Assembly (NCBI GenBank): GCA_025363775.1
Contig: JANYLG010000091.1
Span: forward strand, 7,655 to 71,654
DNA: 64,000 nucleotides
From: Acidobacteriota bacterium
GTDB taxonomy: Bacteria > Acidobacteriota > Vicinamibacteria > Vicinamibacterales > Fen-181
Reading direction: 5' to 3'
In this document: one piece after another, positions 1 to 64,000 of the stretch
Numbering within the stretch: the stretch's first letter is position 1
Layout of the letters: every line of letters begins with the position of its first letter
The notes under the pieces: generated by a model
The model's database searches: none
Seen by the model: the letters and a program-made list of their open reading frames with translations, nothing else
What the model was told of the DNA's origin: nothing
Translations under genes and position numbers: made by a program

Positions 1-844
1 GCGCCGCGAGCGACGACCGCGAGGAGAACGCCACCACCTGCGCCGGGCCGGCGGCCTTCGCGAACTGACCGAGGGGCACGCGGCCCACCCACACGGCAGC
101 CGGGTAGAGACAGACGAGGATGAAGGCCGCGCTGACCAGCGACAGCAGGCCGATGTAGTACACGAGGGCGCCCGCGGCGGCCAGCCCCATTCGCGCGCCG
201 AGCGGCACCGCAAGCGCGAACACGCCGACCGGCGTCAGCCGCAGCACCCATCCGACCAGGGCCAGCATGGCCTCCGAGACGCCCTGGAAGAACCCGACGA
301 CGATCTGGCGACGCCCGGCATCGATCATCGTCAACGACAGGCCGAACGCGAGTGAGAACACGATCAAGGGCAGGATCGCGCCGTCCACGGCCGCCTTCAG
401 CGCGTTGACCGGCACCAGGTCCACCACCCACTGCGACCACGACGGCAGGCTCCTGGCGCTCTCGGCAGCGGTCTTCCCCACGCTCGCCGCGCCCGCGCGG
501 AGGCTGGCCGCCACGGCCGGGTCGATCCCGAGGCGCGCCAGCAACGGGTACGCGCACGCAGCGCTGAACGTCGTCGCCGCGGCGACGAACACGGCGAACA
601 GCGCCACGGCGCGGACGCCCAGCCGCCCGACGGCCCTGGCGTCGCGCATCGAGGCCACGCCCACGATGAGGCCAGACGCGACGAGCGGGATGACGGTCAT
701 CCTGATCGCGTTGACGAAGATCAGGCCGATCGGCTCGACCAGGCCGGGGAACCGCTGCCACGGGCCGGGACCAGCCGCGGCGACGCCAATGCCGATCGCC
801 AGGCCGATGACGAGTCCGATCAGGACGCGGAGGGTGAAAGACAT
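1..844 (-). CDS. Dicarboxylate/amino acid:cation symporter (DAACS, GltP/DctA-like), 5' part; gene runs off the left edge
   Basis: Not in the ORF track because it has no stop in the window. My reverse-strand translation from the ATG at 844-842 reads MSFTLRVLIGLVIGLAIGIGV...IFVNAIRMTVIPLVASGLIVGVASM...VVAFSSRSSLAA. It is hydrophobic and helix-rich, with the SSRSS-type motif typical of DAACS carriers. The + ORF 267..977 is its Arg/Ala-rich shadow. Confidence 0.7.
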   Translation of the reverse strand, partial: MSFTLRVLIGLVIGLAIGIGVAAAGPGPWQRFPGLVEPIGLIFVNAIRMTVIPLVASGLIVGVASMRDARAVGRLGVRAVALFAVFVAAATTFSAACAYPLLARLGIDPAVAASLRAGAASVGKTAAESARSLPSWSQWVVDLVPVNALKAAVDGAILPLIVFSLAFGLSLTMIDAGRRQIVVGFFQGVSEAMLALVGWVLRLTPVGVFALAVPLGARMGLAAAGALVYYIGLLSLVSAAFILVCLYPAAVWVGRVPLGQFAKAAGPAQVVAFSSRSSLAA

Positions 845-856
845 GGCGCGCCGATT

Positions 857-1540
857 CTACCTCAGGAAGAGCCGCACGCCGAACCCGACGAGCAGCGCCC
901 CCGTGAGCCCTTCGAGCGACCGCCGGACGAACGGGCGGGCCATCCAGCTGGCCAGCGCGCCAAGCGCGGCGGCGTAGATTGTGAGCCACACCAGGCTCAT
1001 CGACACGTGCGTCGCCGCGAGCACGACGAAGCGGCCGAAGAACGGATCCTGAGGGCCGATGAACTGCGGCAGGAATGTCATGTAGAACAGGATCACCGGA
1101 GGGTTCAACAGGTTGGTCAGAATGCCTGTCAACACGAAGCCTCGACGCCCGGTTGCGCCCCACGCGGTCGGCTGGCCCGCGCGGTTCGCCGCGCCGGGTG
1201 CGGCCGGCGAATCACCGACCTGCGCGTCCGGCCCGGAGCGCGACGCCCCGCTTCGGATCGCCCGCCAGATTCCCCGCACCCCCAAGTAGGTCAGGTACGC
1301 CGCTCCCCCGCCCTTCACGAACTGCAGCGTCCAGGGCCACTGATGAAACACGAACGACATCCCCAGCGCGGACGCCAGCGCCAGCGATGAGTTCGCGATG
1401 TTGACCCCGATCACCGTGTAGAGCGCGGCCTTCCGCCCCCCGCCGACCGCCGCCTCGAGGACGACGGCCATGGTGGCGCCGGGGCTGACGACCAGCAGGG
1501 CAGAAATGGTGGCGAACGCGACGTAGCGGGCATCGAACAT
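857..1540 (-). CDS. LysE/RhtB family amino-acid exporter
   Basis: 227-aa ORF. The N-terminus ...ISALLVVSPGATMAVVLEAA and the later LTNLLNPPVILFYMTFLPQFI are LysE-type motifs. A Gly/Ala/Arg-rich central loop insert is present. The stop lies 13 nt upstream of the symporter start. Confidence 0.8.
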   Translation of the reverse strand: MFDARYVAFATISALLVVSPGATMAVVLEAAVGGGRKAALYTVIGVNIANSSLALASALGMSFVFHQWPWTLQFVKGGGAAYLTYLGVRGIWRAIRSGASRSGPDAQVGDSPAAPGAANRAGQPTAWGATGRRGFVLTGILTNLLNPPVILFYMTFLPQFIGPQDPFFGRFVVLAATHVSMSLVWLTIYAAALGALASWMARPFVRRSLEGLTGALLVGFGVRLFLR

Positions 1541-1647
1541 CGGGCGACTATTCTACCCGATTGACCGGGGCGCTCCATGCCGCCGACACCCGCCGCGTCT
1601 TTGCGCCGCTCAGTCCTCGACACCAGGACCGGGAGTCGTCGATGTCG

Positions 1648-3009
1648 CTACCGCGTCCACCGCCCGTTCGGCGTGCGGACCGGTCCGGGGTGGAAGAAGT
1701 CTTCGGGCACCATCACCCCGTCCTTCTTGAAAACCATGCCGTTCTTCATGACGAAGCCGACGTTGCGGAGCGCGTCGATATCGGTCAGCGGATCTCCAGA
1801 CACGGCGATGAGGTCGGCGAACAGGCCGGGCTTGATCGGACCGCGCTCGGCGATCACGTCGGCCGCCCTGTAGCCGTTGATCGTCATGGCTCGCAGGATG
1901 TCCGCGGGCGGGATCCCGGCGGCTTTCCAGGTGAGCAGGAAGTTGATGGTCAGGTCGCCGCGCGTCATCCAGCGGCCTGTCTTCTCGTCCTTCATCCGCT
2001 CGTTCCAGTAGTCGAAGTCGGTCGAGAAGGTGAGCTTCACGCCGGCCGTGTAGGCACTCTTCAGCTGTGCGACCGCACGGTCGAACGCCTGTTGCGTGCC
2101 GCGATAGGGGGTGAACGGCGTGTCGGTGCCGGCGAGGAAGATCCCCTTCTGCGCGGCCTGCTTGTGCTGCTCGGGCGTCAGGGCGTTGTGCGCGATCATG
2201 TAGATGCCCGCGTCGATGGCGTGCTGCGCGCCCTCGACCGTCTGTACGTGCCCTTCCACTTTGCAGCCGCCCTGCGCCGCCTCGCGGATCGCGAGCTTGA
2301 TGTCGTCGACCGAGTACATCCACGGCTTGCAGTCGATGCAGAGCTTGATGGTCTTCGCGCCAAATAGCATATTCTCGCGCACGGCGCGAACGATCTCATC
2401 GGGGCTGTTCGCATCGATGTACTCCGGGTACATGATGTTGTGGTTCTTGTACATCTCCGGCGTGGGCCAATACTGGCCACCGGTGCTGCCGATCATGGGG
2501 CCCGACGGGATCACGGTCGGCCCGGGGAGCCACCCCTGCTCGATCGCCTGGCGGAGCGCCGTGTCGGTGTAGAGCGCGCCGTTGCCGACGTCGCGTACCA
2601 CGGTGAATCCCGAGTTGAGCAACTGGATCGCGTTCGACGCCCCCTGGATTGCGCGCAGAGGCGAAGACTCCATGATGTAGGTCAGGTAGTAGTAGTTGTT
2701 CTCGGGCTTCTCCTTGTAGGTGAGCATCATGTGGGTGTGCGCGTCCACCAGCCCGGGCATGACCGTCATCTTCGACAAGTCGATGACCGTGGCGCCCGCC
2801 GGGATCTGCAGGTTGGCGCCGACTGCCTTGATTTTCTCGCCCTCGACGATGATGACTTGATTGACCGCCGCCGTGCCTGTCTCTGGGTCGAGCAACCGTC
2901 CTGCCTTGATCACCGTGACAGGTGTCTGGGGTGCGGGTGGCGTCTGAGCTGAGAGGACGATGGCCGTCACGGCCACGAGGATCGCTACGAGACCGAATCG
3001 CTTGTACAT
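1648..3009 (-). CDS. Secreted amidohydrolase-family metallohydrolase
   Basis: 453-aa ORF. It has a signal-like N-terminus (MYKRFGLVAILVAVTAIVLSAQ), the PGLVDAHTHM metal-binding motif and a C-terminal ADLIAVSGDPL motif typical of the amidohydrolase superfamily. Confidence 0.85.
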   Translation of the reverse strand: MYKRFGLVAILVAVTAIVLSAQTPPAPQTPVTVIKAGRLLDPETGTAAVNQVIIVEGEKIKAVGANLQIPAGATVIDLSKMTVMPGLVDAHTHMMLTYKEKPENNYYYLTYIMESSPLRAIQGASNAIQLLNSGFTVVRDVGNGALYTDTALRQAIEQGWLPGPTVIPSGPMIGSTGGQYWPTPEMYKNHNIMYPEYIDANSPDEIVRAVRENMLFGAKTIKLCIDCKPWMYSVDDIKLAIREAAQGGCKVEGHVQTVEGAQHAIDAGIYMIAHNALTPEQHKQAAQKGIFLAGTDTPFTPYRGTQQAFDRAVAQLKSAYTAGVKLTFSTDFDYWNERMKDEKTGRWMTRGDLTINFLLTWKAAGIPPADILRAMTINGYRAADVIAERGPIKPGLFADLIAVSGDPLTDIDALRNVGFVMKNGMVFKKDGVMVPEDFFHPGPVRTPNGRWTR

Positions 3010-3065
3010 GTCTGCCTCCTTGAGAGAATGACAGCGATCATCATAGCCCGACGCTCAATCCAGAG

Positions 3066-5753
3066 CTATTCGCAGCGCAGCGATTCCACAGGGTCGATCC
3101 CGGCGGCCCGCCGGGCGGGGATATAGACCGCAATCGCCGCCACGGCCAGCAGCAGTGCCATCGCGGCCACGATCGTTGCCGGATCGGTTGGCTTCAGGCC
3201 GTAGAGAATCGACTCGACGAACCGGGTCGCCGCCAGCGCCGCCGCCATCCCGACGCAGGCGCCAGGCACAATCACCTTCGCGCTGTCCAGCAGCATCAGC
3301 CGCAATACCGCGCCGCGGCTGGCTCCGAGCGCCAGCCGCACTCCCATTTCCACCGTCCGCCGCGCCACAGCGAATGCGACGATGCCGTAGAGGCCGATCG
3401 CCGCCAGCAGCAGGGCCACCACGCCGAACGCGGAGGACAACAGCGACAAGCTTCGATCCACGGCGAGTTGCTGGCCGATCTGTTCCGAGTAGGTGCGAAC
3501 TCGGGAGACGGGCATCGTGGGTGCGAGTTCGTGCACGATGCGGTTGATCTCGGCCGACACCCGTCCCGGGCCCCCTGCGATTTTCAACGCGAACGTCGGT
3601 CCCATTGGAACCGAGTGCTGCACATCGGGGAAATAGGCGACAGGGGACGGCGGCATTCGGATCCGGGCGTACTTCCCGTCGCGGACGACGCCGACAATTT
3701 CGAACGTCACCGCGTCCCGGTCCGGTTCCGCCGTGAACGTTTGGCCGAGTGGCACTGCGCCCCGGAGGTATTTGGCCACGAACGACTGGTTGACGATCGC
3801 GACCTTCGGCGCAGCAGGGCCATCGCGTTCGTCGAAGAACCGGCCGGCGACGAGCGGGATTTGGAGCGTCTGGTGGAACCGCGGGCCAACGCAGAGCAGG
3901 TTGCAGGGCGGTCGCTTCTTGGCCGGATCCCCCGGCACCTGCACCCTGGTGTTCCAGCTGATGTTGTCCACCAGCGCGAACGACGACCAGGTGATCGCCC
4001 TGATGTCGGGAACCTGCGCCAGACGGTTCGCGATTCGATCGGTCGCCTGCGCCTTCTGGTCAGGCGAATACCCGGCCGCGGTGGGGTCGAGCGAAAAGAG
4101 GAGGATGCCATCGGGATTGAAGCCGAGCGGCACCGCCTGCAAGTTTCCCAGGCTGCGCACGAACAGCCCTGCGATCACCAGCACCAGAAGCGACAGGGCG
4201 ATCTGCACCGCGACCAGCGGCCGGCCAAGGCCGATTCGATGCTTCCAGCCCACACGTACGGTCGCGCCGGCCCGGAGGGCGTGTGCGACGGACGAGCGCG
4301 AGAGCGTGATGGCTGGCGCGATGCCGACCAGCAGTCCAGCCAGCACCGAGATCCCGAGGTCGAAACCGAGCACCCGCCAGCTGAACCCGAGATCCAGGAC
4401 GAGGGACGATTTCTCCGGCGCCAGCGACAAGATTGCCTGCGCAAACCAGCGGGCAAACAGGTAGCCAGCCGCACCACTCATGACCGCGAGCATCAGGCTC
4501 TCGGTGAGGTGCTGCCGCACGAGGCGCAGCCGGCCGGCGCCCAGCGCGAGTCGCATCGCCGCCTCCTTGCTTCGGGCGGCGCCGCGGGCCAACAGGAGAT
4601 TGGCCACGTTCGAACAGGCGATCATCAGGACGAGGGCCACGAGTGCCATCAGGATGACGACAGGCCTGAAAGCCTCCTGCTGCTGGAAGGCGAATCCCTG
4701 CGCCCCAGGCCGCAGGCCGAACGTGGCATTCTGCTTGGGCTTGGTGATATGCGGCTTCACGAGCCCGGCGAACTGGGTGCCAAGGGACGCCTGAAGTGCC
4801 TGGAGACTGGTGCCCGGCTTCGGCCGTGCGACCAGCTGCAACCACCAGAACCGATCGCTCGTCAGGGGAGACTCGGCGGCGAATTCCGGGCGGAGCTTCG
4901 TGATCCAGCACGCAGGCAGGTAGAAGTCGGACCATCGGCCCGGCAGGGTGCCAAAGAACGCCGTCGGCGCCACGCCCACGATGGTGAAAATCTGCCCGTT
5001 GACGCGCATGGCGCTGCCGACCGCGCCCGGGTCGCTCCCGAACGCCTTCTGCCAGAACCGGTGACTGAGGACGATGACCGGGGGCGCCGCCAGGGAGTTG
5101 TCGGCGTCCACCAGCAGTCGGCCAGCCGCGGGCGCCACGCCGAGCACCCGGAAGAAGTTGCCGGTGACCAGCGACCCCTTGGCCGTTCCCGCCTCTCCGC
5201 GGATGACCGTAATCCCATCGTCCAGATCCTGGACGCCAGCCAGATCAACACCGGGCGTCCTGGCAAACTGCTCGTACATCGGGTAGGAGAAGGACCAGAT
5301 GTCGTCGTTGTCGCTCGTGCCCCAGATGCCGATTTCCGGCCATTCTGTGGAGTGCCATTGGGGGATGAGCAGTTCGTTCGGCCTCTGAACCGGAAGCGGT
5401 CGGACCATCAACGCATCGCCAACGGCGAACACGCCGGTGGTGGCGCCAATCGCGAGGCCGAGCGACAGCACCGCGGCCACCGTCAGTGCGGGCGAACGGC
5501 GAAGCAGCCGAAGCCCGAGCAAGATGTCCTGGCGGACGCTGTCGAGCCACGTCAGCAGGTGCACGTCACGTACGCGCTCCCTCGCCAGCAGCGGGCTGCC
5601 GAATCGGCGCAGCGCCTTCCGGCGTGCCTCGGCGGGGGACAGCCCCTCCCGCTCGTAGGCCGCGGCCCGCATGTCGATGTGAAAGCGCATCTCCTCGTCG
5701 AGTTCGCGATCGAGCCGTCCGAGGCGGAACGTGTCGAGCAGGCGTTGGAACAT
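3066..5753 (-). CDS. ADOP-family duplicated ABC-type permease (two MacB/FtsX modules)
   Basis: 895-aa ORF. The N-terminus (...LDRELDEEMRFHIDMRAAAYEREGLSPAEARRKALRRFG) is characteristic of this family. It carries two periplasmic MacB-like domains and two FtsX-type TM bundles. It lies 6 nt downstream of padR. Confidence 0.85.
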   Translation of the reverse strand: MFQRLLDTFRLGRLDRELDEEMRFHIDMRAAAYEREGLSPAEARRKALRRFGSPLLARERVRDVHLLTWLDSVRQDILLGLRLLRRSPALTVAAVLSLGLAIGATTGVFAVGDALMVRPLPVQRPNELLIPQWHSTEWPEIGIWGTSDNDDIWSFSYPMYEQFARTPGVDLAGVQDLDDGITVIRGEAGTAKGSLVTGNFFRVLGVAPAAGRLLVDADNSLAAPPVIVLSHRFWQKAFGSDPGAVGSAMRVNGQIFTIVGVAPTAFFGTLPGRWSDFYLPACWITKLRPEFAAESPLTSDRFWWLQLVARPKPGTSLQALQASLGTQFAGLVKPHITKPKQNATFGLRPGAQGFAFQQQEAFRPVVILMALVALVLMIACSNVANLLLARGAARSKEAAMRLALGAGRLRLVRQHLTESLMLAVMSGAAGYLFARWFAQAILSLAPEKSSLVLDLGFSWRVLGFDLGISVLAGLLVGIAPAITLSRSSVAHALRAGATVRVGWKHRIGLGRPLVAVQIALSLLVLVIAGLFVRSLGNLQAVPLGFNPDGILLFSLDPTAAGYSPDQKAQATDRIANRLAQVPDIRAITWSSFALVDNISWNTRVQVPGDPAKKRPPCNLLCVGPRFHQTLQIPLVAGRFFDERDGPAAPKVAIVNQSFVAKYLRGAVPLGQTFTAEPDRDAVTFEIVGVVRDGKYARIRMPPSPVAYFPDVQHSVPMGPTFALKIAGGPGRVSAEINRIVHELAPTMPVSRVRTYSEQIGQQLAVDRSLSLLSSAFGVVALLLAAIGLYGIVAFAVARRTVEMGVRLALGASRGAVLRLMLLDSAKVIVPGACVGMAAALAATRFVESILYGLKPTDPATIVAAMALLLAVAAIAVYIPARRAAGIDPVESLRCE

Positions 5754-5759
5754 ATTCCC

Positions 5760-6092
5760 TTACGAGACCTGCAGGACGCGCTGGATCGCATCCACCACCA
5801 GGCGCCAGTTGCGCACCTGGTCGGCCAGCTGCTTCGACCCGGCGGCGGTGATGCCGTAGAACTTCGCCCGGCGGTTGTGCTCGGAGGTGCGCCAGTTCGA
5901 CTGCACCCAGCCCTCCTGCTCCATCCGGTGCAGGGCCGGGTACAGGGATCCTTCCTCCACCCGCAGCACATCGTCGGACACCGACTCCACGTGAAGAGCA
6001 ATCCCGTACCCGTGGAGCGGGCCGCGCGAGGCGAGGGTCTTGAGGATCAGCAGGTCCAGGGCCCCTTGCAGGTTGTCGGGTCTCTTCAGCAT
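5760..6092 (-). CDS. PadR-family transcriptional regulator
   Basis: 110-aa ORF. The winged-helix PadR core reads LDLLILKTLASRGPLHGYGIALHVESVSDDVLRVEEGSLYPALHRMEQEGWV. The arrangement as first gene of a padR-permease pair is typical. Confidence 0.9.
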   Translation of the reverse strand: MLKRPDNLQGALDLLILKTLASRGPLHGYGIALHVESVSDDVLRVEEGSLYPALHRMEQEGWVQSNWRTSEHNRRAKFYGITAAGSKQLADQVRNWRLVVDAIQRVLQVS

Positions 6093-6123
6093 GGCGGCTG
6101 TACCAAAGATATATTACTAAGTT

Positions 6124-6139
6124 GTCTATGTATATAGAC
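6124..6139. promoter_or_regulatory. Candidate PadR operator: inverted repeat GTCTAT-gtat-ATAGAC
   Basis: A near-perfect 16-bp palindrome inside the only AT-rich patch of this region, 32-47 nt upstream of the padR start codon. Confidence 0.35.
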
Positions 6140-6162
6140 GATAACACACCGCCGGAGGTTCC

Positions 6163-6384
6163 GTGCGGCCTATCCCCCGTGCCGGAGGTGTCGAGCCGGG
6201 CGCCGGCGCGTCGTGGACGGACGTGGCATACGATGCCGTCGCGCCGGGTTTCTTCCGGACAATGGGCGCGGTGCTCGTTTGCGGACGAGACTCCTCCGAT
6301 CGAGACCGCGAGGGTGTGCGGCCGGTTGTGATCGTCGACGAAACGCTCGCGCACCGGCTCTGGCCCGGCGCGATTCCGCAGTAG
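6163..6384 (+). pseudogene. Remnant of a second ADOP/MacB-type permease (periplasmic-domain fragment only)
   Basis: The 73-aa ORF ...[43 protein letters not shown] parallels the periplasmic segments of the 895-aa permease (PRFHQTLQIPLVAGRFFDERDG..KVAIVNQSFVAKYL). It has no TM helices and no flanking coding signal. Confidence 0.5.
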
Positions 6385-6617
6385 CACTCGTTCGCCGGCC
6401 GCGGACGCCCGAGACGGCGATCGACCGGCCACCGCGCCCCCGGACCGCATCACCGGAGCGGACCTGGACGTGTGGTTCAGGCCCGACGCTCCGCCATTTC
6501 AGGGCCTCCCAAATATCGAACACTGCAAGAAAGTGCGACAGACGGCTTGAGTCCGCCCGGCCGTTGCCGATTCCTCTAATGCAGGTGTGCTGCCTTCGCG
6601 CTGTGCCGTGCCTCACT

Positions 6618-9600
6618 ATGCCGACACGCTGGACTCGCCTCGTCTCTGTCGCGCTCATGTTCGTGCTGGCCACCTGGGCCGGGGAGAGATCGGCGTGCGG
6701 TCTCGATCCCGCGAAGCGGATCAGCCAGTACAGTCAGCAGGCCTGGATGGTGGAAGACGGCCTGCCGCAGAACGCGATCCAATGCGTGCTGCAAACCCGT
6801 GACGGCTACGTCTGGCTCGGCACCCAGGAGGGCCTGGTCCGCTTCGACGGCACGCGCTTCGCCGTCTTCGACAAGACCAACACGCCGTCGTTCAGGAGCA
6901 ATGACGTCACCGGCCTCGCCGAATCTCCGGACGGGAGGTTGTGGGTGGCCACCGCCGCCGGGCTCATCGGCCTGAAGGACGGCACGTTCACGGCGTACCG
7001 GACCGACAACGGTCTCCCCTTCGACTTTCTCACCTGCGTGACGATGGCGCCTGACGGCGCCCTCTGGGCCGGCTCCATGGGCGGTGGCGCGATCCGCATG
7101 AAGGACGGCCGCTTCAGCGTCCTGGGTCTCGGCCAGGGACTTCCGCACGGCATCGTCTCCGACATCCTCATCGAGAGCGATGGCCACGTCTGGATCGCCA
7201 CCAACGCCGGCCTCGCCGAGGTCGAAGGGGGGCGGGTCGTTTCGGTGCGCGGCACGGCGAACGGCTTGCCGAACGCCAACGTGCGTGCGCTGATGCAGGA
7301 CGCCGACGGATCGCTCTGGATCGGCACGGCTGCCGGGTTGGCAAAGATGATGGCCGGGAAGATACAGGTCGTCGGTCAGGGCACCACGCTGGCGGGCGCC
7401 GATATCCGTGTCATCTATCGCGATCGTCATGGCGCGCTCTGGGTGGGCACCGACGGGCGTGGCCTCAACCGCATGGTCGGCCAGTCTGTCGAGAGCTACA
7501 CGAGCAAGCAGGGGCTGACGAGCGACTTCGTCTGGGCCGTCTTCGAGGACCGCGAGGCGAACCTCTGGGTCGGCACAATCGGCGGAGGGCTGGTCCGGCT
7601 CAAGGACGGGGCCTTCACGGCATACACCACGGCCGAGGGGCTGTCGAACAACTTCGCAAGACCGATCATCCAGACCAGCGACGGCGCCATCTGGGTCGGC
7701 ACCCAGGGCGGCGGAGTGAACCGCATCAAGGACGGCGTGATTACGGCCTGGAGTACCGCCGAACATCTGCCCGATCCCATGGTGTGGGCGCTCGGCGAGA
7801 CCCGCGACGGCAGCGTGTGGATCGGCACGAACAAAGGCCTGACCGAGATGAAGGACGGTCGCGTTCGCCGCACGTACACCAGCCGCGACGGTTTGGTGGG
7901 CGATGTGGTGCGGGCGATCTTCGAAGCAGCGGACGGGACGATGTGGATTGGGACGCGGGGCGGCGGCTTGTGCACGCTCCGCAACGGCAGGTTCACCGCG
8001 CTGAACGGCGACAAAGCCGTCAGGGACATGGTGATCCACGCCATCATGCAGGATCGAGACGGCGCCATCTGGGTTGGCTCCAACGGCGGCCTCACCAGGT
8101 TCAAGGACGGCGTCTTCACGACGTTCACGACGCGCGACGGGCTGTCGAGCGATACCGTCTATACGATTCGCGAAGACCGTGACGGCGTGCTCTGGATTGG
8201 GTCGTACGGCGGCGGCCTGACACGCCTCGCGACAGGGAAATTTTCGAGATTCACCGCGCGCGACGGACTGTTCGACGATGTCGTGTTCGAGGTGCTCGAC
8301 GACAACGCCGGCAGCCTGTGGATGACGTGCAACAAGGGCATCTTCCGCGTGAGCAAGACGGATCTCGACCGCTTCGCGCGCGGCGAGATCCGATCCTTTC
8401 AGTCGATTGTGTACGGCGTCGCCGACGGCATGCGATCGGCCGAGTGCAACGGCAACGTGCAGCCGGCCGGGTGGCGCGCGGCCGACGGGCGGCTCTGGTT
8501 CCCGACGCTGAAAGGTGTGGTCTCAATCGATCCCTCGCAAGCCCGGACGAGCGCGCCTCCACCGCCCGTGCTCGTGCAGCGGGTCGTGGTGGACAGCGTG
8601 GACTTCGACCTGAGGAAGGCACTGCGCGCGGGTCCTGGCGTGCGCAACCTCGAAATCAGGTATGCCGCGCTGACGTTCGTCTCGCCGAGGCGAATCTCGT
8701 TCCGCTACAAGCTGGAGGGATTCGATCCGGACTGGGTGGACGTTGGGACGCGGCGCGCAGCCTACTACACGAACGTTCCGCCCGGCGCCTATCGCTTCCT
8801 CGTGGGCGCCCGGAACGCCAATGGACAGTGGACGCGGGAACCAGTCGCCGTGTCCATCACGCTGCTCCCGCAGATCTGGCAGACCGTCTGGTTCTACGCG
8901 ATCTGCGCGCTGCTGATCGTCGGCATGGCGTTCGGTCTGCACCGGGCACGCGTGCGGTCATTGCGCCTCCGCGAAGACCATCTCGTGCGGCTGGTGGACG
9001 AGCGGACGCGGGATCTCGAGCAGGCGAAGCTGACCGCCGAGGCGGCCAGCCGGGCGAAGAGCGAATTTCTCGCAAACATGAGCCACGAGATCCGCACGCC
9101 GATGAACGGCATCATCGGCATGACGGACCTGGCGCTGGATACGCCGCCGTCCGTCGAGCAGCGCGAGTACCTCACGATGGTGAAGGCTTCAGCCGAGTCG
9201 CTGATGACCGTGATCAACGACGTGCTCGACTTCTCGAAGATCGAAGCGGGCAAGATCGATCTCGACGAGGTGCCCTTCGGCCTGCGGACGGCGGTGGCGG
9301 ACGCGATGCGGACGCTCGCGCTGCGGGCGCACGAGAAGGGACTCGAACTGCTGTGGCGCGTGGCGCCAGAGGTCCCCGACGGCCTGGTCGGGGATCCGGG
9401 CCGGTTGCGGCAGGTCTTGATCAACCTCGCGGGAAACGCCATCAAGTTCACTGCCACGGGCGAGATCGTCCTCGAGGTGGAGCTGGAGCGGCACACCGCC
9501 GCCGACGTCGTGCTGCACTGCCTGGTGCGTGACACCGGGATCGGGATTCCGCGCGACAAGCAGCAGGCGATCTTCGACGCGTTCGTCCAGGCCGATGGGT

Positions 9601-10616
9601 CGACGACGCGCAAGTACGGAGGCACGGGCCTCGGCTTGACGATTTCTTCCCGCCTCGTGTCGCTGATGCACGGCAACCTTCGCGTGGAGAGCGACGAAGG
9701 CCAGGGCAGCGCGTTCCACTTCACGGTCCGCTTCGGCCTCGCGCCCGCCTCGGCACTGCCACCCGAGATGGTCGTCACGCCCGACTTGGCGGACCTCGAC
9801 GTCCTCGTCGTGGATGACAACGCGACGAACCGACGCATACTCCACGAGATGCTGACATCCTGGAAGATGCGGCCAACGACGGTCGCCGACGGGGCGGCCG
9901 CGCTGGCGGCTCTGCAGGAGTCGGCCCGCCAGGGGAAGCCGTTCCGCCTCGTCGTTCTCGACATGATGATGCCGGGCATGGACGGCTTCGAGGTGTGCAA
10001 ACGCCTGAGACAACTGCCGGGCGTCGGCCAGACACCGGTCATCGTTCTCACCTCGGCGCTGAGGGGCGATGACCTGGCGACGCGCCAGCGCCTGGACATC
10101 AGGGCCTGCCTCACCAAGCCAGTTCGTGCGTCCGACCTGCTCGATGCCATGACGGCGATCGTCGCAGGCACGGCGCCGCCGTCCCCTTGCGGCGTCACCG
10201 GAAAGGCGGAGCCCGAGGCCGGCGGGATGGCGCGGGGCCGGGTGCTTCTGGCCGAAGACAACGCCGTCAACCAGCGGCTGGCCACACGCATGCTCGAACG
10301 CCGCGGGTTTGTCGTCACCGTGGCTCCGACGGGGCGGGTGGCGTTCGAGCTGATGAGTGCCCGCGAATTCGATCTGGTGTTGATGGACGTGCAGATGCCG
10401 GAGATGAACGGGTTTGAAGCGACACAGGCGATTCGCAAGCGAGAGCGCGGCACCGGACGCCACGTGCCGATCGTGGCGATGACCGCCCACGCGATGAAAG
10501 GCGACCGCGAGCGCTGCCTCGAGACCGGCATGGACGCGTACGTCTCGAAGCCGATCCGCGCCGTGGAGCTGTTTGCCGCGATCGACGAGGTGATGGCCGG
10601 CGTGGAACAGGGCTGA
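6618..10616 (+). CDS. Hybrid sensor histidine kinase/response regulator with periplasmic beta-propeller repeats
   Basis: I start the ORF 6213..10616 at the ATG at 6618, where a signal/TM segment begins ([21 protein letters not shown]). About 12 repeats of the WVGT..GL..F type follow (two-component regulator propeller), then a Y_Y_Y-like region, a TM segment, HisKA ([16 protein letters not shown]), an HATPase domain ([13 protein letters not shown]) and two receiver domains (DxxMPxMDG, KP). Confidence 0.9.
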
Positions 10617-10925
10617 AGCCTCAGATCGCAATCACGACGCGAGTCGTCGGCTGGACCTGGCGTACCAGCAGCGCGTCAACGGATGGATCCACGCGCCACA
10701 CGCTGTGGAAGACGCTCATGCACTCCTGCGGCGGGGTGGAGCCGCTGGCCGACACCCTGGCAGCGATCCCCAGGACAGGTGCCAGAGGAACCGGGTGGTG
10801 ACCTCTTGACGCGCACGAGCCCGTCGCGATAATGAGTGGAGAGAGGTTCAATGCGGGGCGTTTGGCCAGTAGGAGGACGCGGGCTCGGCGGGGGCCGGGC
10901 TCGCGTCGGGACAGGAGCACACGTC

Positions 10926-12230
10926 ATGACGAGACGACGGCTGTCGGTGGTCCTCTGCACGCTCTGGGCGACGGCGATCACGGCGGGGCTGCGCGGCCAG
11001 GCGCCTTCGCCGATCATCGAGAGCCATCAGGGTGACGACTACACGCGGTACGAGCTGCTCGCGCCGGGCTCGGCGCGGTTTCGAATCGTGTACGAGGTGA
11101 CGGCGACCTCGCCGGGCGCCCGCTTCTACTTCAACATCATTCGGAAGGGCAGCGAGGCCAGCGACGAGGCCGTCTTCGACCAGATGACGGGGCAGCCCCT
11201 GCCGTTCACCGTGGTGGACGGAGCGGCCGCGCGCGCGGCCGGTCTCCAGCAGGCCGATCCTGACGCAAACTACATCCAGGTGACGCTGCCGCGGCCGGTA
11301 CCGAAGGGCGGCGAAATCCGGCTGCGGATCGACAAGACCTACAAGGATCCAAAATCGTACTACCAGCGGGGCGACACGATCGTGTTCGCCCGCGGCCTGG
11401 GGATCCGCCGCAACGCGGTTGTGATGCCGGCCGGTTACGAGATCGTGTCGTGCAACGTCCCGTCGCAGGTGCTCGTGAACCCGGACGGGCGGCTCATGAT
11501 CAGCTTCTTCCACATCGGCGCCGGCGAGGCGCCGCTCGTGCTCGAGGCGCGGCCGCTGCCGAAGGACGCCGCGGTGCCCGGATCACCGGCGAAGGGAGCA
11601 TCGGCTGTCTCCGCCCCTAAGCCGGCGGTCGCAGCACCCGTCGCAGCTTTGTCGAACGCCGAACGCCTCTCGGAACGTGCCCACCAGGACCGGGAGATCG
11701 TCTATTTCCTCCAGCAGCCCGAGACACACACTTTCTCGCTCTACCACGACTACACGGAAACCCGCGCCGGGACCGACAAGTACCTGAACGTCGTGCGCGC
11801 CGGCTCCCGGGCCTCGAATCCTTCTGCCCGCCTGTTGGACACGGGCGAGGCGCTGAAGGTGGAAACGCTGAAGGGCAACGCGATCACGGCGGCCAGCCTC
11901 GACATCGGCGAACCGGTGACGCCGGCCACGGAAGTGGTGGTCATCCGGTTCCCGGCAGTGGCAAAGGGACAGTCGGTCCGCCTGCGCATCATCGAGACCT
12001 ACATGGACGAAGGCCGCTACGACATGGCTGGCGACGAACTGATTTGGGATCGGGGCCTGGGGCGGCCGCGAAACGCCGTGGTTCTTCCGGCAGGTTGGTA
12101 CCTCACGGCCAGTTCGATCCCGACGGTGGTCACGATGACCGAGGACGGCCGGGTGCGGCTGGAGTACAACAACCCAAGACCCGACGACGTCAACGTCCTG
12201 TTGAAAGCGGCGCGGCGATCGCGCCGGTAG
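10926..12230 (+). CDS. Secreted hypothetical protein built from two homologous ~170-aa domains
   Basis: I start the ORF 10836..12230 at the ATG at 10926, giving a signal peptide (MTRRRLSVVLCTLWATAITAGLRGQ). The internal duplication shows in matched motifs: YFNIIRKGSEAS/YLNVVRAGSRAS, IRLRIDKTYKD/VRLRIIETYMD, and VFARGLGIRRNAVVMPAGY/IWDRGLGRPRNAVVLPAGW. Confidence 0.7.
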   Translation: MTRRRLSVVLCTLWATAITAGLRGQAPSPIIESHQGDDYTRYELLAPGSARFRIVYEVTATSPGARFYFNIIRKGSEASDEAVFDQMTGQPLPFTVVDGAAARAAGLQQADPDANYIQVTLPRPVPKGGEIRLRIDKTYKDPKSYYQRGDTIVFARGLGIRRNAVVMPAGYEIVSCNVPSQVLVNPDGRLMISFFHIGAGEAPLVLEARPLPKDAAVPGSPAKGASAVSAPKPAVAAPVAALSNAERLSERAHQDREIVYFLQQPETHTFSLYHDYTETRAGTDKYLNVVRAGSRASNPSARLLDTGEALKVETLKGNAITAASLDIGEPVTPATEVVVIRFPAVAKGQSVRLRIIETYMDEGRYDMAGDELIWDRGLGRPRNAVVLPAGWYLTASSIPTVVTMTEDGRVRLEYNNPRPDDVNVLLKAARRSRR

Positions 12231-12434
12231 AGGCGAGCGATGCGCTGATCGCCAGCATGTATTTGTCACATGATGAAGTACAGACAGGGGGAGCCTGTCA
12301 AGAACACCCTGCCCGTTCCTCGCACCCTGTCAAAGCGGTCAACGGTTCGAGTGTCGGCGACGATTGACCAGGCCGATTATCGTACGGCCTGTTCCCTCGT
12401 CTGATCCTTGACGGCGAGAATTCCGCGCGGCCCT

Positions 12435-15400
12435 TCACTCCGCGGCACGCACCCACACCTCGACCCAGTGCTCCACGTGGTCATCGACCAGTGGCACCGC
12501 CCTGCCGGCCTGGTCGTTGCCATCAAGGCTGAGACGCTGGTCGCCGGTCCCGTGCGGCGTCTGGTGCACCGTGATGTGATAGACGGTCTCGCGGTACCGG
12601 TAGTGCATGGTAAAGGCGTTCCAGTCCGCGGGCAGGCACGGCTCGATCCGCAACCGGTCGACCTCGAGTCTCAAGCCGAGGAGCGACTCGACGATGAGCC
12701 GGTACATCCAGCCGGCAGACCCCGTGTACCAGGTCCACCCGCCGCGCCCGACGTGCGGGGTCACCGCGTAGACGTCGGCCGCCACCACGTAGGGCTCCAC
12801 CTTGTAGGTCTCGACCGCGGCCGGTGACGCTCCGTGGGCGATCGGGTTGATCAGATTCCACACCTCCCACGCGCGTTGGGCGTCGCCGAGTTTGGCAAAT
12901 GCCATGGCCGCCCAGATGGCCGCGTGGGTGTACTGCCCCCCGTTTTCTCGCACGCCCGGGACGTACCCTTTGATGTACCCGGGGTCGAGCGCGGAGGTGT
13001 CGAACGGCGGGTCGAGCAGGCGGACGAGCCGGTCGTCGCGGCGGACCAGGCGCGCGTCCACCGCGTCCATCGCGGCGTGGGCGCGGGTCGGATCGGCGGC
13101 GCCGGAGAGGACGGACCAGCTCTGCGCAATCGAATCGATCTGGCACTCGGGGTTGCTCGACGAACCGAGCGGCGATCCGTCGTCGAAGTAGGCGCGTCGG
13201 TACCACGACCCGTCCCACCCCGTCTCCTCGAGGCGCACCCGTAACTTCGCCGCCTCCGACAGGCAGCGATCCGCGAAGACGGAATCGCCGCGCCGCCGGG
13301 CCAAGTCGGCAAACGGCGTCAGCACGGCGTAGAGGAAGAATCCCAGCCAGACGCTCTCGCCGCGCCCGGCCGCGCCGACCAGGTTCATGCCGTCGTTCCA
13401 GTCTCCTGAGCCGATGAGCGGCAGGCCGTGGGCGCCGAACCGCAGGCCCCTCACGATTGCACGGACGCAGTGGCGGTAGAGGCTGGCGGTGTCCTCGGAC
13501 GTGACCGGCAAGTCGTAGTAGGAGTCCTCCTCAGGGTTCACGGCGCGGCCTTCGATGAAGTGGACGGTTTCATCGAGCACCCCGGTGTCGCCGGTCGCCG
13601 TCACGTAGCGGCACGTCGCCATCGGCAGCCAGAGGTAGTCGTCCGAGCAGTGCGTGCGGACGCCTCGACCCGCAGGCGGATGCCACCAGTGCTGGACGTC
13701 GCCTTCCGGGAACTGTCGCGACGCGCACAACAGCAGGTGTTGCCGGACGAGCGGGGCCTCCGCGTGGATGAGCGCCATGACGTCCTGCAACTGGTCGCGG
13801 AACCCGAACGCGCCCCCCGACTGGTACGCGCCGCTGCGCCCCCAGAGGCGACACGCGACGGTCTGGTAGAGGAGCCAGCCGTTGGCCAGCGTGTTGAGCG
13901 CGGCGTCGGGTGTCTCGACCTGCACGGCACCGAGCGTGTGGTTCCAGTACTGCCAGACGGCCTCGAGCGAGCGACGCGCGGCGTCCCCCCCCCGGACACG
14001 GCCGAGCAGGCCTGCCGCGTCGTCGCGGTCGCGTCCTGCGCCGAGCCTGAAGACGATCTCGCGCTCCTGTCCCGCGTCCAGCGCGAAAGCCACCTGGATC
14101 GCCGCGCACGGATCCAGAGCGGCTCCCACGCGACCGGAGAGCGTCGACCGCATCAAGGCGGCCGGCTGCCTGAGCGTGCCGTTGCGGCCGATGAACTCGG
14201 TGCGGTCGCTGGACACGCGGCGACTCGCGTCGTCCACGTGGAAGAAGGCCGTGTGCCCGGCGAACTCGGCGTTGTAGGCGTTCTCGGCGAAGAGGGCGCC
14301 GGTGTCGGGGTCGATCGCGGTGACCACGTGCGGGGCGGTCTTCGCTTTGAGGTCACCCAACACCCACTCCACGTAGCCAGTGGCGGACAGGCGGCGCGGT
14401 CGGCCGGAGGCATTGCGGATCTTCAGCACCGACCACTTCACGGGCGCCGTCAGGTCCACGTACACCCACAACTCCGACGTGATGCCGTCTTCGGTGTGCT
14501 CGAAAACGCTGTAGCCAAATCCATGCCGGCTCGTGTACGGACGGTCGCTTCCGGCCGGCAGCGGCGTCGGCGACCAGAAGGCGCCGCTTTCCTCGTCGCG
14601 CAGGTAGAAGGCCTCTCCGCAGGCGTCGGTGACCGAGTCGTTGTTCCAGGGCGTCAGGCGGAACTCGTGGGCATTCTCGGCCCAGGTGTAGGCCGAGCCG
14701 CTCTCCGAGATGACGGTGCCGAAGCCGGGGTTTGCCAGGACGTTCACCCAGGGCGCCGGCGTCACCGCGCCAGGCCCGGTCGTGATGATGTACTCGTGGC
14801 CGTCCGGGGTGAAACCGCCCAGCCCGTTGGAGAACACGAGGTCTCGGCCAGGTGGCAGATCCGGTGCGGGAGCCTGCGCACGGTGAGCCCGGGCCGGCGT
14901 GAACCTTGCGGGGAGCACCTCGGCCAGGCGGCCGCCGATCTGATCCGCGAGCGAGCCGCGACTGTCGGAAATGATCGCCCTGGCGACCGACTGGAACAAC
15001 GTCCGGTCCTCGCTCGAGATCTGCTCGGCCGGGCGGACGACGATCGCGCCCAGGCGGTCCGGTGCACGGGGCTCGACGCCACCCGCGATGAGGCCGATGA
15101 TCTGATCCTGGAGCACCTGCCGGTATCCGGCGCGATCCTCGTTCCAGATCACGAGGTCCACCGCCAGTCCCTTCAGACGCCAGTAGGCGTGGGCCTGCAC
15201 GAGCTGGCGCACCAGCTCGATGTGGGCCGCATCGCCAATCTGCAGCAGCACGATCGGCAGATCGCCGGACACCGAGTGGCCCCACAGCCCGGACTGCCCG
15301 CGCCGGTTTCTGGCGAGGATGGCCGGATCGGCGCGCAGCGACGGGTTCGCGTAGATGATGGAGCTGGCCAGGCGGCAATAGAGCTGCGCGTCCGGCTCGC

Positions 15401-18400
15401 TGGCGTTCAACTGCCTCAGGACGACCTGGGCGTGTGTGGACGCCAGCGCGAACACGCGGTTGGCGAGCCGCCGGTCCTGGTACTTGCCCACGAGGCCCAG
15501 GCAAGCGGCGCGCGTGTCAGCCATGCCCGAGACGATGTCGATCGTGATCGTCTCGTCCGGGTCGAGCACGTAACGGCCGCGGATGGCGACGATCGGGTCG
15601 AGCACCGACCCCGCGGCGCCCGAGAGCGGCCCGGGCTGGCGCATCGCGCGCGGGTCGGCGGGTGTCCGCCCGCGGCCGAGGAAGAGCAGCCGATCGGTCT
15701 CGTACGAGAGGGCGCCGCCCGCCGACGCGCCATGCGCCGCCATGAGATGGAACATCCAGGGTGACGACTCGCCGCGCGAGCGCGGGCGCCTCGTGCAGAG
15801 GATGGCGCGCTGGTCCGGGACGATCTCGGTCTGGACGAAGAGGTTGCTGAACGCCGGGTGCAACGCGTCGGCGGCGGGGGCGGCGAGCGCCACCTCCGCG
15901 TAGGTCGTCACGTCGAGCGTCCGGCGCGTGCGGCCGCAGTTGGTCAGGCGCAGCCGACGCAGCTCGACATCGTCCTCGGGCGACACGGCAATCTCCGTGT
16001 AGCTCTCGATTTCGTGCTTCCTGCCGCGGAACTCGGCGCGGGCCTCGGAGAACACCGCCTCGAACCGATCGGCCGGCTGCAGCGTCGGCTGGTGCGCCGC
16101 GGACCAGAAGGCGCCGTTCGCGACATCCCGGATGTAGCAGAACGTCCCCCAGTTGTCCGAGGTCGCATCCTCGCGCCAGCGGGTGACGGCGAGGTCCTTC
16201 CATCGGCTGTACCCGCCGCCCGCGTTGGTGACGACGACGTGATAGCGGCCGTTCGACAGGAGCTGCACCTCGGGGGTGGGCGTGTCGGGCCTGCTGAACG
16301 AGCGCATCGTGATTTCGGCGCTGCTCGGCGCCGTGCGGGCGTCCGACGCGGGCGTGGCCGGCAAATAGAGCGCGCTCGCGCGCGGAATCCGCTCCTGGAG
16401 CAGCAGCGCGGTCGCCTGGAACGCCGGGTCGGACGCGAAGCGCTTCTGCATCCGTCCGTCGAGGAGCACGTGCGCCAGCGACAGGAACGTCATCCCCTGG
16501 TGATGCGCCATGTAGGAGCGAACGAGGGCGTGCGAATGACCGCGCGGCAGGCGCGTCGGCGTGTAGTCAATCGCCTCGTAGAAGCCGAGTTCCCCCTCGA
16601 AGCCCTCTGCCGCGAGCCGCTGCAGGTTCGAGCACGCCTCCTCGGGCGAGACCATCAGCGCGAGGGCTGACGCGTACGGCGCGACGACCAGATCGTCCGC
16701 GAGGCCGCGCTTGAGGCCGAGGCCCGGCACGCCGAACGCGCGGTACTGGTAGGCGAGCCGTCCGTCGAGCAGGTTGTACCCCGATTCTGAAATACCCCAC
16801 GGCACCCCGAGGTGCCTGCCATATTCGATCTGGCGCTTGACCGCCGCCTTGCACGTCTGGTCGAGCAGCGTGTTCTCGTAGCCCGGCATCACGACGAGCG
16901 GCATCAGGTACTCGAACATCGAACCGCTCCACGACATCAGCACCGGCTCGCCGGCGGCAGTCGTGAGCAGGCGCCCGAGCGCAAACCAGCTCTCCTGCGG
17001 CAGGTGTCCCTGCGCGATCGCAACGAACGTGCAGAGACGCGCCTCTGAGGCGAGCAGATCGTAGTAGCTGGAATCGCGCCGACGCTCGGCGACGTTGTAG
17101 CCGATCGACAGGACCTGGCGGGCCTTGTCGAACAGGAAGTTCCATTCCATCTCCGCGAGGTCGATCGACTGCCGCGCGAGACGGTCGATCGCGGTGATCC
17201 GTGCCCTTGCGGGGCCGGCCCACTCGCCGTCGAGCGCCGCCAGCTCGCCGAGCGTCGGAATCGACGTGAACCCGGGGAGGTGCGCCTGCGGCGTGGCGGA
17301 GGCAGCGAGCGACGTCCACGGGGCCAGGCTCGCGAGATCGTCCATGACCTCCCGGCATTGGCCGGCCAGCGCCGACGCCCAGCCTCTTGCCTCGCGCTCG
17401 GTCGCCGTCGCGAGCGCAGTGGCCAGGGCGCTGCTCTCCGTCGCGAGGCGTTCGAGGACCCGCCTGCCGTCCGCGACCGTCGCCGGCGGGGATTCACACG
17501 CCGCGTCGAGCGCCTTCTGCAGCCGTGTCATGGCGGTCGTCGGCGCGCTCGGACTGGTGTCGGCTACGAGGTCGAACGCGTCGCGCAGTCCCTGAAAGGC
17601 GCGGGCCGGCAGGATGGGTTCGTCCAGAAGCGCGAGCAGCCCCGGCCGGAGCGTCAGGAGATGGCCGGCCAGGTTGCCGCTGTCCACCGAGGAGATGTAC
17701 CGCGGCTCGAGCGGCGCGAGCGACTGGGTGTCGTACCAGTTGTAGAAGTGGCCGCGGTGGCGCTCCATCTCCGACATCGCCTGGAACGCGCGCGTGGTGC
17801 GGTCCACGAGCCGGCCCGCCGAGATGTAGCCGAAGTCATAGGCCGACAGATTGGCGAGGAGCGCCAGTCCCATGTTGGTCGGCGACGTGCGATGCGCCAC
17901 CCCTGGAGCGGGCGACTCCTGGTAGTTGTCCGGTGGCAGCCAGTGATCGTCGGCCCCGACGTAGGTGTCGAAGAAGCCCCATGTCTTGCGTCCAACGCCG
18001 CGGAGAAATCGAAGCTGGTCCCTGGTCAGCCGCGCCTCGCGCCGCGTCAGCGGACGGCTGACCTGCCAGGTGATGACCGGGGCGGCGAACCAGAGGAGCA
18101 GGATGGGAGCAGCGGCGGCGAGGCCCGACGGACGGGCCAGCGACAAGTACGTGCCCGCGGCGGCGGCGAGGGTGGGGGCGATCCACATCCTCGCCCACGC
18201 ACCGGCGAGCCCCTGGCCTACGGGGTGTCCCTGTTCAGCCGACGGCGTCCACTCGAGGAGGCGTCTGCGTGTAATGAGCGTCCGCGCCGTGGTGCGGACG
18301 GCGGCGTCGAGGCTGAAGAGCGCTTCGTACGGGAGACACGCAAGCGCCATCACCGCCTGCGCAACCTGACGCCCAATCGAGCGCGTGCTGCCCGCGAGAT

Positions 18401-21095
18401 GCCGGGCGAGCCGCACGTCGGCCGGTTTTCGGACGATGTCGGGGAGCGACGCGACCAGGGCGGGGAGCAACAGGCAGCCGACACCGGCCAGGGTCCATCC
18501 CCAGGCGGGCGAGAGCACGGCCCACGCGACCAGGAGCAGGCCCACCAGCGCCGCGGGCGCGAGGCTGCGGCGGAGGTTGTCGAGGAGCTTCCATCGGCCC
18601 AACGCGGGGAGCGGGTTCCTGGTGCGCCGCCCATCGCGACCTGGAACGGCTGGCAGCAGCCAGCGCCACAACTGCCAGTCGCCGCGGATCCAGCGGTAGC
18701 GCCGCCGCACGTCCTCCTCGTAGCGGGACGGGTAATCCTCGTACACCTGCACGTCGGTCAGCAGCCCGGCGCGCGCGTAGCATCCTTCGAGCAGGTCGTG
18801 GCTGAGGATCCGGTTCTCCGGGAAGCGACCGCCCACCGCCAGGTTGAACGCGTCCACATCGTAGATTCCCTTGCCGACGAAAGAGCCTTCGCCGAACAAG
18901 TCCTGGTAGACGTCGGACACGACGCGGGTATAGGGATCGATGCCAGGCTCGCTGGCCCACAGCCGGGCATACTGTGACCGGTTCGCGACGGGGAGGCTGA
19001 CGGCCACGCGCGGCTGGAGGATGCCGTACCCTTCGGTCACGCGCTGCTCGTGCTCGTCGTACCGAGGGCGGTTGAGCGGGTGCATCATGGCACCGACCAT
19101 GAGGCGGGCGGCGTCTCGCGGCAGCTGCGTGTCGGCGTCGAGCGTGATGACGTATTTCACCTGCTGGAGGATCGCGGCGTCCCCAACGACGCGCGAGAAG
19201 TCGCCGTTCGAGCGGCCACGGAGCAGCGCATTCAAATCGGCCAGCTTCCCGCGCTTGCGCTCGTATCCCATCCAGACGCGCTCTTTTGGATTCCAGCGCC
19301 GCGGGCGGTGGAAGAGGAAGAACGGGCCGCGGCGAGCGGGCGCGCCAGGGGGCGTACCATCGGAGATGCCGTACTTGTCATTGAGTTCGTTGATCCGCTG
19401 TTCGGCGAGACATTCGAGGGCGTCGTCCTCCGGAAGAATTTCCTGGGAAGCATCGGCCAGGTCCGTCAGGAGGCCGAAGGCGACGTGGTCGTCCCGGTTG
19501 CCGAGGAAGCGCACCTCCAGTGCTTCGACCATGTGCTCCACGTTCTGCGCGCTCGTGATCAACGTCGGGACGACGACCAGGGTCCGCGAGGCCGGGGGGA
19601 TGCCTTCCGACAGGTCCATCTTCGGCAGGGCACGGGGCGTCGCCAGCCGTGGCACCAGGGCGTTCACGACGGCGACGGCTACCTGGCTGGCGCACAGCAG
19701 CAGGAGGATCCCGAACAGCACGAACAGGCCGAGGATCCAGCCATCCGCGCCCTCCCATCGCACCCGCACGATCAGGGCTGCCGTGGGCAGCGCCGTAAGG
19801 GCGACGATGCTTCCGAGATAGAGCGCCAGCGGATGGCTGATGCACGCGCGCCGCACGGTTTCGGCGACGGAGAAGCGCGCACGCGCCGCTCGTTCGAGCT
19901 GTGAGAGTCCCTTGTCGACGAGGTAGAAGCCGACGTGCGTCGCCCTGGCGCCGCCGGCCGCGGTCGCGGCTGTCTCCCGGGCGAGCTGGATCGCGATCCC
20001 GGCCACCTCACCTTCCGTCCGGCCGCTCCGCCTGGCCGTCGTCTCCACGACGTGGCGATACTGGTCCCTCGTGGCAAAATCCATCAGGGGATATACGCCA
20101 GCCGGATCCTCTCGCAGGGTCCGGTCCACGGCGCTCCTCGCCTCGACGAAGTCGCGCCAGTCGGCGGCCCCGAGGAACCTCAGGCTGCTGATGCTGTTGC
20201 TGATCGAGACTTGATCGGCGGCCTGCTGCTGGTTCTCCGATTGCACCAGTAGCTCGATCGTCAGGCCGTCTTCCGACAGCCGCTGTTCGATCCACGTGAG
20301 CGGCAGGGCCAGCGCCGGGCTCTTGCCCTGCAGGCGGCGGGCGAACTCGGCCACGAACGACCCGACCATCGGCGGATCCGACCGCGCCATGTCGGCGATC
20401 GACAGAATGAGGCTCTTCGGGTCCTTCTCTGCGATCGCCGTCATCTGGTCCGCCCAGTAGTCGGCGCGGTTCCGATCGCCGCGGTCGGCCCCGATCCGGG
20501 CCGCCACGCGGCGGAGGTTCTCGAGCAGGGCCAGCCGCAGCATGATCGGGATGGCCCACAGTTCGCCGATCGTGAGCGGCGTCACCGCCTGGTAGGTCGA
20601 GACGAACCCGCCGAGGCCGTCGGTGTCCAGGCGGCCATCGCCGTGCGAGATCGTCTCGAGGGCGATGTCGTAGACCCGCGGCAGCCCGGCCGACGGGCCG
20701 TCGGCCAGGCTTGGCAGCTCGCGGCTGTAACGCGCCGGGAGGTGCCGCCGGGCCGTGCGGATCTGTTCCTCGATCAGGTAGAAGTTGTCGAGCAGCCACT
20801 CCCCGGCCGGCGTGATCCGGCGGTCCTCGTTCACCGCCTCCGTCAAGAGGGTGCGGACGGCGACGAGCAGGGCCTCGTTCGCCGCCAGGCGCGTCAGCAG
20901 TGCGTCGGAGCCCCGCGTCGTGCTCAGCCGATGTGAGCCGGCCAGGATCTTTCCGTGCTGCGCCATCTGCTCGCGGCTGAACAGCTCCGCGCGCAGCGGC
21001 GGCTCCTCGCCGGCGAAGGCCGCCGGGAAGTACGGTCGGCGAGTGATCGCTTCGCGCAACGAGATGAGTGGGTTGGCGGTACCCGTGCCGATCAT
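12435..21095 (-). CDS. ndvB: Cyclic beta-1,2-glucan synthase-like giant glycosyltransferase/phosphorylase (NdvB/ChvB/Cgs type)
   Basis: 2886-aa ORF. After an N-terminal region come TM segments and a GT domain (TLVVVPTLI.., VITLDADTQLPRDAA, YRWIRGDWQ). A central glucoamylase-like region follows (ESGYNLLDGRLAYQYRAFGVPGLGLKRG). The C-terminus is a GH94-type phosphorylase domain (GFRDQLQDVMALIHAEA..QFPEGDVQHWWHP). Size and domain order match Cgs-type enzymes. Confidence 0.85.
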   Translation of the reverse strand: MIGTGTANPLISLREAITRRPYFPAAFAGEEPPLRAELFSREQMAQHGKILAGSHRLSTTRGSDALLTRLAANEALLVAVRTLLTEAVNEDRRITPAGEWLLDNFYLIEEQIRTARRHLPARYSRELPSLADGPSAGLPRVYDIALETISHGDGRLDTDGLGGFVSTYQAVTPLTIGELWAIPIMLRLALLENLRRVAARIGADRGDRNRADYWADQMTAIAEKDPKSLILSIADMARSDPPMVGSFVAEFARRLQGKSPALALPLTWIEQRLSEDGLTIELLVQSENQQQAADQVSISNSISSLRFLGAADWRDFVEARSAVDRTLREDPAGVYPLMDFATRDQYRHVVETTARRSGRTEGEVAGIAIQLARETAATAAGGARATHVGFYLVDKGLSQLERAARARFSVAETVRRACISHPLALYLGSIVALTALPTAALIVRVRWEGADGWILGLFVLFGILLLLCASQVAVAVVNALVPRLATPRALPKMDLSEGIPPASRTLVVVPTLITSAQNVEHMVEALEVRFLGNRDDHVAFGLLTDLADASQEILPEDDALECLAEQRINELNDKYGISDGTPPGAPARRGPFFLFHRPRRWNPKERVWMGYERKRGKLADLNALLRGRSNGDFSRVVGDAAILQQVKYVITLDADTQLPRDAARLMVGAMMHPLNRPRYDEHEQRVTEGYGILQPRVAVSLPVANRSQYARLWASEPGIDPYTRVVSDVYQDLFGEGSFVGKGIYDVDAFNLAVGGRFPENRILSHDLLEGCYARAGLLTDVQVYEDYPSRYEEDVRRRYRWIRGDWQLWRWLLPAVPGRDGRRTRNPLPALGRWKLLDNLRRSLAPAALVGLLLVAWAVLSPAWGWTLAGVGCLLLPALVASLPDIVRKPADVRLARHLAGSTRSIGRQVAQAVMALACLPYEALFSLDAAVRTTARTLITRRRLLEWTPSAEQGHPVGQGLAGAWARMWIAPTLAAAAGTYLSLARPSGLAAAAPILLLWFAAPVITWQVSRPLTRREARLTRDQLRFLRGVGRKTWGFFDTYVGADDHWLPPDNYQESPAPGVAHRTSPTNMGLALLANLSAYDFGYISAGRLVDRTTRAFQAMSEMERHRGHFYNWYDTQSLAPLEPRYISSVDSGNLAGHLLTLRPGLLALLDEPILPARAFQGLRDAFDLVADTSPSAPTTAMTRLQKALDAACESPPATVADGRRVLERLATESSALATALATATEREARGWASALAGQCREVMDDLASLAPWTSLAASATPQAHLPGFTSIPTLGELAALDGEWAGPARARITAIDRLARQSIDLAEMEWNFLFDKARQVLSIGYNVAERRRDSSYYDLLASEARLCTFVAIAQGHLPQESWFALGRLLTTAAGEPVLMSWSGSMFEYLMPLVVMPGYENTLLDQTCKAAVKRQIEYGRHLGVPWGISESGYNLLDGRLAYQYRAFGVPGLGLKRGLADDLVVAPYASALALMVSPEEACSNLQRLAAEGFEGELGFYEAIDYTPTRLPRGHSHALVRSYMAHHQGMTFLSLAHVLLDGRMQKRFASDPAFQATALLLQERIPRASALYLPATPASDARTAPSSAEITMRSFSRPDTPTPEVQLLSNGRYHVVVTNAGGGYSRWKDLAVTRWREDATSDNWGTFCYIRDVANGAFWSAAHQPTLQPADRFEAVFSEARAEFRGRKHEIESYTEIAVSPEDDVELRRLRLTNCGRTRRTLDVTTYAEVALAAPAADALHPAFSNLFVQTEIVPDQRAILCTRRPRSRGESSPWMFHLMAAHGASAGGALSYETDRLLFLGRGRTPADPRAMRQPGPLSGAAGSVLDPIVAIRGRYVLDPDETITIDIVSGMADTRAACLGLVGKYQDRRLANRVFALASTHAQVVLRQLNASEPDAQLYCRLASSIIYANPSLRADPAILARNRRGQSGLWGHSVSGDLPIVLLQIGDAAHIELVRQLVQAHAYWRLKGLAVDLVIWNEDRAGYRQVLQDQIIGLIAGGVEPRAPDRLGAIVVRPAEQISSEDRTLFQSVARAIISDSRGSLADQIGGRLAEVLPARFTPARAHRAQAPAPDLPPGRDLVFSNGLGGFTPDGHEYIITTGPGAVTPAPWVNVLANPGFGTVISESGSAYTWAENAHEFRLTPWNNDSVTDACGEAFYLRDEESGAFWSPTPLPAGSDRPYTSRHGFGYSVFEHTEDGITSELWVYVDLTAPVKWSVLKIRNASGRPRRLSATGYVEWVLGDLKAKTAPHVVTAIDPDTGALFAENAYNAEFAGHTAFFHVDDASRRVSSDRTEFIGRNGTLRQPAALMRSTLSGRVGAALDPCAAIQVAFALDAGQEREIVFRLGAGRDRDDAAGLLGRVRGGDAARRSLEAVWQYWNHTLGAVQVETPDAALNTLANGWLLYQTVACRLWGRSGAYQSGGAFGFRDQLQDVMALIHAEAPLVRQHLLLCASRQFPEGDVQHWWHPPAGRGVRTHCSDDYLWLPMATCRYVTATGDTGVLDETVHFIEGRAVNPEEDSYYDLPVTSEDTASLYRHCVRAIVRGLRFGAHGLPLIGSGDWNDGMNLVGAAGRGESVWLGFFLYAVLTPFADLARRRGDSVFADRCLSEAAKLRVRLEETGWDGSWYRRAYFDDGSPLGSSSNPECQIDSIAQSWSVLSGAADPTRAHAAMDAVDARLVRRDDRLVRLLDPPFDTSALDPGYIKGYVPGVRENGGQYTHAAIWAAMAFAKLGDAQRAWEVWNLINPIAHGASPAAVETYKVEPYVVAADVYAVTPHVGRGGWTWYTGSAGWMYRLIVESLLGLRLEVDRLRIEPCLPADWNAFTMHYRYRETVYHITVHQTPHGTGDQRLSLDGNDQAGRAVPLVDDHVEHWVEVWVRAAE

Positions 21096-21097
21096 GC

Positions 21098-22033
21098 CTA
21101 CCGGCTCTGCTTCAAGTACTTGAAGAACTCACCGTCGGTTGACAGGATGAGCGTGGTGTCCGCTGCGAACGTCTTCCGGTACGTCTCCATCGTCTTCAGA
21201 AACTGGTAGAGCTCCGGGTCACGGCCGTAGGCCTCCGCGTAGATGCGCGTGGCTTCGCCGTCGGCCTTGCCCATCACCTCCTGGGCCTTGCGGTAGGCCT
21301 CCGACTGGATCCCCTTCAACTCGCGTTCCTTCTGGCCGCGGATCTCGGCCGCCTTGCCGTGGCCTTCCGATCGCGACCGCTCGGCGATGCGCCGGCGCTC
21401 GGAGATCATGCGCTCGTAGACCTTCTGCTGCACCTCGGCCACATAGTTGACGCGTCTGATCTGCACGTCAACCAGCTCGATGCCGAACTCCGAGACGATG
21501 TGGCGCGACTTGTCGAGAATGGCGCGGGTGATCTTGTCGCGCCCCATCGCGATCTTGCCCGCCACCACGGCCGCGCCCATGTCCACGTCGGCGTTCTCCT
21601 CGGTCTGTGGGAACGCCCGATCAGTGCTGCGGACGACCTCGATGAGATCGTTGTTGGCAATGACGTTGCGAGTCTCGCCATCGACGATGTCGTCGAGGCG
21701 CGATTGGGCGCTGCGCTCGTCGGTCACGCGCTGGAAGAAGAGGAGGGGATCCTTGATGCGCCAGCGCGTGTAGGTGTCCACCCAAATGTATTTCTTGTCC
21801 CGGGTGGGAATCTGGTTCGGGTCGCCGCTCCACTCGAGCCACCGCTTGTCGAAGGCGTGGACGGTCTGGATGAACGGCACCATCATGTGGAGGCCGGGGT
21901 CGGTGTGCGGCTGCCCGACCGGCTCGCCGAACTGGGTGATGATGACCTGCTCGGTTTCGGCGATCGTATAGACCGACATCCAGCAGGTGAGCAGTCCGAG
22001 GACGATGACGACGGCAAGGAGGAGGGGCTTCAC
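21098..22033 (-). CDS. hflC: Protease modulator HflC (SPFH/band-7)
   Basis: 311-aa ORF with an N-terminal TM segment and an SPFH domain (VIITQFGEPVG...). It follows hflK with a 1-nt start/stop overlap. Confidence 0.9.
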   Translation of the reverse strand: MKPLLLAVVIVLGLLTCWMSVYTIAETEQVIITQFGEPVGQPHTDPGLHMMVPFIQTVHAFDKRWLEWSGDPNQIPTRDKKYIWVDTYTRWRIKDPLLFFQRVTDERSAQSRLDDIVDGETRNVIANNDLIEVVRSTDRAFPQTEENADVDMGAAVVAGKIAMGRDKITRAILDKSRHIVSEFGIELVDVQIRRVNYVAEVQQKVYERMISERRRIAERSRSEGHGKAAEIRGQKERELKGIQSEAYRKAQEVMGKADGEATRIYAEAYGRDPELYQFLKTMETYRKTFAADTTLILSTDGEFFKYLKQSR

Positions 22034-23016
22034 TACTTCACCTCCTGCTTGGCAGGGTCGAGATTGATGAGTGGCAGGATCCCTTTCATCGACGAATCGA
22101 TGATGAGTTTCCGGCCCGTCTTCGGCAGCACCTCGTTCAACGTCTCGAGATACAGACGCTTGCGCGTGACGTCCGGGGCCTTGCGGTACTCGTCGTAGAT
22201 GTTGACGAAGCGGGCGACATCGCCGCGCGCGTTGTTGACGCGCTCGAGCGCGTAGCCTTCCGCGGCGCGCACGACCCGCTCGGCCTCACCACGCGCATTC
22301 GGGACGGTCTGGTTGTAGTCCGCCCACGCCTCGTTGATCAGCCGTTCCTTCTCCTGGATGGCCTGGTTGACCTCGTTGAACGCCGGCTTGACCGGGTCAG
22401 GCGGGTTCACGTCCTGCAGGACGATCTGGAGCACCTCGAGGCCGGTCTCGTACCGGTCGCACAGGCGTTGGAGCAGCTCCTTCCCGTCGACCTGAATCTC
22501 CTCGCGGCCGACCGTCAGGACTTCGTTGACGCTGTGGTCGCCCACGACCTGGCGCATCACCGCCTCGTTCATGTCGCGGAAGGTGGAAGGATCTCCACGC
22601 CGGGAGGCGCTGTCGAGGTTCCTGACCTTGAACAGATACTTGTAGGGGTCTTTCACCTTGTACTGCACGATCCACTCGACCACCGCGACGTTGAGATCGC
22701 CGGTCAGCATCAGCGACTCGGCCTTGGTCACGTCGCTCTGCTCGAACTGGGACTGCACCCCCGCTGCGGTGGTGCGAAATCCGAACTCGGTCTTCAACTG
22801 GCGCTGCACGGTGACGCGCTTTACCGTCTCGACGAACGGGATCTTCACGTGGGGCCCGGGATCCGTGGTCCGCACGTACCGGCCGAACCGCTGGACGACG
22901 CCCACTTCGTCGGCGTTCACCTGATAGTAGGTCGAGAAGAGGCCGACGAGGACGAACAGGATGAGAGCGATCCTGCCGATCATGCGCCCCCGACCCTGTA
23001 ACGAGAACGGGGGCAT
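22033..23016 (-). CDS. hflK: Protease modulator HflK (SPFH/band-7)
   Basis: I start the ORF 22033..23148 at the ATG at 23016 (MPPFSLQGRGRMIGRIALILFVLVGLF). An alternative ATG lies at 22983. The SPFH domain and coiled-coil C-terminus are present. Confidence 0.85.
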   Translation of the reverse strand: MPPFSLQGRGRMIGRIALILFVLVGLFSTYYQVNADEVGVVQRFGRYVRTTDPGPHVKIPFVETVKRVTVQRQLKTEFGFRTTAAGVQSQFEQSDVTKAESLMLTGDLNVAVVEWIVQYKVKDPYKYLFKVRNLDSASRRGDPSTFRDMNEAVMRQVVGDHSVNEVLTVGREEIQVDGKELLQRLCDRYETGLEVLQIVLQDVNPPDPVKPAFNEVNQAIQEKERLINEAWADYNQTVPNARGEAERVVRAAEGYALERVNNARGDVARFVNIYDEYRKAPDVTRKRLYLETLNEVLPKTGRKLIIDSSMKGILPLINLDPAKQEVK

Positions 23017-23360
23017 GCGGCCGACGTCAACGACCGATCGGGCTCGCCGCTGCCAATCAACGACATCCAAGATACACACTCCTCTCGCGACACCAGTCGG
23101 TGTGGCCCGCCACAATCGCGCCACTCCCGTCCGGACCGACGCACGCATTCACACACGCCATTCTAAGGCGCAGGCGTCGTCCGCCGCTGTTCCAATGTGA
23201 ACAGGCGGATGCGGCCCAACGCTGTCATGATGGCAGCGCGAACACACCGATGTTTCGACCGGTCACCACGGTAACACGCGCGTCAACGCAAGGCGCACCG
23301 CCCGCGTCTCACGACCCGCACGGAGTGGCGGCACGATGTACGGAAGCACGGAAACGACGT

Positions 23361-23541
23361 TCTAGCGAGGCGTGCCTCAGACCGCCGAACCTGGCGTGGC
23401 GGCCCCAAGGCACGCCCCGCTAGAACCAGAAACGCTGTTGGCTGGCCCCGCGAAGCGCGGGGCGTAGACGTCTTGAACGGCCGGACGGGCGTCGGCAGAA
23501 ACTTGACTCATTTGTGACGACTTTGGCCGTTCAAGACGTCT
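23361..23541 (-). repeat. Copy A of a 180/181-nt three-hairpin intergenic repeat (reverse orientation relative to copy B)
   Basis: Its reverse complement matches 58657..58836. A 127-nt block and a 17-nt block are identical between copies. The element starts 25 nt past the stop of the methyltransferase gene, in that gene's sense direction. Confidence 0.85.
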
Positions 23542-23566
23542 GGGTGTCGGGTCACAGCGCCGAAGG

Positions 23567-24172
23567 CTATGGCTGGAGTGTCTCGCACGGTTTCTGGTAA
23601 ACGCTGACCCGGGCGGGCGGCAGGTTCCACCACACGACATCCGATGCGAGGAGTTCGAAACGGGAGGTGCCGCGCGGCCGGCCGTTGCCCAGGTAATAGC
23701 TGTATTGAACCCACTTCCCGGCTGGGCGAAGAACAGCGCGGATTTTTCTGGCGAGAGCGTCAGCGGCCTCGGGTGCGAAGTTTCTCAGAGGCAGACTGGA
23801 AATGACCGCCCCTACGAAATTGAGCTGGCGGACGTGCTTCTTCAGCACGCGGTCAAGTTGAAACGCGTCACCGGTTATGATGTGGGCGCGGGGGAAGCGT
23901 TCGCGCAACAGACCGGCCAGCCGGGGCGATTTCTCAATGGCCACCAACCGGTCTTGCCGCAGACCGCGCTCGAGGAGGGCGTGAGTGACCGCTCCCGTGC
24001 CGGGGCCGAGTTCCAGAACGAACTCCCCTGGTTCGGGCGGAAGCCAGTTGGCCATGGCGCTGGCGAGGTTCTTCGAGCTGGGCAGAATCGCACCAATCTG
24101 TTGGGGACAAAGCAGCCATTCGTGGAGGAAAAGCGTCGTGGCACTCAGATTGGCGCGTAATTGCTTGGTCAC
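23567..24172 (-). CDS. Class I SAM-dependent methyltransferase (phospholipid N-methyltransferase-like, COG3963 type)
   Basis: 201-aa ORF. It has the motif I sequence VLELGPGTGAVTHALLERG and the family-typical N-terminus FLHEWLLCPQQIGAILPSS. Confidence 0.75.
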   Translation of the reverse strand: MTKQLRANLSATTLFLHEWLLCPQQIGAILPSSKNLASAMANWLPPEPGEFVLELGPGTGAVTHALLERGLRQDRLVAIEKSPRLAGLLRERFPRAHIITGDAFQLDRVLKKHVRQLNFVGAVISSLPLRNFAPEAADALARKIRAVLRPAGKWVQYSYYLGNGRPRGTSRFELLASDVVWWNLPPARVSVYQKPCETLQP

Positions 24173-24355
24173 TGTATGTTTCAGAAGACTTGGAACTCCA
24201 GCTTCAGACCTTCCGAATCATACCTGATATTGTCAGAGGCTGATCGTCGCGACCATTTTTCGGGTACCAGTCTCCCTTCCTCTTCCCAAAGAAGCGCGTC
24301 GCTGTCGCCATCGAGGCCTGGCCCGCTGCCGACCACGGTCAGATCCCAACTTCAT

Positions 24356-25189
24356 ATGGACGTACTTGAAGCACACGGAGAGTATAAGGTCGTCGTGCTG
24401 GTGGCCCACGGCCTGAATCTCCGAGCGCACGCGCTCCGCGATTTGTACGAACCGCTGCGCCAGCGCGGAGCGGCGATTGTCGTACTCCGGCTTCGAGGTC
24501 ATGCGAGCGATTCCGTGGGAGACGCGCCGATGCTCGAGGAATGGAAGAGCATCGGTCGGACCGCGTGGGTCGAAGACTGGCGGGAGTCGGCGCGCGTCGC
24601 GGAAGAGCTCGCGACAAGCCGCGGAGTACCGCTGGCTTTCCTGGGGTACAGCCTGGGGGCGCTGATTCACATCTATGGTCTTGCCACGGGCGAACGCGAG
24701 TCCAATCCGTTCCAGCGACAGGTCCTGCTGGCTCCGGCCGTCCGCGTGCGCCATCGAACCCGCTTGGTGCTCCTCTTCCGCCCGTTAGGCAGGCGGTTCA
24801 TCGTGCCCTCGCTTACCCCGGCAGAGATCCGCTCGCACCCAGGCACGAGCATCGCTGCCTACGAATCGCTCTTCGGCTACGAGGCCGCGCTGTCCGCACT
24901 CGACGACCCGAAGCGGGTGAAGATCCCGACGCTCGTACTCATGGCTCCCGGCGATGAGCTGGTGAGCCAGCGGCGACTCGTCGAGTGGATCGAACGCAAC
25001 GGGCTCAGGCCTGAGTGGAGAATGCGGGCCCTCTCCAAGGATTCCGCCACAGCACAGAGCTGGGTCCGGCACCATATCATCACCGAGCGCGGTCTTGGGA
25101 CGGCCGCGTTCGCGGCCCTGACACAGGTCATTGCGGATGCGTTGATCGACGGCGTGATGGACGCCAGCGCCGATGCCCACGCCATATAG
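24356..25189 (+). CDS. Alpha/beta-fold hydrolase (lysophospholipase-like)
   Basis: I start the ORF 24161..25189 at the ATG at 24356 (MDVLEAHGEYKVVVLVAHGLN). The nucleophile elbow is LGYSLGA. It is divergent from the methyltransferase across a lower-GC spacer. Confidence 0.75.
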   Translation: MDVLEAHGEYKVVVLVAHGLNLRAHALRDLYEPLRQRGAAIVVLRLRGHASDSVGDAPMLEEWKSIGRTAWVEDWRESARVAEELATSRGVPLAFLGYSLGALIHIYGLATGERESNPFQRQVLLAPAVRVRHRTRLVLLFRPLGRRFIVPSLTPAEIRSHPGTSIAAYESLFGYEAALSALDDPKRVKIPTLVLMAPGDELVSQRRLVEWIERNGLRPEWRMRALSKDSATAQSWVRHHIITERGLGTAAFAALTQVIADALIDGVMDASADAHAI

Positions 25190-25337
25190 ACGGGCGGGGC
25201 CGGCTCCTTCTTCGCGTCAGAACGTCACCCTCGGGCGGGGCCGCGCCCTGGCCGCCCGGACGATCCAGGAGCCGGATGGTGCTCGCCTGAGGACACCGAT
25301 GGCCCTATACTGCTGGCCTCATGGGAGGATCCCCAAC

Positions 25338-28300
25338 ATGGATGCGAAGACTGACCGGCCTCTACGGATGGGACTCGGCGCCCTGCTCGCCGTGGTGGCA
25401 GCCATCGGATTGTACGCGCAAGGGCAGGGCGGAGCGCCGGCGGGCGACCAACCCCTCGAACCGCTCCGGTTCCGGTATGTCGGCCCGGCCAGCGCGGGGC
25501 GCATCGCCTCGGTGGCCGGCATCCCCGGCGACCAGAAGACCTACTACGCGGGCGCCGCGTCGGGCGGCGTCTGGAAGACCACCGACGGCGGCCAGACCTT
25601 CGAGCCGGTCTTCGACGACCAGCCCGCCCAGGCCATCGGCGCCCTGGCGGTGGCCCAGTCCAACCCGAGCATCGTGTGGGCCGGCACCGGCGAGGCCTGG
25701 GCCATCCGCGATGCCGACGTCATGGGCGACGGCGTCTACAAGTCGGCCGACGCGGGCAAGACGTGGACGAACATGGGGCTGCGCGAAACCGGCCGCATCG
25801 GGCGAATCCTCATCCACCCGACCAACCCGGACGTGGTCTTTGCCTGCGCGCTCGGCCGCACCACCGGCCCGCAGGAGGAGCGCGGCGTCTTCCGTACGAC
25901 CGACGGCGGCCGGAACTGGCAGCGCGTGCTCTTCGTGAACCCCGACACCGGCTGCTCGGGAATCGACATGGACCCGAAAGACCCCAACGTGCTCCTGGCG
26001 GGCACGTGGGAAGTGGTGATGCACACCTGGGCGATGTTCAGCGGCGGACCTGGCAGCGGCGTCTATCGCTCGCGCGACGGCGGCGCCACCTGGCAGCGGC
26101 TCGATCACCCCGGCCTCCCGAAGTCGCCGGTGGGCAAAATCGACGTCGCCATCGCGCCGTCCAACGGCAAGCGGATGTTCGCCCTGATCCAGACGCCGAA
26201 CCAGGGATCGCTGTGGCGCTCGGATGACGCCGGCGATACCTGGAAGGCCGTCAGCTGGGACCGGCGGCTCATCGGCCGCGCCGGCTTCTACATCCGTGTG
26301 GCGGTCAACCCGCAGAACCCAGACGAGGTCTTCGTCGCCAACAGCAGCTTCCACCGCTCTACCGACGGCGGGCTGACCTTCCCGCCCAACACCACGCGCT
26401 GCGGCGACTGCCACGACATCTGGATTGACCCGAAGAACCCCGACCACTGGATCGTGACCGACGATGCCGGCATGACGATCACGCGCGACCACGCGAAGAC
26501 CAACATCAGCATCACGCTGCCGATCGGCCAGATGTACCACGTGGCCATCGACGACCAGGTGCCCTACTGGGTCTACAGCAACCGCCAGGACGACGGGACG
26601 ATGCGCGGGCCGAGCACGTCGCCGGTGCCGGTGACGAACGTGCCGTCCTACTCGGCGGCGCAGGGGGCGCGCGGCGGCGGATTCGGCGGAGGGGGTGGCG
26701 GCGGTCGCGGCGGCGCAGCCGTGGCGTGGCAGGCGGGCATCGGCGGTTGCGAGTCGGGCTTCACCATCGCTGTTCCCGGCAACCCGGACGTCGTCTGGGC
26801 GACGTGCTACGCCAACGAGGTGACCCGCTTCGACAACCGGCTGGGCAGCGCGCGGTCGGTGAGCCCGTGGATCCACACGCTCGACTCGGAGCCGAACAAG
26901 ACGAAGTTCCGCTGCCACTGGACGCCGCCGCTCGCGTTCGACCCGTTCGAGAAAGAGACCGTGTATTACGGCTGCCAGGTGATCTTCAAAACCGACGACC
27001 AGGGGCAGACCTGGAAGATCATCAGCCCGGACCTCTCGACGCAGGATCCGAGCCGGATCGTGTCCTCAGGCGGCATCGTCGGCGACAACCTCGGCCAGTT
27101 CTACGGCGAGGTGGTGTTCGCCATCGCACCGTCGAAGCTGCAGAAGGGGCTGATCTGGGCCGGCACCAACGACGGCCTGATCTGGTTCACGCGCGACGGC
27201 GGACGGAACTGGAACAACGTGACGAAGAATGTGAGCGGCCTGATGAGGTGGGGCACCATCCGCAAGATCGAAGCGTCGCGCTTCGACGCCGGCACGGCGT
27301 TCGTCGCGGTGGACTACCACCTCATGGACAACCGTGAGCCGTTCATCTATAAGACGACCGACTTCGGACAGACGTGGACGAAGCTCAGCGACGGCCTGCC
27401 GAAGGGCCACCCGCTGGCCTACGTCCTCTCGATCGCCGAGAACCCGAACCGGAAGGGCATGCTGTTCGCCGGCACCGGCAACGGCTTCTACTACTCGATG
27501 AACGACGGGAAGACGTGGACGCCAATCAAGGACGGCCTCCCCGCGGCGCCTGTCAGCTGGATCGAGGTGGAGCCGCGCTATCACGACGTCGTCGTGTCGA
27601 CCTACGGCCGCGGGCTCTACATCCTGCGCGACATCACGAGGCTGGAACAGCAGGACCAGGCGGACCAGGCTTCGGCGGCCTACCTGTTCGTGCCCCGGGC
27701 GGGCGTGCGCGAGGCGCGGAGCGGCAGCGCCGACTTCCTCTACTCACTGAAGACCGCGTCGGCCGACCGGGTGAAGTTCGAGATCGTCGATGCCGCCGGC
27801 GTGGTCGTCAGGCGGTTCGACGGCCCGGGCCGCGCGGGATTGAACCGCGCTGCCTGGGACATGCGCCACGATGGCCCCGCCCAGGTGGAACTGCGGACCA
27901 TCCCACCCGACAACCCGCACATCTGGGAAGAAGCGCGGTTCAAGGGGCGTGACACCCGGCCGATCGTCCACTGGGGCATCCAGGGCGCCCAGCGCCAGGG
28001 CCCGCTGGCGACGCCGGGGCGGTATACGGTCCGGATGTCCGTGGGCGGCGCCGCCTACGAACGGCCGGTGGACGTCCTCAAGAACCCGAAGATCCTGACG
28101 CCGGCCTTGGATCTTGCCGCCTCCACCGCGGCACAAGTGCGGATCCGCGACGACATCAACAAGACCGTGGCGATGATCAACCGCCTCGAGGTGATCCGAA
28201 AGCAGATCGAGGACCAGATCAAGACCAACGCCGGCAGGACGCCGGCCGAGCAGGCGCTCCAGGCTCTCGAGAAGAAGATGATGGATGTCGAGCTGCGGCT

Positions 28301-28568
28301 GCTGTCGAGGACCGACCTGCACAGCGACGACAAGTGGTACGTGGAGACCTACAAGGTCTACATGAACCTGCTGTGGCAGATGGGCGTGATCGGCTACGGC
28401 GCCAGCGATGTGGCGGGCGGGGCCGACTACCGGCCGACGGACGCGTCGCTGCAAGTGCTGGACACTATCGAGAAGGACCTGGCCGCGGCCGAGGCAGCCT
28501 ACACGACCTTGATCGAAAAGGATGTGCCCGCGTTCAACAAGTCAAACCCAAAACTCGCCATCAGGTAG
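25338..28568 (+). CDS. Secreted VPS10/sortilin-like BNR (Asp-box) repeat protein
   Basis: I start the ORF 25173..28568 at the ATG at 25338. Alternative starts are 25299 and 25368. Many Asp-box repeats are present (TTDGGQTF, SADAGKTW, TTDGGRNW, SRDGGATW, SDDAGDTW, STDGGLTF, TRDGGRNW). A Gly-rich linker separates two propeller halves. Confidence 0.8.
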   Translation: MDAKTDRPLRMGLGALLAVVAAIGLYAQGQGGAPAGDQPLEPLRFRYVGPASAGRIASVAGIPGDQKTYYAGAASGGVWKTTDGGQTFEPVFDDQPAQAIGALAVAQSNPSIVWAGTGEAWAIRDADVMGDGVYKSADAGKTWTNMGLRETGRIGRILIHPTNPDVVFACALGRTTGPQEERGVFRTTDGGRNWQRVLFVNPDTGCSGIDMDPKDPNVLLAGTWEVVMHTWAMFSGGPGSGVYRSRDGGATWQRLDHPGLPKSPVGKIDVAIAPSNGKRMFALIQTPNQGSLWRSDDAGDTWKAVSWDRRLIGRAGFYIRVAVNPQNPDEVFVANSSFHRSTDGGLTFPPNTTRCGDCHDIWIDPKNPDHWIVTDDAGMTITRDHAKTNISITLPIGQMYHVAIDDQVPYWVYSNRQDDGTMRGPSTSPVPVTNVPSYSAAQGARGGGFGGGGGGGRGGAAVAWQAGIGGCESGFTIAVPGNPDVVWATCYANEVTRFDNRLGSARSVSPWIHTLDSEPNKTKFRCHWTPPLAFDPFEKETVYYGCQVIFKTDDQGQTWKIISPDLSTQDPSRIVSSGGIVGDNLGQFYGEVVFAIAPSKLQKGLIWAGTNDGLIWFTRDGGRNWNNVTKNVSGLMRWGTIRKIEASRFDAGTAFVAVDYHLMDNREPFIYKTTDFGQTWTKLSDGLPKGHPLAYVLSIAENPNRKGMLFAGTGNGFYYSMNDGKTWTPIKDGLPAAPVSWIEVEPRYHDVVVSTYGRGLYILRDITRLEQQDQADQASAAYLFVPRAGVREARSGSADFLYSLKTASADRVKFEIVDAAGVVVRRFDGPGRAGLNRAAWDMRHDGPAQVELRTIPPDNPHIWEEARFKGRDTRPIVHWGIQGAQRQGPLATPGRYTVRMSVGGAAYERPVDVLKNPKILTPALDLAASTAAQVRIRDDINKTVAMINRLEVIRKQIEDQIKTNAGRTPAEQALQALEKKMMDVELRLLSRTDLHSDDKWYVETYKVYMNLLWQMGVIGYGASDVAGGADYRPTDASLQVLDTIEKDLAAAEAAYTTLIEKDVPAFNKSNPKLAIR

Positions 28569-28732
28569 GGGCGAGGGTCGCCCAGGTTGCTGACGACCGG
28601 CTCAACGTCGAGGTAGCCTCGCCCGCGCGGTTTCCGGCTGCTGGCAGTCTGCTGTGGCGGCGAGGTGTGTTGGGGTAAGTGTTGGGGTAAGATGAATCAT
28701 CAACCACATTCACACCGGAAGGAGATCCGCGG

Positions 28733-29227
28733 ATGATGATCAAGGACGCGCTGTTGCCGGAGTTCGACCACGAAATGGCCTTGACGCGCAAGGTGCTTGC
28801 GCGCATTCCCGAGGATAAGTTCGGCTGGCAGCCACACGAAAAATCGATGACCCTCGGCCGGCTGGCCGGGCACCTGGCCGAGATTCCCGGCTGGGTGAAG
28901 GAATCGCTGACACAGGACTCCCTCGACATGGGCGGCGAGCACAAGCCCGACGTCCTCTCCACGCGGGACGAGGTGCTCGCCAAGTTCGACAAGATGGTGG
29001 CGGTGGCGCGGCCGCTGATCGAGGGTGCCAGCGACGCCCAGTTCATGGCGCCGTGGACGCTGAAGAACAAGGGCCAGGATCTCTTCACGATGCCGAAGAT
29101 CGCCGTCGTGCGGACCTGGGTCTTCAGCCACGCGATTCATCACAGGGGCCAGATGAGCGTGTACTTGCGCCTGACCGGCGTGCCCGTACCCTCTATTTAC
29201 GGGCCGAGCGCCGACGAAGCGAACTAA
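28733..29227 (+). CDS. DinB-family (DinB_2) four-helix-bundle metalloprotein
   Basis: 164-aa ORF. The sequence ...KFGWQPHEKSMTLGRLAGHLAEIPGW...HHRGQMSVYLRLTGVPVPSIYGPSADE shows typical DinB-superfamily His motifs. Confidence 0.85.
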   Translation: MMIKDALLPEFDHEMALTRKVLARIPEDKFGWQPHEKSMTLGRLAGHLAEIPGWVKESLTQDSLDMGGEHKPDVLSTRDEVLAKFDKMVAVARPLIEGASDAQFMAPWTLKNKGQDLFTMPKIAVVRTWVFSHAIHHRGQMSVYLRLTGVPVPSIYGPSADEAN

Positions 29228-29658
29228 CAGGACACTGAACATCGCGTCCTGAATGCGGGAGGCAGTCCAGCCGGTCGATCCGCCTGGCGGCAGGTCGGAC
29301 CCGGCTGCGGCTGCAACGTAACCGTGAACCCCTGGGGTATCGATCCAGGACTCCGCACCGCCCCCGCCGCCGGGCACCGGGTCGCACGCCGGACGGTTCA
29401 CGGTCTACGAGGCAGAGAACCTCGCTTCGATCTCGACCCGATCGCCCACCTGTCTCTCGATCAACGTGAAATCCTTGTTGGTCGTGTAGCCGACCGTCTC
29501 GATGCGGGCCCCGACGTCCTTCCGGTCCCACACACCTCGATCCGGACGTTGCCGCGGAACGTTCACCCGGCCGCGGCGAACCGTTGACGCCACAGGTGAC
29601 AGGCCGCTAGAGTTCGAGTGTCCGGCTGACACTCCCTTTCCCTATTGAGGAGATTGCC

Positions 29659-31173
29659 ATGTTCGAAGCCGCTGAACTCGGCCGGTCGGTATCGAAGGAG
29701 GACTACAAGGCGCGAGAGCCGGTTCTGCGCGCAAGTCTGCTGGCCGCGCAGACGGCCTTGCGAGAAGCCGCCGCGTTTCCCGTCATCATCGTCTTTGGCG
29801 GTGTGGACGGCGCGGGCAAGGGGGAAACGGTCAACCTGCTCAACGCGTGGATGGATCCGCGCTGGACCATCACCCGCGCATTCGGCGAGCCGTCGGACGA
29901 GGAGCGGGAGCGGCCGGAGTACTGGCGATACTGGCGCGCCTTGCCGCCGCGCGGCCGCATTGGTCTGTTCCTCTCCACCTGGTACTCTGGTCCCCTGCTC
30001 GACCGTGTGTACCGCCGAGTCAATCCCGACGCCTTCCAGGAGCGTCTCAACCGCATCGTCGAGTTCGAGCAGACGCTCGCCGACGATGGGGCCCTGATCC
30101 TCAAGTTCTGGATGCATCTGGACAAGGCGGCGCAGAAGAAGCGTCTCAAGCACTTGGAGAAAGACCCGCTCCTGCGCTGGAAGGTGACCGAACTCGAATG
30201 GAAGCACTGGAGGATGTACGAGAAGTTCATCGCGGCCGCCGAGCGAGCCATTCGGCAGACGAGCCGAGGCAGCGCGTTGTGGACGATCGTGGACGGGGAG
30301 GACGCGCGTTACCGGAGCCTCGCAGTCGCTGAGGCCATCCGGGATGCGATTCGCCAGCGCCTCTCGGAGGTGACGGGGGGGCGGCGCGCCGCGGACGCAG
30401 CGGCGCCGGCCCGGCGCGTCCCAGCCCCGCGCGCGATCGCAAAGGGGCCAGCGGTCCTGTCGATCCTCTCGAGCCTCGACATGACGAAGAAGGTGCCAAA
30501 GACCGATGCCGGGCGGCAGATCGATCTCTGGCAGGGCCGGCTCAATCTGGCCCAACGGAAGGCTGGATCGAAAGGGATCTCGACGATTCTCGTCTTCGAG
30601 GGGTGGGATGCGGCCGGCAAGGGTGGCGTCATCCGACGCGTCACTGCAGCTCTGGATGCGCGCCAGTACCAGGTGATCCCGACCGCGGCGCCGACTGACG
30701 AGGAACGCGCGCAGCACTACCTCTGGCGCTTCTGGCGTCACCTGTCACGGGCAGGGCGGGTGACGATCTTCGACCGAAGTTGGTACGGCCGCGTGCTGGT
30801 GGAGCGGGTCGAGCGGTTCGCGACCGACAAGGAGTGGCATCGCGCCTACGCCGAGATCAATCAGTTCGAGGAACAGCTGGCCCGTCACGGGACCGTGCTG
30901 GTGAAATACTGGATGCACGTGACGAAGGCCGAGCAGTTGCGCCGATTCAAGCAGCGCGAGACGATCGAGCACAAGCAGTGGAAGCTGACCGACGAGGACT
31001 GGCGCAACCGCGAGAAGTGGGGGGGCTACGAGCTGGCAGTCAACGACATGGTCGAGTACACCAGTACCAGCGAGGCGCCCTGGACGCTGGTGGAGGCCAA
31101 CGACAAGTCGTTCGCTCGCATCAAAGTGCTCGAGACCCTGTGCATGCGGCTCGAGGAGGCGACGCGGCGCTGA
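29659..31173 (+). CDS. ppk2: Two-domain polyphosphate kinase 2 (polyphosphate:AMP phosphotransferase type)
   Basis: 504-aa ORF with two PPK2 modules, each carrying a Walker-A-like loop (FGGVDGAGKGETV and FEGWDAAGKGGVI). A GAGGAG ribosome-binding site precedes the ATG. Confidence 0.9.
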   Translation: MFEAAELGRSVSKEDYKAREPVLRASLLAAQTALREAAAFPVIIVFGGVDGAGKGETVNLLNAWMDPRWTITRAFGEPSDEERERPEYWRYWRALPPRGRIGLFLSTWYSGPLLDRVYRRVNPDAFQERLNRIVEFEQTLADDGALILKFWMHLDKAAQKKRLKHLEKDPLLRWKVTELEWKHWRMYEKFIAAAERAIRQTSRGSALWTIVDGEDARYRSLAVAEAIRDAIRQRLSEVTGGRRAADAAAPARRVPAPRAIAKGPAVLSILSSLDMTKKVPKTDAGRQIDLWQGRLNLAQRKAGSKGISTILVFEGWDAAGKGGVIRRVTAALDARQYQVIPTAAPTDEERAQHYLWRFWRHLSRAGRVTIFDRSWYGRVLVERVERFATDKEWHRAYAEINQFEEQLARHGTVLVKYWMHVTKAEQLRRFKQRETIEHKQWKLTDEDWRNREKWGGYELAVNDMVEYTSTSEAPWTLVEANDKSFARIKVLETLCMRLEEATRR

Positions 31174-31181
31174 GCGCTTGG

Positions 31182-31457
31182 ATGGTGAGCCGTCGGCGTG
31201 GCCGGCAGTCTAGCGACCTCACGGCGAAGTTGCTCGCGGCGTTCGCCATCGTTCCCGAGGGGGGTCCGGAATACGTCGAGGCTGCGCGAGTCAAGAACGT
31301 CTGCCTGGGCAAAGGGCTCAACGTCTCTGGGGTCGACTGTTTGATCGCCGCATGTGCGATCACCGGCAACCACGAACTCCACGCCGTCGACGAGGACTTC
31401 GAGGCGATTGCGAGGCACGCGCCCCTGAGGCTGTTCAGAGGGCATCACGCCGCATGA
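31182..31457 (+). pseudogene. Orphan C-terminal half of a PIN-domain (VapC-like) toxin
   Basis: The last 91 codons of ORF 30780..31457 read ...GLNVSGVDCLIAACAITGNHELHAVDEDFEAIARHAPLRL, a typical PIN C-terminal half. The N-terminal acidic residues are missing and no antitoxin gene precedes it. It begins 9 nt after the ppk2 stop. Confidence 0.55.
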
Positions 31458-31514
31458 CAACGGCATGGACCCGACGGCGCCGGTGAGGCGTGAAGCCCTG
31501 GTCCGCGCTACGAG

Positions 31515-31928
31515 CTACGGCGCGATGATGCGCAGCGTCGGAAAGTAGGTACGGTAGCGCCTGGGATCCCGGGTGAGCAGCGTCATGTCCTGAATGGCGG
31601 CATGGGCGCCAATGTAGAAGTCAGGCATCGGCGATCGTCTCGACCCGCCTCGACGCCGGTACTTCACGAAACACCGCCCGGCCAGGAACCCTGCCTCCCA
31701 TGGCAGCGCGAGCCTCTGGTAGTAGTCAGGCGGCAGCGCCTCCTCCAGTTCCTCGATCCGCGCGAACCGCGCGGCCACCTCGGCGTACACGATGGGGTTG
31801 ATGGCGAGCCTCGAAACGTTCGCCGCCCGGCTCAGCGCGGTCGCCGACCAATCCATCCACTCGTCGTCTTCGGTAATCACGTCGAGCAGCACGTTACTGT
31901 CGACGAGCGTCGTCGCCACGTCAGTCAC
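31515..31928 (-). CDS. vapC: Type II toxin VapC (PIN domain ribonuclease)
   Basis: 137-aa ORF. It begins MTDVATTLVDSNVLLDV (the N-terminal Asp) and continues ...DFYIGAHAAIQDMTLLTRDPRRY. It overlaps the upstream antitoxin gene by 8 nt. Confidence 0.85.
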   Translation of the reverse strand: MTDVATTLVDSNVLLDVITEDDEWMDWSATALSRAANVSRLAINPIVYAEVAARFARIEELEEALPPDYYQRLALPWEAGFLAGRCFVKYRRRGGSRRSPMPDFYIGAHAAIQDMTLLTRDPRRYRTYFPTLRIIAP

Positions 31929-32157
31929 CTCTGGTCAGGGCGAGGATCTGGTCGGTCGACAAGCGCGGCCCGGATGCCCGCCTGCCCACGGCCCGCATGT
32001 GGGCAACCAGGGCGTCGCCTCGCTCTTGTCGCTCGGCGCGACGGATCCGAACGCTGTCGCCGTCGACATCGAAGACGACACGCGTGCCCGGGAGGAGGCC
32101 CAGGCGGTCGCGGATTTCCTGGGGGATGGTGACTTGTCCCTTCGTCGTCAGAGTCAT
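31921..32157 (-). CDS. vapB: AbrB/SpoVT-fold antitoxin (VapB)
   Basis: This is the 78-aa C-terminal part of ORF 31921..32727, starting at the ATG at 32157. MTLTTKGQVTIPQEIRDRLGLLPGTRVVFDVDGD is the classic looped-hinge-helix motif. Confidence 0.8.
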   Translation of the reverse strand: MTLTTKGQVTIPQEIRDRLGLLPGTRVVFDVDGDSVRIRRAERQERGDALVAHMRAVGRRASGPRLSTDQILALTRGD

Positions 32158-32201
32158 AGTATTACCACTACCAGTAAGAGTATGACCATCCTCGCTCGAC
32201 G

Positions 32202-33470
32202 TCAACCAGCGAAGTTCTTCAGCGCCTTGCGCGCCGTCCGGTCCGGGCGGACATCCGTCTCGATCACCACCCGTATCGCCCGCTTGCGGTCTTTGAGCTC
32301 GACGACCGTGCCCGGCGGCAGGTTCGAGGTCACCTTGATGAAACCGCAGCTCAGCCCCTTGATCTTCAGACCTTCGGGCTTGTCGGGCGTGGCGATGCTG
32401 TAGATCCTCCCGTCGTGGCGGCCGATCGCCATGTCCGTGGCGCACGTGAGCACTTTGCCGATCTCGTTGCCGTTCAACTCGAACACGGCAGCCTCGTGCG
32501 CATCGATCTTGCGCAGGTCGTTCCCGACAAAAGTAAGGGTATAGGGAGCCTCGGTGGCGTTCTCCAACGCGTCTGAACCCAGGAACTTTTTGGTGAATCC
32601 CCCAGCCTGGTTGAACGGGAGGGCAAACGGCCACGGGTGATGGTAGTAGGTCCAGGGGCCGATGTCCTGGTGGGAAAGCGGCAACACCGCGCCGGTCCGC
32701 AGCGAGTCCCTTGCAGCCAGGCCGCATGCGATGACGCCGAATTCCCTGCCGGCTTCAACCAGGGTCTCCCACGCCTTGACGGTATGCTCCCGCTCGACGA
32801 AGAGTTCGAACCCAACCTCGCCGGTATAGCCCGACCGAGAGAGCAGGAGGGGCGTCCCGTCCAGGAATCGCACGCCTCCGGCAAACTCTGAGCTCGAGTC
32901 GAAATGCCCCTTGGCGGAGAAGTAGGTCAGCTTGTCGAACACGGCCTCCGGGGACTTCAAGACCTTCTGCATCGTCTTGATGGCCGACGGTCCTTGAATA
33001 TCGATCTTCCCGAGCTTGTCGGTCAGGTCGATGCACTCGACGCGAAGACCCTTCTTGTTCGCCTCCAGATGGGCCGCGACGACCCCGCCCATGCCTGCGT
33101 TCACGACAACCAGGAACTCCTCGTCCTTGATCTTGTAGACGATGCTGTCGTCGATCGCCTGGCCCCGCTCGTCGAGGAATGCTCCGTAGACACACTTGCC
33201 TGGCACGATGGGCGCGTTCTCCTTGCCCACGCAGGAATCAAGATTCCGGGTGAAGCACCACTGGATCAGGTCGAATGCACCCGGGCCGAGCACCCTGACC
33301 ACGGCCATGTGACTGGTGTCGAAGAGGCCGGCGTGGGTGACCACGGCCATGTGCTCGTCTTTTGCGCTGGCATACCAGACCGGCATGACATAGTCGCCGA
33401 ACTCGACCATGTTCGCGCCGTTCTGCGTGTGCCAATCAAACAATGGCGTCTTCTTCTTTTCTGTGGTCAT
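32202..33470 (-). CDS. gcvT: Glycine cleavage system aminomethyltransferase GcvT (long form)
   Basis: I start the ORF 32202..33560 at the ATG at 33470. MTTEKKKTPLFDWHTQNGANMVEFGDYVMPVWYAS..HAGLFDTSHM is a GcvT N-terminal signature. Confidence 0.85.
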   Translation of the reverse strand: MTTEKKKTPLFDWHTQNGANMVEFGDYVMPVWYASAKDEHMAVVTHAGLFDTSHMAVVRVLGPGAFDLIQWCFTRNLDSCVGKENAPIVPGKCVYGAFLDERGQAIDDSIVYKIKDEEFLVVVNAGMGGVVAAHLEANKKGLRVECIDLTDKLGKIDIQGPSAIKTMQKVLKSPEAVFDKLTYFSAKGHFDSSSEFAGGVRFLDGTPLLLSRSGYTGEVGFELFVEREHTVKAWETLVEAGREFGVIACGLAARDSLRTGAVLPLSHQDIGPWTYYHHPWPFALPFNQAGGFTKKFLGSDALENATEAPYTLTFVGNDLRKIDAHEAAVFELNGNEIGKVLTCATDMAIGRHDGRIYSIATPDKPEGLKIKGLSCGFIKVTSNLPPGTVVELKDRKRAIRVVIETDVRPDRTARKALKNFAG

Positions 33471-33646
33471 GTGGCTGTTCCGTTCTGAGGTCCTTGGTGT
33501 CGGTTGTGCCGCCCCTGACTCGGCGAAGGGGGCCAGTAGGCTTGGCCATGGTAACACCATGAGCCACCCGAATCGCGCAAGGTACTCCTGAATGCTTCCT
33601 GTCGCCGGCTGGATCTCGAGGCGATTCTGAAGGACCTCGGAGCCTG

Positions 33647-33681
33647 AAAGAAAAGGCGGGAGGCGTTGCCGCCTTCCCGCC
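33647..33681 (-). terminator. Intrinsic terminator downstream of the TonB-receptor pseudogene
   Basis: The minus-strand transcript would read GGCGGGAAGGCG-GCAA-CGCCUCCCGCC followed by UUUUCUUU. It lies 28 nt after the stop at 33710. Confidence 0.6.
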
Positions 33682-33709
33682 TGTTCGCCTTCCCGCTTGT
33701 TGCCTCCAG

Positions 33710-35859
33710 CTAGAAGCTGAACCGAGCCTGCAGCTGGATGACCCGCGCCCCAACAGTCGTCCCGGTGAGCCGCCCGAACGTCGTGCTGTTGATGTTCATG
33801 TCGCCAGAGTAGAACTGTACCGAGTTCAGCAGGTTGAACGCCTCGCCACGGACTTCGAAGATGTAGCGTCCAAACCTGATCCGCTTGGAGACCGCCGCAT
33901 CCATCGTCGTCGTCGCCGGCGCATCGAACGCGAGCTGCTCGAGCGAGCCCACGTTACCCGCGGTCGGATTGAAGAACACCTCTCCCGCGAACCCCGCGGT
34001 GTTGGTCAGAGTGTCCGTCCCCACCGCACGCCCCGTGTTCGGGTCGACGACGGATGGGTCGATCCAGAAGATCCGGCCGTCCGGCAACTTCGTGATCTTG
34101 AACAGCGCCTTGATCTGCTCAGGCGTCAGGGACGTCAAGGCTGTCTGGTTACCCGACCGGCCCACGCGGTTGAACGTGCCGCGCGGCGCCAGGATGCTCA
34201 GGGGGCTGCCCGTCTGCCAGTGCAGGATCGCGCTGATCTGCCAGTCACCCACGAGCGCGTTGGTGATGCGGCCCGTGTTCAGCCACCGCTTCCCCTGGCC
34301 GAACGGCAATTCGGCGATGACGTTCGCGTTGATCAGGTGGGTGATGTTCCACACGGATCGCGCTTCGTCGAGCTGCGGCCGGTTGTTGTCGAGATAGGCC
34401 TCCAGGCGGTTCTGTGCGTTGCCACCGCCATTCGCCCGGGTGTGCGCCCACGTGTAGTTGAACCCTCCCGTGATCCCCTGACGCATCTCAGAGCGCAGGT
34501 CGATCTGCAGCGCGTTGTAGTTCTGCCAACCCAGGTTCGTGACGCCGACCGACGAGTAGATGCCTCCGTTCGGGTAGAAGGCGGCTAGCGCACCCGCCAC
34601 GCGGCTGGTCATGTAGAAGTCCGCCAGCGACCCCACCTCGTTCTGCTGGATGTTCGTTTGCACCGTGGAGTGGGTGAGGAAGCCGCCCCCGAACGTCGGG
34701 AGCACCGTGAGCGGCTGACTGCCCGCGACCGTCGCGTCGTACGCGGGCTTGAAGGACCCATTGGCGGCCAGCGCCAGGAACCCATTCGCCCGTGCGCGCG
34801 TGAAGTCGTCGAGGAACGTCTGCGGGATGGCGACCTGGTTGTAGTCGATGGCCTTCCAGATGTCGCGTCCGAACGTGCCGACGTAGCGCGCTTCACCGGC
34901 GAAGCCCCACTTCAGCTCGCGCGAGATCCCGACGGACACCTGATGGACCTTCGGCTGCGTGATGTTCGGATCGATGATGCCCATCGACCCCGTGGCGCTG
35001 ATGGCCATCTGGTCGGCGAGCGTCCGGACCGGCTTGAAGACCGGGGTCGGCACACTCGAGATACCGGCCCCGATCGTCGTCGTCTGATTCGACAACGTTG
35101 CACCAGTCGACAGACCGGCGTTGAAGTTCATCGTGGCCGAGCCGACGGTGACGCTCTCCTCGTTCACGAACGTGAGCGAGTACCCGCCGCGCACCGACGT
35201 CTTGCCATCCTTGAACACGTCCCAGGCAAAGCCGATGGTCGGACCGAAGTTGTTGCGGTCAGAATTGTAGATGCCGCCGTTCACGAACGAAACCGTGGCA
35301 TTCGGATCCTTCAGCGCGTCAGTGTAGCTGCGGTATTCATCCTCGTGGCGACGCCCGGCACGCCGGCCTGCATGCGGATCAGCGCCGTGATGTCACGCCC
35401 GTTGAGCGGCAACTCCAGCACCTGCTTCTGCTGGACCGTCTGGCTCACTTCCGGCGTCGTCGTCTGGACCAGCGTCGTGCCGGCGGTCACTTCCACCGTC
35501 TCGCTGACGCCCCCCACTTCCAGCTTCGCCGTGATCGAGTACTCCTGACCGACGTTCACCTGCACGTTCGTGAACGTGGCGATCTTGAACCCGGTCAATT
35601 CGACCGTGACCTTGTAGAGCCCGGGCTGCAACTGGGGAAACACGAACGCGCCGGTTCCGGTCGAGACGGTCGTGCGTGTTTCGTTGGTCTGTTGGTTGAC
35701 GAGCGTGACGGTGGCCCCCGGCAGCACAGCGCTCGACGTGTCGAGCACCGTTCCGGCCAGACGGCCGAGCGAACCTTGCGCTCCGGCCGTCGCCGGCAGG
35801 CCGATCAGCAGCAGAAGCACGGCAAACACTGCGTTCCACCGAACGACATGGATCCTCAT
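33710..35859 (-). pseudogene. TonB-dependent receptor (CarboxypepD_reg type) with a large internal deletion and a frame change
   Basis: The N-terminal ORF 35311..35859 has a signal peptide, a CarboxypepD_reg domain and [21 protein letters not shown], then stops. The C-terminal ORF 33710..35284 is a barrel half ending in QARFSF, and its frame stays protein-like upstream to about 35350 (..[43 protein letters not shown]). The plug and first barrel half are absent. Confidence 0.7.
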
Positions 35860-36228
35860 GATGCCTCCTCCCTACATCGAACGTGCGGATGGCGACCGTT
35901 GGGAATCCCGGCCACCGTACACGTCAGCGCCGACACTTCGAACCAGGCGCTGACGCGAGAAGAGCAGCGGCTCTCCTCGGGACACGACCCGCGAACACGG
36001 ACAGCGAGCCTCTGTCCCGTACGCGGCATGCTGGGGGGTAACTGATCGACTGCCTGGGAATTTCTGCCTTCACCGGACTGCGCGCTACGGGCCGGAAGCA
36101 GATCGCGCAACATGACAAAGCCGCCGTGTGCGCACGGCGACTACCCCCGCCGATGGCAACGGAACCGACAACGGAACGACGCACGTCGATGTCAGTGGCC
36201 TCGCTGGCCTGCACGCACTGGAGTTTGT

Positions 36229-36312
36229 TCGGGCGCCGGAGGAAGTGACACCCTACATTTCGGGCGCCGGAGGAGGGACGCCCTGCGACTCTGGCGCCGA
36301 GGGGGACGCCCT
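36229..36312. repeat. Three direct repeats of a GGGCG-N13-CGCCC palindromic site at 30-31 bp spacing
   Basis: The three units are tcGGGCGccggaggaagtgaCaCCCt (36229-36254), tcGGGCGccggaggagggaCGCCCt (36260-36284) and tcTGGCGccgagggggaCGCCCt (36290-36312). They sit in a 780-bp intergenic region. Confidence 0.6.
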
Positions 36313-36640
36313 TCATTACCGCAAAACTGCTCCGGCTGGCCCGCAACAGCGGCCAAGCCGAGAGCCACGCGGTAGACCCTTCCACAGCTTCTGCAGCGTC
36401 GCAACTGGAGAGACGCTGAAGGGAGTTGCCGCACCTGGAGGAAAGCGCGCAGGATTCCTTTCCCGCAGCACCTGCACCGGATCCACGCCCGCCGCTTCAG
36501 ACATCTTCCAGGGCTGGTCGATTTCCGCACCCCGCTCGCCTGCGTTCGCCAGTAAGATCGTGGTGGCCTGCGCGCACTCGGGTGGTGTGCCCAGGCCGCT
36601 GGGCTGCAGGTGAACCACAACTTGCCGAGAGGCTTCGACG

Positions 36641-37675
36641 ATGGCTGTGAACGCTGACCGTGACCGCGCAAGGACCCTGGCCGTGGCGGGTGACTTCGGA
36701 CCCGAGGCCCTGACCCTGAATCTCAGGCTCGTGGCTGAAGAGCCGGGTGACATCGCGTCCCGCACGCGGCTCGCCCGGTGCTACCGGCAGGCGGGACGCC
36801 TCGAGGAGGCGGAAGCGGAGTACCGGGAGGCCCTGCGGTTCGACCCGAAGAACAAGATCGCGGCGGGCGGCCTGGAATCCCTGAAACCACCCGAACCGGT
36901 GGCGCCCGCCGTCTCGAAGCGCGCGACCCTTCAGCGGGCCCGTCAGCATCCGACCGAGCGACACGCGGAGCCGGACCAGGTTCCGCAGTCCTTCAGCGGG
37001 TTCCGCCGCGAGGAGTTCGCGGAGCTCCGCTTCTGCCCGGACCGCGAAGTCCAGCCGCGATTCGCGCCGCGGGTGGTCGAGTTGTTGCGGCGCATCAATG
37101 CGCTGCCGTCGAGCGTGGAGCGGGCCTCGATTCGCGACCCGGAGCAGCGGAATCTCTTCCGCATGGCGAGGGCCGAGGTGCATCCATACCCGCGCCACTG
37201 GTGTGCGTTCAACCTTGGTGGTCGATTCGAACCCCAGTTCAATCTGGGGATGTCGAGCGGGAACCAGGGCGGCGGTGACTGGTTTCGGATCGGCCTCGGG
37301 TTCGACCTTTCGCTCCGGGGCAAGGATCCCGATATCGGGAGAGGTCAGGAGCGCGTCAGGACGTATCTCCGACGGTTCCAGACGATCCTGACCTCGGACG
37401 ACCGCTACCTGCTCACCGGGTTCATGGGACGCGAGGACGGCCTGATCCAGGTCCACGAGGGAGGGCCGCGACACGACCTGGCCGAGCCGGCGCGCGCCGC
37501 GGAGTTCATCGCGCAGTGCAGCCCTGAGGCCACCGACTGGGTGTTCTGCGGGAAGTGGCTGTCTCCGGAACGGGCTGAAGACGCGACGATCCTCTCCGAC
37601 CCGGTGGCGCTCGTCAGGACGATCGATCGCGTGTTCGCCGGCCTGCAGCCGCTCTACCGGACGCTATTGAAGTAG
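36641..37675 (+). CDS. Hypothetical protein: N-terminal TPR pair plus a ~240-aa domain I cannot assign
   Basis: 344-aa ORF with a GAGAGG ribosome-binding site. The TPR-like segment reads ASRTRLARCYRQAGRLEEAEAEYREALRFDPKN. I recognised no family for the C-terminal part (...HWCAFNLGGRFEPQFNLGM...DWVFCGKWLSPE...). The long minus ORF 36497..37474 is its shadow. Confidence 0.65.
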   Translation: MAVNADRDRARTLAVAGDFGPEALTLNLRLVAEEPGDIASRTRLARCYRQAGRLEEAEAEYREALRFDPKNKIAAGGLESLKPPEPVAPAVSKRATLQRARQHPTERHAEPDQVPQSFSGFRREEFAELRFCPDREVQPRFAPRVVELLRRINALPSSVERASIRDPEQRNLFRMARAEVHPYPRHWCAFNLGGRFEPQFNLGMSSGNQGGGDWFRIGLGFDLSLRGKDPDIGRGQERVRTYLRRFQTILTSDDRYLLTGFMGREDGLIQVHEGGPRHDLAEPARAAEFIAQCSPEATDWVFCGKWLSPERAEDATILSDPVALVRTIDRVFAGLQPLYRTLLK

Positions 37676-37805
37676 CCGTCACCCGCCCCCCCTCGCCCAG
37701 CCACAATCCCGGGACCGAGGGCGAGGCGGGACAGACGGAGCCGTTCAGCGAGCTGATCCGCCTCGCCTCCCTCTGACCGCGCCCCGGTGCCCGGCGCTGT
37801 CGGTC

Positions 37806-38239
37806 TCAGCGGTCGCCCGCGGTCACGGCCGCCTTGCTCTCCTTCGTCCGGTACTTCTCGAACCAGGCCATCAGGTAGAGCTGCTGCAGGAGTTGACGTC
37901 AACCAGCGCCTTCATCTGCGCCGGCTCGGCGAGCGCGAGGAAGTATGCGTTCGCCTCGCCGCGCTCCTCCATCGAGTAGTAGATGCCCGTGCCATCCGCG
38001 GCCCACTCGGCGTTACCTGGCGAGCCGGGCAGGTGTCCGGCCCACAGCCGCTTGTTCCCGCCGGTGGCGTCCATCAGGTACAGGCTCGAGAGCGTGCTCG
38101 TCTCGTTCCTGTCGTCGTAGCCCGTGTAGGCGATCCACAGGCCATCGGGCGACATCGCCGGGTTGCCATCCGGCCCGACCCGGTCGGTGAGCGTCTTCAC
38201 GTCGAGCGTGACCAGATCGATCGCGTAGCTCCTTCGGCT
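37806..38239 (-). pseudogene. Fragment of a TolB-like propeller / S9-peptidase-type gene (internal deletion, both ends truncated)
   Basis: The frame containing ORF 37871..38200 reads ..DLVTLDVKTLTDRVGPDGNPAMSPDGLWIAYTGYDDRNETSTLSSLYLMDATGGNKRLW..WAADGTGIYY, which is propeller-blade sequence. A different frame ends ..QLLQQLYLMAWFEKYRTKESK* at 37806, which resembles an S9 peptidase C-terminus. No catalytic domain lies between them. Confidence 0.5.
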
Positions 38240-41200
38240 TCACGGTGTTCTGGAGGCTGGCCGCCGCCGGCTGTCGGCTTCACCTCGAAGTGCCACTTCC
38301 AGATCTCGAAGACGGCCGGGTAGACGATCAACTCGAGCAGGAACGACGTGAAGACGCCCCCGATCATCGGCGCGGCAATCCGCTTCCAGACGTCCGACCC
38401 GGTCCCCGTCGCCCACATGATCGGGAAGAAGCCGAGGAACGTGGTCGCCACCGTCATGAACTTCGGCCGCAGGCGCTTGGCCGCGCCGTGGACGATCGCC
38501 TCCTGCAACTCGGCGAGTGACCTCAGCCGGCCGTCCTTCTTCGCCTGCTCATACGACAACTCGAGGTAGAGCAGCATGAACACGCCGGTCTCGGCATCGA
38601 CCCCGAGCAGGGCGATCAGGCCCACCCACACGGCGATGCTCATGTTGTACCCGAGCAGATACAGGTACCAGACCGCCCCGATCGCCGAGAACGGCACCGC
38701 GAGCAACACGATCGCCGTCCTGACGACCGACCGCGTGTTGAGGTACAGGAGCAGCAGGACGAGGAACAGCGTGAGCGGGATGACGTAGGTCAGGCGCTCG
38801 CGTACCCGCGCCATCGCCTCGTACTGACCGCTCCACAACGCCACGTAGCCCACCGGCATCTTCACCTTCTGGCGAATCAGCCGGTCGGCTTCATCGACGT
38901 AGCTGCTCAGGTCGCGACCCGCCACGTCCACGAAGACGTACCCGGTGAGGAGGCCGTCCTCGTTCCGCACCATCGCCGGCCCGCTGGCCACCTTGATCTT
39001 CGCGAGCTGGCCGAGCGGGATCTGGCGCTGGCCGCCGGACGCCGAGACGAGCACCCGGCCGAGCGCGTCGAAGTCGGACCGGAAATCGCGCATGTAGCGG
39101 ACGTTCACGGGATATCGCTCCCGTCCCTCGACGGTTGTCGTCACGTTCTCGCCGCCGATGGCGTTTTGCACGACCGCCTGCGCCTCGTCGATGCTCAGGC
39201 CGTAGCGCGCCAGTTCGTCGCGATTCCACTCGATGTCCAGGAAGAAGCCGCCGCCCGTGCGCTCGGCGAAGACGTTGCGCGTGCCGCGCACCGATGGGAG
39301 CACCGCCTCGATCTCGGTGCCAATCGCCTCGATGACTCCGAGATCCGCGCCGGAAATCTTGAGCCCGACCGGCGTCCGGATGCCGGTCGACAGCATGTCG
39401 ATCCGGGCCTTGATGGGCATCGTCCAGGCGTTGGAGACGCCGGGCAGCTCGAGCGCCTGGTTCAACTCGTCGACCAGTCCCTCCTGGGAGATCTGATCCG
39501 GCGTGATGTGCCGAAGGCCGCCCTGGAGCCACTCCGGCGCAGCCGGAGTACCACGTCTTCACGCGCCGCCACTCGCTCTTCGGTTTCAGCGTGATGACGG
39601 TTTCCAGCATCGACAACGGCGCGGGATCGGTGCTCGTCTCCGCGCGCCCGGCCTTCCCCAGCACCCGATCCACTTCGGGAAACTGCTTGATGATCCGGTT
39701 GCTCACCTGGAGCAGCTTCTGCGCCTCGGTGATCGAAATGCCAGGCATCGTCGAGGGCATGTAGAACAGCGCGCCCTCGTCGAGGGGGGGCATGAACTCC
39801 GATCCAAGATGTGTGAACACCGGCACCGTGATCACGATCAGCGCCACGGCGCAGCCGATGACCGTCCACTTCCAGCGGAGCGACCAGCGCACGACCGGCT
39901 CGTAGATCCGGATCAGCACGCGGCTGACCGGATGCTCGTTCTCCGAACGAATCCGGCCGACCAGCACGGCGTTGGTGACGCGGCACAGCCACGCGGGTTG
40001 GAAGCGGTAGCGGCGCAGCCGCGTGAACACCATGCGCAGCGCCGGATCGAGCGTGATCGCGAGCACGGCTGCCACCATCATCGCCAGCGATTTCGTGTAG
40101 GCGAGCGGCTTGAACAGCCGGCCTTCCTGCGCCTCGAGCGTGAGGACCGGCAGGAACGAGACGGCGATGACCAGCAGCGCGTAGAAGCTGGCGGGCGCCA
40201 CCTCCTTGACGGCCTCGACCACCACGGCCTGGTAGTCCGCCACCGAACCGGTCCGACCCCGCTCCTCGAGCTTCTTGTGCGTCTGCTCGACGACGACGAT
40301 GGCCGCGTCCACCAGTTCGCCCATCGCGATGGCAATCCCGCCGAGCGACATGATGTTCGCGCTGATCCCCAGCGCCCGGAACGGGATGAACGCCACCAGC
40401 ACCGCGACGGGGATCGTGATGATCGGGATGATCGCGCTCGGGATGTGCAGCAGGAACAGCAGGACGATGAACACCACCATGAGCACGACCTCGACCAGCG
40501 TCTCGCTCACGTTGCCGATCGCGCGGCGGATCAGGTCGGAGCGGTCGTAGATCGGGACGATCTTCAAGCCCGGGGGCAGGCCCGGCTCGATCTGCTTGAT
40601 CTTCTCCTTGACCCGGTCGATGACGTCCAGCGCGTTCTGGCCCTGGCGCATCACCACGATGCCGGAGACCGCTTCGCCCGTGCCGTCCAGGTCGGTGACT
40701 CCGCGACGGAGGTCGGGACCGACGACGACCTGTCCTATGTCGCGGATACGAATCGGCGTGCCGCTCTCGCTGGCCGACACGACGATGCTCTCGAAGTCGG
40801 CGATCGAGCGGGCGTAGCCGCGCCCCCGGACCATGTACTCGGTCCCGCCGAACTCGATCAGACGCCCGCCCGTCTCGGCGTTGCCGCCCCGGACGGCTTC
40901 GACCACGCGCTGGATCGAGAGCCCGTAGTTGCGGAGCCGGTTCGGATCGACGTTCACCTGGTACTGCCGCCCGAAACCGCCCACGGAGGCGACTTCCGAC
41001 ACACCCGGCACCGCCTTCAGGTAGTAGCGCAGGTACCAGTCCTGGTACGAACGGATATCCGCGAGGGACCGTTGCCCGGAGGTGTCCACGAGGGCGTACT
41101 GAAAGACCCAGCCGAGGCCCGTCGCGTCAGGACCCAGTTCGGTCTTCGCGTCCTGCGGGAGCCGCGACAGGACACCCGAGAGGTACTCGAGGGTCCGGGT

Positions 41201-41518
41201 GCGAGCCCAGTAGACGTCGGTGCCGTCCTCGAAGATGACGTACACGAACGAGTAGCCGAAGTCGGAGAACCCGCGCACGGCCCGGACGCGAGGGGCGCCG
41301 ACCATCGCGCTGACGATCGGGTATGTGACCTGCGCATCGACGACATCGGGACTGCGGTCCCACCTGGAGTAGATGATGACCTGCGTGTCACTGAGGTCGG
41401 GGATCGCGTCGACCGGGACGCTCTTCAGGGACCAGGCGCCGACGAGGGCCGCGGCCGCGGTCAAGAGCAGGACGAGGTACCTGTGCCTGACCGAGAAGTC
41501 GATGATGCGATCGAGCAT
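38197..41518 (-). pseudogene. cusA: CusA/CzcA-type heavy-metal RND efflux pump, interrupted by a 1-nt frameshift near 39540
   Basis: ORF 38891..41518 is RND-like up to ..LKPKSEWRRVKTWYS and then turns Arg/Gly-rich. ORF 38197..39465 continues in another frame (..APEWLQGGLRHITPDQISQEGLVDELNQALELPGVSNAWTMPIKARIDMLSTGIRTPVGLKISG... to ..VFEIWKWH). Removing one nt in tggtactccggcTgcgccggagtgg joins the two parts. Confidence 0.8.
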
Positions 41519-41563
41519 GGATCACTGATCCGGAAATGGGCGGTGTCGTGCGAGCACGGCTCT

Positions 41564-43000
41564 TCAGCCCTTCGTGCCGGTGCTCGCGATGTACTTCCCG
41601 GGCTCCTTCGCGAACTTCGTCTTGCACTCGTCCGAACAGAAAGAGTAGGTCGTTCCCCCGTGGTCGAGCGTGCGATGGGCGGCAGCCGCGCGCTTCGCGT
41701 CCACGTTCATGCCGCAGACCGGGTCCGTCGCCGAGGCGCTGAGCATGCCCGCCGCCGCGGCCTTCATCCTGCTCTCGGAGTCGATGAGGAAGGTGCCCGA
41801 TATGACGATCTGTTCCCCGGCCATCAACCCCTTCACGATTTCCACCTGCCCCCCGAGGCGCCATCCCGTCTCGACCTGGCGCGGCTCGAAGAAGCCTCGA
41901 CCGCGGTCCACGAAGACCGTCTTTTTGAGGCCCGTGTCCACGATCGCGTCCGCGGGCACGGCCAGGCTGGCCGGTAACTCGATGGCGAACTCGACGTCCA
42001 CGAACATCCCGGGCTTGAGCGTGAAGCCAGGGTTGTCGGTGTCCAGCCTGATCTTGAGCGTGCGCGTCACTTCGTCGAAGATCGGCTCCGCGCCGCTGAC
42101 CCTGGCTTGGAAGACGCGGTTCTGGTCGTGGGAGGTGACGGTGGCTTTCGATCCGGCACGGACGAATGGGAGCTGGTTCTCGTAGATGTCGGCGAGGATC
42201 CACACCTGGCGGAGATCGGCGATGCGGTAGAACTGGAACCCGCGGCTGAAGCGGAGGCCGGCCGAGGCGTTGCGCTCGAGGACGAAGCCGTCCACCGGCG
42301 AGACGATTTGAATGTCCTGCGTGAGATCCCGCTTGGCCCGCATCCCCTGGAGCTGCACCTCGGAGACCCCGAGGTTCCGCAGAATGCTCGCGAACCGCTC
42401 GACGCCATCGACCGCTCGCGTCTGGTTGAAGGCCTGGCGCTGCTCGCTCGAGATCTGGCCGAACGTGTCGAGCGCGAGGTAGTACGACTGCAGCGCGACG
42501 AGGAATTCAGAGGAGTAGAACGAGAGCAGAACCTCATTTCGCTTCACGAGGGATCCGGTCGTGGCCCCGCGCACCTCGCGGATCCAGCCCTCTGCGCCGG
42601 CGACCAGTGGATACACGGCGTTCTCGTTTGGCGCCACCCGCCCCGTCGTTCGCAGCGGCCGCGTGCCGGACAGGCGTTCCACGGCACCCAGCCGCACGCC
42701 GATGGTCTGCTGGCGATCCGGGCTCACATGCACCGATCCGACAGGTGGTGATGAGCCGTCACCGCGCGGAAGGGGCTTTCCGTCGCTGCCTGCGTACACC
42801 GGCTCGAGGCGCATCCCACAGGACGGGCAGTCTCCGGCCCGGTCGGAGTGATACTGCGGATGCATCGGGCAGGCGTAGTGGAGGACCGTCTGCTGGTGGG
42901 TCGTCGGCGCCGCGGAGGAGTGGCCGGTCCACCAAGCCCCCGCCATGAAGGACGTCGCCGCGAACAGGAGAGCAAGGACGAGATATCGGATGAGCTTCAT
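41564..43000 (-). CDS. cusB: RND efflux periplasmic adaptor (CusB-like) with extra metal-binding modules at both ends
   Basis: I start the ORF 41564..43105 at the ATG at 43000 (MKLIRYLVLALLFAATSF). The N-terminus has YACPMHPQYHSDRAGDCPSCGMRLEP. The C-terminus has a YHS/TRASH-like DPVCGMNV...YSFCSDECKTKFAKEPGKY. The core is a membrane-fusion-protein fold. Confidence 0.85.
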   Translation of the reverse strand: MKLIRYLVLALLFAATSFMAGAWWTGHSSAAPTTHQQTVLHYACPMHPQYHSDRAGDCPSCGMRLEPVYAGSDGKPLPRGDGSSPPVGSVHVSPDRQQTIGVRLGAVERLSGTRPLRTTGRVAPNENAVYPLVAGAEGWIREVRGATTGSLVKRNEVLLSFYSSEFLVALQSYYLALDTFGQISSEQRQAFNQTRAVDGVERFASILRNLGVSEVQLQGMRAKRDLTQDIQIVSPVDGFVLERNASAGLRFSRGFQFYRIADLRQVWILADIYENQLPFVRAGSKATVTSHDQNRVFQARVSGAEPIFDEVTRTLKIRLDTDNPGFTLKPGMFVDVEFAIELPASLAVPADAIVDTGLKKTVFVDRGRGFFEPRQVETGWRLGGQVEIVKGLMAGEQIVISGTFLIDSESRMKAAAAGMLSASATDPVCGMNVDAKRAAAAHRTLDHGGTTYSFCSDECKTKFAKEPGKYIASTGTKG

Positions 43001-43351
43001 GGGTGTCTGGCCTGTCCAATACCGCAGGACGATTGAACGGCGGGTCCAGCGGCATTGGTCGCGCTCGGCCAGACTCCCGCGTAAGGCCGCCGACCGCAGG
43101 GCCACCCTCAGCAGGGCGTGCGACGTATCACTGGTCCTGGCGTTCGGGGTCGCTGCCCGTGCGCTGGGTCGCCGTCGACCGAACCATTGATTTTATCACG
43201 CAGTTCGCGCCCTGGAACCGTGCCGGCGAGAACCCGAGAAACTCGTACGCGTCGATCGTCGCTGCCGCGACGCGCGGACCGCCGGCAACGGCATCTCTTC
43301 GCGAGTCAGCGAGCTTGACGCCGAGGCCCTGTTTGGGTAATCACTATCTCG

Positions 43352-45199
43352 ATGAGCGAACGACTTCATTTCCAGGCAGAGATCCAGCAACTGCTGGACA
43401 TCGTCATCCACTCCCTCTACACGGACCGCGAGATCTTCATCCGCGAACTCGTGTCCAACGGCGCAGACGCCTGTGAACGGCTCCGGTTTCTCCAAAGCTC
43501 CGGGCAGGCTGTTCTCCAGCCGGATGTGGAGCCGTGCATCTCGGTCAGGGCCGATGAGCAGGAGCACACGGTCACCGTCGCCGACACGGGCGTCGGCATG
43601 ACCCGCGCCGAACTCGTCGAGAACCTCGGCACGATCGCTCACTCGGGAACCAGGGCCTTCCTGCAACAACTCGCCGAGGAGAAGAGGCCGGACGCGAAGC
43701 TGATCGGGCAGTTCGGCGTGGGCTTCTACTCGGCGTTCATGGTGGCGTCACGGGTGACGGTGCTGAGCCGGTCCGGCGTGCCCGGCGAGTCGGGCTGGCG
43801 GTGGACCAGCGAAGGGGCCGGCGGCTACGACATCGAGCCGGCCGACGACCTCCCTCGCGGCACGCAGGTCATCGTCCACCTGAAAGACGACGCCCGGGAG
43901 TTTGCCAGGGGGGACACGGTCAAGCGCGTGCTCCAGCGCTACTCGAGCTTCGTGCAGTTTCCCCTCGAGCTGAACGGCTCCCGGCTGAACTCGGTGCAGG
44001 CCATCTGGAGCAGACCGAAGGGCGAGGTCAAAGAGGACGAGTACCACGAGTTCTACCGATACCTCGGCCACGACGCCGAGGTCCCCCTGCTGCGCCTCCA
44101 CTTTACTGTCGACGCCCCGCTGTCGATCCAGGCGCTGCTGTTCGTCCCGCAGAGCAACTGGGAGAACCTGGGCCTGGGCCGCACTGAACCGGGCGTGAAC
44201 CTCTACTGCCGCAAGGTGCTCATCCAGTCGCATGCCAAGAACCTGCTGCCCGACTGGCTGCGCTTTCTCAAGGGCGTGGTTGACAGTGAGGACCTTCCGC
44301 TCAACATCTCGCGCGAGACGATGCAGGACTCCGCGCTGATGCAGAAGATCAACAAGGTGCTGGCCGGCCGCTTCCTGAAGTTCCTGGAGGACACCTCGGA
44401 GAAGGACGCCGGCGCCTACGAGAAGTTCTACGCCGAGTACCAGCGGTTCCTGAAGGAAGGCGTTGCCACCGATTTTCAGCACCGGGAGTCGCTCGGAAAG
44501 CTGCTGCGCTTCGAATCCTCCGCGCGGGAGCAAGGCAAGGTGACGTCGCTCGCCGACTATGTGGCGCGGATGGCCCCGGACCAGAAGGAGATGTACTACC
44601 TCCTGGCGCCGACGCGCGACGCGGCGGAGGCCAGCCCCTATTTCGAGGTCTTCAAGGCGCGCGGCTTCGAGGTGCTCTTCCTCTACGACCCCTGGGATGA
44701 GTTCGTCATGGAGCACCTGCACGCCTTCGCCGACAAAGACCTGCGTCCGGCCGAGAAGACGGATCTGGAGCTGGGCGACAAGGCGAGCCAGCAGGGCGGG
44801 CTGTCAGACGACGACGCCAGCGGCCTCGTCAAATGGTTGAAGGAAAAGCTGGGCGACCGGGTGAACGACGTGCGCGTGTCGAAGCGGTTGGTGGACAGCC
44901 CGGCCGTGACCCTGGAGTCCGATCAGGTGCTGACCTCCAGCATGAGGAAGATCCTCCAGGCGGTGAAGCGGGAGGGAGATGGCCCGGCCGGGGCGAAGCC
45001 GGACCTCGAGATCAACCCGAGGCACGCGATCATCACCCGCCTGGAAGCGGTGCGGCACGTGGACGAAGGGCTGGCCGCGATGGTGGGCGAGCAGGTGTTC
45101 GACAACGCCCGCGTGGCCGCCGGCCTGCTGGACGACCCGCGCAAGATGCTCGAGCGGCTCAACAACCTGCTCGAGCGGATGCTGGCGGCCAGGGGCTGA
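43352..45199 (+). CDS. htpG: Molecular chaperone HtpG (Hsp90)
   Basis: 615-aa ORF. FQAEIQQLLDIVIHSLYTDREIFIRELVSNGADA is the Hsp90 N-terminal ATPase signature, and GQFGVGFYSAFMVA is also present. Confidence 0.95.
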   Translation: MSERLHFQAEIQQLLDIVIHSLYTDREIFIRELVSNGADACERLRFLQSSGQAVLQPDVEPCISVRADEQEHTVTVADTGVGMTRAELVENLGTIAHSGTRAFLQQLAEEKRPDAKLIGQFGVGFYSAFMVASRVTVLSRSGVPGESGWRWTSEGAGGYDIEPADDLPRGTQVIVHLKDDAREFARGDTVKRVLQRYSSFVQFPLELNGSRLNSVQAIWSRPKGEVKEDEYHEFYRYLGHDAEVPLLRLHFTVDAPLSIQALLFVPQSNWENLGLGRTEPGVNLYCRKVLIQSHAKNLLPDWLRFLKGVVDSEDLPLNISRETMQDSALMQKINKVLAGRFLKFLEDTSEKDAGAYEKFYAEYQRFLKEGVATDFQHRESLGKLLRFESSAREQGKVTSLADYVARMAPDQKEMYYLLAPTRDAAEASPYFEVFKARGFEVLFLYDPWDEFVMEHLHAFADKDLRPAEKTDLELGDKASQQGGLSDDDASGLVKWLKEKLGDRVNDVRVSKRLVDSPAVTLESDQVLTSSMRKILQAVKREGDGPAGAKPDLEINPRHAIITRLEAVRHVDEGLAAMVGEQVFDNARVAAGLLDDPRKMLERLNNLLERMLAARG

Positions 45200-45265
45200 G
45201 CCCTTTATCTCATCCTTGGAAGATGTCCAGGTCAGTCCGGAGAGCACACTCACTGAGGAGTTACC

Positions 45266-46684
45266 GTGGCGAATGAGTACGACGTCGTGGTGGTCGGTGC
45301 GGGCACTGGTGGCTACCCGGCGGCCATCCGGGCCGCGCAGCTCGGGCTGCGCGTGGCGGTGGTCGAGAAGCAGAAGGCCCTCGGCGGAACCTGCCTGATC
45401 TGGGGCTGCATCCCGACCAAGGCGCTGCTCGAGCATGCGCACGCCCTGAAGGTCGCGCGGGACGCGAAGGAGTGGGGGCTGTCGATCGACGGCCCGTCCG
45501 TGCGCATCGACATGAAGCAGGTGCAGGCGCGGAAGGACAAGGTCGTCACCACCCTCACCAAGGGCGTCGAGTTCCTCTTTCGCAAGAACAAGATCGACTG
45601 GATCAAGGGCACGGCGCGGTTGACCGGCAACCTTGACGTCGAGGTGACCGGCGAGCAGGCCCAGACGCTTCACGCCTCGAAGGAGATCATCGTGGCGACC
45701 GGGTCGCAGCCGCGCAGCGTGCCCGGCGTCGAGATCGACCGCAAGCGGATCATCACGAGCGATGAGGCGATCGCGCTCGGCGAGGTGCCAAAGTCGATCG
45801 TGGTCCTCGGCGCGGGCGCCGTCGGCGTCGAATTCGGATCGATCTTCCGCAGCTTCGGCAGCGACGTCACGGTGATCGAGCTGCTGCCGCGCCTGGTGCC
45901 GGTGGAGGACGACGCGGTGTCGGCCGAACTCCAGAAGGCGTTCAAGAAACGCGGCATCAAGACGCACACCGAATCGAAGGTCACGAGCGCGACGTCCACG
46001 GCCGACGGCGTGGACCTCGACGTGCAGCTGGCAGACGGCAGGATGGAGAAGCTCCACGCCGACTACCTGCTGGTCGCCACCGGGCGCGGACCGGTCACCG
46101 AGGGACTGGGCGCCGAGGAGGCGGGCCTGAAGTTCGACCGTGGCTACATCGTGGTGGACGAGTTCTACCGGACGGGCGTGCCCGGCATCTCGGCCGTCGG
46201 CGACGTGATCTCGTTTGGAAAGCCGGGACATCCGCAACTGGCGCACGTCGCCACGGCGGAGGGGATCGCGGTGGCCGAGCGGATCGCCGGCCAGGAGGCG
46301 CGCACAATCAACTACGACCAGGTGCCCGGGTGCACCTTCTGCGACCCGGAGATCGGCAGCATCGGCCTGACCGAGCAGAAGGCCAGGGAGCGCGGCTACG
46401 ACGTCGCGGTTGGCACCTTCCCGTTCATGGCGCTCGGTCGCGCGAAGATCGCCGGCGAGATCGAGGGGTTCGTGAAGATCGTGGCCGACAAGAAGTACGA
46501 CGAGTTGCTTGGCGTGCACATCATCGGACCGCGCGCCACCGACCTGATCGCGGAAGCATCCGTCGCCCTGCGCCTCGAGTGCACGGTCGAGGAGCTGATC
46601 CGCACGATACACGCGCATCCGACCTTCGCGGAGGCAGTCGGAGAGGCCGCCCACGCGATGCATGGGGGAGCGATTCACCTCTAG
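45266..46684 (+). CDS. lpdA: Dihydrolipoyl dehydrogenase (E3)
   Basis: 472-aa ORF with a GTG start after a GAGGAG site. It has VVVVGAGTGGYPAAIRAAQLG, the redox-active GGTCLIWGCIPTK motif and the C-terminal HAHPTFAE motif. Confidence 0.95.
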   Translation: MANEYDVVVVGAGTGGYPAAIRAAQLGLRVAVVEKQKALGGTCLIWGCIPTKALLEHAHALKVARDAKEWGLSIDGPSVRIDMKQVQARKDKVVTTLTKGVEFLFRKNKIDWIKGTARLTGNLDVEVTGEQAQTLHASKEIIVATGSQPRSVPGVEIDRKRIITSDEAIALGEVPKSIVVLGAGAVGVEFGSIFRSFGSDVTVIELLPRLVPVEDDAVSAELQKAFKKRGIKTHTESKVTSATSTADGVDLDVQLADGRMEKLHADYLLVATGRGPVTEGLGAEEAGLKFDRGYIVVDEFYRTGVPGISAVGDVISFGKPGHPQLAHVATAEGIAVAERIAGQEARTINYDQVPGCTFCDPEIGSIGLTEQKARERGYDVAVGTFPFMALGRAKIAGEIEGFVKIVADKKYDELLGVHIIGPRATDLIAEASVALRLECTVEELIRTIHAHPTFAEAVGEAAHAMHGGAIHL

Positions 46685-46701
46685 GTCCTAGGGCCGCGAT
46701 T

Positions 46702-47979
46702 ATGCCAACAAACGTCTTCATGCCGCAGATGGGCGAGTCGATTACCGAGGGCACGATTGTCCGGTGGGTCAAGAAGATCGGCGACCACGTCGATCGCGAC
46801 GAGCCGCTGTTCGAGATCTCGACCGACAAGGTGGATGCCGAGATCCCCTCCCCCGCAGCCGGAGTCCTCACCGAGATCCGCGCGAAGGAAGGTGAGACGG
46901 TTGCGGTGAACACCGTGGTGGCGATCATCGACGAGTCGCCGGGTGCAGTGGCTCCCGCGCCCGCGGCTCCGGGCACCGCGTCCGCACCCGCAGCGACGCC
47001 GGCGCCGAAGGACGCGCAGGCGGCGGCTCCTCCGCCCTCAGGCAGCGGGCCGGTGCCGCCCGCGGCCGAGTCGCTCTCGAGCGATGACCTGCGGCGCCAG
47101 AAATCGTCGCCCGTCGTTCGGCGAATCGCCGCCGAGCACGGCGTGGACATCACCCAGATCGACGGATCGGGAATCGCCGGCCGCGTGACCAAGCAGGACA
47201 TCCTGGAGTTCATCGACGAAGGCGGGAAGGCGGCCGCGTCCGCCCAGGCTCCATCGGCGCCCGCTCACGCGGGTCCTTCCCCGGTGCGGGCGGGCGACGA
47301 CGTGGTGCCGATGACGCTCATGCGCCGCCGCATCGCCGAGCACCTGATCGCCAGCCGCCGCACCTCGGCGCACGTGCACTCGGTCTTCGAGATCGATTTC
47401 TCGCGCGTGGCGAGGTTGCGGGACGCGAAGAAGGCCGAGTACGAGCGGGCGGGCGCCAAGCTGACCTACCTGCCCTTCATCGTGAAGGCCGTCGTCGCCG
47501 GCCTTCGCGCCGTCCCCGTCGTCAATGCGTCGATCGATGGCGACAACGTCATCTACCACAAGGACATCAACATCGGCATCGCCGTCGCTCTCGACTGGGG
47601 CCTGATCGTGCCCGTCGTGAAACAGGCTGACGAGAAGAGCATCCTCGGTCTGAGCCGCGCGATGCACGACCTCGCCAACCGCGCGCGCAGCAAGCAGTTG
47701 AAGCCGGATGAGGTACAGGGCGGCACGTTCACCATCACCAACCCCGGTGTGTTCGGCGCGCTGTTCGGCATGCCGATCATCAGCCAGCCTCAGGTGGCGA
47801 TCCTCGGCATCGGCGCCGTCGAGAAGCGCGTCGTGGTCGTGGACGACGCGATCGCGATCCGGGCGATGGCGTACCTGTCGCTCGGGTACGACCACCGCTT
47901 GATCGACGGGGCGGTCGCGGACCAGTTCATGTCGGTGGTGAAGAAGCAGATCGAGACGTTCGACCCGGCAGCGCTGTGA
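46702..47979 (+). CDS. 2-oxoacid dehydrogenase E2 (dihydrolipoamide acyltransferase), single lipoyl domain
   Basis: I start the ORF 46330..47979 at the ATG at 46702. It has a lipoyl domain (FEISTDKVDAEIPSP), an E3-binding domain (SPVVRRIAAEHGVDITQIDGSG) and the catalytic DHRLIDG motif. Confidence 0.9.
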   Translation: MPTNVFMPQMGESITEGTIVRWVKKIGDHVDRDEPLFEISTDKVDAEIPSPAAGVLTEIRAKEGETVAVNTVVAIIDESPGAVAPAPAAPGTASAPAATPAPKDAQAAAPPPSGSGPVPPAAESLSSDDLRRQKSSPVVRRIAAEHGVDITQIDGSGIAGRVTKQDILEFIDEGGKAAASAQAPSAPAHAGPSPVRAGDDVVPMTLMRRRIAEHLIASRRTSAHVHSVFEIDFSRVARLRDAKKAEYERAGAKLTYLPFIVKAVVAGLRAVPVVNASIDGDNVIYHKDINIGIAVALDWGLIVPVVKQADEKSILGLSRAMHDLANRARSKQLKPDEVQGGTFTITNPGVFGALFGMPIISQPQVAILGIGAVEKRVVVVDDAIAIRAMAYLSLGYDHRLIDGAVADQFMSVVKKQIETFDPAAL

Positions 47980-48620
47980 GAGATCTCGAAGTCAGACGGC
48001 TGGGACTGGTGCCTTACGGCGACGCGCTCGAGCTGCAGCGGGCGCTCGTCGAGCAACGGCGGGCGGGACGGGTGGGTGACGTCCTGCTACTGCTGGAACA
48101 CCCGCACGTGATGACTCTCGGCAGCCGACGCGACACCGCACGGTCCCACGTGCTCGCGTCGCTCGAGCATCTTGCGGAACTCGGGGTCGAGCTCTGCGAG
48201 ACAGGGCGGGGCGGAGACGTCACCTACCACGGCCCCGGCCAGCTCGTCGCCTACCCGATCCTCAATCTGAAGCCCGATCGCGCCGACGTCTACAACTACG
48301 TCCGCCACCTCGAAGACGTCATGATTCGCGTGTCGGCCGCGTTCGGGGTCGAAGCGGGGCGCCTCGAGGGGTTCACCGGCGCCTGGGTGGGCGACAGGAA
48401 GATCGGGGCGATCGGCGTCCGCATCTCGCGCTGGATCTCGAGCCACGGCTTCGCCTACAACGTCACCACCAACCTCGACTACTTCAACCTGATCGTGCCC
48501 TGCGGGATCCGAGACCACGGCGTCACGTCTCTGGCGCGCGAGCTGGGGAGGGACGTCGAGATGGCTGGCGTGGAGGAGGCCGTGGCCAACGCGTTCCGGG
48601 AAGTCGTCCAGGCAGGGTGA
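47976..48620 (+). CDS. lipB: Lipoyl(octanoyl) transferase LipB
   Basis: 214-aa ORF with a GTGA start/stop overlap with E2. Motifs include RGGDVTYHGPGQLVAYPIL and GAIGVRISRWISSHGFAYNV. Confidence 0.9.
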   Translation: MRDLEVRRLGLVPYGDALELQRALVEQRRAGRVGDVLLLLEHPHVMTLGSRRDTARSHVLASLEHLAELGVELCETGRGGDVTYHGPGQLVAYPILNLKPDRADVYNYVRHLEDVMIRVSAAFGVEAGRLEGFTGAWVGDRKIGAIGVRISRWISSHGFAYNVTTNLDYFNLIVPCGIRDHGVTSLARELGRDVEMAGVEEAVANAFREVVQAG

Positions 48621-48640
48621 GTCCCTGATATGGGACCTCA

Positions 48641-49318
48641 TTGGTCGGGAATAAAATTCCCTGGCCAGGTGTTCTGACAGATGTGGCAAGACTCCTTAAC
48701 GCACCAGTCGCTGACCTGCACCTGGTCGAGCGCCTCCGCGCCCGCGACCACTCTGCTGTTTCTGATTTGGCCTCGCGCTATTCGTCCCGCATCCGCCAGC
48801 TCGCGCTTCGTTGCGTGAAGAACGAGGAGGACGCGGACGAAGTGGTGCAGGATGTTCTGTTCAAGGTCTACCAGAAGATCGACGCGTTCCGCGGAGACGC
48901 GGCGCTCTCGTCCTGGATCTACCGCATCACGTTCAACATCGCCATGTCCCGACTGCGTGCGGCGAGGGCCAGCAGCAGGGAGGTGGAGTTGCTCCCGGTC
49001 GCGCCGGCGGGCGGCGACGGCTCGCAGGCGCCCGATATCGCCGACTGGTCGGGGCTCGGCGACGACGAGGTGTTGCGTGGCGAACTCCGTCAGAAACTGG
49101 TCAAGGCGCTGGCGGGCCTGCCGCCAATCTACCGCGTTCCGGTGCTCCTGCGTGACATTCAAGGACTCTCCACCGAAGAGGCAAGCGCCGCGCTGAACGT
49201 CAAGGATCAGACGCTCAAGTCGCGGCTCCACCGCGGACGCATGATGCTGCGCGGCGAGCTGGCCGACTTCGCCGACGGCCTCGCGCTCCACCGGGAGAGC
49301 CTCGGGTGGCAGAACTGA
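48641..49318 (+). CDS. ECF-type RNA polymerase sigma-70 family factor
   Basis: 225-aa ORF with a TTG start. An alternative GTG at 48683 is at least as plausible. Region 2 reads EEDADEVVQDVLFKVYQKIDAFRGDAALSSWIYRITFNIAMSRLR. Region 4 reads YRVPVLLRDIQGLSTEEASAALNVKDQTLKSRLHRGR. Confidence 0.85.
   Translation: MVGNKIPWPGVLTDVARLLNAPVADLHLVERLRARDHSAVSDLASRYSSRIRQLALRCVKNEEDADEVVQDVLFKVYQKIDAFRGDAALSSWIYRITFNIAMSRLRAARASSREVELLPVAPAGGDGSQAPDIADWSGLGDDEVLRGELRQKLVKALAGLPPIYRVPVLLRDIQGLSTEEASAALNVKDQTLKSRLHRGRMMLRGELADFADGLALHRESLGWQN
48647..48661. promoter_or_regulatory. Perfect 15-bp palindrome GGGAAT-aaa-ATTCCC at the 5' edge of the sigma-factor ORF
   Basis: Seen directly in the sequence. It is an AT-rich island in the 20-60 nt between the lipB stop and the two candidate sigma start codons. 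GGAAT resembles an ECF -35 element. Confidence 0.3.
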
Positions 49319-49464
49319 CGGCCCGTCACTCGCTGTACAATGACGGGTGACGCGACGCGAGGACGTTTCGCGTGACCCTTCGCCATGCCGTCAGCGCAGA
49401 CACTTCGATCCCACCTCGCGGACGAGCGACTGCTCGACCAGGCCCGAATGCAGGAGGATCCGTC

Positions 49465-50982
49465 ATGCCGTTCCGTCTTTCCCGGACCACCATTCTGGCC
49501 GCGTTGCTTTGCGCCCTACTGCTGCCGGTCACGATGCTTGCAGGCCAGGGCGCACAGCCGCAGGAGGGGGCGGCGCGCCCGGCCGGCGTCAGCCCGACGA
49601 CGACGCTGAACGACCAGGTCGATCTCTCGCTGACCGTCTACAACTCGAACCTGGCGCTGATTCGGGATGTCCGGCAGCTGACGCTGCCGCCTGGCGGATC
49701 GACGTTGAAGTTCGCCGACGTGGCGGCTGCGATCAACCCGGCGACGGTGCGCTTCCGGTCGCTGACCGAGCCGGCCGCGCTGACCGTCCTCGAGCAGAAC
49801 TACGAATACGATCTGCTCGAGCCCGAGAAGCTGCTGCGCAAGTATGTCGGCCGGGAGATCACGGTCGTGCGCGACCGCCAGGAAGGCGGGACCACGCGCG
49901 CGGAAGAGGTGAAGGCGCTGCTGCTGGCATACAACAACGGTCCGGTGTGGAAGATCGGCAACGAGATCGTGACCGGGCTTCGAGTGGATCAATATCGCTT
50001 TCCGGAGTTGCCCGAGAACCTCTTCAGTCACCCGACGCTGGTGTGGATGCTCGAGAACAGCGGCAGCGCCCGCCACCGAGTCGAGGCCTCCTACCTGTCC
50101 GGAGGGTTGTCGTGGAAGGCCGACTACGTCCTGACGATCGGTCGTGACGACAAGGTTGCCGACCTGGCCGGGTGGGTCACGCTCGAGAACCAGAGCGGCA
50201 CCAGCTACCGGAACGCCAGGCTGCAACTGATTGCCGGTGAGGTGAACCGCGTGAGCGGCAACACGATCGAGCGCGACGCGGTGATGGCGCGGAAGATGGG
50301 CATGGCGGCGCAAGCGCCTGCCATGCAGCAGGAGGCGTTCTCGGAGTACCACCTCTACACCCTGCAGCGCCGCACGTCGGTCAACAACAACGAGACCAAG
50401 CAGCTGGCGCTCCTCGCGTCGCCGTCCGTGCCGGTAGAGAAGCGGTTCGTCGTGGACGGCCAGCAGTTCTACTACCGGAACCAGCAGAGTCCGGGCTCAC
50501 CGATCAAGAGCGACGTCCAGGTCTACTACCGATTCAAGAACGACGAACGGGCCGGCCTTGGCCTCCCGATGCCCGCCGGCGTCGTTCGCGTCTACCAGGC
50601 CGACTCGACGGGCGGCGCACAGTTCGCGGGCGAGGATCGGATCGCGCACACGCCGAAGGACGAGACGCTCAACCTGCACACGGGCAATGCATTCGACATC
50701 GTGTGCGAGCGGAAGCAGGTGGACTTCAAGCGGCTGTCGAACTCGCTCTCCGAGATGGAGTTCGAGATTACGCTTCGCAACCACAAGGACTCGGCCGTGA
50801 CGATCGAGGTAAACGAACCGATCGGCGGCGACTGGGACATGCTGACCGCATCGCACAAGTGGACGAAGACGGACGCCTCGGCTGCGCGCTTCGAAGTGCC
50901 CGTGGCCAAAGACGGCACCGCCGTGTTGAGGTACAGGATCAGGTCCGGCGCCCCTGTTGCCGGGCGCGATTTGGGCCGATAG
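49465..50982 (+). CDS. Secreted DUF4139-type protein (MuiA-like family)
   Basis: I start the ORF 49372..50982 at the ATG at 49465 (MPFRLSRTTILAALLCALLLPVTMLAGQ). Family-like motifs include LSLTVYNSNLALIRDVRQLTLPPG, LEQNYEYDLL and GLSWKADYVL...GWVTLENQSGTSYRNARLQLIAGEVNRV. Confidence 0.7.
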   Translation: MPFRLSRTTILAALLCALLLPVTMLAGQGAQPQEGAARPAGVSPTTTLNDQVDLSLTVYNSNLALIRDVRQLTLPPGGSTLKFADVAAAINPATVRFRSLTEPAALTVLEQNYEYDLLEPEKLLRKYVGREITVVRDRQEGGTTRAEEVKALLLAYNNGPVWKIGNEIVTGLRVDQYRFPELPENLFSHPTLVWMLENSGSARHRVEASYLSGGLSWKADYVLTIGRDDKVADLAGWVTLENQSGTSYRNARLQLIAGEVNRVSGNTIERDAVMARKMGMAAQAPAMQQEAFSEYHLYTLQRRTSVNNNETKQLALLASPSVPVEKRFVVDGQQFYYRNQQSPGSPIKSDVQVYYRFKNDERAGLGLPMPAGVVRVYQADSTGGAQFAGEDRIAHTPKDETLNLHTGNAFDIVCERKQVDFKRLSNSLSEMEFEITLRNHKDSAVTIEVNEPIGGDWDMLTASHKWTKTDASAARFEVPVAKDGTAVLRYRIRSGAPVAGRDLGR

Positions 50983-51030
50983 GCGAGAACGGGAGGCTTG
51001 CCCGGCTTCACGCGGGGCGCACGCGTCTGC

Positions 51031-53631
51031 ATGGAGAGTTTCGGCCACTACACGATCCTGGAGCGATTGCGCGCGGGCGCGCTGGGAGAGTTGTCGCGCG
51101 CCCGAGACGCGCGGTTGGGCCGCACGGTTGCGCTCCGGATCGTGTCGCCCGCCACCTCGTCGGACCATGCCCGCCGCGATGCGCTCCTCGCCGATGCCGC
51201 GGCTGCCACGGCCCTGTCCCATCCGCACATCGCCGCGCTGTTCGAGTTCGGAGAAGAAAACGGCCAGCTGTTCCTGGCGCACGAGTACGTTCCCGGGCAG
51301 TCGGTCAAGGCGCTGCTGACCGGGAAGCCGTTCGACGCGACCCTGGCGCTCGAGTTTGCGGTCCAGTTGGCCGATGCCGTTGCCGAGGGCCATCGGCGGG
51401 GCGTCATTCACGGCAACCTCTGCCCCTCGACCATCTTCATCACGCCGACCGACCAGACGAAGATCATCGGATTTGGTCTCGGCGCGTGGACGTCGGGCGG
51501 CCTCGCCCGAAAGGCGGTCGCCGAGCAACTGGCGTCAGGCCACGAACCGTCCGGCGACGCGGCGATCGAGACCGTCCCCTACATGTCGCCCGAGCAGGTG
51601 TTGGGCGACCGCGTCGATGCCCGCACGGACGTGTTCTCGCTCGGTGTCGTGCTCTACGAGATGCTGACGGGCCGTGCGCCCTTCGGGTCGAGCACGCCGG
51701 GCGCGACCGCTGTCAAGGTCCTCCAGAGCACTCCGCCGCCCGCGACGCGGTGGAACCCTTCCCTGCCCCCCGGCTTCGACCCAATCCTCGCGCGGGCGCT
51801 GGCCAAGAGCCTCGAGGCTCGCTACCCGACCGCGTCCGCGGTGGCCGCCGACCTTCGCGCCCTGGCGGGCACACTCCACGTTCGCGTGACGTGCGAGACC
51901 GCGGGCCGGACACCCGAAAGCCCGCACAGGCCTCGGGGTCCGATCGTCAAGCGCTTCGTCCTGGCGGTGCTCGCGCTGGCCTTGCTCGGGGCGCTTGCGG
52001 CCGGCGCGTGGCACTGGCGAGACAGGATTCGCGCGCTGTTCACTCGCGGGGCGCCCGGTCCCCGCCCGGTGCTCGTCGTCATGCCGTTCCAGATGGAGGG
52101 GAGCGAGGCTGCGCGTGTCTACTTTGGAGTTGGCTTCGCCGAAGACCTTGCCGCGCGACTGGGAGAAGTCCCTGGCCTCACGGTCGTCGGCCGGTCGTCG
52201 ATCGCGGAGACCCCGGTCCCGTCCCTGCCCGAACGCGCCTCACGCCTTGGTGCCGCCGTGGCGTTGAGGGGCACCACCCGGCCAGGGCCGTACTCGCTGC
52301 ACGTGAATGTCGAGTTGGTGGAGGTGGCGTCGGGCCGTGTGATCTGGACAGAGCGCTATGCCCGCGAGCCGCGCCAGGCGTCGGCTGCCGAGGCAGAGAT
52401 TTCGCGGCAGGTCGCTGACACGCTCGGACTGCAGATGCCGACCGGCAACCGCTGGGCTCGCGCGCGGGTCCGGCAGGTCGATCCACGGGCCTACGACATG
52501 TACCTGCAAGGTCGTGATGCCGCAGCGCACCGCGATCGCGCGCGCGCGATCGCGCTCTATCGCCAGGCCATCGAAGCCGACCCGAAGCTGGTCGAGGCGC
52601 GCGTTGGCATGTCCGAGGCACTCTACCTCGAGGACTTCTACGCGGGAAGCAACGGCGACACGAGCGCGATCGACCACGCGAGGGAGGAAGCAGAAGCGGC
52701 GCTGGCCGTCGATCCCGAGATGCCGCGCGCGCATGTCGTCGCTGCGCTCTCGGCGTCCACGACGACGGCGGCGGCTTCGTCGCTGGCACGGGCGCTCTCC
52801 CTCGACCCGTCGTCCGGCGAGGCATGGCACCACGCCGGCGACCTGGTCATCGAGCTGGATCCCGCCCGCGCGATCGTGTTCTACCAACACTCGATGCGGC
52901 TCGACCCCGACATCGACGCGAACCATCGCGACATCGCGAGCGCATACGAGATGCTCGGCAGGTTGTCCGATGCCGAGACGGCTCTGCGCGGCGGCCAGTC
53001 GGCCCGGCCAGACCGGCCGTGGTGGGCGCAGTTGCTGGCCCGGATCGAGATCGCACGCCAGAACTACGACATCGCTGTCGAGACACTGGCCCGCGAGCCG
53101 GCCACCGAGTCCACCCCCTTGGTGTGGCTGGTCGGCAGGGTGATCCCCATGACGATGGGCTCCCGAGTGGAGGAGGCGCGGAGAGAAGCCACCAAGCTGA
53201 CCGAACGCTATCCCTGGTTCTGCGAAGGCCAGGCCGTCATGGCCGCGCTCGAGTGGGATACCACTGGGAAGCCGCGCGCCCGAACCCTCGTTGACTCGAT
53301 CTTCGCCCGCGCCGCGGCGCCGGGCGCGCCGGTGCAGATGCTGCAGTGCGCGGCCACGGCATCGGCGGCGATCGGTGACGGCCCCGAGGCCGCAGGGTAC
53401 ATCTCGAAACTCTCCTCCGACGACCGCGCGCTCCGTGTGTGGATGCGCCAGTCGGTCTTCAGCCTGGCGTTCGCGTTCCGCCGCCACCTGTATCCCTGGA
53501 ACAAGATCGAGTCATCCGGCCCGGTCAGGCAGGCGAGCGATTTGTTGGCGCAAAGCCTTGCCCGGCTTCGCGACGAGACGGCGCGACGACTCCCCGCGCC
53601 CCCGCAACAGGTCGCAAGCACAAACAGGTGA
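51031..53631 (+). CDS. Membrane-anchored Ser/Thr-kinase-like protein (predicted pseudokinase) with an extracytoplasmic domain and TPR repeats
   Basis: I start the ORF 50998..53631 at the ATG at 51031. The Hanks-type fold is recognisable (YTILERL.., PYMSPEQV, DVFSLGVVLYEMLTGRAPF). The catalytic motifs are altered: VAIK reads VALR36, HRD reads H127-G-N, and DFG reads G147-F-G. A TM segment (FVLAVLALALLGALAAGAW), a PFxxxG domain (VLVVMPFQMEG) and TPRs follow. Confidence 0.8.
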   Translation: MESFGHYTILERLRAGALGELSRARDARLGRTVALRIVSPATSSDHARRDALLADAAAATALSHPHIAALFEFGEENGQLFLAHEYVPGQSVKALLTGKPFDATLALEFAVQLADAVAEGHRRGVIHGNLCPSTIFITPTDQTKIIGFGLGAWTSGGLARKAVAEQLASGHEPSGDAAIETVPYMSPEQVLGDRVDARTDVFSLGVVLYEMLTGRAPFGSSTPGATAVKVLQSTPPPATRWNPSLPPGFDPILARALAKSLEARYPTASAVAADLRALAGTLHVRVTCETAGRTPESPHRPRGPIVKRFVLAVLALALLGALAAGAWHWRDRIRALFTRGAPGPRPVLVVMPFQMEGSEAARVYFGVGFAEDLAARLGEVPGLTVVGRSSIAETPVPSLPERASRLGAAVALRGTTRPGPYSLHVNVELVEVASGRVIWTERYAREPRQASAAEAEISRQVADTLGLQMPTGNRWARARVRQVDPRAYDMYLQGRDAAAHRDRARAIALYRQAIEADPKLVEARVGMSEALYLEDFYAGSNGDTSAIDHAREEAEAALAVDPEMPRAHVVAALSASTTTAAASSLARALSLDPSSGEAWHHAGDLVIELDPARAIVFYQHSMRLDPDIDANHRDIASAYEMLGRLSDAETALRGGQSARPDRPWWAQLLARIEIARQNYDIAVETLAREPATESTPLVWLVGRVIPMTMGSRVEEARREATKLTERYPWFCEGQAVMAALEWDTTGKPRARTLVDSIFARAAAPGAPVQMLQCAATASAAIGDGPEAAGYISKLSSDDRALRVWMRQSVFSLAFAFRRHLYPWNKIESSGPVRQASDLLAQSLARLRDETARRLPAPPQQVASTNR

Positions 53632-53745
53632 GTCTTTTGCCGCCTCACCAAGTCCGCAAGCGTGGTCGCCGGCGTCCTCATGCTGACTCCTGAATTGGAC
53701 AAATTCTGGCGCCTGGATTCTGCCTACCTGAAAAGTGACGGGACA

Positions 53746-54717
53746 TCAACCCGCCAGCACCCGCACCAGCAACTCCGAGTCGATATTCGCGCCCGACACG
53801 ATCACCGCGGTCCGGCGATCCCTCGCGGGCACGCGACCGGCCGCCAGCGCAGCCACGCCCGCAATACCCGCGCCTTCCGCTATCAGGTGATCGTGACGAA
53901 CGAGACGGCGAATCCCGTCCAGCAGCTCCTGTTCGCTGACCATCGCCAGCCGGGGAACAAGCGCCTGCACCACCTGAAACGCGAGGTTGTCGGGATCCAT
54001 GTTGCCCGCCAGGCCGTCCGCGATCGTCGGTCCCACCTCGACCTCGACAATTCGCCCTGCCGCCAGCGACGCGGCAAAGGGATGTGAGGCTTCTGCCTCG
54101 ACGCCGACAACCTCGACATCGGGCCGGACGGCGTTGATGGCCGCGGCAACCCCGGCCAGCAGGCCCCCGCCGCCAACCGGGACGACCAGCAGGTCAACAC
54201 TCGGCAGGTCCTCGACCACTTCCAGCGCGATCGTGCCGGTCGCGGCGATCAGATCCGGGTGGCTGTAGGCCGAGATGAACGGGTGGCCCGCCTCGCGCGC
54301 AAATTGCTTCGCCATCCGTTCGGAGTCTTCGTATGTCTCTGCCTCCGCGCGGAGTTCGGCCCCGTGACGCCGGATGGCGTCGAGCTTGGTGGCAGGCGCC
54401 CGTCGTGGCGTGAAGATGACGGTGCGAAGGCCGGCCTGCAAGGCGGCCCACGCCATCGCGCGCCCGTGATTGCCGGCCGATGCCGTGACGAGGCATGGGG
54501 GCGGCTGGCCCGGCTCGAGCCGTTCCTGGATCGCCAGGATCGCGTTCAGCGCGCCTCGCGCCTTGAACGAATGCGTCACCTGGAGCGACTCGAGCTTGAG
54601 GTAGACCTCGCCGCCGGCTGCATCGCTCAGCCAGTCGGAGCGCACCAGCGGTGTCCGTCGCACGGAGGGTGCGATGCGCCCTCGCGCACGCTGGATGTCG
54701 GTGAGCGAGGGAATCAC
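53746..54717 (-). CDS. PLP-dependent threonine/serine dehydratase (short, catabolic type)
   Basis: 323-aa ORF. It has the PLP-lysine motif LESLQVTHSFKARGALN and the Gly-rich loop PVGGGGLLAG. No C-terminal ACT-like regulatory domain is present. Confidence 0.85.
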   Translation of the reverse strand: MIPSLTDIQRARGRIAPSVRRTPLVRSDWLSDAAGGEVYLKLESLQVTHSFKARGALNAILAIQERLEPGQPPPCLVTASAGNHGRAMAWAALQAGLRTVIFTPRRAPATKLDAIRRHGAELRAEAETYEDSERMAKQFAREAGHPFISAYSHPDLIAATGTIALEVVEDLPSVDLLVVPVGGGGLLAGVAAAINAVRPDVEVVGVEAEASHPFAASLAAGRIVEVEVGPTIADGLAGNMDPDNLAFQVVQALVPRLAMVSEQELLDGIRRLVRHDHLIAEGAGIAGVAALAAGRVPARDRRTAVIVSGANIDSELLVRVLAG

Positions 54718-54801
54718 GAGCCGGCCTCGCCTCTTCGGCTCCGGCTCGAAGGCCTGGTGTCGTCAAGGGCTTCGAGGATCATTTGCAGGTATCATAACGC
54801 C

Positions 54802-55452
54802 ATGCTCCTCGAGACCCGCGATGCTCCCCCGTTTTACAAGAACGGCTACGTCCTGGCCTGCGAGCAGACCCGGGAAGGGGTCATCATCGACCCGGGTGAC
54901 GAGGTCGATCAGTTGTTGAACGTCGTCGCGGAGCAGAAGGTGCAGGTCCGGATGATCCTGCTCACGCACGCTCATGTCGACCACGTGGCGGGCACCGCGA
55001 AAGCCAGGGCCGCATGCGGCGCGCCCATCTACCTGCACCGCGACGATCTTTCGCTCTACGAGGCGACGCTGCAGCAGGCGGCGTTCTTCGGGCTCGAAAT
55101 CGAGGCGCCTCCGCCCGTCGATCACTTCTTCGATCCGTCAGCGTCCCTCGCGTTCGGGAACTACGAGGTGCGCGTGCTCCACACGCCCGGTCACACGCCG
55201 GGCGGCGTCTGCCTGCTGGTCGGCCCCGCAGGCCACCCGGGCAAGAAGGTGTTCGTGGGCGACACGCTCTTTGCCGGCTCGATCGGGCGCACCGATCTGC
55301 CGGGCGGCGACCACGACACACTGATTGGCTCGATCCGCGGCGTGCTCTTCAAGCTTCAGGACGATGTCGAGGTGTACTCGGGGCACGGGCCGAAGACGAT
55401 GATCGGACAGGAGCGGCGGACGAACCCCTTCCTTGTGGGGCGGGCGCGGTAG
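54802..55452 (+). CDS. MBL-fold metallo-hydrolase (glyoxalase II-like)
   Basis: I start the ORF 54259..55452 at the ATG at 54802. It has LLTHAHVDHVAG (the HxHxDH motif), HTPGHTPGG and GDTLFAGSIGRTDLPGGD. Confidence 0.85.
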   Translation: MLLETRDAPPFYKNGYVLACEQTREGVIIDPGDEVDQLLNVVAEQKVQVRMILLTHAHVDHVAGTAKARAACGAPIYLHRDDLSLYEATLQQAAFFGLEIEAPPPVDHFFDPSASLAFGNYEVRVLHTPGHTPGGVCLLVGPAGHPGKKVFVGDTLFAGSIGRTDLPGGDHDTLIGSIRGVLFKLQDDVEVYSGHGPKTMIGQERRTNPFLVGRAR

Positions 55453-55475
55453 GGCTGGATTTAGGCGGACAGCAG

Positions 55476-55781
55476 TCAGCAGGCGCCTTTCTCCACCGTC
55501 AGTTCTACCCGCCCCACGCGCACGCGATCTCTCGCTGCCAGCCAGGCGCGCTTGATGCGGCGGTCGTTCACGAACGTGCCGTTCGTGCTGCGGAGGTCCT
55601 CGATCTCCAGCTCCCCGGAAGCATGGGCCGTGAAGCGGCAGTGCAGCCGCGACACGAGGGGGGCCTCGACGATGAAGTCGGCCCTGACCGCGCGCCCCAG
55701 CGTCTTGATCCCTTCCGGCATCACCCGGAACGTCAACCCCTCGTCGCCGCCGCCCACGGACTTCGTTTGCAGGATCCACAT
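55476..55781 (-). CDS. Small FHA-domain protein
   Basis: 101-aa ORF. GRAVRADFIVEAPLVSRLHCRF...DLRSTNGTFVNDRRI contains the FHA core (G-R ... S-x-x-H ... N-G). Its start lies 1 nt after the stop codon of the upstream hydrolase-like gene. Confidence 0.85.
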   Translation of the reverse strand: MWILQTKSVGGGDEGLTFRVMPEGIKTLGRAVRADFIVEAPLVSRLHCRFTAHASGELEIEDLRSTNGTFVNDRRIKRAWLAARDRVRVGRVELTVEKGAC

Positions 55782-55782
55782 T

Positions 55783-57456
55783 CTAGCGAGCCCTCATCGT
55801 GTCTTTCAGCCAGGTTTCGATCGCCGAGAGCACAGTGCGGCTGATGGTCTTGTCCGGCAACCGGTCGTACTCGTCAACGTCGCCTGTCTTCGCCGGCACC
55901 AGCAGGTGGTTGATTCCGGCTAGTTTCACCAGCTTCACCGCCGAGCCGGCGCGACCTTTCCTGGCCTTGGCCATCGTCTCCAGCCTATCCGCGTTGGTGG
56001 GCGCGACCCGGGCGTCCAGCTCGCCCTGGATGATGAGGACGGGCTGATCGATCTTCTTCATCACTTTCGCCGGATCGAAGGTGAGATAGCTTCTGAACCA
56101 CGGCGTATCCGCCTGGCGCCGCACGTCAGCGGGAATCGCGTCGAGACCGTTCCCGCTGATGACCGCCTGCTGGATCTTCTCCTGCAGCTCGATCTTGGCC
56201 TGCTTCTCCGCGTCCGGGATATTCATCAGCGCGAGCATGTGCCGCTGCTGCTCGAGCGCGAGGGCCGCGCCGCTGACGCCTGGCGCTGCGACGAGCACGA
56301 GGGCGGAGATATCGCCCTCTCGAGATGCCGCCAGGGCCGCGATGGCGCCGCCATCTCCGTAACCGAGCAGCGCAATCCGACGCGGATCGACGTCCTTCCT
56401 TCGATTCAGGAACTTGACCGCGGCAACCGCGTCCTCCGCGTAGTCGGCCAGCGTCGTCGCCTCCGATCGGCCGCCGCTCTGGCCAACCCCGCGCTTGTCG
56501 TAGCGCACGACGACGTACCCCGAGTCGGCGAGGGCGGAGGCGACCTGCCCGAAGATCGGGATGCCGGCGACCGACTCGTCGCGGTCGGTCGGATCCGGCC
56601 CGCCGATCAGGACGAGAGCGGGGAAGCGAAAGGACGGGCTGGGCCTGTTGGTCGGCTGCGACAGCGTGCCCGCCAGACTGAACCCGTTCGCGGGAATCTG
56701 CACCTGCTCGTCGTTCGGGCGCGAGACCGGCTCCCGGCGCGACGAGACCGACGCGATGTCGGACCGTACGACGTCAAGTGCCTGGGCCGGAACCGACAAG
56801 CGCAGCAAGCGCCCCCCCGAGTCCGCCCACAGCTCGACGTCCGCGGGCCCATTGGGGTTTGCGAACTCCAGGGTGAAGCGGCGGATCTGCAGCAGGGCCG
56901 CCTGCGTCCGCACGCGGTCGTCGGCGATGCTCTTGACGCGGATGGCGACCTGGGCCTGTGGGGGAACGTACGCCTTCAATTCATCCCCCGGCTTGGCGGT
57001 CGCGAGTTGGGCGGCCAGCGCCTCGTAGGCGCCGAAGAAGACGTTCGGGAGGAGGACCGCGTCGGGGGCAATCTCGTCGGCCCTGTGCCCGACAGCCGTA
57101 CCCTGCGTGACATCGCTAGTCGCGGTCGTGCCGGCGACCGTCGTATGCAGCAGGATTTGCCGGTCGCGCAGGCTTCCCTCGATGACGCACTCGAGCGGAT
57201 GCCACTCGGGCGAGTACGTGATCTCCGCCTTGCGCACGGTCATGCTGAGCGGCGGACCGATTCGCTCGGTTCCCGTAATCGTAAAGCCCAGCGGCGTCCG
57301 TGCAACCGTGACCTGCTCGACGCCGACCGCCACGCCCTTGAAGAACACGGTGAAATCGACGGGCTGGGCCGGGGCAGGGGCAGGGGACTGCGCGTGGCCG
57401 ACGCCTGTCAGCAGTGCGAAGACGACCAGAGCGACAGTACAATGAGCAATACGCAT
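55783..57456 (-). CDS. Secreted alpha/beta-hydrolase-fold protein with an N-terminal ~280-aa domain; the nucleophile Ser is replaced by Gly
   Basis: I start the ORF 55783..57570 at the ATG at 57456 (MRIAHCTVALVVFALLTGVGHAQ). The hydrolase fold shows in VRYDKRGVGQSGG, the elbow IALLGYGDGGAIA where GHSxGG is expected, and the retained Asp (QGELDARV) and His (GINHLL). Confidence 0.75.
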   Translation of the reverse strand: MRIAHCTVALVVFALLTGVGHAQSPAPAPAQPVDFTVFFKGVAVGVEQVTVARTPLGFTITGTERIGPPLSMTVRKAEITYSPEWHPLECVIEGSLRDRQILLHTTVAGTTATSDVTQGTAVGHRADEIAPDAVLLPNVFFGAYEALAAQLATAKPGDELKAYVPPQAQVAIRVKSIADDRVRTQAALLQIRRFTLEFANPNGPADVELWADSGGRLLRLSVPAQALDVVRSDIASVSSRREPVSRPNDEQVQIPANGFSLAGTLSQPTNRPSPSFRFPALVLIGGPDPTDRDESVAGIPIFGQVASALADSGYVVVRYDKRGVGQSGGRSEATTLADYAEDAVAAVKFLNRRKDVDPRRIALLGYGDGGAIAALAASREGDISALVLVAAPGVSGAALALEQQRHMLALMNIPDAEKQAKIELQEKIQQAVISGNGLDAIPADVRRQADTPWFRSYLTFDPAKVMKKIDQPVLIIQGELDARVAPTNADRLETMAKARKGRAGSAVKLVKLAGINHLLVPAKTGDVDEYDRLPDKTISRTVLSAIETWLKDTMRAR

Positions 57457-57638
57457 GGCCCTGAAAGAATAGCATCGGGCGGTGAACGGACGATACAAGT
57501 GGCCCGCCGGCCAACTATGGCGACCCACCGAGGCCGACGAAGCGCCCGGCCGGCAAGGCGTGACGAGCACTCAGTCCTGAGGGCACAAATACGTCGCCGC
57601 ATTTGTGCATCGACGGACCAAGGGTTTCGGAGGCGACG

Positions 57639-58658
57639 ATGGAGTTACGCGCGGAGTATCGGGCGGCGAGGGAGTCGTCGGCGGTGTTCGACCGGTCGGG
57701 CCGCGGGAAAATCGCGGTGGCGGGGAACGACCGCCGCACGTACCTGCACGCCATGCTGACAAACGACGTTGCGTCACTGCAGGCGGGAGGCGGATGCTAC
57801 GCGGCATACCTGACGCCGCAGGGCCGGATGATCACCGACATGCGGCTGCTCGAACTGGGCGACCTCGTGCTCCTCGATCTCGATCCATCGATGACGGCCA
57901 CGGTTCTGCAGAAACTCGACCAGTTCGTCTTCAGCGAGGACGTGAAGCTCGGCGACCTGACCGAGGCGTTTGGCGAGCTGTCGGTTGTCGGCCCTGCCGC
58001 GGCCCGAGTGGTGGCGGAAGCCATCGGAGCGGGCAGTCAGCCGGGCGTGACCGAGAGCGACCTGCAGGGCTTTGAGGAGTTCCACAACGTCCGCGCGACC
58101 TTCCGCGGCCAGATGGTCCTGGTGGCGGCGTCGCAGGAGACGGGCGCGGCTGGCTTCGACCTGTACGTCGAGCGGCCGCTCCGCGAGGCGCTGGCGGGCG
58201 CGCTGGTTGCGGCGGGCGCGACGCTGGCGAGCGGGGCGACCGCGGAGGTGCTGCGGGTCGAGTCGGGTCGGCCGGCCTTCGGCATCGACATGGATGCCGA
58301 GACGCTTCCGCTCGAGGCCGGAATTGAAGGGCGTGCCATCAGTTTCACCAAGGGGTGCTATCCAGGGCAGGAAGTGGTGATCCGCGTGCTGCATCGGGGC
58401 CGCGGCCGCGTGGCGCGCAAGATCGCGGGGGTGATGGTTTCTGGCGACACCGTGCCTGCGACGGGCGACCTGCTGCGGGCCGGCGACCGCGAGGCCGGTC
58501 GAATCACCAGCGCGGTGTGGTCGCCGCTGACAGGTGGCCCAATCGCCCTGGCGCTCGTCCACCGAGATTTCCTCGCGCCCGGCACCGAACTGACGATCCT
58601 CCACGGCGACCATGCGCTCTCCTCGACGGTCGTCACGCTCCCATTCGAGCCCCGTTAG
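57639..58658 (+). CDS. ygfZ: Folate-binding YgfZ/CAF17-family protein (GcvT-like fold)
   Basis: I start the ORF 57603..58658 at the ATG at 57639. The sequence begins MELRAEYRAARESSAVFDRSGRGKIAVAG.DRRTYLHAMLTNDV and contains the family signature FTKGCYPGQE. Confidence 0.8.
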   Translation: MELRAEYRAARESSAVFDRSGRGKIAVAGNDRRTYLHAMLTNDVASLQAGGGCYAAYLTPQGRMITDMRLLELGDLVLLDLDPSMTATVLQKLDQFVFSEDVKLGDLTEAFGELSVVGPAAARVVAEAIGAGSQPGVTESDLQGFEEFHNVRATFRGQMVLVAASQETGAAGFDLYVERPLREALAGALVAAGATLASGATAEVLRVESGRPAFGIDMDAETLPLEAGIEGRAISFTKGCYPGQEVVIRVLHRGRGRVARKIAGVMVSGDTVPATGDLLRAGDREAGRITSAVWSPLTGGPIALALVHRDFLAPGTELTILHGDHALSSTVVTLPFEPR

Positions 58659-58836
58659 ACGTCTTGAACGGCCAAAGTCGTTGCGAATGAGTCACGTTCT
58701 GTCGACTTCCGTCCGGCCGTTCAAGACGTCTACGCCCCGCGCTTCGCGGGGCCAGCCAACAGCGTTTCTGGTTCTAGCGGGGCGTGCCTTGGGGCCGCCA
58801 CGCCAGGTTCGGCGGTCTGAGGCACGCCTCGCTAGA
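58657..58836 (+). repeat. Copy B of the 180/181-nt three-hairpin intergenic repeat
   Basis: It starts inside the ygfZ TAG stop codon. Hairpin 1 has 17-bp perfect arms: AGACGTCTTGAACGGCC (58657-58673) and GGCCGTTCAAGACGTCT (58715-58731). Hairpin 2 is CCCCGCG-AAG-CGCGGGG. Hairpin 3 is CTAGCGGGGCGTGCC ... GGCACGCCTCGCTAG. Confidence 0.85.
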
Positions 58837-58968
58837 TCAACCACAAAGATCACAGAGATCAGAGTGGCGTCCGGGCCTTCGGCCCGTCCCGGTCGAAGCC
58901 CCCGGCGTTTGAGCCCCCTGTGTTTCTCCGTGGACTTGGTGGTCGAACGCCGTGGGCAGGGCGAAGCG

Positions 58969-59367
58969 TCAGGGTGATGGTGCCAGGCGCGCCACCAGTT
59001 CGCTGTCGGCGGGCGGAAACGAGAGCGTACGGAGTTCGTGGCTGGCAACCCAGCGGATCTCTTGTCCCAGCAGCGGTCGCGGTTCGCTGGTGAGATCGCA
59101 CCGGAAGAACCTGAGGTCGAGCACCCGATCGGCGTAGGCGTAGGTCGTGCGGAAGATCTCCTCGTGCACCGTGGCGATCGCGCCGAGTTCCTCGACAATC
59201 TCCCGCGCCAGGCACGCTTCGGCCGATTCGCCCGGCTCGCACTTTCCGCCGGGAAACTCCCAGAAGCCGCCCATGTGCGAGCCTTCGAGGCGGCGGGCCA
59301 CGAGAAGAAAGCCGTCGCGCTCGATGACGGCGGCGGTCACGATGGTCGGTGCCTTGGTCTTGTCCAT
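58969..59367 (-). CDS. NUDIX hydrolase, MutT-like (8-oxo-dGTP diphosphatase type)
   Basis: 132-aa ORF with an intact Nudix box, GGKCEPGESAEACLAREIVEELG. Confidence 0.85.
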   Translation of the reverse strand: MDKTKAPTIVTAAVIERDGFLLVARRLEGSHMGGFWEFPGGKCEPGESAEACLAREIVEELGAIATVHEEIFRTTYAYADRVLDLRFFRCDLTSEPRPLLGQEIRWVASHELRTLSFPPADSELVARLAPSP

Positions 59368-59386
59368 CGGGTAAGAACCGGGGGCG

Positions 59387-60211
59387 CTACGTCGCTCTGG
59401 CGTGGCGCCGCTTCTTCGCGGCGCTGGCGAGCTTCGCGATGCTGCCGTCGAGCGGATACGAGACGCACGACCGCGCCATCGGGCACGATGCGCACTGCGG
59501 CTTGCGTGCCGGGCAGACGATGGCGCCGAAATCCATGAGCGCCTGGTTGAAATCGAACACGCGCTTGCGGGGCAGCAGCGCGCGCGACACGTCCCACAGG
59601 TGCTTCCGTGCGGCGTGGGCTACCTCGTCCCCCTTGCCCACGAACACGCGGAACAGCACGCGGGCGACGTTGGTGTCGAGGATTGCCGACCGCTGGCCGA
59701 ACGCGAAGCTTCGAATCGCGCCAGCCGTGTACTGCCCGATCCCCTTGAAGGAGAGCAGGGTCTCTTCGTCGGCCGGGAGCGCGCCGTTGTAGCGCGCGAC
59801 CGCCTCTCGAGCGATCGAGTGCAGACGTCGCGGACGGATGTTGTATCCCAGCGGATACCAGGCTTGCACGGCTTCCTCGACAGGCCTGGCCGCCAGCGCT
59901 TCGAGCGACGGGAAACGCTCCAGCCACTCGAGGTACTTCGGCAGGACGCGGTCCACCTGCGTCTGCTGGAGCATGATCTCCGAGACGAGGATCTGGTAGG
60001 GGTCCGCTGCGCGGCGCCACGGCAGGTCGCGGCCGTTCCGGTCGTACCAATCGAGCAGCCGGCGGCGAAACGCCTGCCGCGCGCCCGCTCCGGGCATTGC
60101 CGCAGTCTTCCGCATAACCCGGCCGCGCCGGAACCCACGTGCCGCAGCCGGGTTATTAGCGGCCTCCGGCCGACAACCAGGACCGCTCTTCTTCTGTGTC
60201 GAGGAGTTCAT
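59387..60211 (-). CDS. mutY: A/G-specific adenine glycosylase catalytic domain (MutY-like), lacking the C-terminal Nudix-fold domain
   Basis: I take the ORF 59387..60241 from the ATG at 60211, but the start is uncertain and 60115 is also possible. Motifs include LPWRR..DPYQILVSEIMLQQTQV, GIGQYTAGAIRSFAF, AILDTNVARV and the 4Fe-4S loop CPARKPQCASCPMARSC. Only about 25 aa follow the cluster. Confidence 0.8.
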   Translation of the reverse strand: MNSSTQKKSGPGCRPEAANNPAAARGFRRGRVMRKTAAMPGAGARQAFRRRLLDWYDRNGRDLPWRRAADPYQILVSEIMLQQTQVDRVLPKYLEWLERFPSLEALAARPVEEAVQAWYPLGYNIRPRRLHSIAREAVARYNGALPADEETLLSFKGIGQYTAGAIRSFAFGQRSAILDTNVARVLFRVFVGKGDEVAHAARKHLWDVSRALLPRKRVFDFNQALMDFGAIVCPARKPQCASCPMARSCVSYPLDGSIAKLASAAKKRRHARAT

Positions 60212-60317
60212 CCGCGGGGGACGAATAGCAGGCACACCCATGTTTGAGACCGTGCCATGATCAGTGAGCGGATGGCAAGAACTGAAAATGGGTGGTGCCG
60301 TGACATAATTCTCCCCG

Positions 60318-60857
60318 GTGAAGATCTACACTCGGACCGGCGACAACGGTGAAACCGGCCTGTTCGACGGCCGACGAGTCTCGAAATCCGACCTGCGCGT
60401 GAACGCGTACGGCGAAATCGACGAACTGAACGCCGCGATTGGCGTCGTCCTCGCCAGCGGGGTGGACGCGGAGATGTCCGCGATGCTCCAGGTCATTCAG
60501 CGCGACCTCTTCGCGGTGGGCGGACGTCTCGCCGATCCGGGACGCCGCGTGGCGGAACGCGTGCAGAAGATGGTCGTGGGCGGCACCGAGGTTGGGCGGC
60601 TCGAGCAGTGGATTGACCAACTGGAAGCCGAACTGGCGCCGCTTCGCCGGTTCATCCTGCCCGGCGGATCGCCGCCCGGCGCAGCGCTCCACCTGGCCCG
60701 CACCATCTGCCGGCGGGCTGAACGTCGGGTCGTCGCGCTGGGCCCGGACGAGGTGGACGCCGAGTTGCTGGCCTACGTGAACCGGCTCTCGGATTTCCTC
60801 TTCGTCGCCGCGCGGGCGGTGAATCGGCGCGCCGGCATCCCGGAACTCGAATGGTGA
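60318..60857 (+). CDS. pduO: ATP:cob(I)alamin adenosyltransferase, PduO/MMAB type
   Basis: 179-aa ORF with a GTG start. MKIYTRTGDNGETGLFDGRRVSK.DLRVNAYGEIDELNAAIG is the family N-terminal signature. Confidence 0.9.
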   Translation: MKIYTRTGDNGETGLFDGRRVSKSDLRVNAYGEIDELNAAIGVVLASGVDAEMSAMLQVIQRDLFAVGGRLADPGRRVAERVQKMVVGGTEVGRLEQWIDQLEAELAPLRRFILPGGSPPGAALHLARTICRRAERRVVALGPDEVDAELLAYVNRLSDFLFVAARAVNRRAGIPELEW

Positions 60858-61774
60858 CGAACCTGGCCGAGGCGTACGCGACCTGTGCCCGGTTTGCGCG
60901 CGATCACTACGAGAACTTCCCGGTCGCTTCGCGCCTGTTGCCGCGCGGGATGCGGCCACACGTTGCGGCTGTGTATGCGTTCGCCCGCGTGGCCGACGAT
61001 TTCGCAGACGAAGGCGACGGTCCCGCCGCGGGGCGGCTCGTTCTGCTCGACGCGTGGAGCGAGCAGCTCCACGCGTGCATGGCCCAGGCGGACCCCAGCC
61101 TCGGCCCGGCACCGTGCGCGACCGCGATGAGTCGTGCCACCGTCGCCCTCCCCCCAGAGACTTCGCACATCTTCGCCGCCCTCGGCAGTACAATCCGCAC
61201 CTGCAGACTCCCCGTCTCGCTGTGCGACGACCTTCTGAGCGCGTTTCGCCAGGATGTGACGACGGTTCGATACGACACGTGGGAAGCCGTCCTCGACTAC
61301 TGCCGGCGTTCGGCAAACCCCGTGGGCCGGCTCGTGCTGGCGATCGCCGGCTATCGCGACGACCGGCTCGACCGCAGCTCCGACGCCGTCTGCACGGCCC
61401 TGCAGTTGACGAACTTCTGGCAGGACCTGGAGCGCGACTGGCTCAAGGGAAGGCTCTACCTTCCCCTCGACGAGTGCCGCCTGGAGGGGGCGCGCCTCGT
61501 GGACCTCGACGCGGGTGTGTTGACACCGGCGTGGCGCAAGGTCCTTCGCGGCGCGGGCGCGAGGACAGCGGCGCTCTTCGACGAGGGCCGCCTGGTGTGC
61601 GACCGCGTGAGCGGCCGGTTGCGATTCGAATTGCGGTTCACCTGGCTTGGCGGGCGGCGCATTCTCTCGCGGCTGGAGCGGGACGATTTCGACGTGTTCC
61701 TGCGGCGACCTGCCCTGCGTGGAGCCGATCTCCCGGCGCTTCTTTGGCAAGCGATGATCTGGCGGACGCGATGA
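60851..61774 (+). CDS. hpnC: Hydroxysqualene synthase HpnC (squalene/phytoene synthase family)
   Basis: 307-aa ORF. HYENFPVASRLLP and YAFARVADDFADEG are HpnC-type motifs. It overlaps the pduO stop by 7 nt. Confidence 0.85.
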   Translation: MVTNLAEAYATCARFARDHYENFPVASRLLPRGMRPHVAAVYAFARVADDFADEGDGPAAGRLVLLDAWSEQLHACMAQADPSLGPAPCATAMSRATVALPPETSHIFAALGSTIRTCRLPVSLCDDLLSAFRQDVTTVRYDTWEAVLDYCRRSANPVGRLVLAIAGYRDDRLDRSSDAVCTALQLTNFWQDLERDWLKGRLYLPLDECRLEGARLVDLDAGVLTPAWRKVLRGAGARTAALFDEGRLVCDRVSGRLRFELRFTWLGGRRILSRLERDDFDVFLRRPALRGADLPALLWQAMIWRTR

Positions 61775-62604
61775 GCGGGCGAGACACGAACTTCTACTAT
61801 TCGTTCCTGGTGCTTCCCTCCGAGAAGCGGCGCGCGATCGTGGCCGTCTGGGACTTTTGTCACGCCGTGGACGATGCGGTGGACGAGGCTCCTTCGTCGG
61901 CCGGGCCGGACGACCCGGACGGCGCGAGGGCGCGGCTCGCGCGATGGCGCGACGAGTTGGCCGCGTGCTACATCGGCCAGCCTCGAACCCCGCAGGGCGC
62001 GAACCTGGTCCCGTTCATCCGTCGGTTCTCGCTTCCTCGTGGCAGCTTCGACGCCGTGATCGACGGCGTGGCCATGGACCTCGACCGCTCGCGGTACGAG
62101 ACGTTCGACGATCTGCGGGAGTACTGCCTTCGCGTCGCGTCCGCGGTCGGCCTCCTCTGCATCGTGATCTTCGGCTACAGCGACCCGCGAACACGCCAGT
62201 ACGCCGTGGACCTCGGCATTGCGCTCCAGTTGACCAACATCATCCGCGATGTGGCAGCGGACCTGGCGCGCGGGCGAATCTACCTTCCCCTCGAGGACCT
62301 TGCCCGACACCGCTGCGGCGAAGACGACCTGCGTGCCGGAATCGTCTCCGAGCGCGTGCGGGGCCTTCTCGCAGAAGAGTGCCGCCGGGCCGGGGACTAC
62401 TACGAACGGGCCGAGCGGGAGTTGCCGCGTGCCGACCGTCGGGCGATGGTGGCGGCCCGGATCATGGCCGGGATCTACCACGCGATCCTGGACCGGGTCG
62501 AGGCTTCGGGTTACGACGTGTTCTCGCAGAAGATCCGGGTGCCGCGCCCGCGTCGCGCGGTCATTGCGGCCTTGCTGTGGGCGCGAGTGATGAGCGGGCG
62601 CTGA
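61771..62604 (+). CDS. hpnD: Presqualene diphosphate synthase HpnD
   Basis: I start at the ATG at 61771, an ATGA overlap with hpnC. The sequence begins MSGRDTNFYYSFLVLPSEKRRAIVAVWDFCHAVDDAVDE and later has LQLTNIIRDVAADLARGRIYLP. Confidence 0.85.
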   Translation: MSGRDTNFYYSFLVLPSEKRRAIVAVWDFCHAVDDAVDEAPSSAGPDDPDGARARLARWRDELAACYIGQPRTPQGANLVPFIRRFSLPRGSFDAVIDGVAMDLDRSRYETFDDLREYCLRVASAVGLLCIVIFGYSDPRTRQYAVDLGIALQLTNIIRDVAADLARGRIYLPLEDLARHRCGEDDLRAGIVSERVRGLLAEECRRAGDYYERAERELPRADRRAMVAARIMAGIYHAILDRVEASGYDVFSQKIRVPRPRRAVIAALLWARVMSGR

Positions 62605-63947
62605 TGCGACCCTTCGATGTCGTGGTGATCGGCGGAGGGTTCGCGGGGCTGAGCGCCGCCGCGGCGCTGACCTCGTCGGGCGCGCGCGTTCTCCTGCTCG
62701 AGGCGCGGCCGGCACTCGGCGGGCGCGCTTCTGCGTTTGTCGATCCGGCCACCGGCGAGCAGGTGGACAACGGCCAGCACCTGATGCTCGGCTGCTACCA
62801 CGAGACATTCGAGTTCCTCGCCCGCATCGGTGCGAGCGACCTGGTGCACGTCCAGCCGAGCCTCGAAGTGCCGTTCGTGGACCCGGCGGGCTGCCAGACG
62901 ACGCTGTGGTGCCCGCCGCTGCCGTCGCCGCTGCACCTGCTGGCGGGACTTGTCGAGTGGGACGCCCTCGGCTTCAGGGACCGGATGTCGGCGTTCAGCC
63001 TGGCCGCGCCCATCCGGCGTGCTCAGCGTGTTCTCCGCACGGGCAAGGGCCGCCTGCCGGCGTCGCCCGGGGAAACGGTGGAGAACTGGCTGATTCGGAA
63101 CGGGCAGACCCGGCGCCTGCGCGACATGCTGTGGGAGCCGCTGGCGCTGGCCGCGCTGAACCAGTCGGCGCAGGAGGCCGCCGCCCCGGCCTTCCTGGGG
63201 GTGCTCGCGCGCATGCTTGGACCCGGCCCGACCGACTCGGCCGTGGCTGTTCCGCTGCGGCCGCTGACGGAGGTCTACGCGGACCCGGCCTGCGAGTTCA
63301 TCCGCGCCAGCGGCGGCGAGATCCGGGTGTCGAGCCCCGCGCGCGTTCGCGTGGAAGGTGACCGTGTGACGGGCATCGAGGTTCGAAGCGAACGCATCGA
63401 TGCGCCGGCCGTCATCGTGGCGGTCCCGTGGTTCGCCCTCGCCGAGACGTTCGTCGGCCAGGTGGGCGCCCTCGCCGACCTGCTCTCGGCCGCTGGAGCG
63501 GTTGCGGCTTCGCCGATCGTGACGGTCAACCTCTGGTTCGACCGTGGCGTGCTGCCGGCGCCGTTCATCGGCTTACCCGGCAGGACGTTCCAGTGGGTGT
63601 TCGACAAGCGGCAGGTGTTCGGCGACTCCGCCTCCCACCTGTCATGTGTCTCGAGCGGCGCCGCTGCGGTCGTCGCACGGTCGAACGAGGCGCTGGCCGC
63701 AAGAGCCTACGACGAGCTGGTGACCGCGCTGCCGGCCGCGCGCGCGGCCCGGCTGCTTCGAAGCCTGGTCGTCCGCGAGCGGCGGGCCACGTTCTCGCTC
63801 GCGCCCGGGCAGCCGCCACGCCCCGGCACCCGCACGCCCGTGAGAGGATTGCTCCTGGCAGGCGACTGGGTCGATACCGGCCTGCCCGCCACGATCGAAG
63901 GCGCCGTCGTCAGCGGACACCGCGCCGCCCAGAGCTTTTTCTTATGA
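62604..63947 (+). CDS. hpnE: Hydroxysqualene dehydroxylase HpnE (FAD-dependent amine-oxidase fold)
   Basis: I start at the ATG at 62604, which overlaps the hpnD TGA. The dinucleotide-binding motif is MRPFDVVVIGGGFAGLSAAAAL...LLEARPALGGRA. Confidence 0.85.
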   Translation: MRPFDVVVIGGGFAGLSAAAALTSSGARVLLLEARPALGGRASAFVDPATGEQVDNGQHLMLGCYHETFEFLARIGASDLVHVQPSLEVPFVDPAGCQTTLWCPPLPSPLHLLAGLVEWDALGFRDRMSAFSLAAPIRRAQRVLRTGKGRLPASPGETVENWLIRNGQTRRLRDMLWEPLALAALNQSAQEAAAPAFLGVLARMLGPGPTDSAVAVPLRPLTEVYADPACEFIRASGGEIRVSSPARVRVEGDRVTGIEVRSERIDAPAVIVAVPWFALAETFVGQVGALADLLSAAGAVAASPIVTVNLWFDRGVLPAPFIGLPGRTFQWVFDKRQVFGDSASHLSCVSSGAAAVVARSNEALAARAYDELVTALPAARAARLLRSLVVRERRATFSLAPGQPPRPGTRTPVRGLLLAGDWVDTGLPATIEGAVVSGHRAAQSFFL

Positions 63948-64000
63948 CTTCCATCGTCGTCCACTACAGCGAGATCGCGCTCAAAGGACAAAACCGCCCG
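63944..64000 (+). CDS. First 19 codons of a probable ThiI-like tRNA sulfurtransferase; the gene runs off the right edge
   Basis: An ATGA overlap with the hpnE stop. MTSIVVHYSEIALKGQNRP resembles the ThiI N-terminal motif (..RYGEI.LKGKNR..). The fragment is too short to be sure. Confidence 0.4.
   Translation, partial: MTSIVVHYSEIALKGQNRP

Follow-up and report, generated by a model that had tools for sequence, protein, structure and literature searches.

A structured repeat in an Acidobacteriota genome is very probably a gene-less miniature of a CTAG-targeting insertion sequence that lacks terminal inverted repeats

A three-hairpin repeat of about 180 nt, present in two inverted copies in a 64,000-nucleotide stretch of DNA from an Acidobacteriota bacterium (hereafter the window), is very probably a gene-less, MITE-like and non-autonomous derivative of a ~1.8-kb insertion sequence (IS) that targets CTAG and has no terminal inverted repeats (TIRs). 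The element has both ends of this IS, namely the 5′ end AGA-N3-CTTGA, followed ~30 nt on by (A)TGAGTCAAGTT, and the 3′ end ...CTCG-NN-GGTCTGAGGC-NNN-GCCTCGCTAG. Each end is accompanied by an added copy in inverted form, so that hairpins 1 and 3 stand on either side of a GC hairpin. The ~535-aa IS protein, which has conserved acidic residues and a C-terminal winged helix, would mobilise the element in trans. As expected of a MITE, the element is short, non-coding and multi-copy, has common sharp boundaries and shares its termini with an ORF-bearing element. It has no TIRs matching those of a parent, and the parent IS likewise has none; we therefore file it as a MITE-like non-autonomous element and not as a strict MITE. 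The preliminary description, made from the sequence alone, had not recognised the family, and we agree: there was no Rfam match, and neither Rfam, Pfam, NCBIfam nor the literature (searched with motif strings and keywords) held a description of it, ISfinder being outside this comparison. Judged by Pfam, NCBIfam, PHROG, PDB and the literature, the IS family is apparently unclassified.

An inverted-repeat search and pairwise alignment confirmed that the two inverted copies are real (180/181 nt), with sharp ends (AGACGTCT...CGCTAG) and three strong hairpins. In the window-wide search, the arms 23361-23500 / 58697-58836 (140 nt) are 98% complementary, and the arms 23500-23541 / 58657-58698 (42 nt) 90%. 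In an alignment of both copies in one sense, AGACGTCT marks the exact start of the similarity and CGCTAG(A) its end, the flanks being unrelated; base 58836 (A) is probably target DNA rather than part of copy B. All differences between copies A and B, one indel included, lie within the 41-nt loop of hairpin 1, and the 3′ ~130 nt are identical. The 17-mer arm of hairpin 1 occurs 4 times in the window, compared with 0.23 expected occurrences. The features are:

58657..58835, plus strand: copy B of the non-autonomous element, 179 nt, AGACGTCT...CGCTAG; full-length nhmmer match, E = 1.7e-44; empty site in relatives
23362..23541, minus strand: copy A of the same element as copy B, 180 nt; nhmmer match 23541-23362, E = 7e-43
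58656..58658, plus strand: TAG stop of the YgfZ-like gene, into which copy B inserted; the element as delimited begins with the A and G of this stop
58657..58673, plus strand: 5′ terminus of copy B and 5′ arm of hairpin 1, AGACGTCTTGAACGGCC; counterpart of the full-length IS end AGA-N3-CTTGA, which lies downstream of the IS ORF stop
58686..58701, plus strand: conserved loop motif of copy B, AATGAGTCACGTTCTG; family consensus (A)ATGAGTCAAGTTYT
58715..58731, plus strand: 3′ arm of hairpin 1 of copy B, GGCCGTTCAAGACGTCT; the 5′ terminus copied inverted, nearly invariant in the family
58734..58752, plus strand: hairpin 2 of copy B, CCCCGCGC-TTC-GCGGGG type, GC-rich; the sequence changes and the pairing is kept
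58753..58773, plus strand: linker of copy B, CAGCCAACAGCGTTTCTGGTT; a small covarying hairpin, with the last 3 nt, GTT, just before hairpin 3
58774..58835, plus strand: hairpin 3 of copy B, 5′ arm CTAGCGGGGCGTGCC, 3′ arm and terminus ...GGTCTGAGGCACGCCTCGCTAG

The loop motif lies ~30 nt from the 5′ end of the element, at the same spacing as in the full-length IS, and the 3′ terminus ...GGTCTGAGGCACGCCTCGCTAG is the end common to the whole superfamily and the full-length IS. None of the full-length IS copies examined showed the arms of hairpins 1 and 3, including the inverted 3′ arm of hairpin 1. TIRs and a consistent ORF had already been reported as lacking, and this holds: CTAG is all that the 5′ end, AGACGTCTTGAACGG, has in common with the 3′ end read as its reverse complement, CTAGCGAGGCGG, and copies of 150-180 nt have no conserved ORF, with indels breaking the frame. 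The statement that no direct repeats flank the copies was not quite right, as (T/C)AG precedes each copy and CTAG stands at each copy's end; this short repeat is the CTAG target signature of the family. At the gathering threshold there was no Rfam match in the window, and permissive settings yielded weak chance miRNA matches only. The direct-repeat families of the window are unrelated to the element and are explained by repeats within ORFs, namely 126-nt (42-aa) periodic repeats at 6786-8120, which by eye resemble beta-propeller sensor blades of the Y_Y_Y type, and a separate 1131-aa ORF at 25173-28568 that encodes a BNR/Sortilin-Vps10 repeat protein.

Scanning one genome per species with the 17-mer arm gave at least 101 loci, mostly in Acidobacteriota/Vicinamibacterales MAGs, and BLAST and nhmmer on these loci gave at least 58 distinct near-full copies. 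Subtype A, of 175-180 nt, comprises both copies of the window as well as one from MAG JADGOB01 with 98% identity; subtype B has 157-160 nt. The preliminary description had considered that only two copies might exist, as products of a segmental duplication, and that covariation might be lacking. These doubts fall away because the copies are numerous, dozens of them lying outside the window, because empty sites exist and because the structure covaries, and the element is thus a multi-copy mobile repeat and not a local duplication. Copies also occur in head-to-tail arrays with the common junction ...CGCTAG/ACGTC, one CTAG being shared per junction (four copies and a 44-nt mini at L089:3505-4240, two copies at L010:38-385, two at L082:3745-4091), since a resident copy offers its own 3′ CTAG as a target. 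In internally deleted minis, which measure 41-69 nt, both ends persist, the 5′ end with ~23 nt and the 3′ end with ~18 nt. Tandem arrays and deletion minis that keep the ends are transposon behaviour.

Several single loci deserve mention. Directly before the L089 and L082 arrays there is a truncated copy or a solo 3′ end. The two-copy array at L082:3745-4091 and a single copy at L038:3767-3928, found in two MAGs, apparently occupy the same site beside a convergent gene ending ...YADKF (stop), and some insertions are therefore old and retained. MAG CAZDLW01, which bears the label 'Bifidobacteriaceae', combines a GC content of 64-67% with over 20 type B copies (L008, L024, L025, L029, L030, L036, L051 and others), and its label looks doubtful. 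At L031:3415-3500, an in-frame fusion links the 5′ half of a copy with the beginning of an ORF that has a signal peptide and looks SCO1/SenC-like by eye; this may be an exaptation or a truncation. At L113:2205-2500 in MAG DASXVO01, hflK is preceded by a degenerate copy, in a position that corresponds to that of window copy A, but with a different upstream gene. One type B copy (L025:2381-2691, minus strand) is interrupted, in the CTAG by the 5′ foot of its hairpin 3, by an unrelated 141-nt MITE that has perfect 12-bp TIRs (TGGTGTGTCCAC...GTGGACACACCA) and is itself flanked by CTAG left and right, and this same MITE adjoins the 3′ CTAG of another copy (L008:2974 onward); the element's own CTAGs therefore attract other CTAG-targeting transposons. 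Plasmid and phage collections gave no DNA match for the element, and two viral-contig matches of the 17-mer were discarded as single-arm chance matches without nhmmer support. L050 and L080 were rejected as long variants of the element: a DNA methylase and a unique ORF without Pfam match lie there between partial copies, so that these loci do not supply a partner.

The target can be read from the flanks and from an orthologous empty site. The left flank is mostly CT, with C at -2 in 45/57 and T at -1 in 41/57 copies, and weaker G and C at -3 and -4. Around two YgfZ homologues, of 96% and 78% identity, the ygfZ-NUDIX-HhH-GPD synteny is conserved and the element is absent; their empty sites read CCCCGGTAG/TTGAACCACAAAG (L107) and CCCCGGTAG/GTCAACCACC (L108), and the occupied site in the window reads CCCCGTTAG-(177 nt)-ATCAACCACAAAG. 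The orthologous YgfZ-NUDIX intergenic region thus shows a presence/absence polymorphism, and copy B therefore inserted exactly at the TAG stop of ygfZ. For copy A no orthologous empty site was obtained, since the upstream neighbours of HflK homologues differ from those at its locus. The window copies carry CC and TT, not CT, before the AG, so the target is relaxed to YAG. At least five copies extend over the stop codon of a gene that runs in their own direction, and at least seven provide a convergent gene with its TAG; copies lie on or beside TAG stop codons because the target is (C)TAG. As the element inserts at (C)TAG, its junctions read CT/AG...CGCT/AG, and where a gene converges on it, the terminal CTAG can take the place of that gene's stop codon. 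The (C)TAG to the left, together with the CTAG that ends the element on the right, fits insertion 3′ of a fixed tetra- or pentanucleotide without duplication, and fits duplication equally well; the chemistry might be a 4-bp CTAG duplication, a TA duplication or recombination at CTAG.

Copy A starts 25 nt past the stop of a 201-aa methyltransferase ORF (23567-24172, minus; Methyltransf_25), upstream of an SPFH/HflK gene on the same strand, and copy B starts inside the TAG stop of a GcvT/YgfZ-type ORF (57603-58658, plus) and faces convergent genes, a NUDIX ORF at 58969-59367 (by synteny) and an HhH-GPD gene at 59387-60241. A position just past a gene's 3′ end and in its sense direction, as described beforehand, is therefore correct for the two window copies but not for the family, in which orientation is unbiased: the upstream gene has the same direction in 9 cases and the opposite one in 12, the downstream gene has the same direction in 14 cases and converges on the element in 12, and divergent genes flank 7 copies. 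The element is mostly found in intergenic DNA. Eight copies on one 3.2-Mb contig, whose origin and terminus were not placed, have mixed orientations.

The strand read 5′-AGACG... is predicted to form three hairpins with -113.7 kcal/mol, compared with -73.3 ± 4.5 in shuffles (z = -8.9), and the opposite strand reaches z = -6.8. A structure alignment of the 22 type A copies has 97.9% of its cells paired, with compensatory changes at ten pairs versus 3.6 in column shuffles (0/500) and 1-2 when partners were slid. Covariation is located in hairpin 2, where C-G is replaced by U-A in 7/22 type A copies, and in the upper part of hairpin 3, so that helices 2 and 3 covary and the lack of covariation that had been considered as a counter-argument does not apply. 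In type B, hairpin 2 differs from that of type A (CCCGCAC/GTGCGGG). The 15-bp stem of hairpin 1 never covaries because its sequence is conserved in both arms. Hairpins 1 and 3 are unrelated in sequence, and they are located at the very ends and not subterminally.

Clustering of ORFs from ~100 loci revealed no recurrent transposase beside the copies, the recurring families being ABC, histidine-kinase, sigma-54 and outer-membrane proteins only. The relative with a gene came from a metagenome scan with the 3′-end pattern GGTCYGAGGCN{2,3}GCCTCGCTAG, which gave 120 loci, among them 27 places (9 full-length) with nhmmer matches to the 180-nt family. The ~35-nt 3′ end, the 5′ AGA-N3-CTTGA and the loop motif (A)TGAGTCAAGTT are common to many different short repeats on contigs of widely varied GC. 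Ten of the metagenome loci have, on the opposite strand and starting ~80-110 nt from the 3′ end, a conserved ORF of 535-549 aa, in whose frame substitutions have a codon periodicity of 136/235/127; a matching 5′ end with loop motif lies ~1.79 kb away, directly after the ORF stop. Both termini and the loop motif are thus shared by the element and ~1.8-kb single-ORF elements. In the full-length IS, the shared end stands ~80-155 nt upstream of the start codon of the single ~535-aa ORF, varying by copy; a ~155-nt structured leader, without Rfam match, precedes the ORF, there are no TIRs, and CTAG is found at both junctions. Five loci of one sample contain five identical IS copies, each CTAG-bounded and with unrelated flanks. 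One copy splits an AAA ATPase gene, and in-silico excision that leaves exactly one CTAG restores a 510-aa ORF with Walker A. IS and MITEs occur together on one contig, L202. A full-length IS with the termini of the window lineage (AGACGTCTTGAAC... and ...GGTCTGAGGCACGCCTCGCTAG) was not recovered from a Vicinamibacterales genome, and the window and 0.87 Mb of genome loci likewise contained none; the link to trans-mobilisation therefore rests on terminal homology across lineages. Two further observations concern the surroundings of IS copies. One full-length copy starts 18 nt after a tmRNA gene (L235:967-1345; Rfam RF00023, 224 bits), and Y1_Tnp (RAYT-like) genes lie ~100-1250 nt from two copies (L239:1873-2607; L237:4366-4617), with short repeats GGAAAACGGGCCAGGCTC(A/G)AATATT between the IS and the Y1_Tnp gene at L239. 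The Y1_Tnp genes and the short repeats are probably incidental.

The ~535-aa protein is predicted to be the transposase of the IS. It has no match in Pfam, NCBIfam, PHROG or PDB sequences (PDB by profile search), and a domain search with ten diverse members detected no transposase domain at E <= 1, nor at E <= 0.01, and sub-threshold winged-helix matches only, near residues 430-490. AlphaFold (AF2) models were mediocre (pLDDT 59.7 for the full length, 68.1 for the N-terminal part), and Foldseek on these models returned a MarR-like winged helix only, the N-terminal domain being without a credible match. The residues D22, E113, D151, E252, E336, D344 and H176, together with several Tyr, Lys and Arg, are invariant across 30-60% identity. 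At least 8000 homologue candidates were scored, all with E below 1e-5, and every one among the 120 matches listed had the source name 'hypothetical protein'. At E <= 1e-3 and 50% identity there are 10,862 clusters, and these span metagenome contigs of varied GC and plasmids of Proteobacteria and Actinobacteria. Many contigs that carry the protein are ~1.8 kb long, which is the element length. By tblastn, the protein was found on plasmids of Burkholderia, Caballeronia, Paraburkholderia, Rhodococcus and Mycobacterium, nearly always annotated as hypothetical, and the IS copy of Burkholderia sp. YI23 has the same ends.

A further aspect is a guide-like complementarity in the genome-derived set, where the 3-4 nt that follow the terminal CTAG are complementary to the 3-4 nt directly in front of hairpin 3 (for example GTT/AAC, GGG/CCC, GGA/TCC, GGTG/CACC, GATT/AATC, ATG/CAT and CAAC/GTTG). 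In most type A copies the last 3 nt of the linker (GTT in copy B) complement the right flank (AAC), and the mean stem extension of type A and genome-derived copies is 1.52, compared with 0.44 ± 0.11 in shuffles (0/2000). The right-flank signal was not replicated in other lineages (0.40 vs 0.36, n = 30 copies), and between the left flank and the bases after hairpin 1 there is a weak covariation (12/49 vs 6.3 expected, p = 0.006). That the flanking AAC belongs to the element was rejected, as it encodes the native C-terminal Phe of neighbouring proteins: by L057 and L014, the flank encodes the C-terminal Phe of ribosomal protein L18 (...AGLEF) and AsnRS (...KSAEF), cf. PDB 1ovy and 6pqh. The bases right of CTAG belong to the target DNA and not to the element. 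For the lineage of the window, the 3 nt before hairpin 3 may have a part in target choice through pairing with the 3 nt that follow CTAG on the right, which would resemble the guide-directed targeting of IS200/IS605; an alternative source of the pairing is palindrome extension after insertion. The most far-reaching proposal, that the ~535-aa protein is an unrecognised class of transposase or recombinase of an abundant CTAG-targeting TIR-less IS family and that target choice in the window's MITE lineage is encoded by 3 nt of DNA, is one that we put forward tentatively and hold to be rather doubtful.

The preliminary description compared the repeat with REPINs and PATEs, hairpin repeats that are mobilised as single-stranded DNA by a Y1 HUH transposase (RAYT or IS200/IS605 TnpA). 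What stands of this comparison is the non-autonomous, multi-copy mobile repeat, but no RAYT or IS200/IS605 TnpA was found in 0.87 Mb of window and loci, and the autonomous relative encodes a different, ~535-aa protein, so that we regard such a mobilisation as very unlikely. The absence of TIRs, the hairpin feet at both ends and the orientation-specific insertion by a short specific sequence would all suit it, and the complementarity of the type A 3 nt before hairpin 3 to the right flank recalls IS608 guide/target pairing. RAYT-like genes, flanked by TIRs, have moreover been reported in Acidobacteria (PMC3733652), and Y1_Tnp genes happen to lie near two IS copies. However, tblastn with IS608 TnpA and an E. 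coli RAYT gave no match in 0.87 Mb comprising the window and ~100 loci, no recurrent gene stands beside the copies, and the element shares its ends with an IS that has a single ORF, which does not encode a Y1 enzyme. Orientations are mixed within 24 kb of one contig (L014 minus, L010 plus), and the guide signal is absent in other lineages. The two end hairpins are unrelated in sequence, unlike the ends of IS200/IS605, and differ from the similar subterminal hairpins at both ends of a PATE; the 5′ tag is CTAG, or CGTC inside AGACGTCT, and not the GTAG of a REPIN, whose two hairpins would not differ as they do here.

Two readings that place the function in RNA fare no better. Selection for structure in a 3′-UTR stabiliser, a terminator or an sRNA gene, spread by duplication, would explain the very stable fold (z = -8.9), the compensatory changes in helices 2 and 3, the excess of G-U over A-C mispairs on the 5′-AGACG... 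strand (about 17 vs 8) and the sense position of both window copies behind genes. But the family has no orientation bias with respect to flanking genes, 7 copies lying between divergent genes, and the element has no T tract, no consensus promoter or terminator and no Rfam match, forms tandem arrays and end-keeping minis as a transposon would, and has the termini of the IS. Because orientation is random and a T tract is lacking, the 3′-UTR or terminator role suggested beforehand is not supported, and we give an RNA module of this kind even less credence. Least probable of all is an RNA-guided non-autonomous module similar to the bridge or seek RNAs of IS110/IS1111. It could accommodate ~180 nt of highly structured DNA without TIRs, a short shared core (AG, which is CT on the other strand) and the ~155-nt structured leader upstream of the full-length IS ORF, and a precedent is the selfish ssr9 of ISPpu9, a small RNA module with the A′/B′ end boxes of the IS that excises as a circle (PMC12288879). 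Against this, the partner protein has no DEDD or IS110 domains in Pfam and NCBIfam, the flanks are unconserved over 10-14 nt, and there is no complementarity between a copy's flanks and its own variable loop.

Our preferred reading, a miniature derivative of the CTAG-targeting IS, accounts for a striking structured repeat of a soil phylum that has received little study. It also draws attention to an abundant IS family that is carried only as 'hypothetical protein' in Pfam, NCBIfam and the RefSeq plasmid annotations sampled, and mobile DNA is therefore missed in many genomes and metagenomes. Assemblies break at the IS, as is seen from the many contigs of ~1.8 kb. A strict CTAG target leads to insertions on TAG stops, which the element can replace, and would allow the transposon to sit between genes harmlessly. 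Mechanistic interest, and possibly use as a tool, would follow if the protein's catalysis proved to be of a new class or the 3-nt pairing proved to be real; in the latter case, specificity might be reprogrammable through three base changes.

Among the closest known systems, IS630 and IS5 have a similar target choice. CTAG is a rare palindrome; IS630 targets CTAG with TA duplication, and IS5 targets YTAR with a 4-bp duplication. The IS described here has in common with them the CTAG target, a CTAG at both junctions and the restoration of one CTAG on excision. It differs by the absence of TIRs and of DDE_3 or DDE_Tnp_1 domains, no transposase domain of these families being matched at E <= 0.01 (E <= 1 in 10 diverse members), and its sequences are compatible with a duplication of 0, 2 or 4 bp. 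With IS200/IS605, PATEs and REPIN-RAYT it shares the lack of TIRs, end hairpins, sequence- and orientation-specific insertion and, in type A only, a possible pairing of a trinucleotide with the target, whereas the partner ORF of ~535 aa has no Y1/HUH signature, the junction lies inside a canonical stem and no strand bias was seen. IS110/IS1111 elements resemble it in lacking TIRs, in choosing a specific target and in having a long structured non-coding leader before the ORF, but here there is no DEDD/Transposase_20 domain, and the target comprises only 4 bp (plus about 3 nt) and not a long RNA-specified site. Like MITEs and other non-autonomous derivatives (Correia/NEMIS; ISPpu9 ssr9, PMC12288879), the element is short, non-coding and multi-copy, keeps the parent ends only, is presumably mobilised in trans, is present or absent at orthologous sites and occurs mainly between genes; it differs from them in that its ends are not TIRs of each other, that each end is duplicated inverted inside to give two end hairpins, and that its parent IS belongs to no recognised family.
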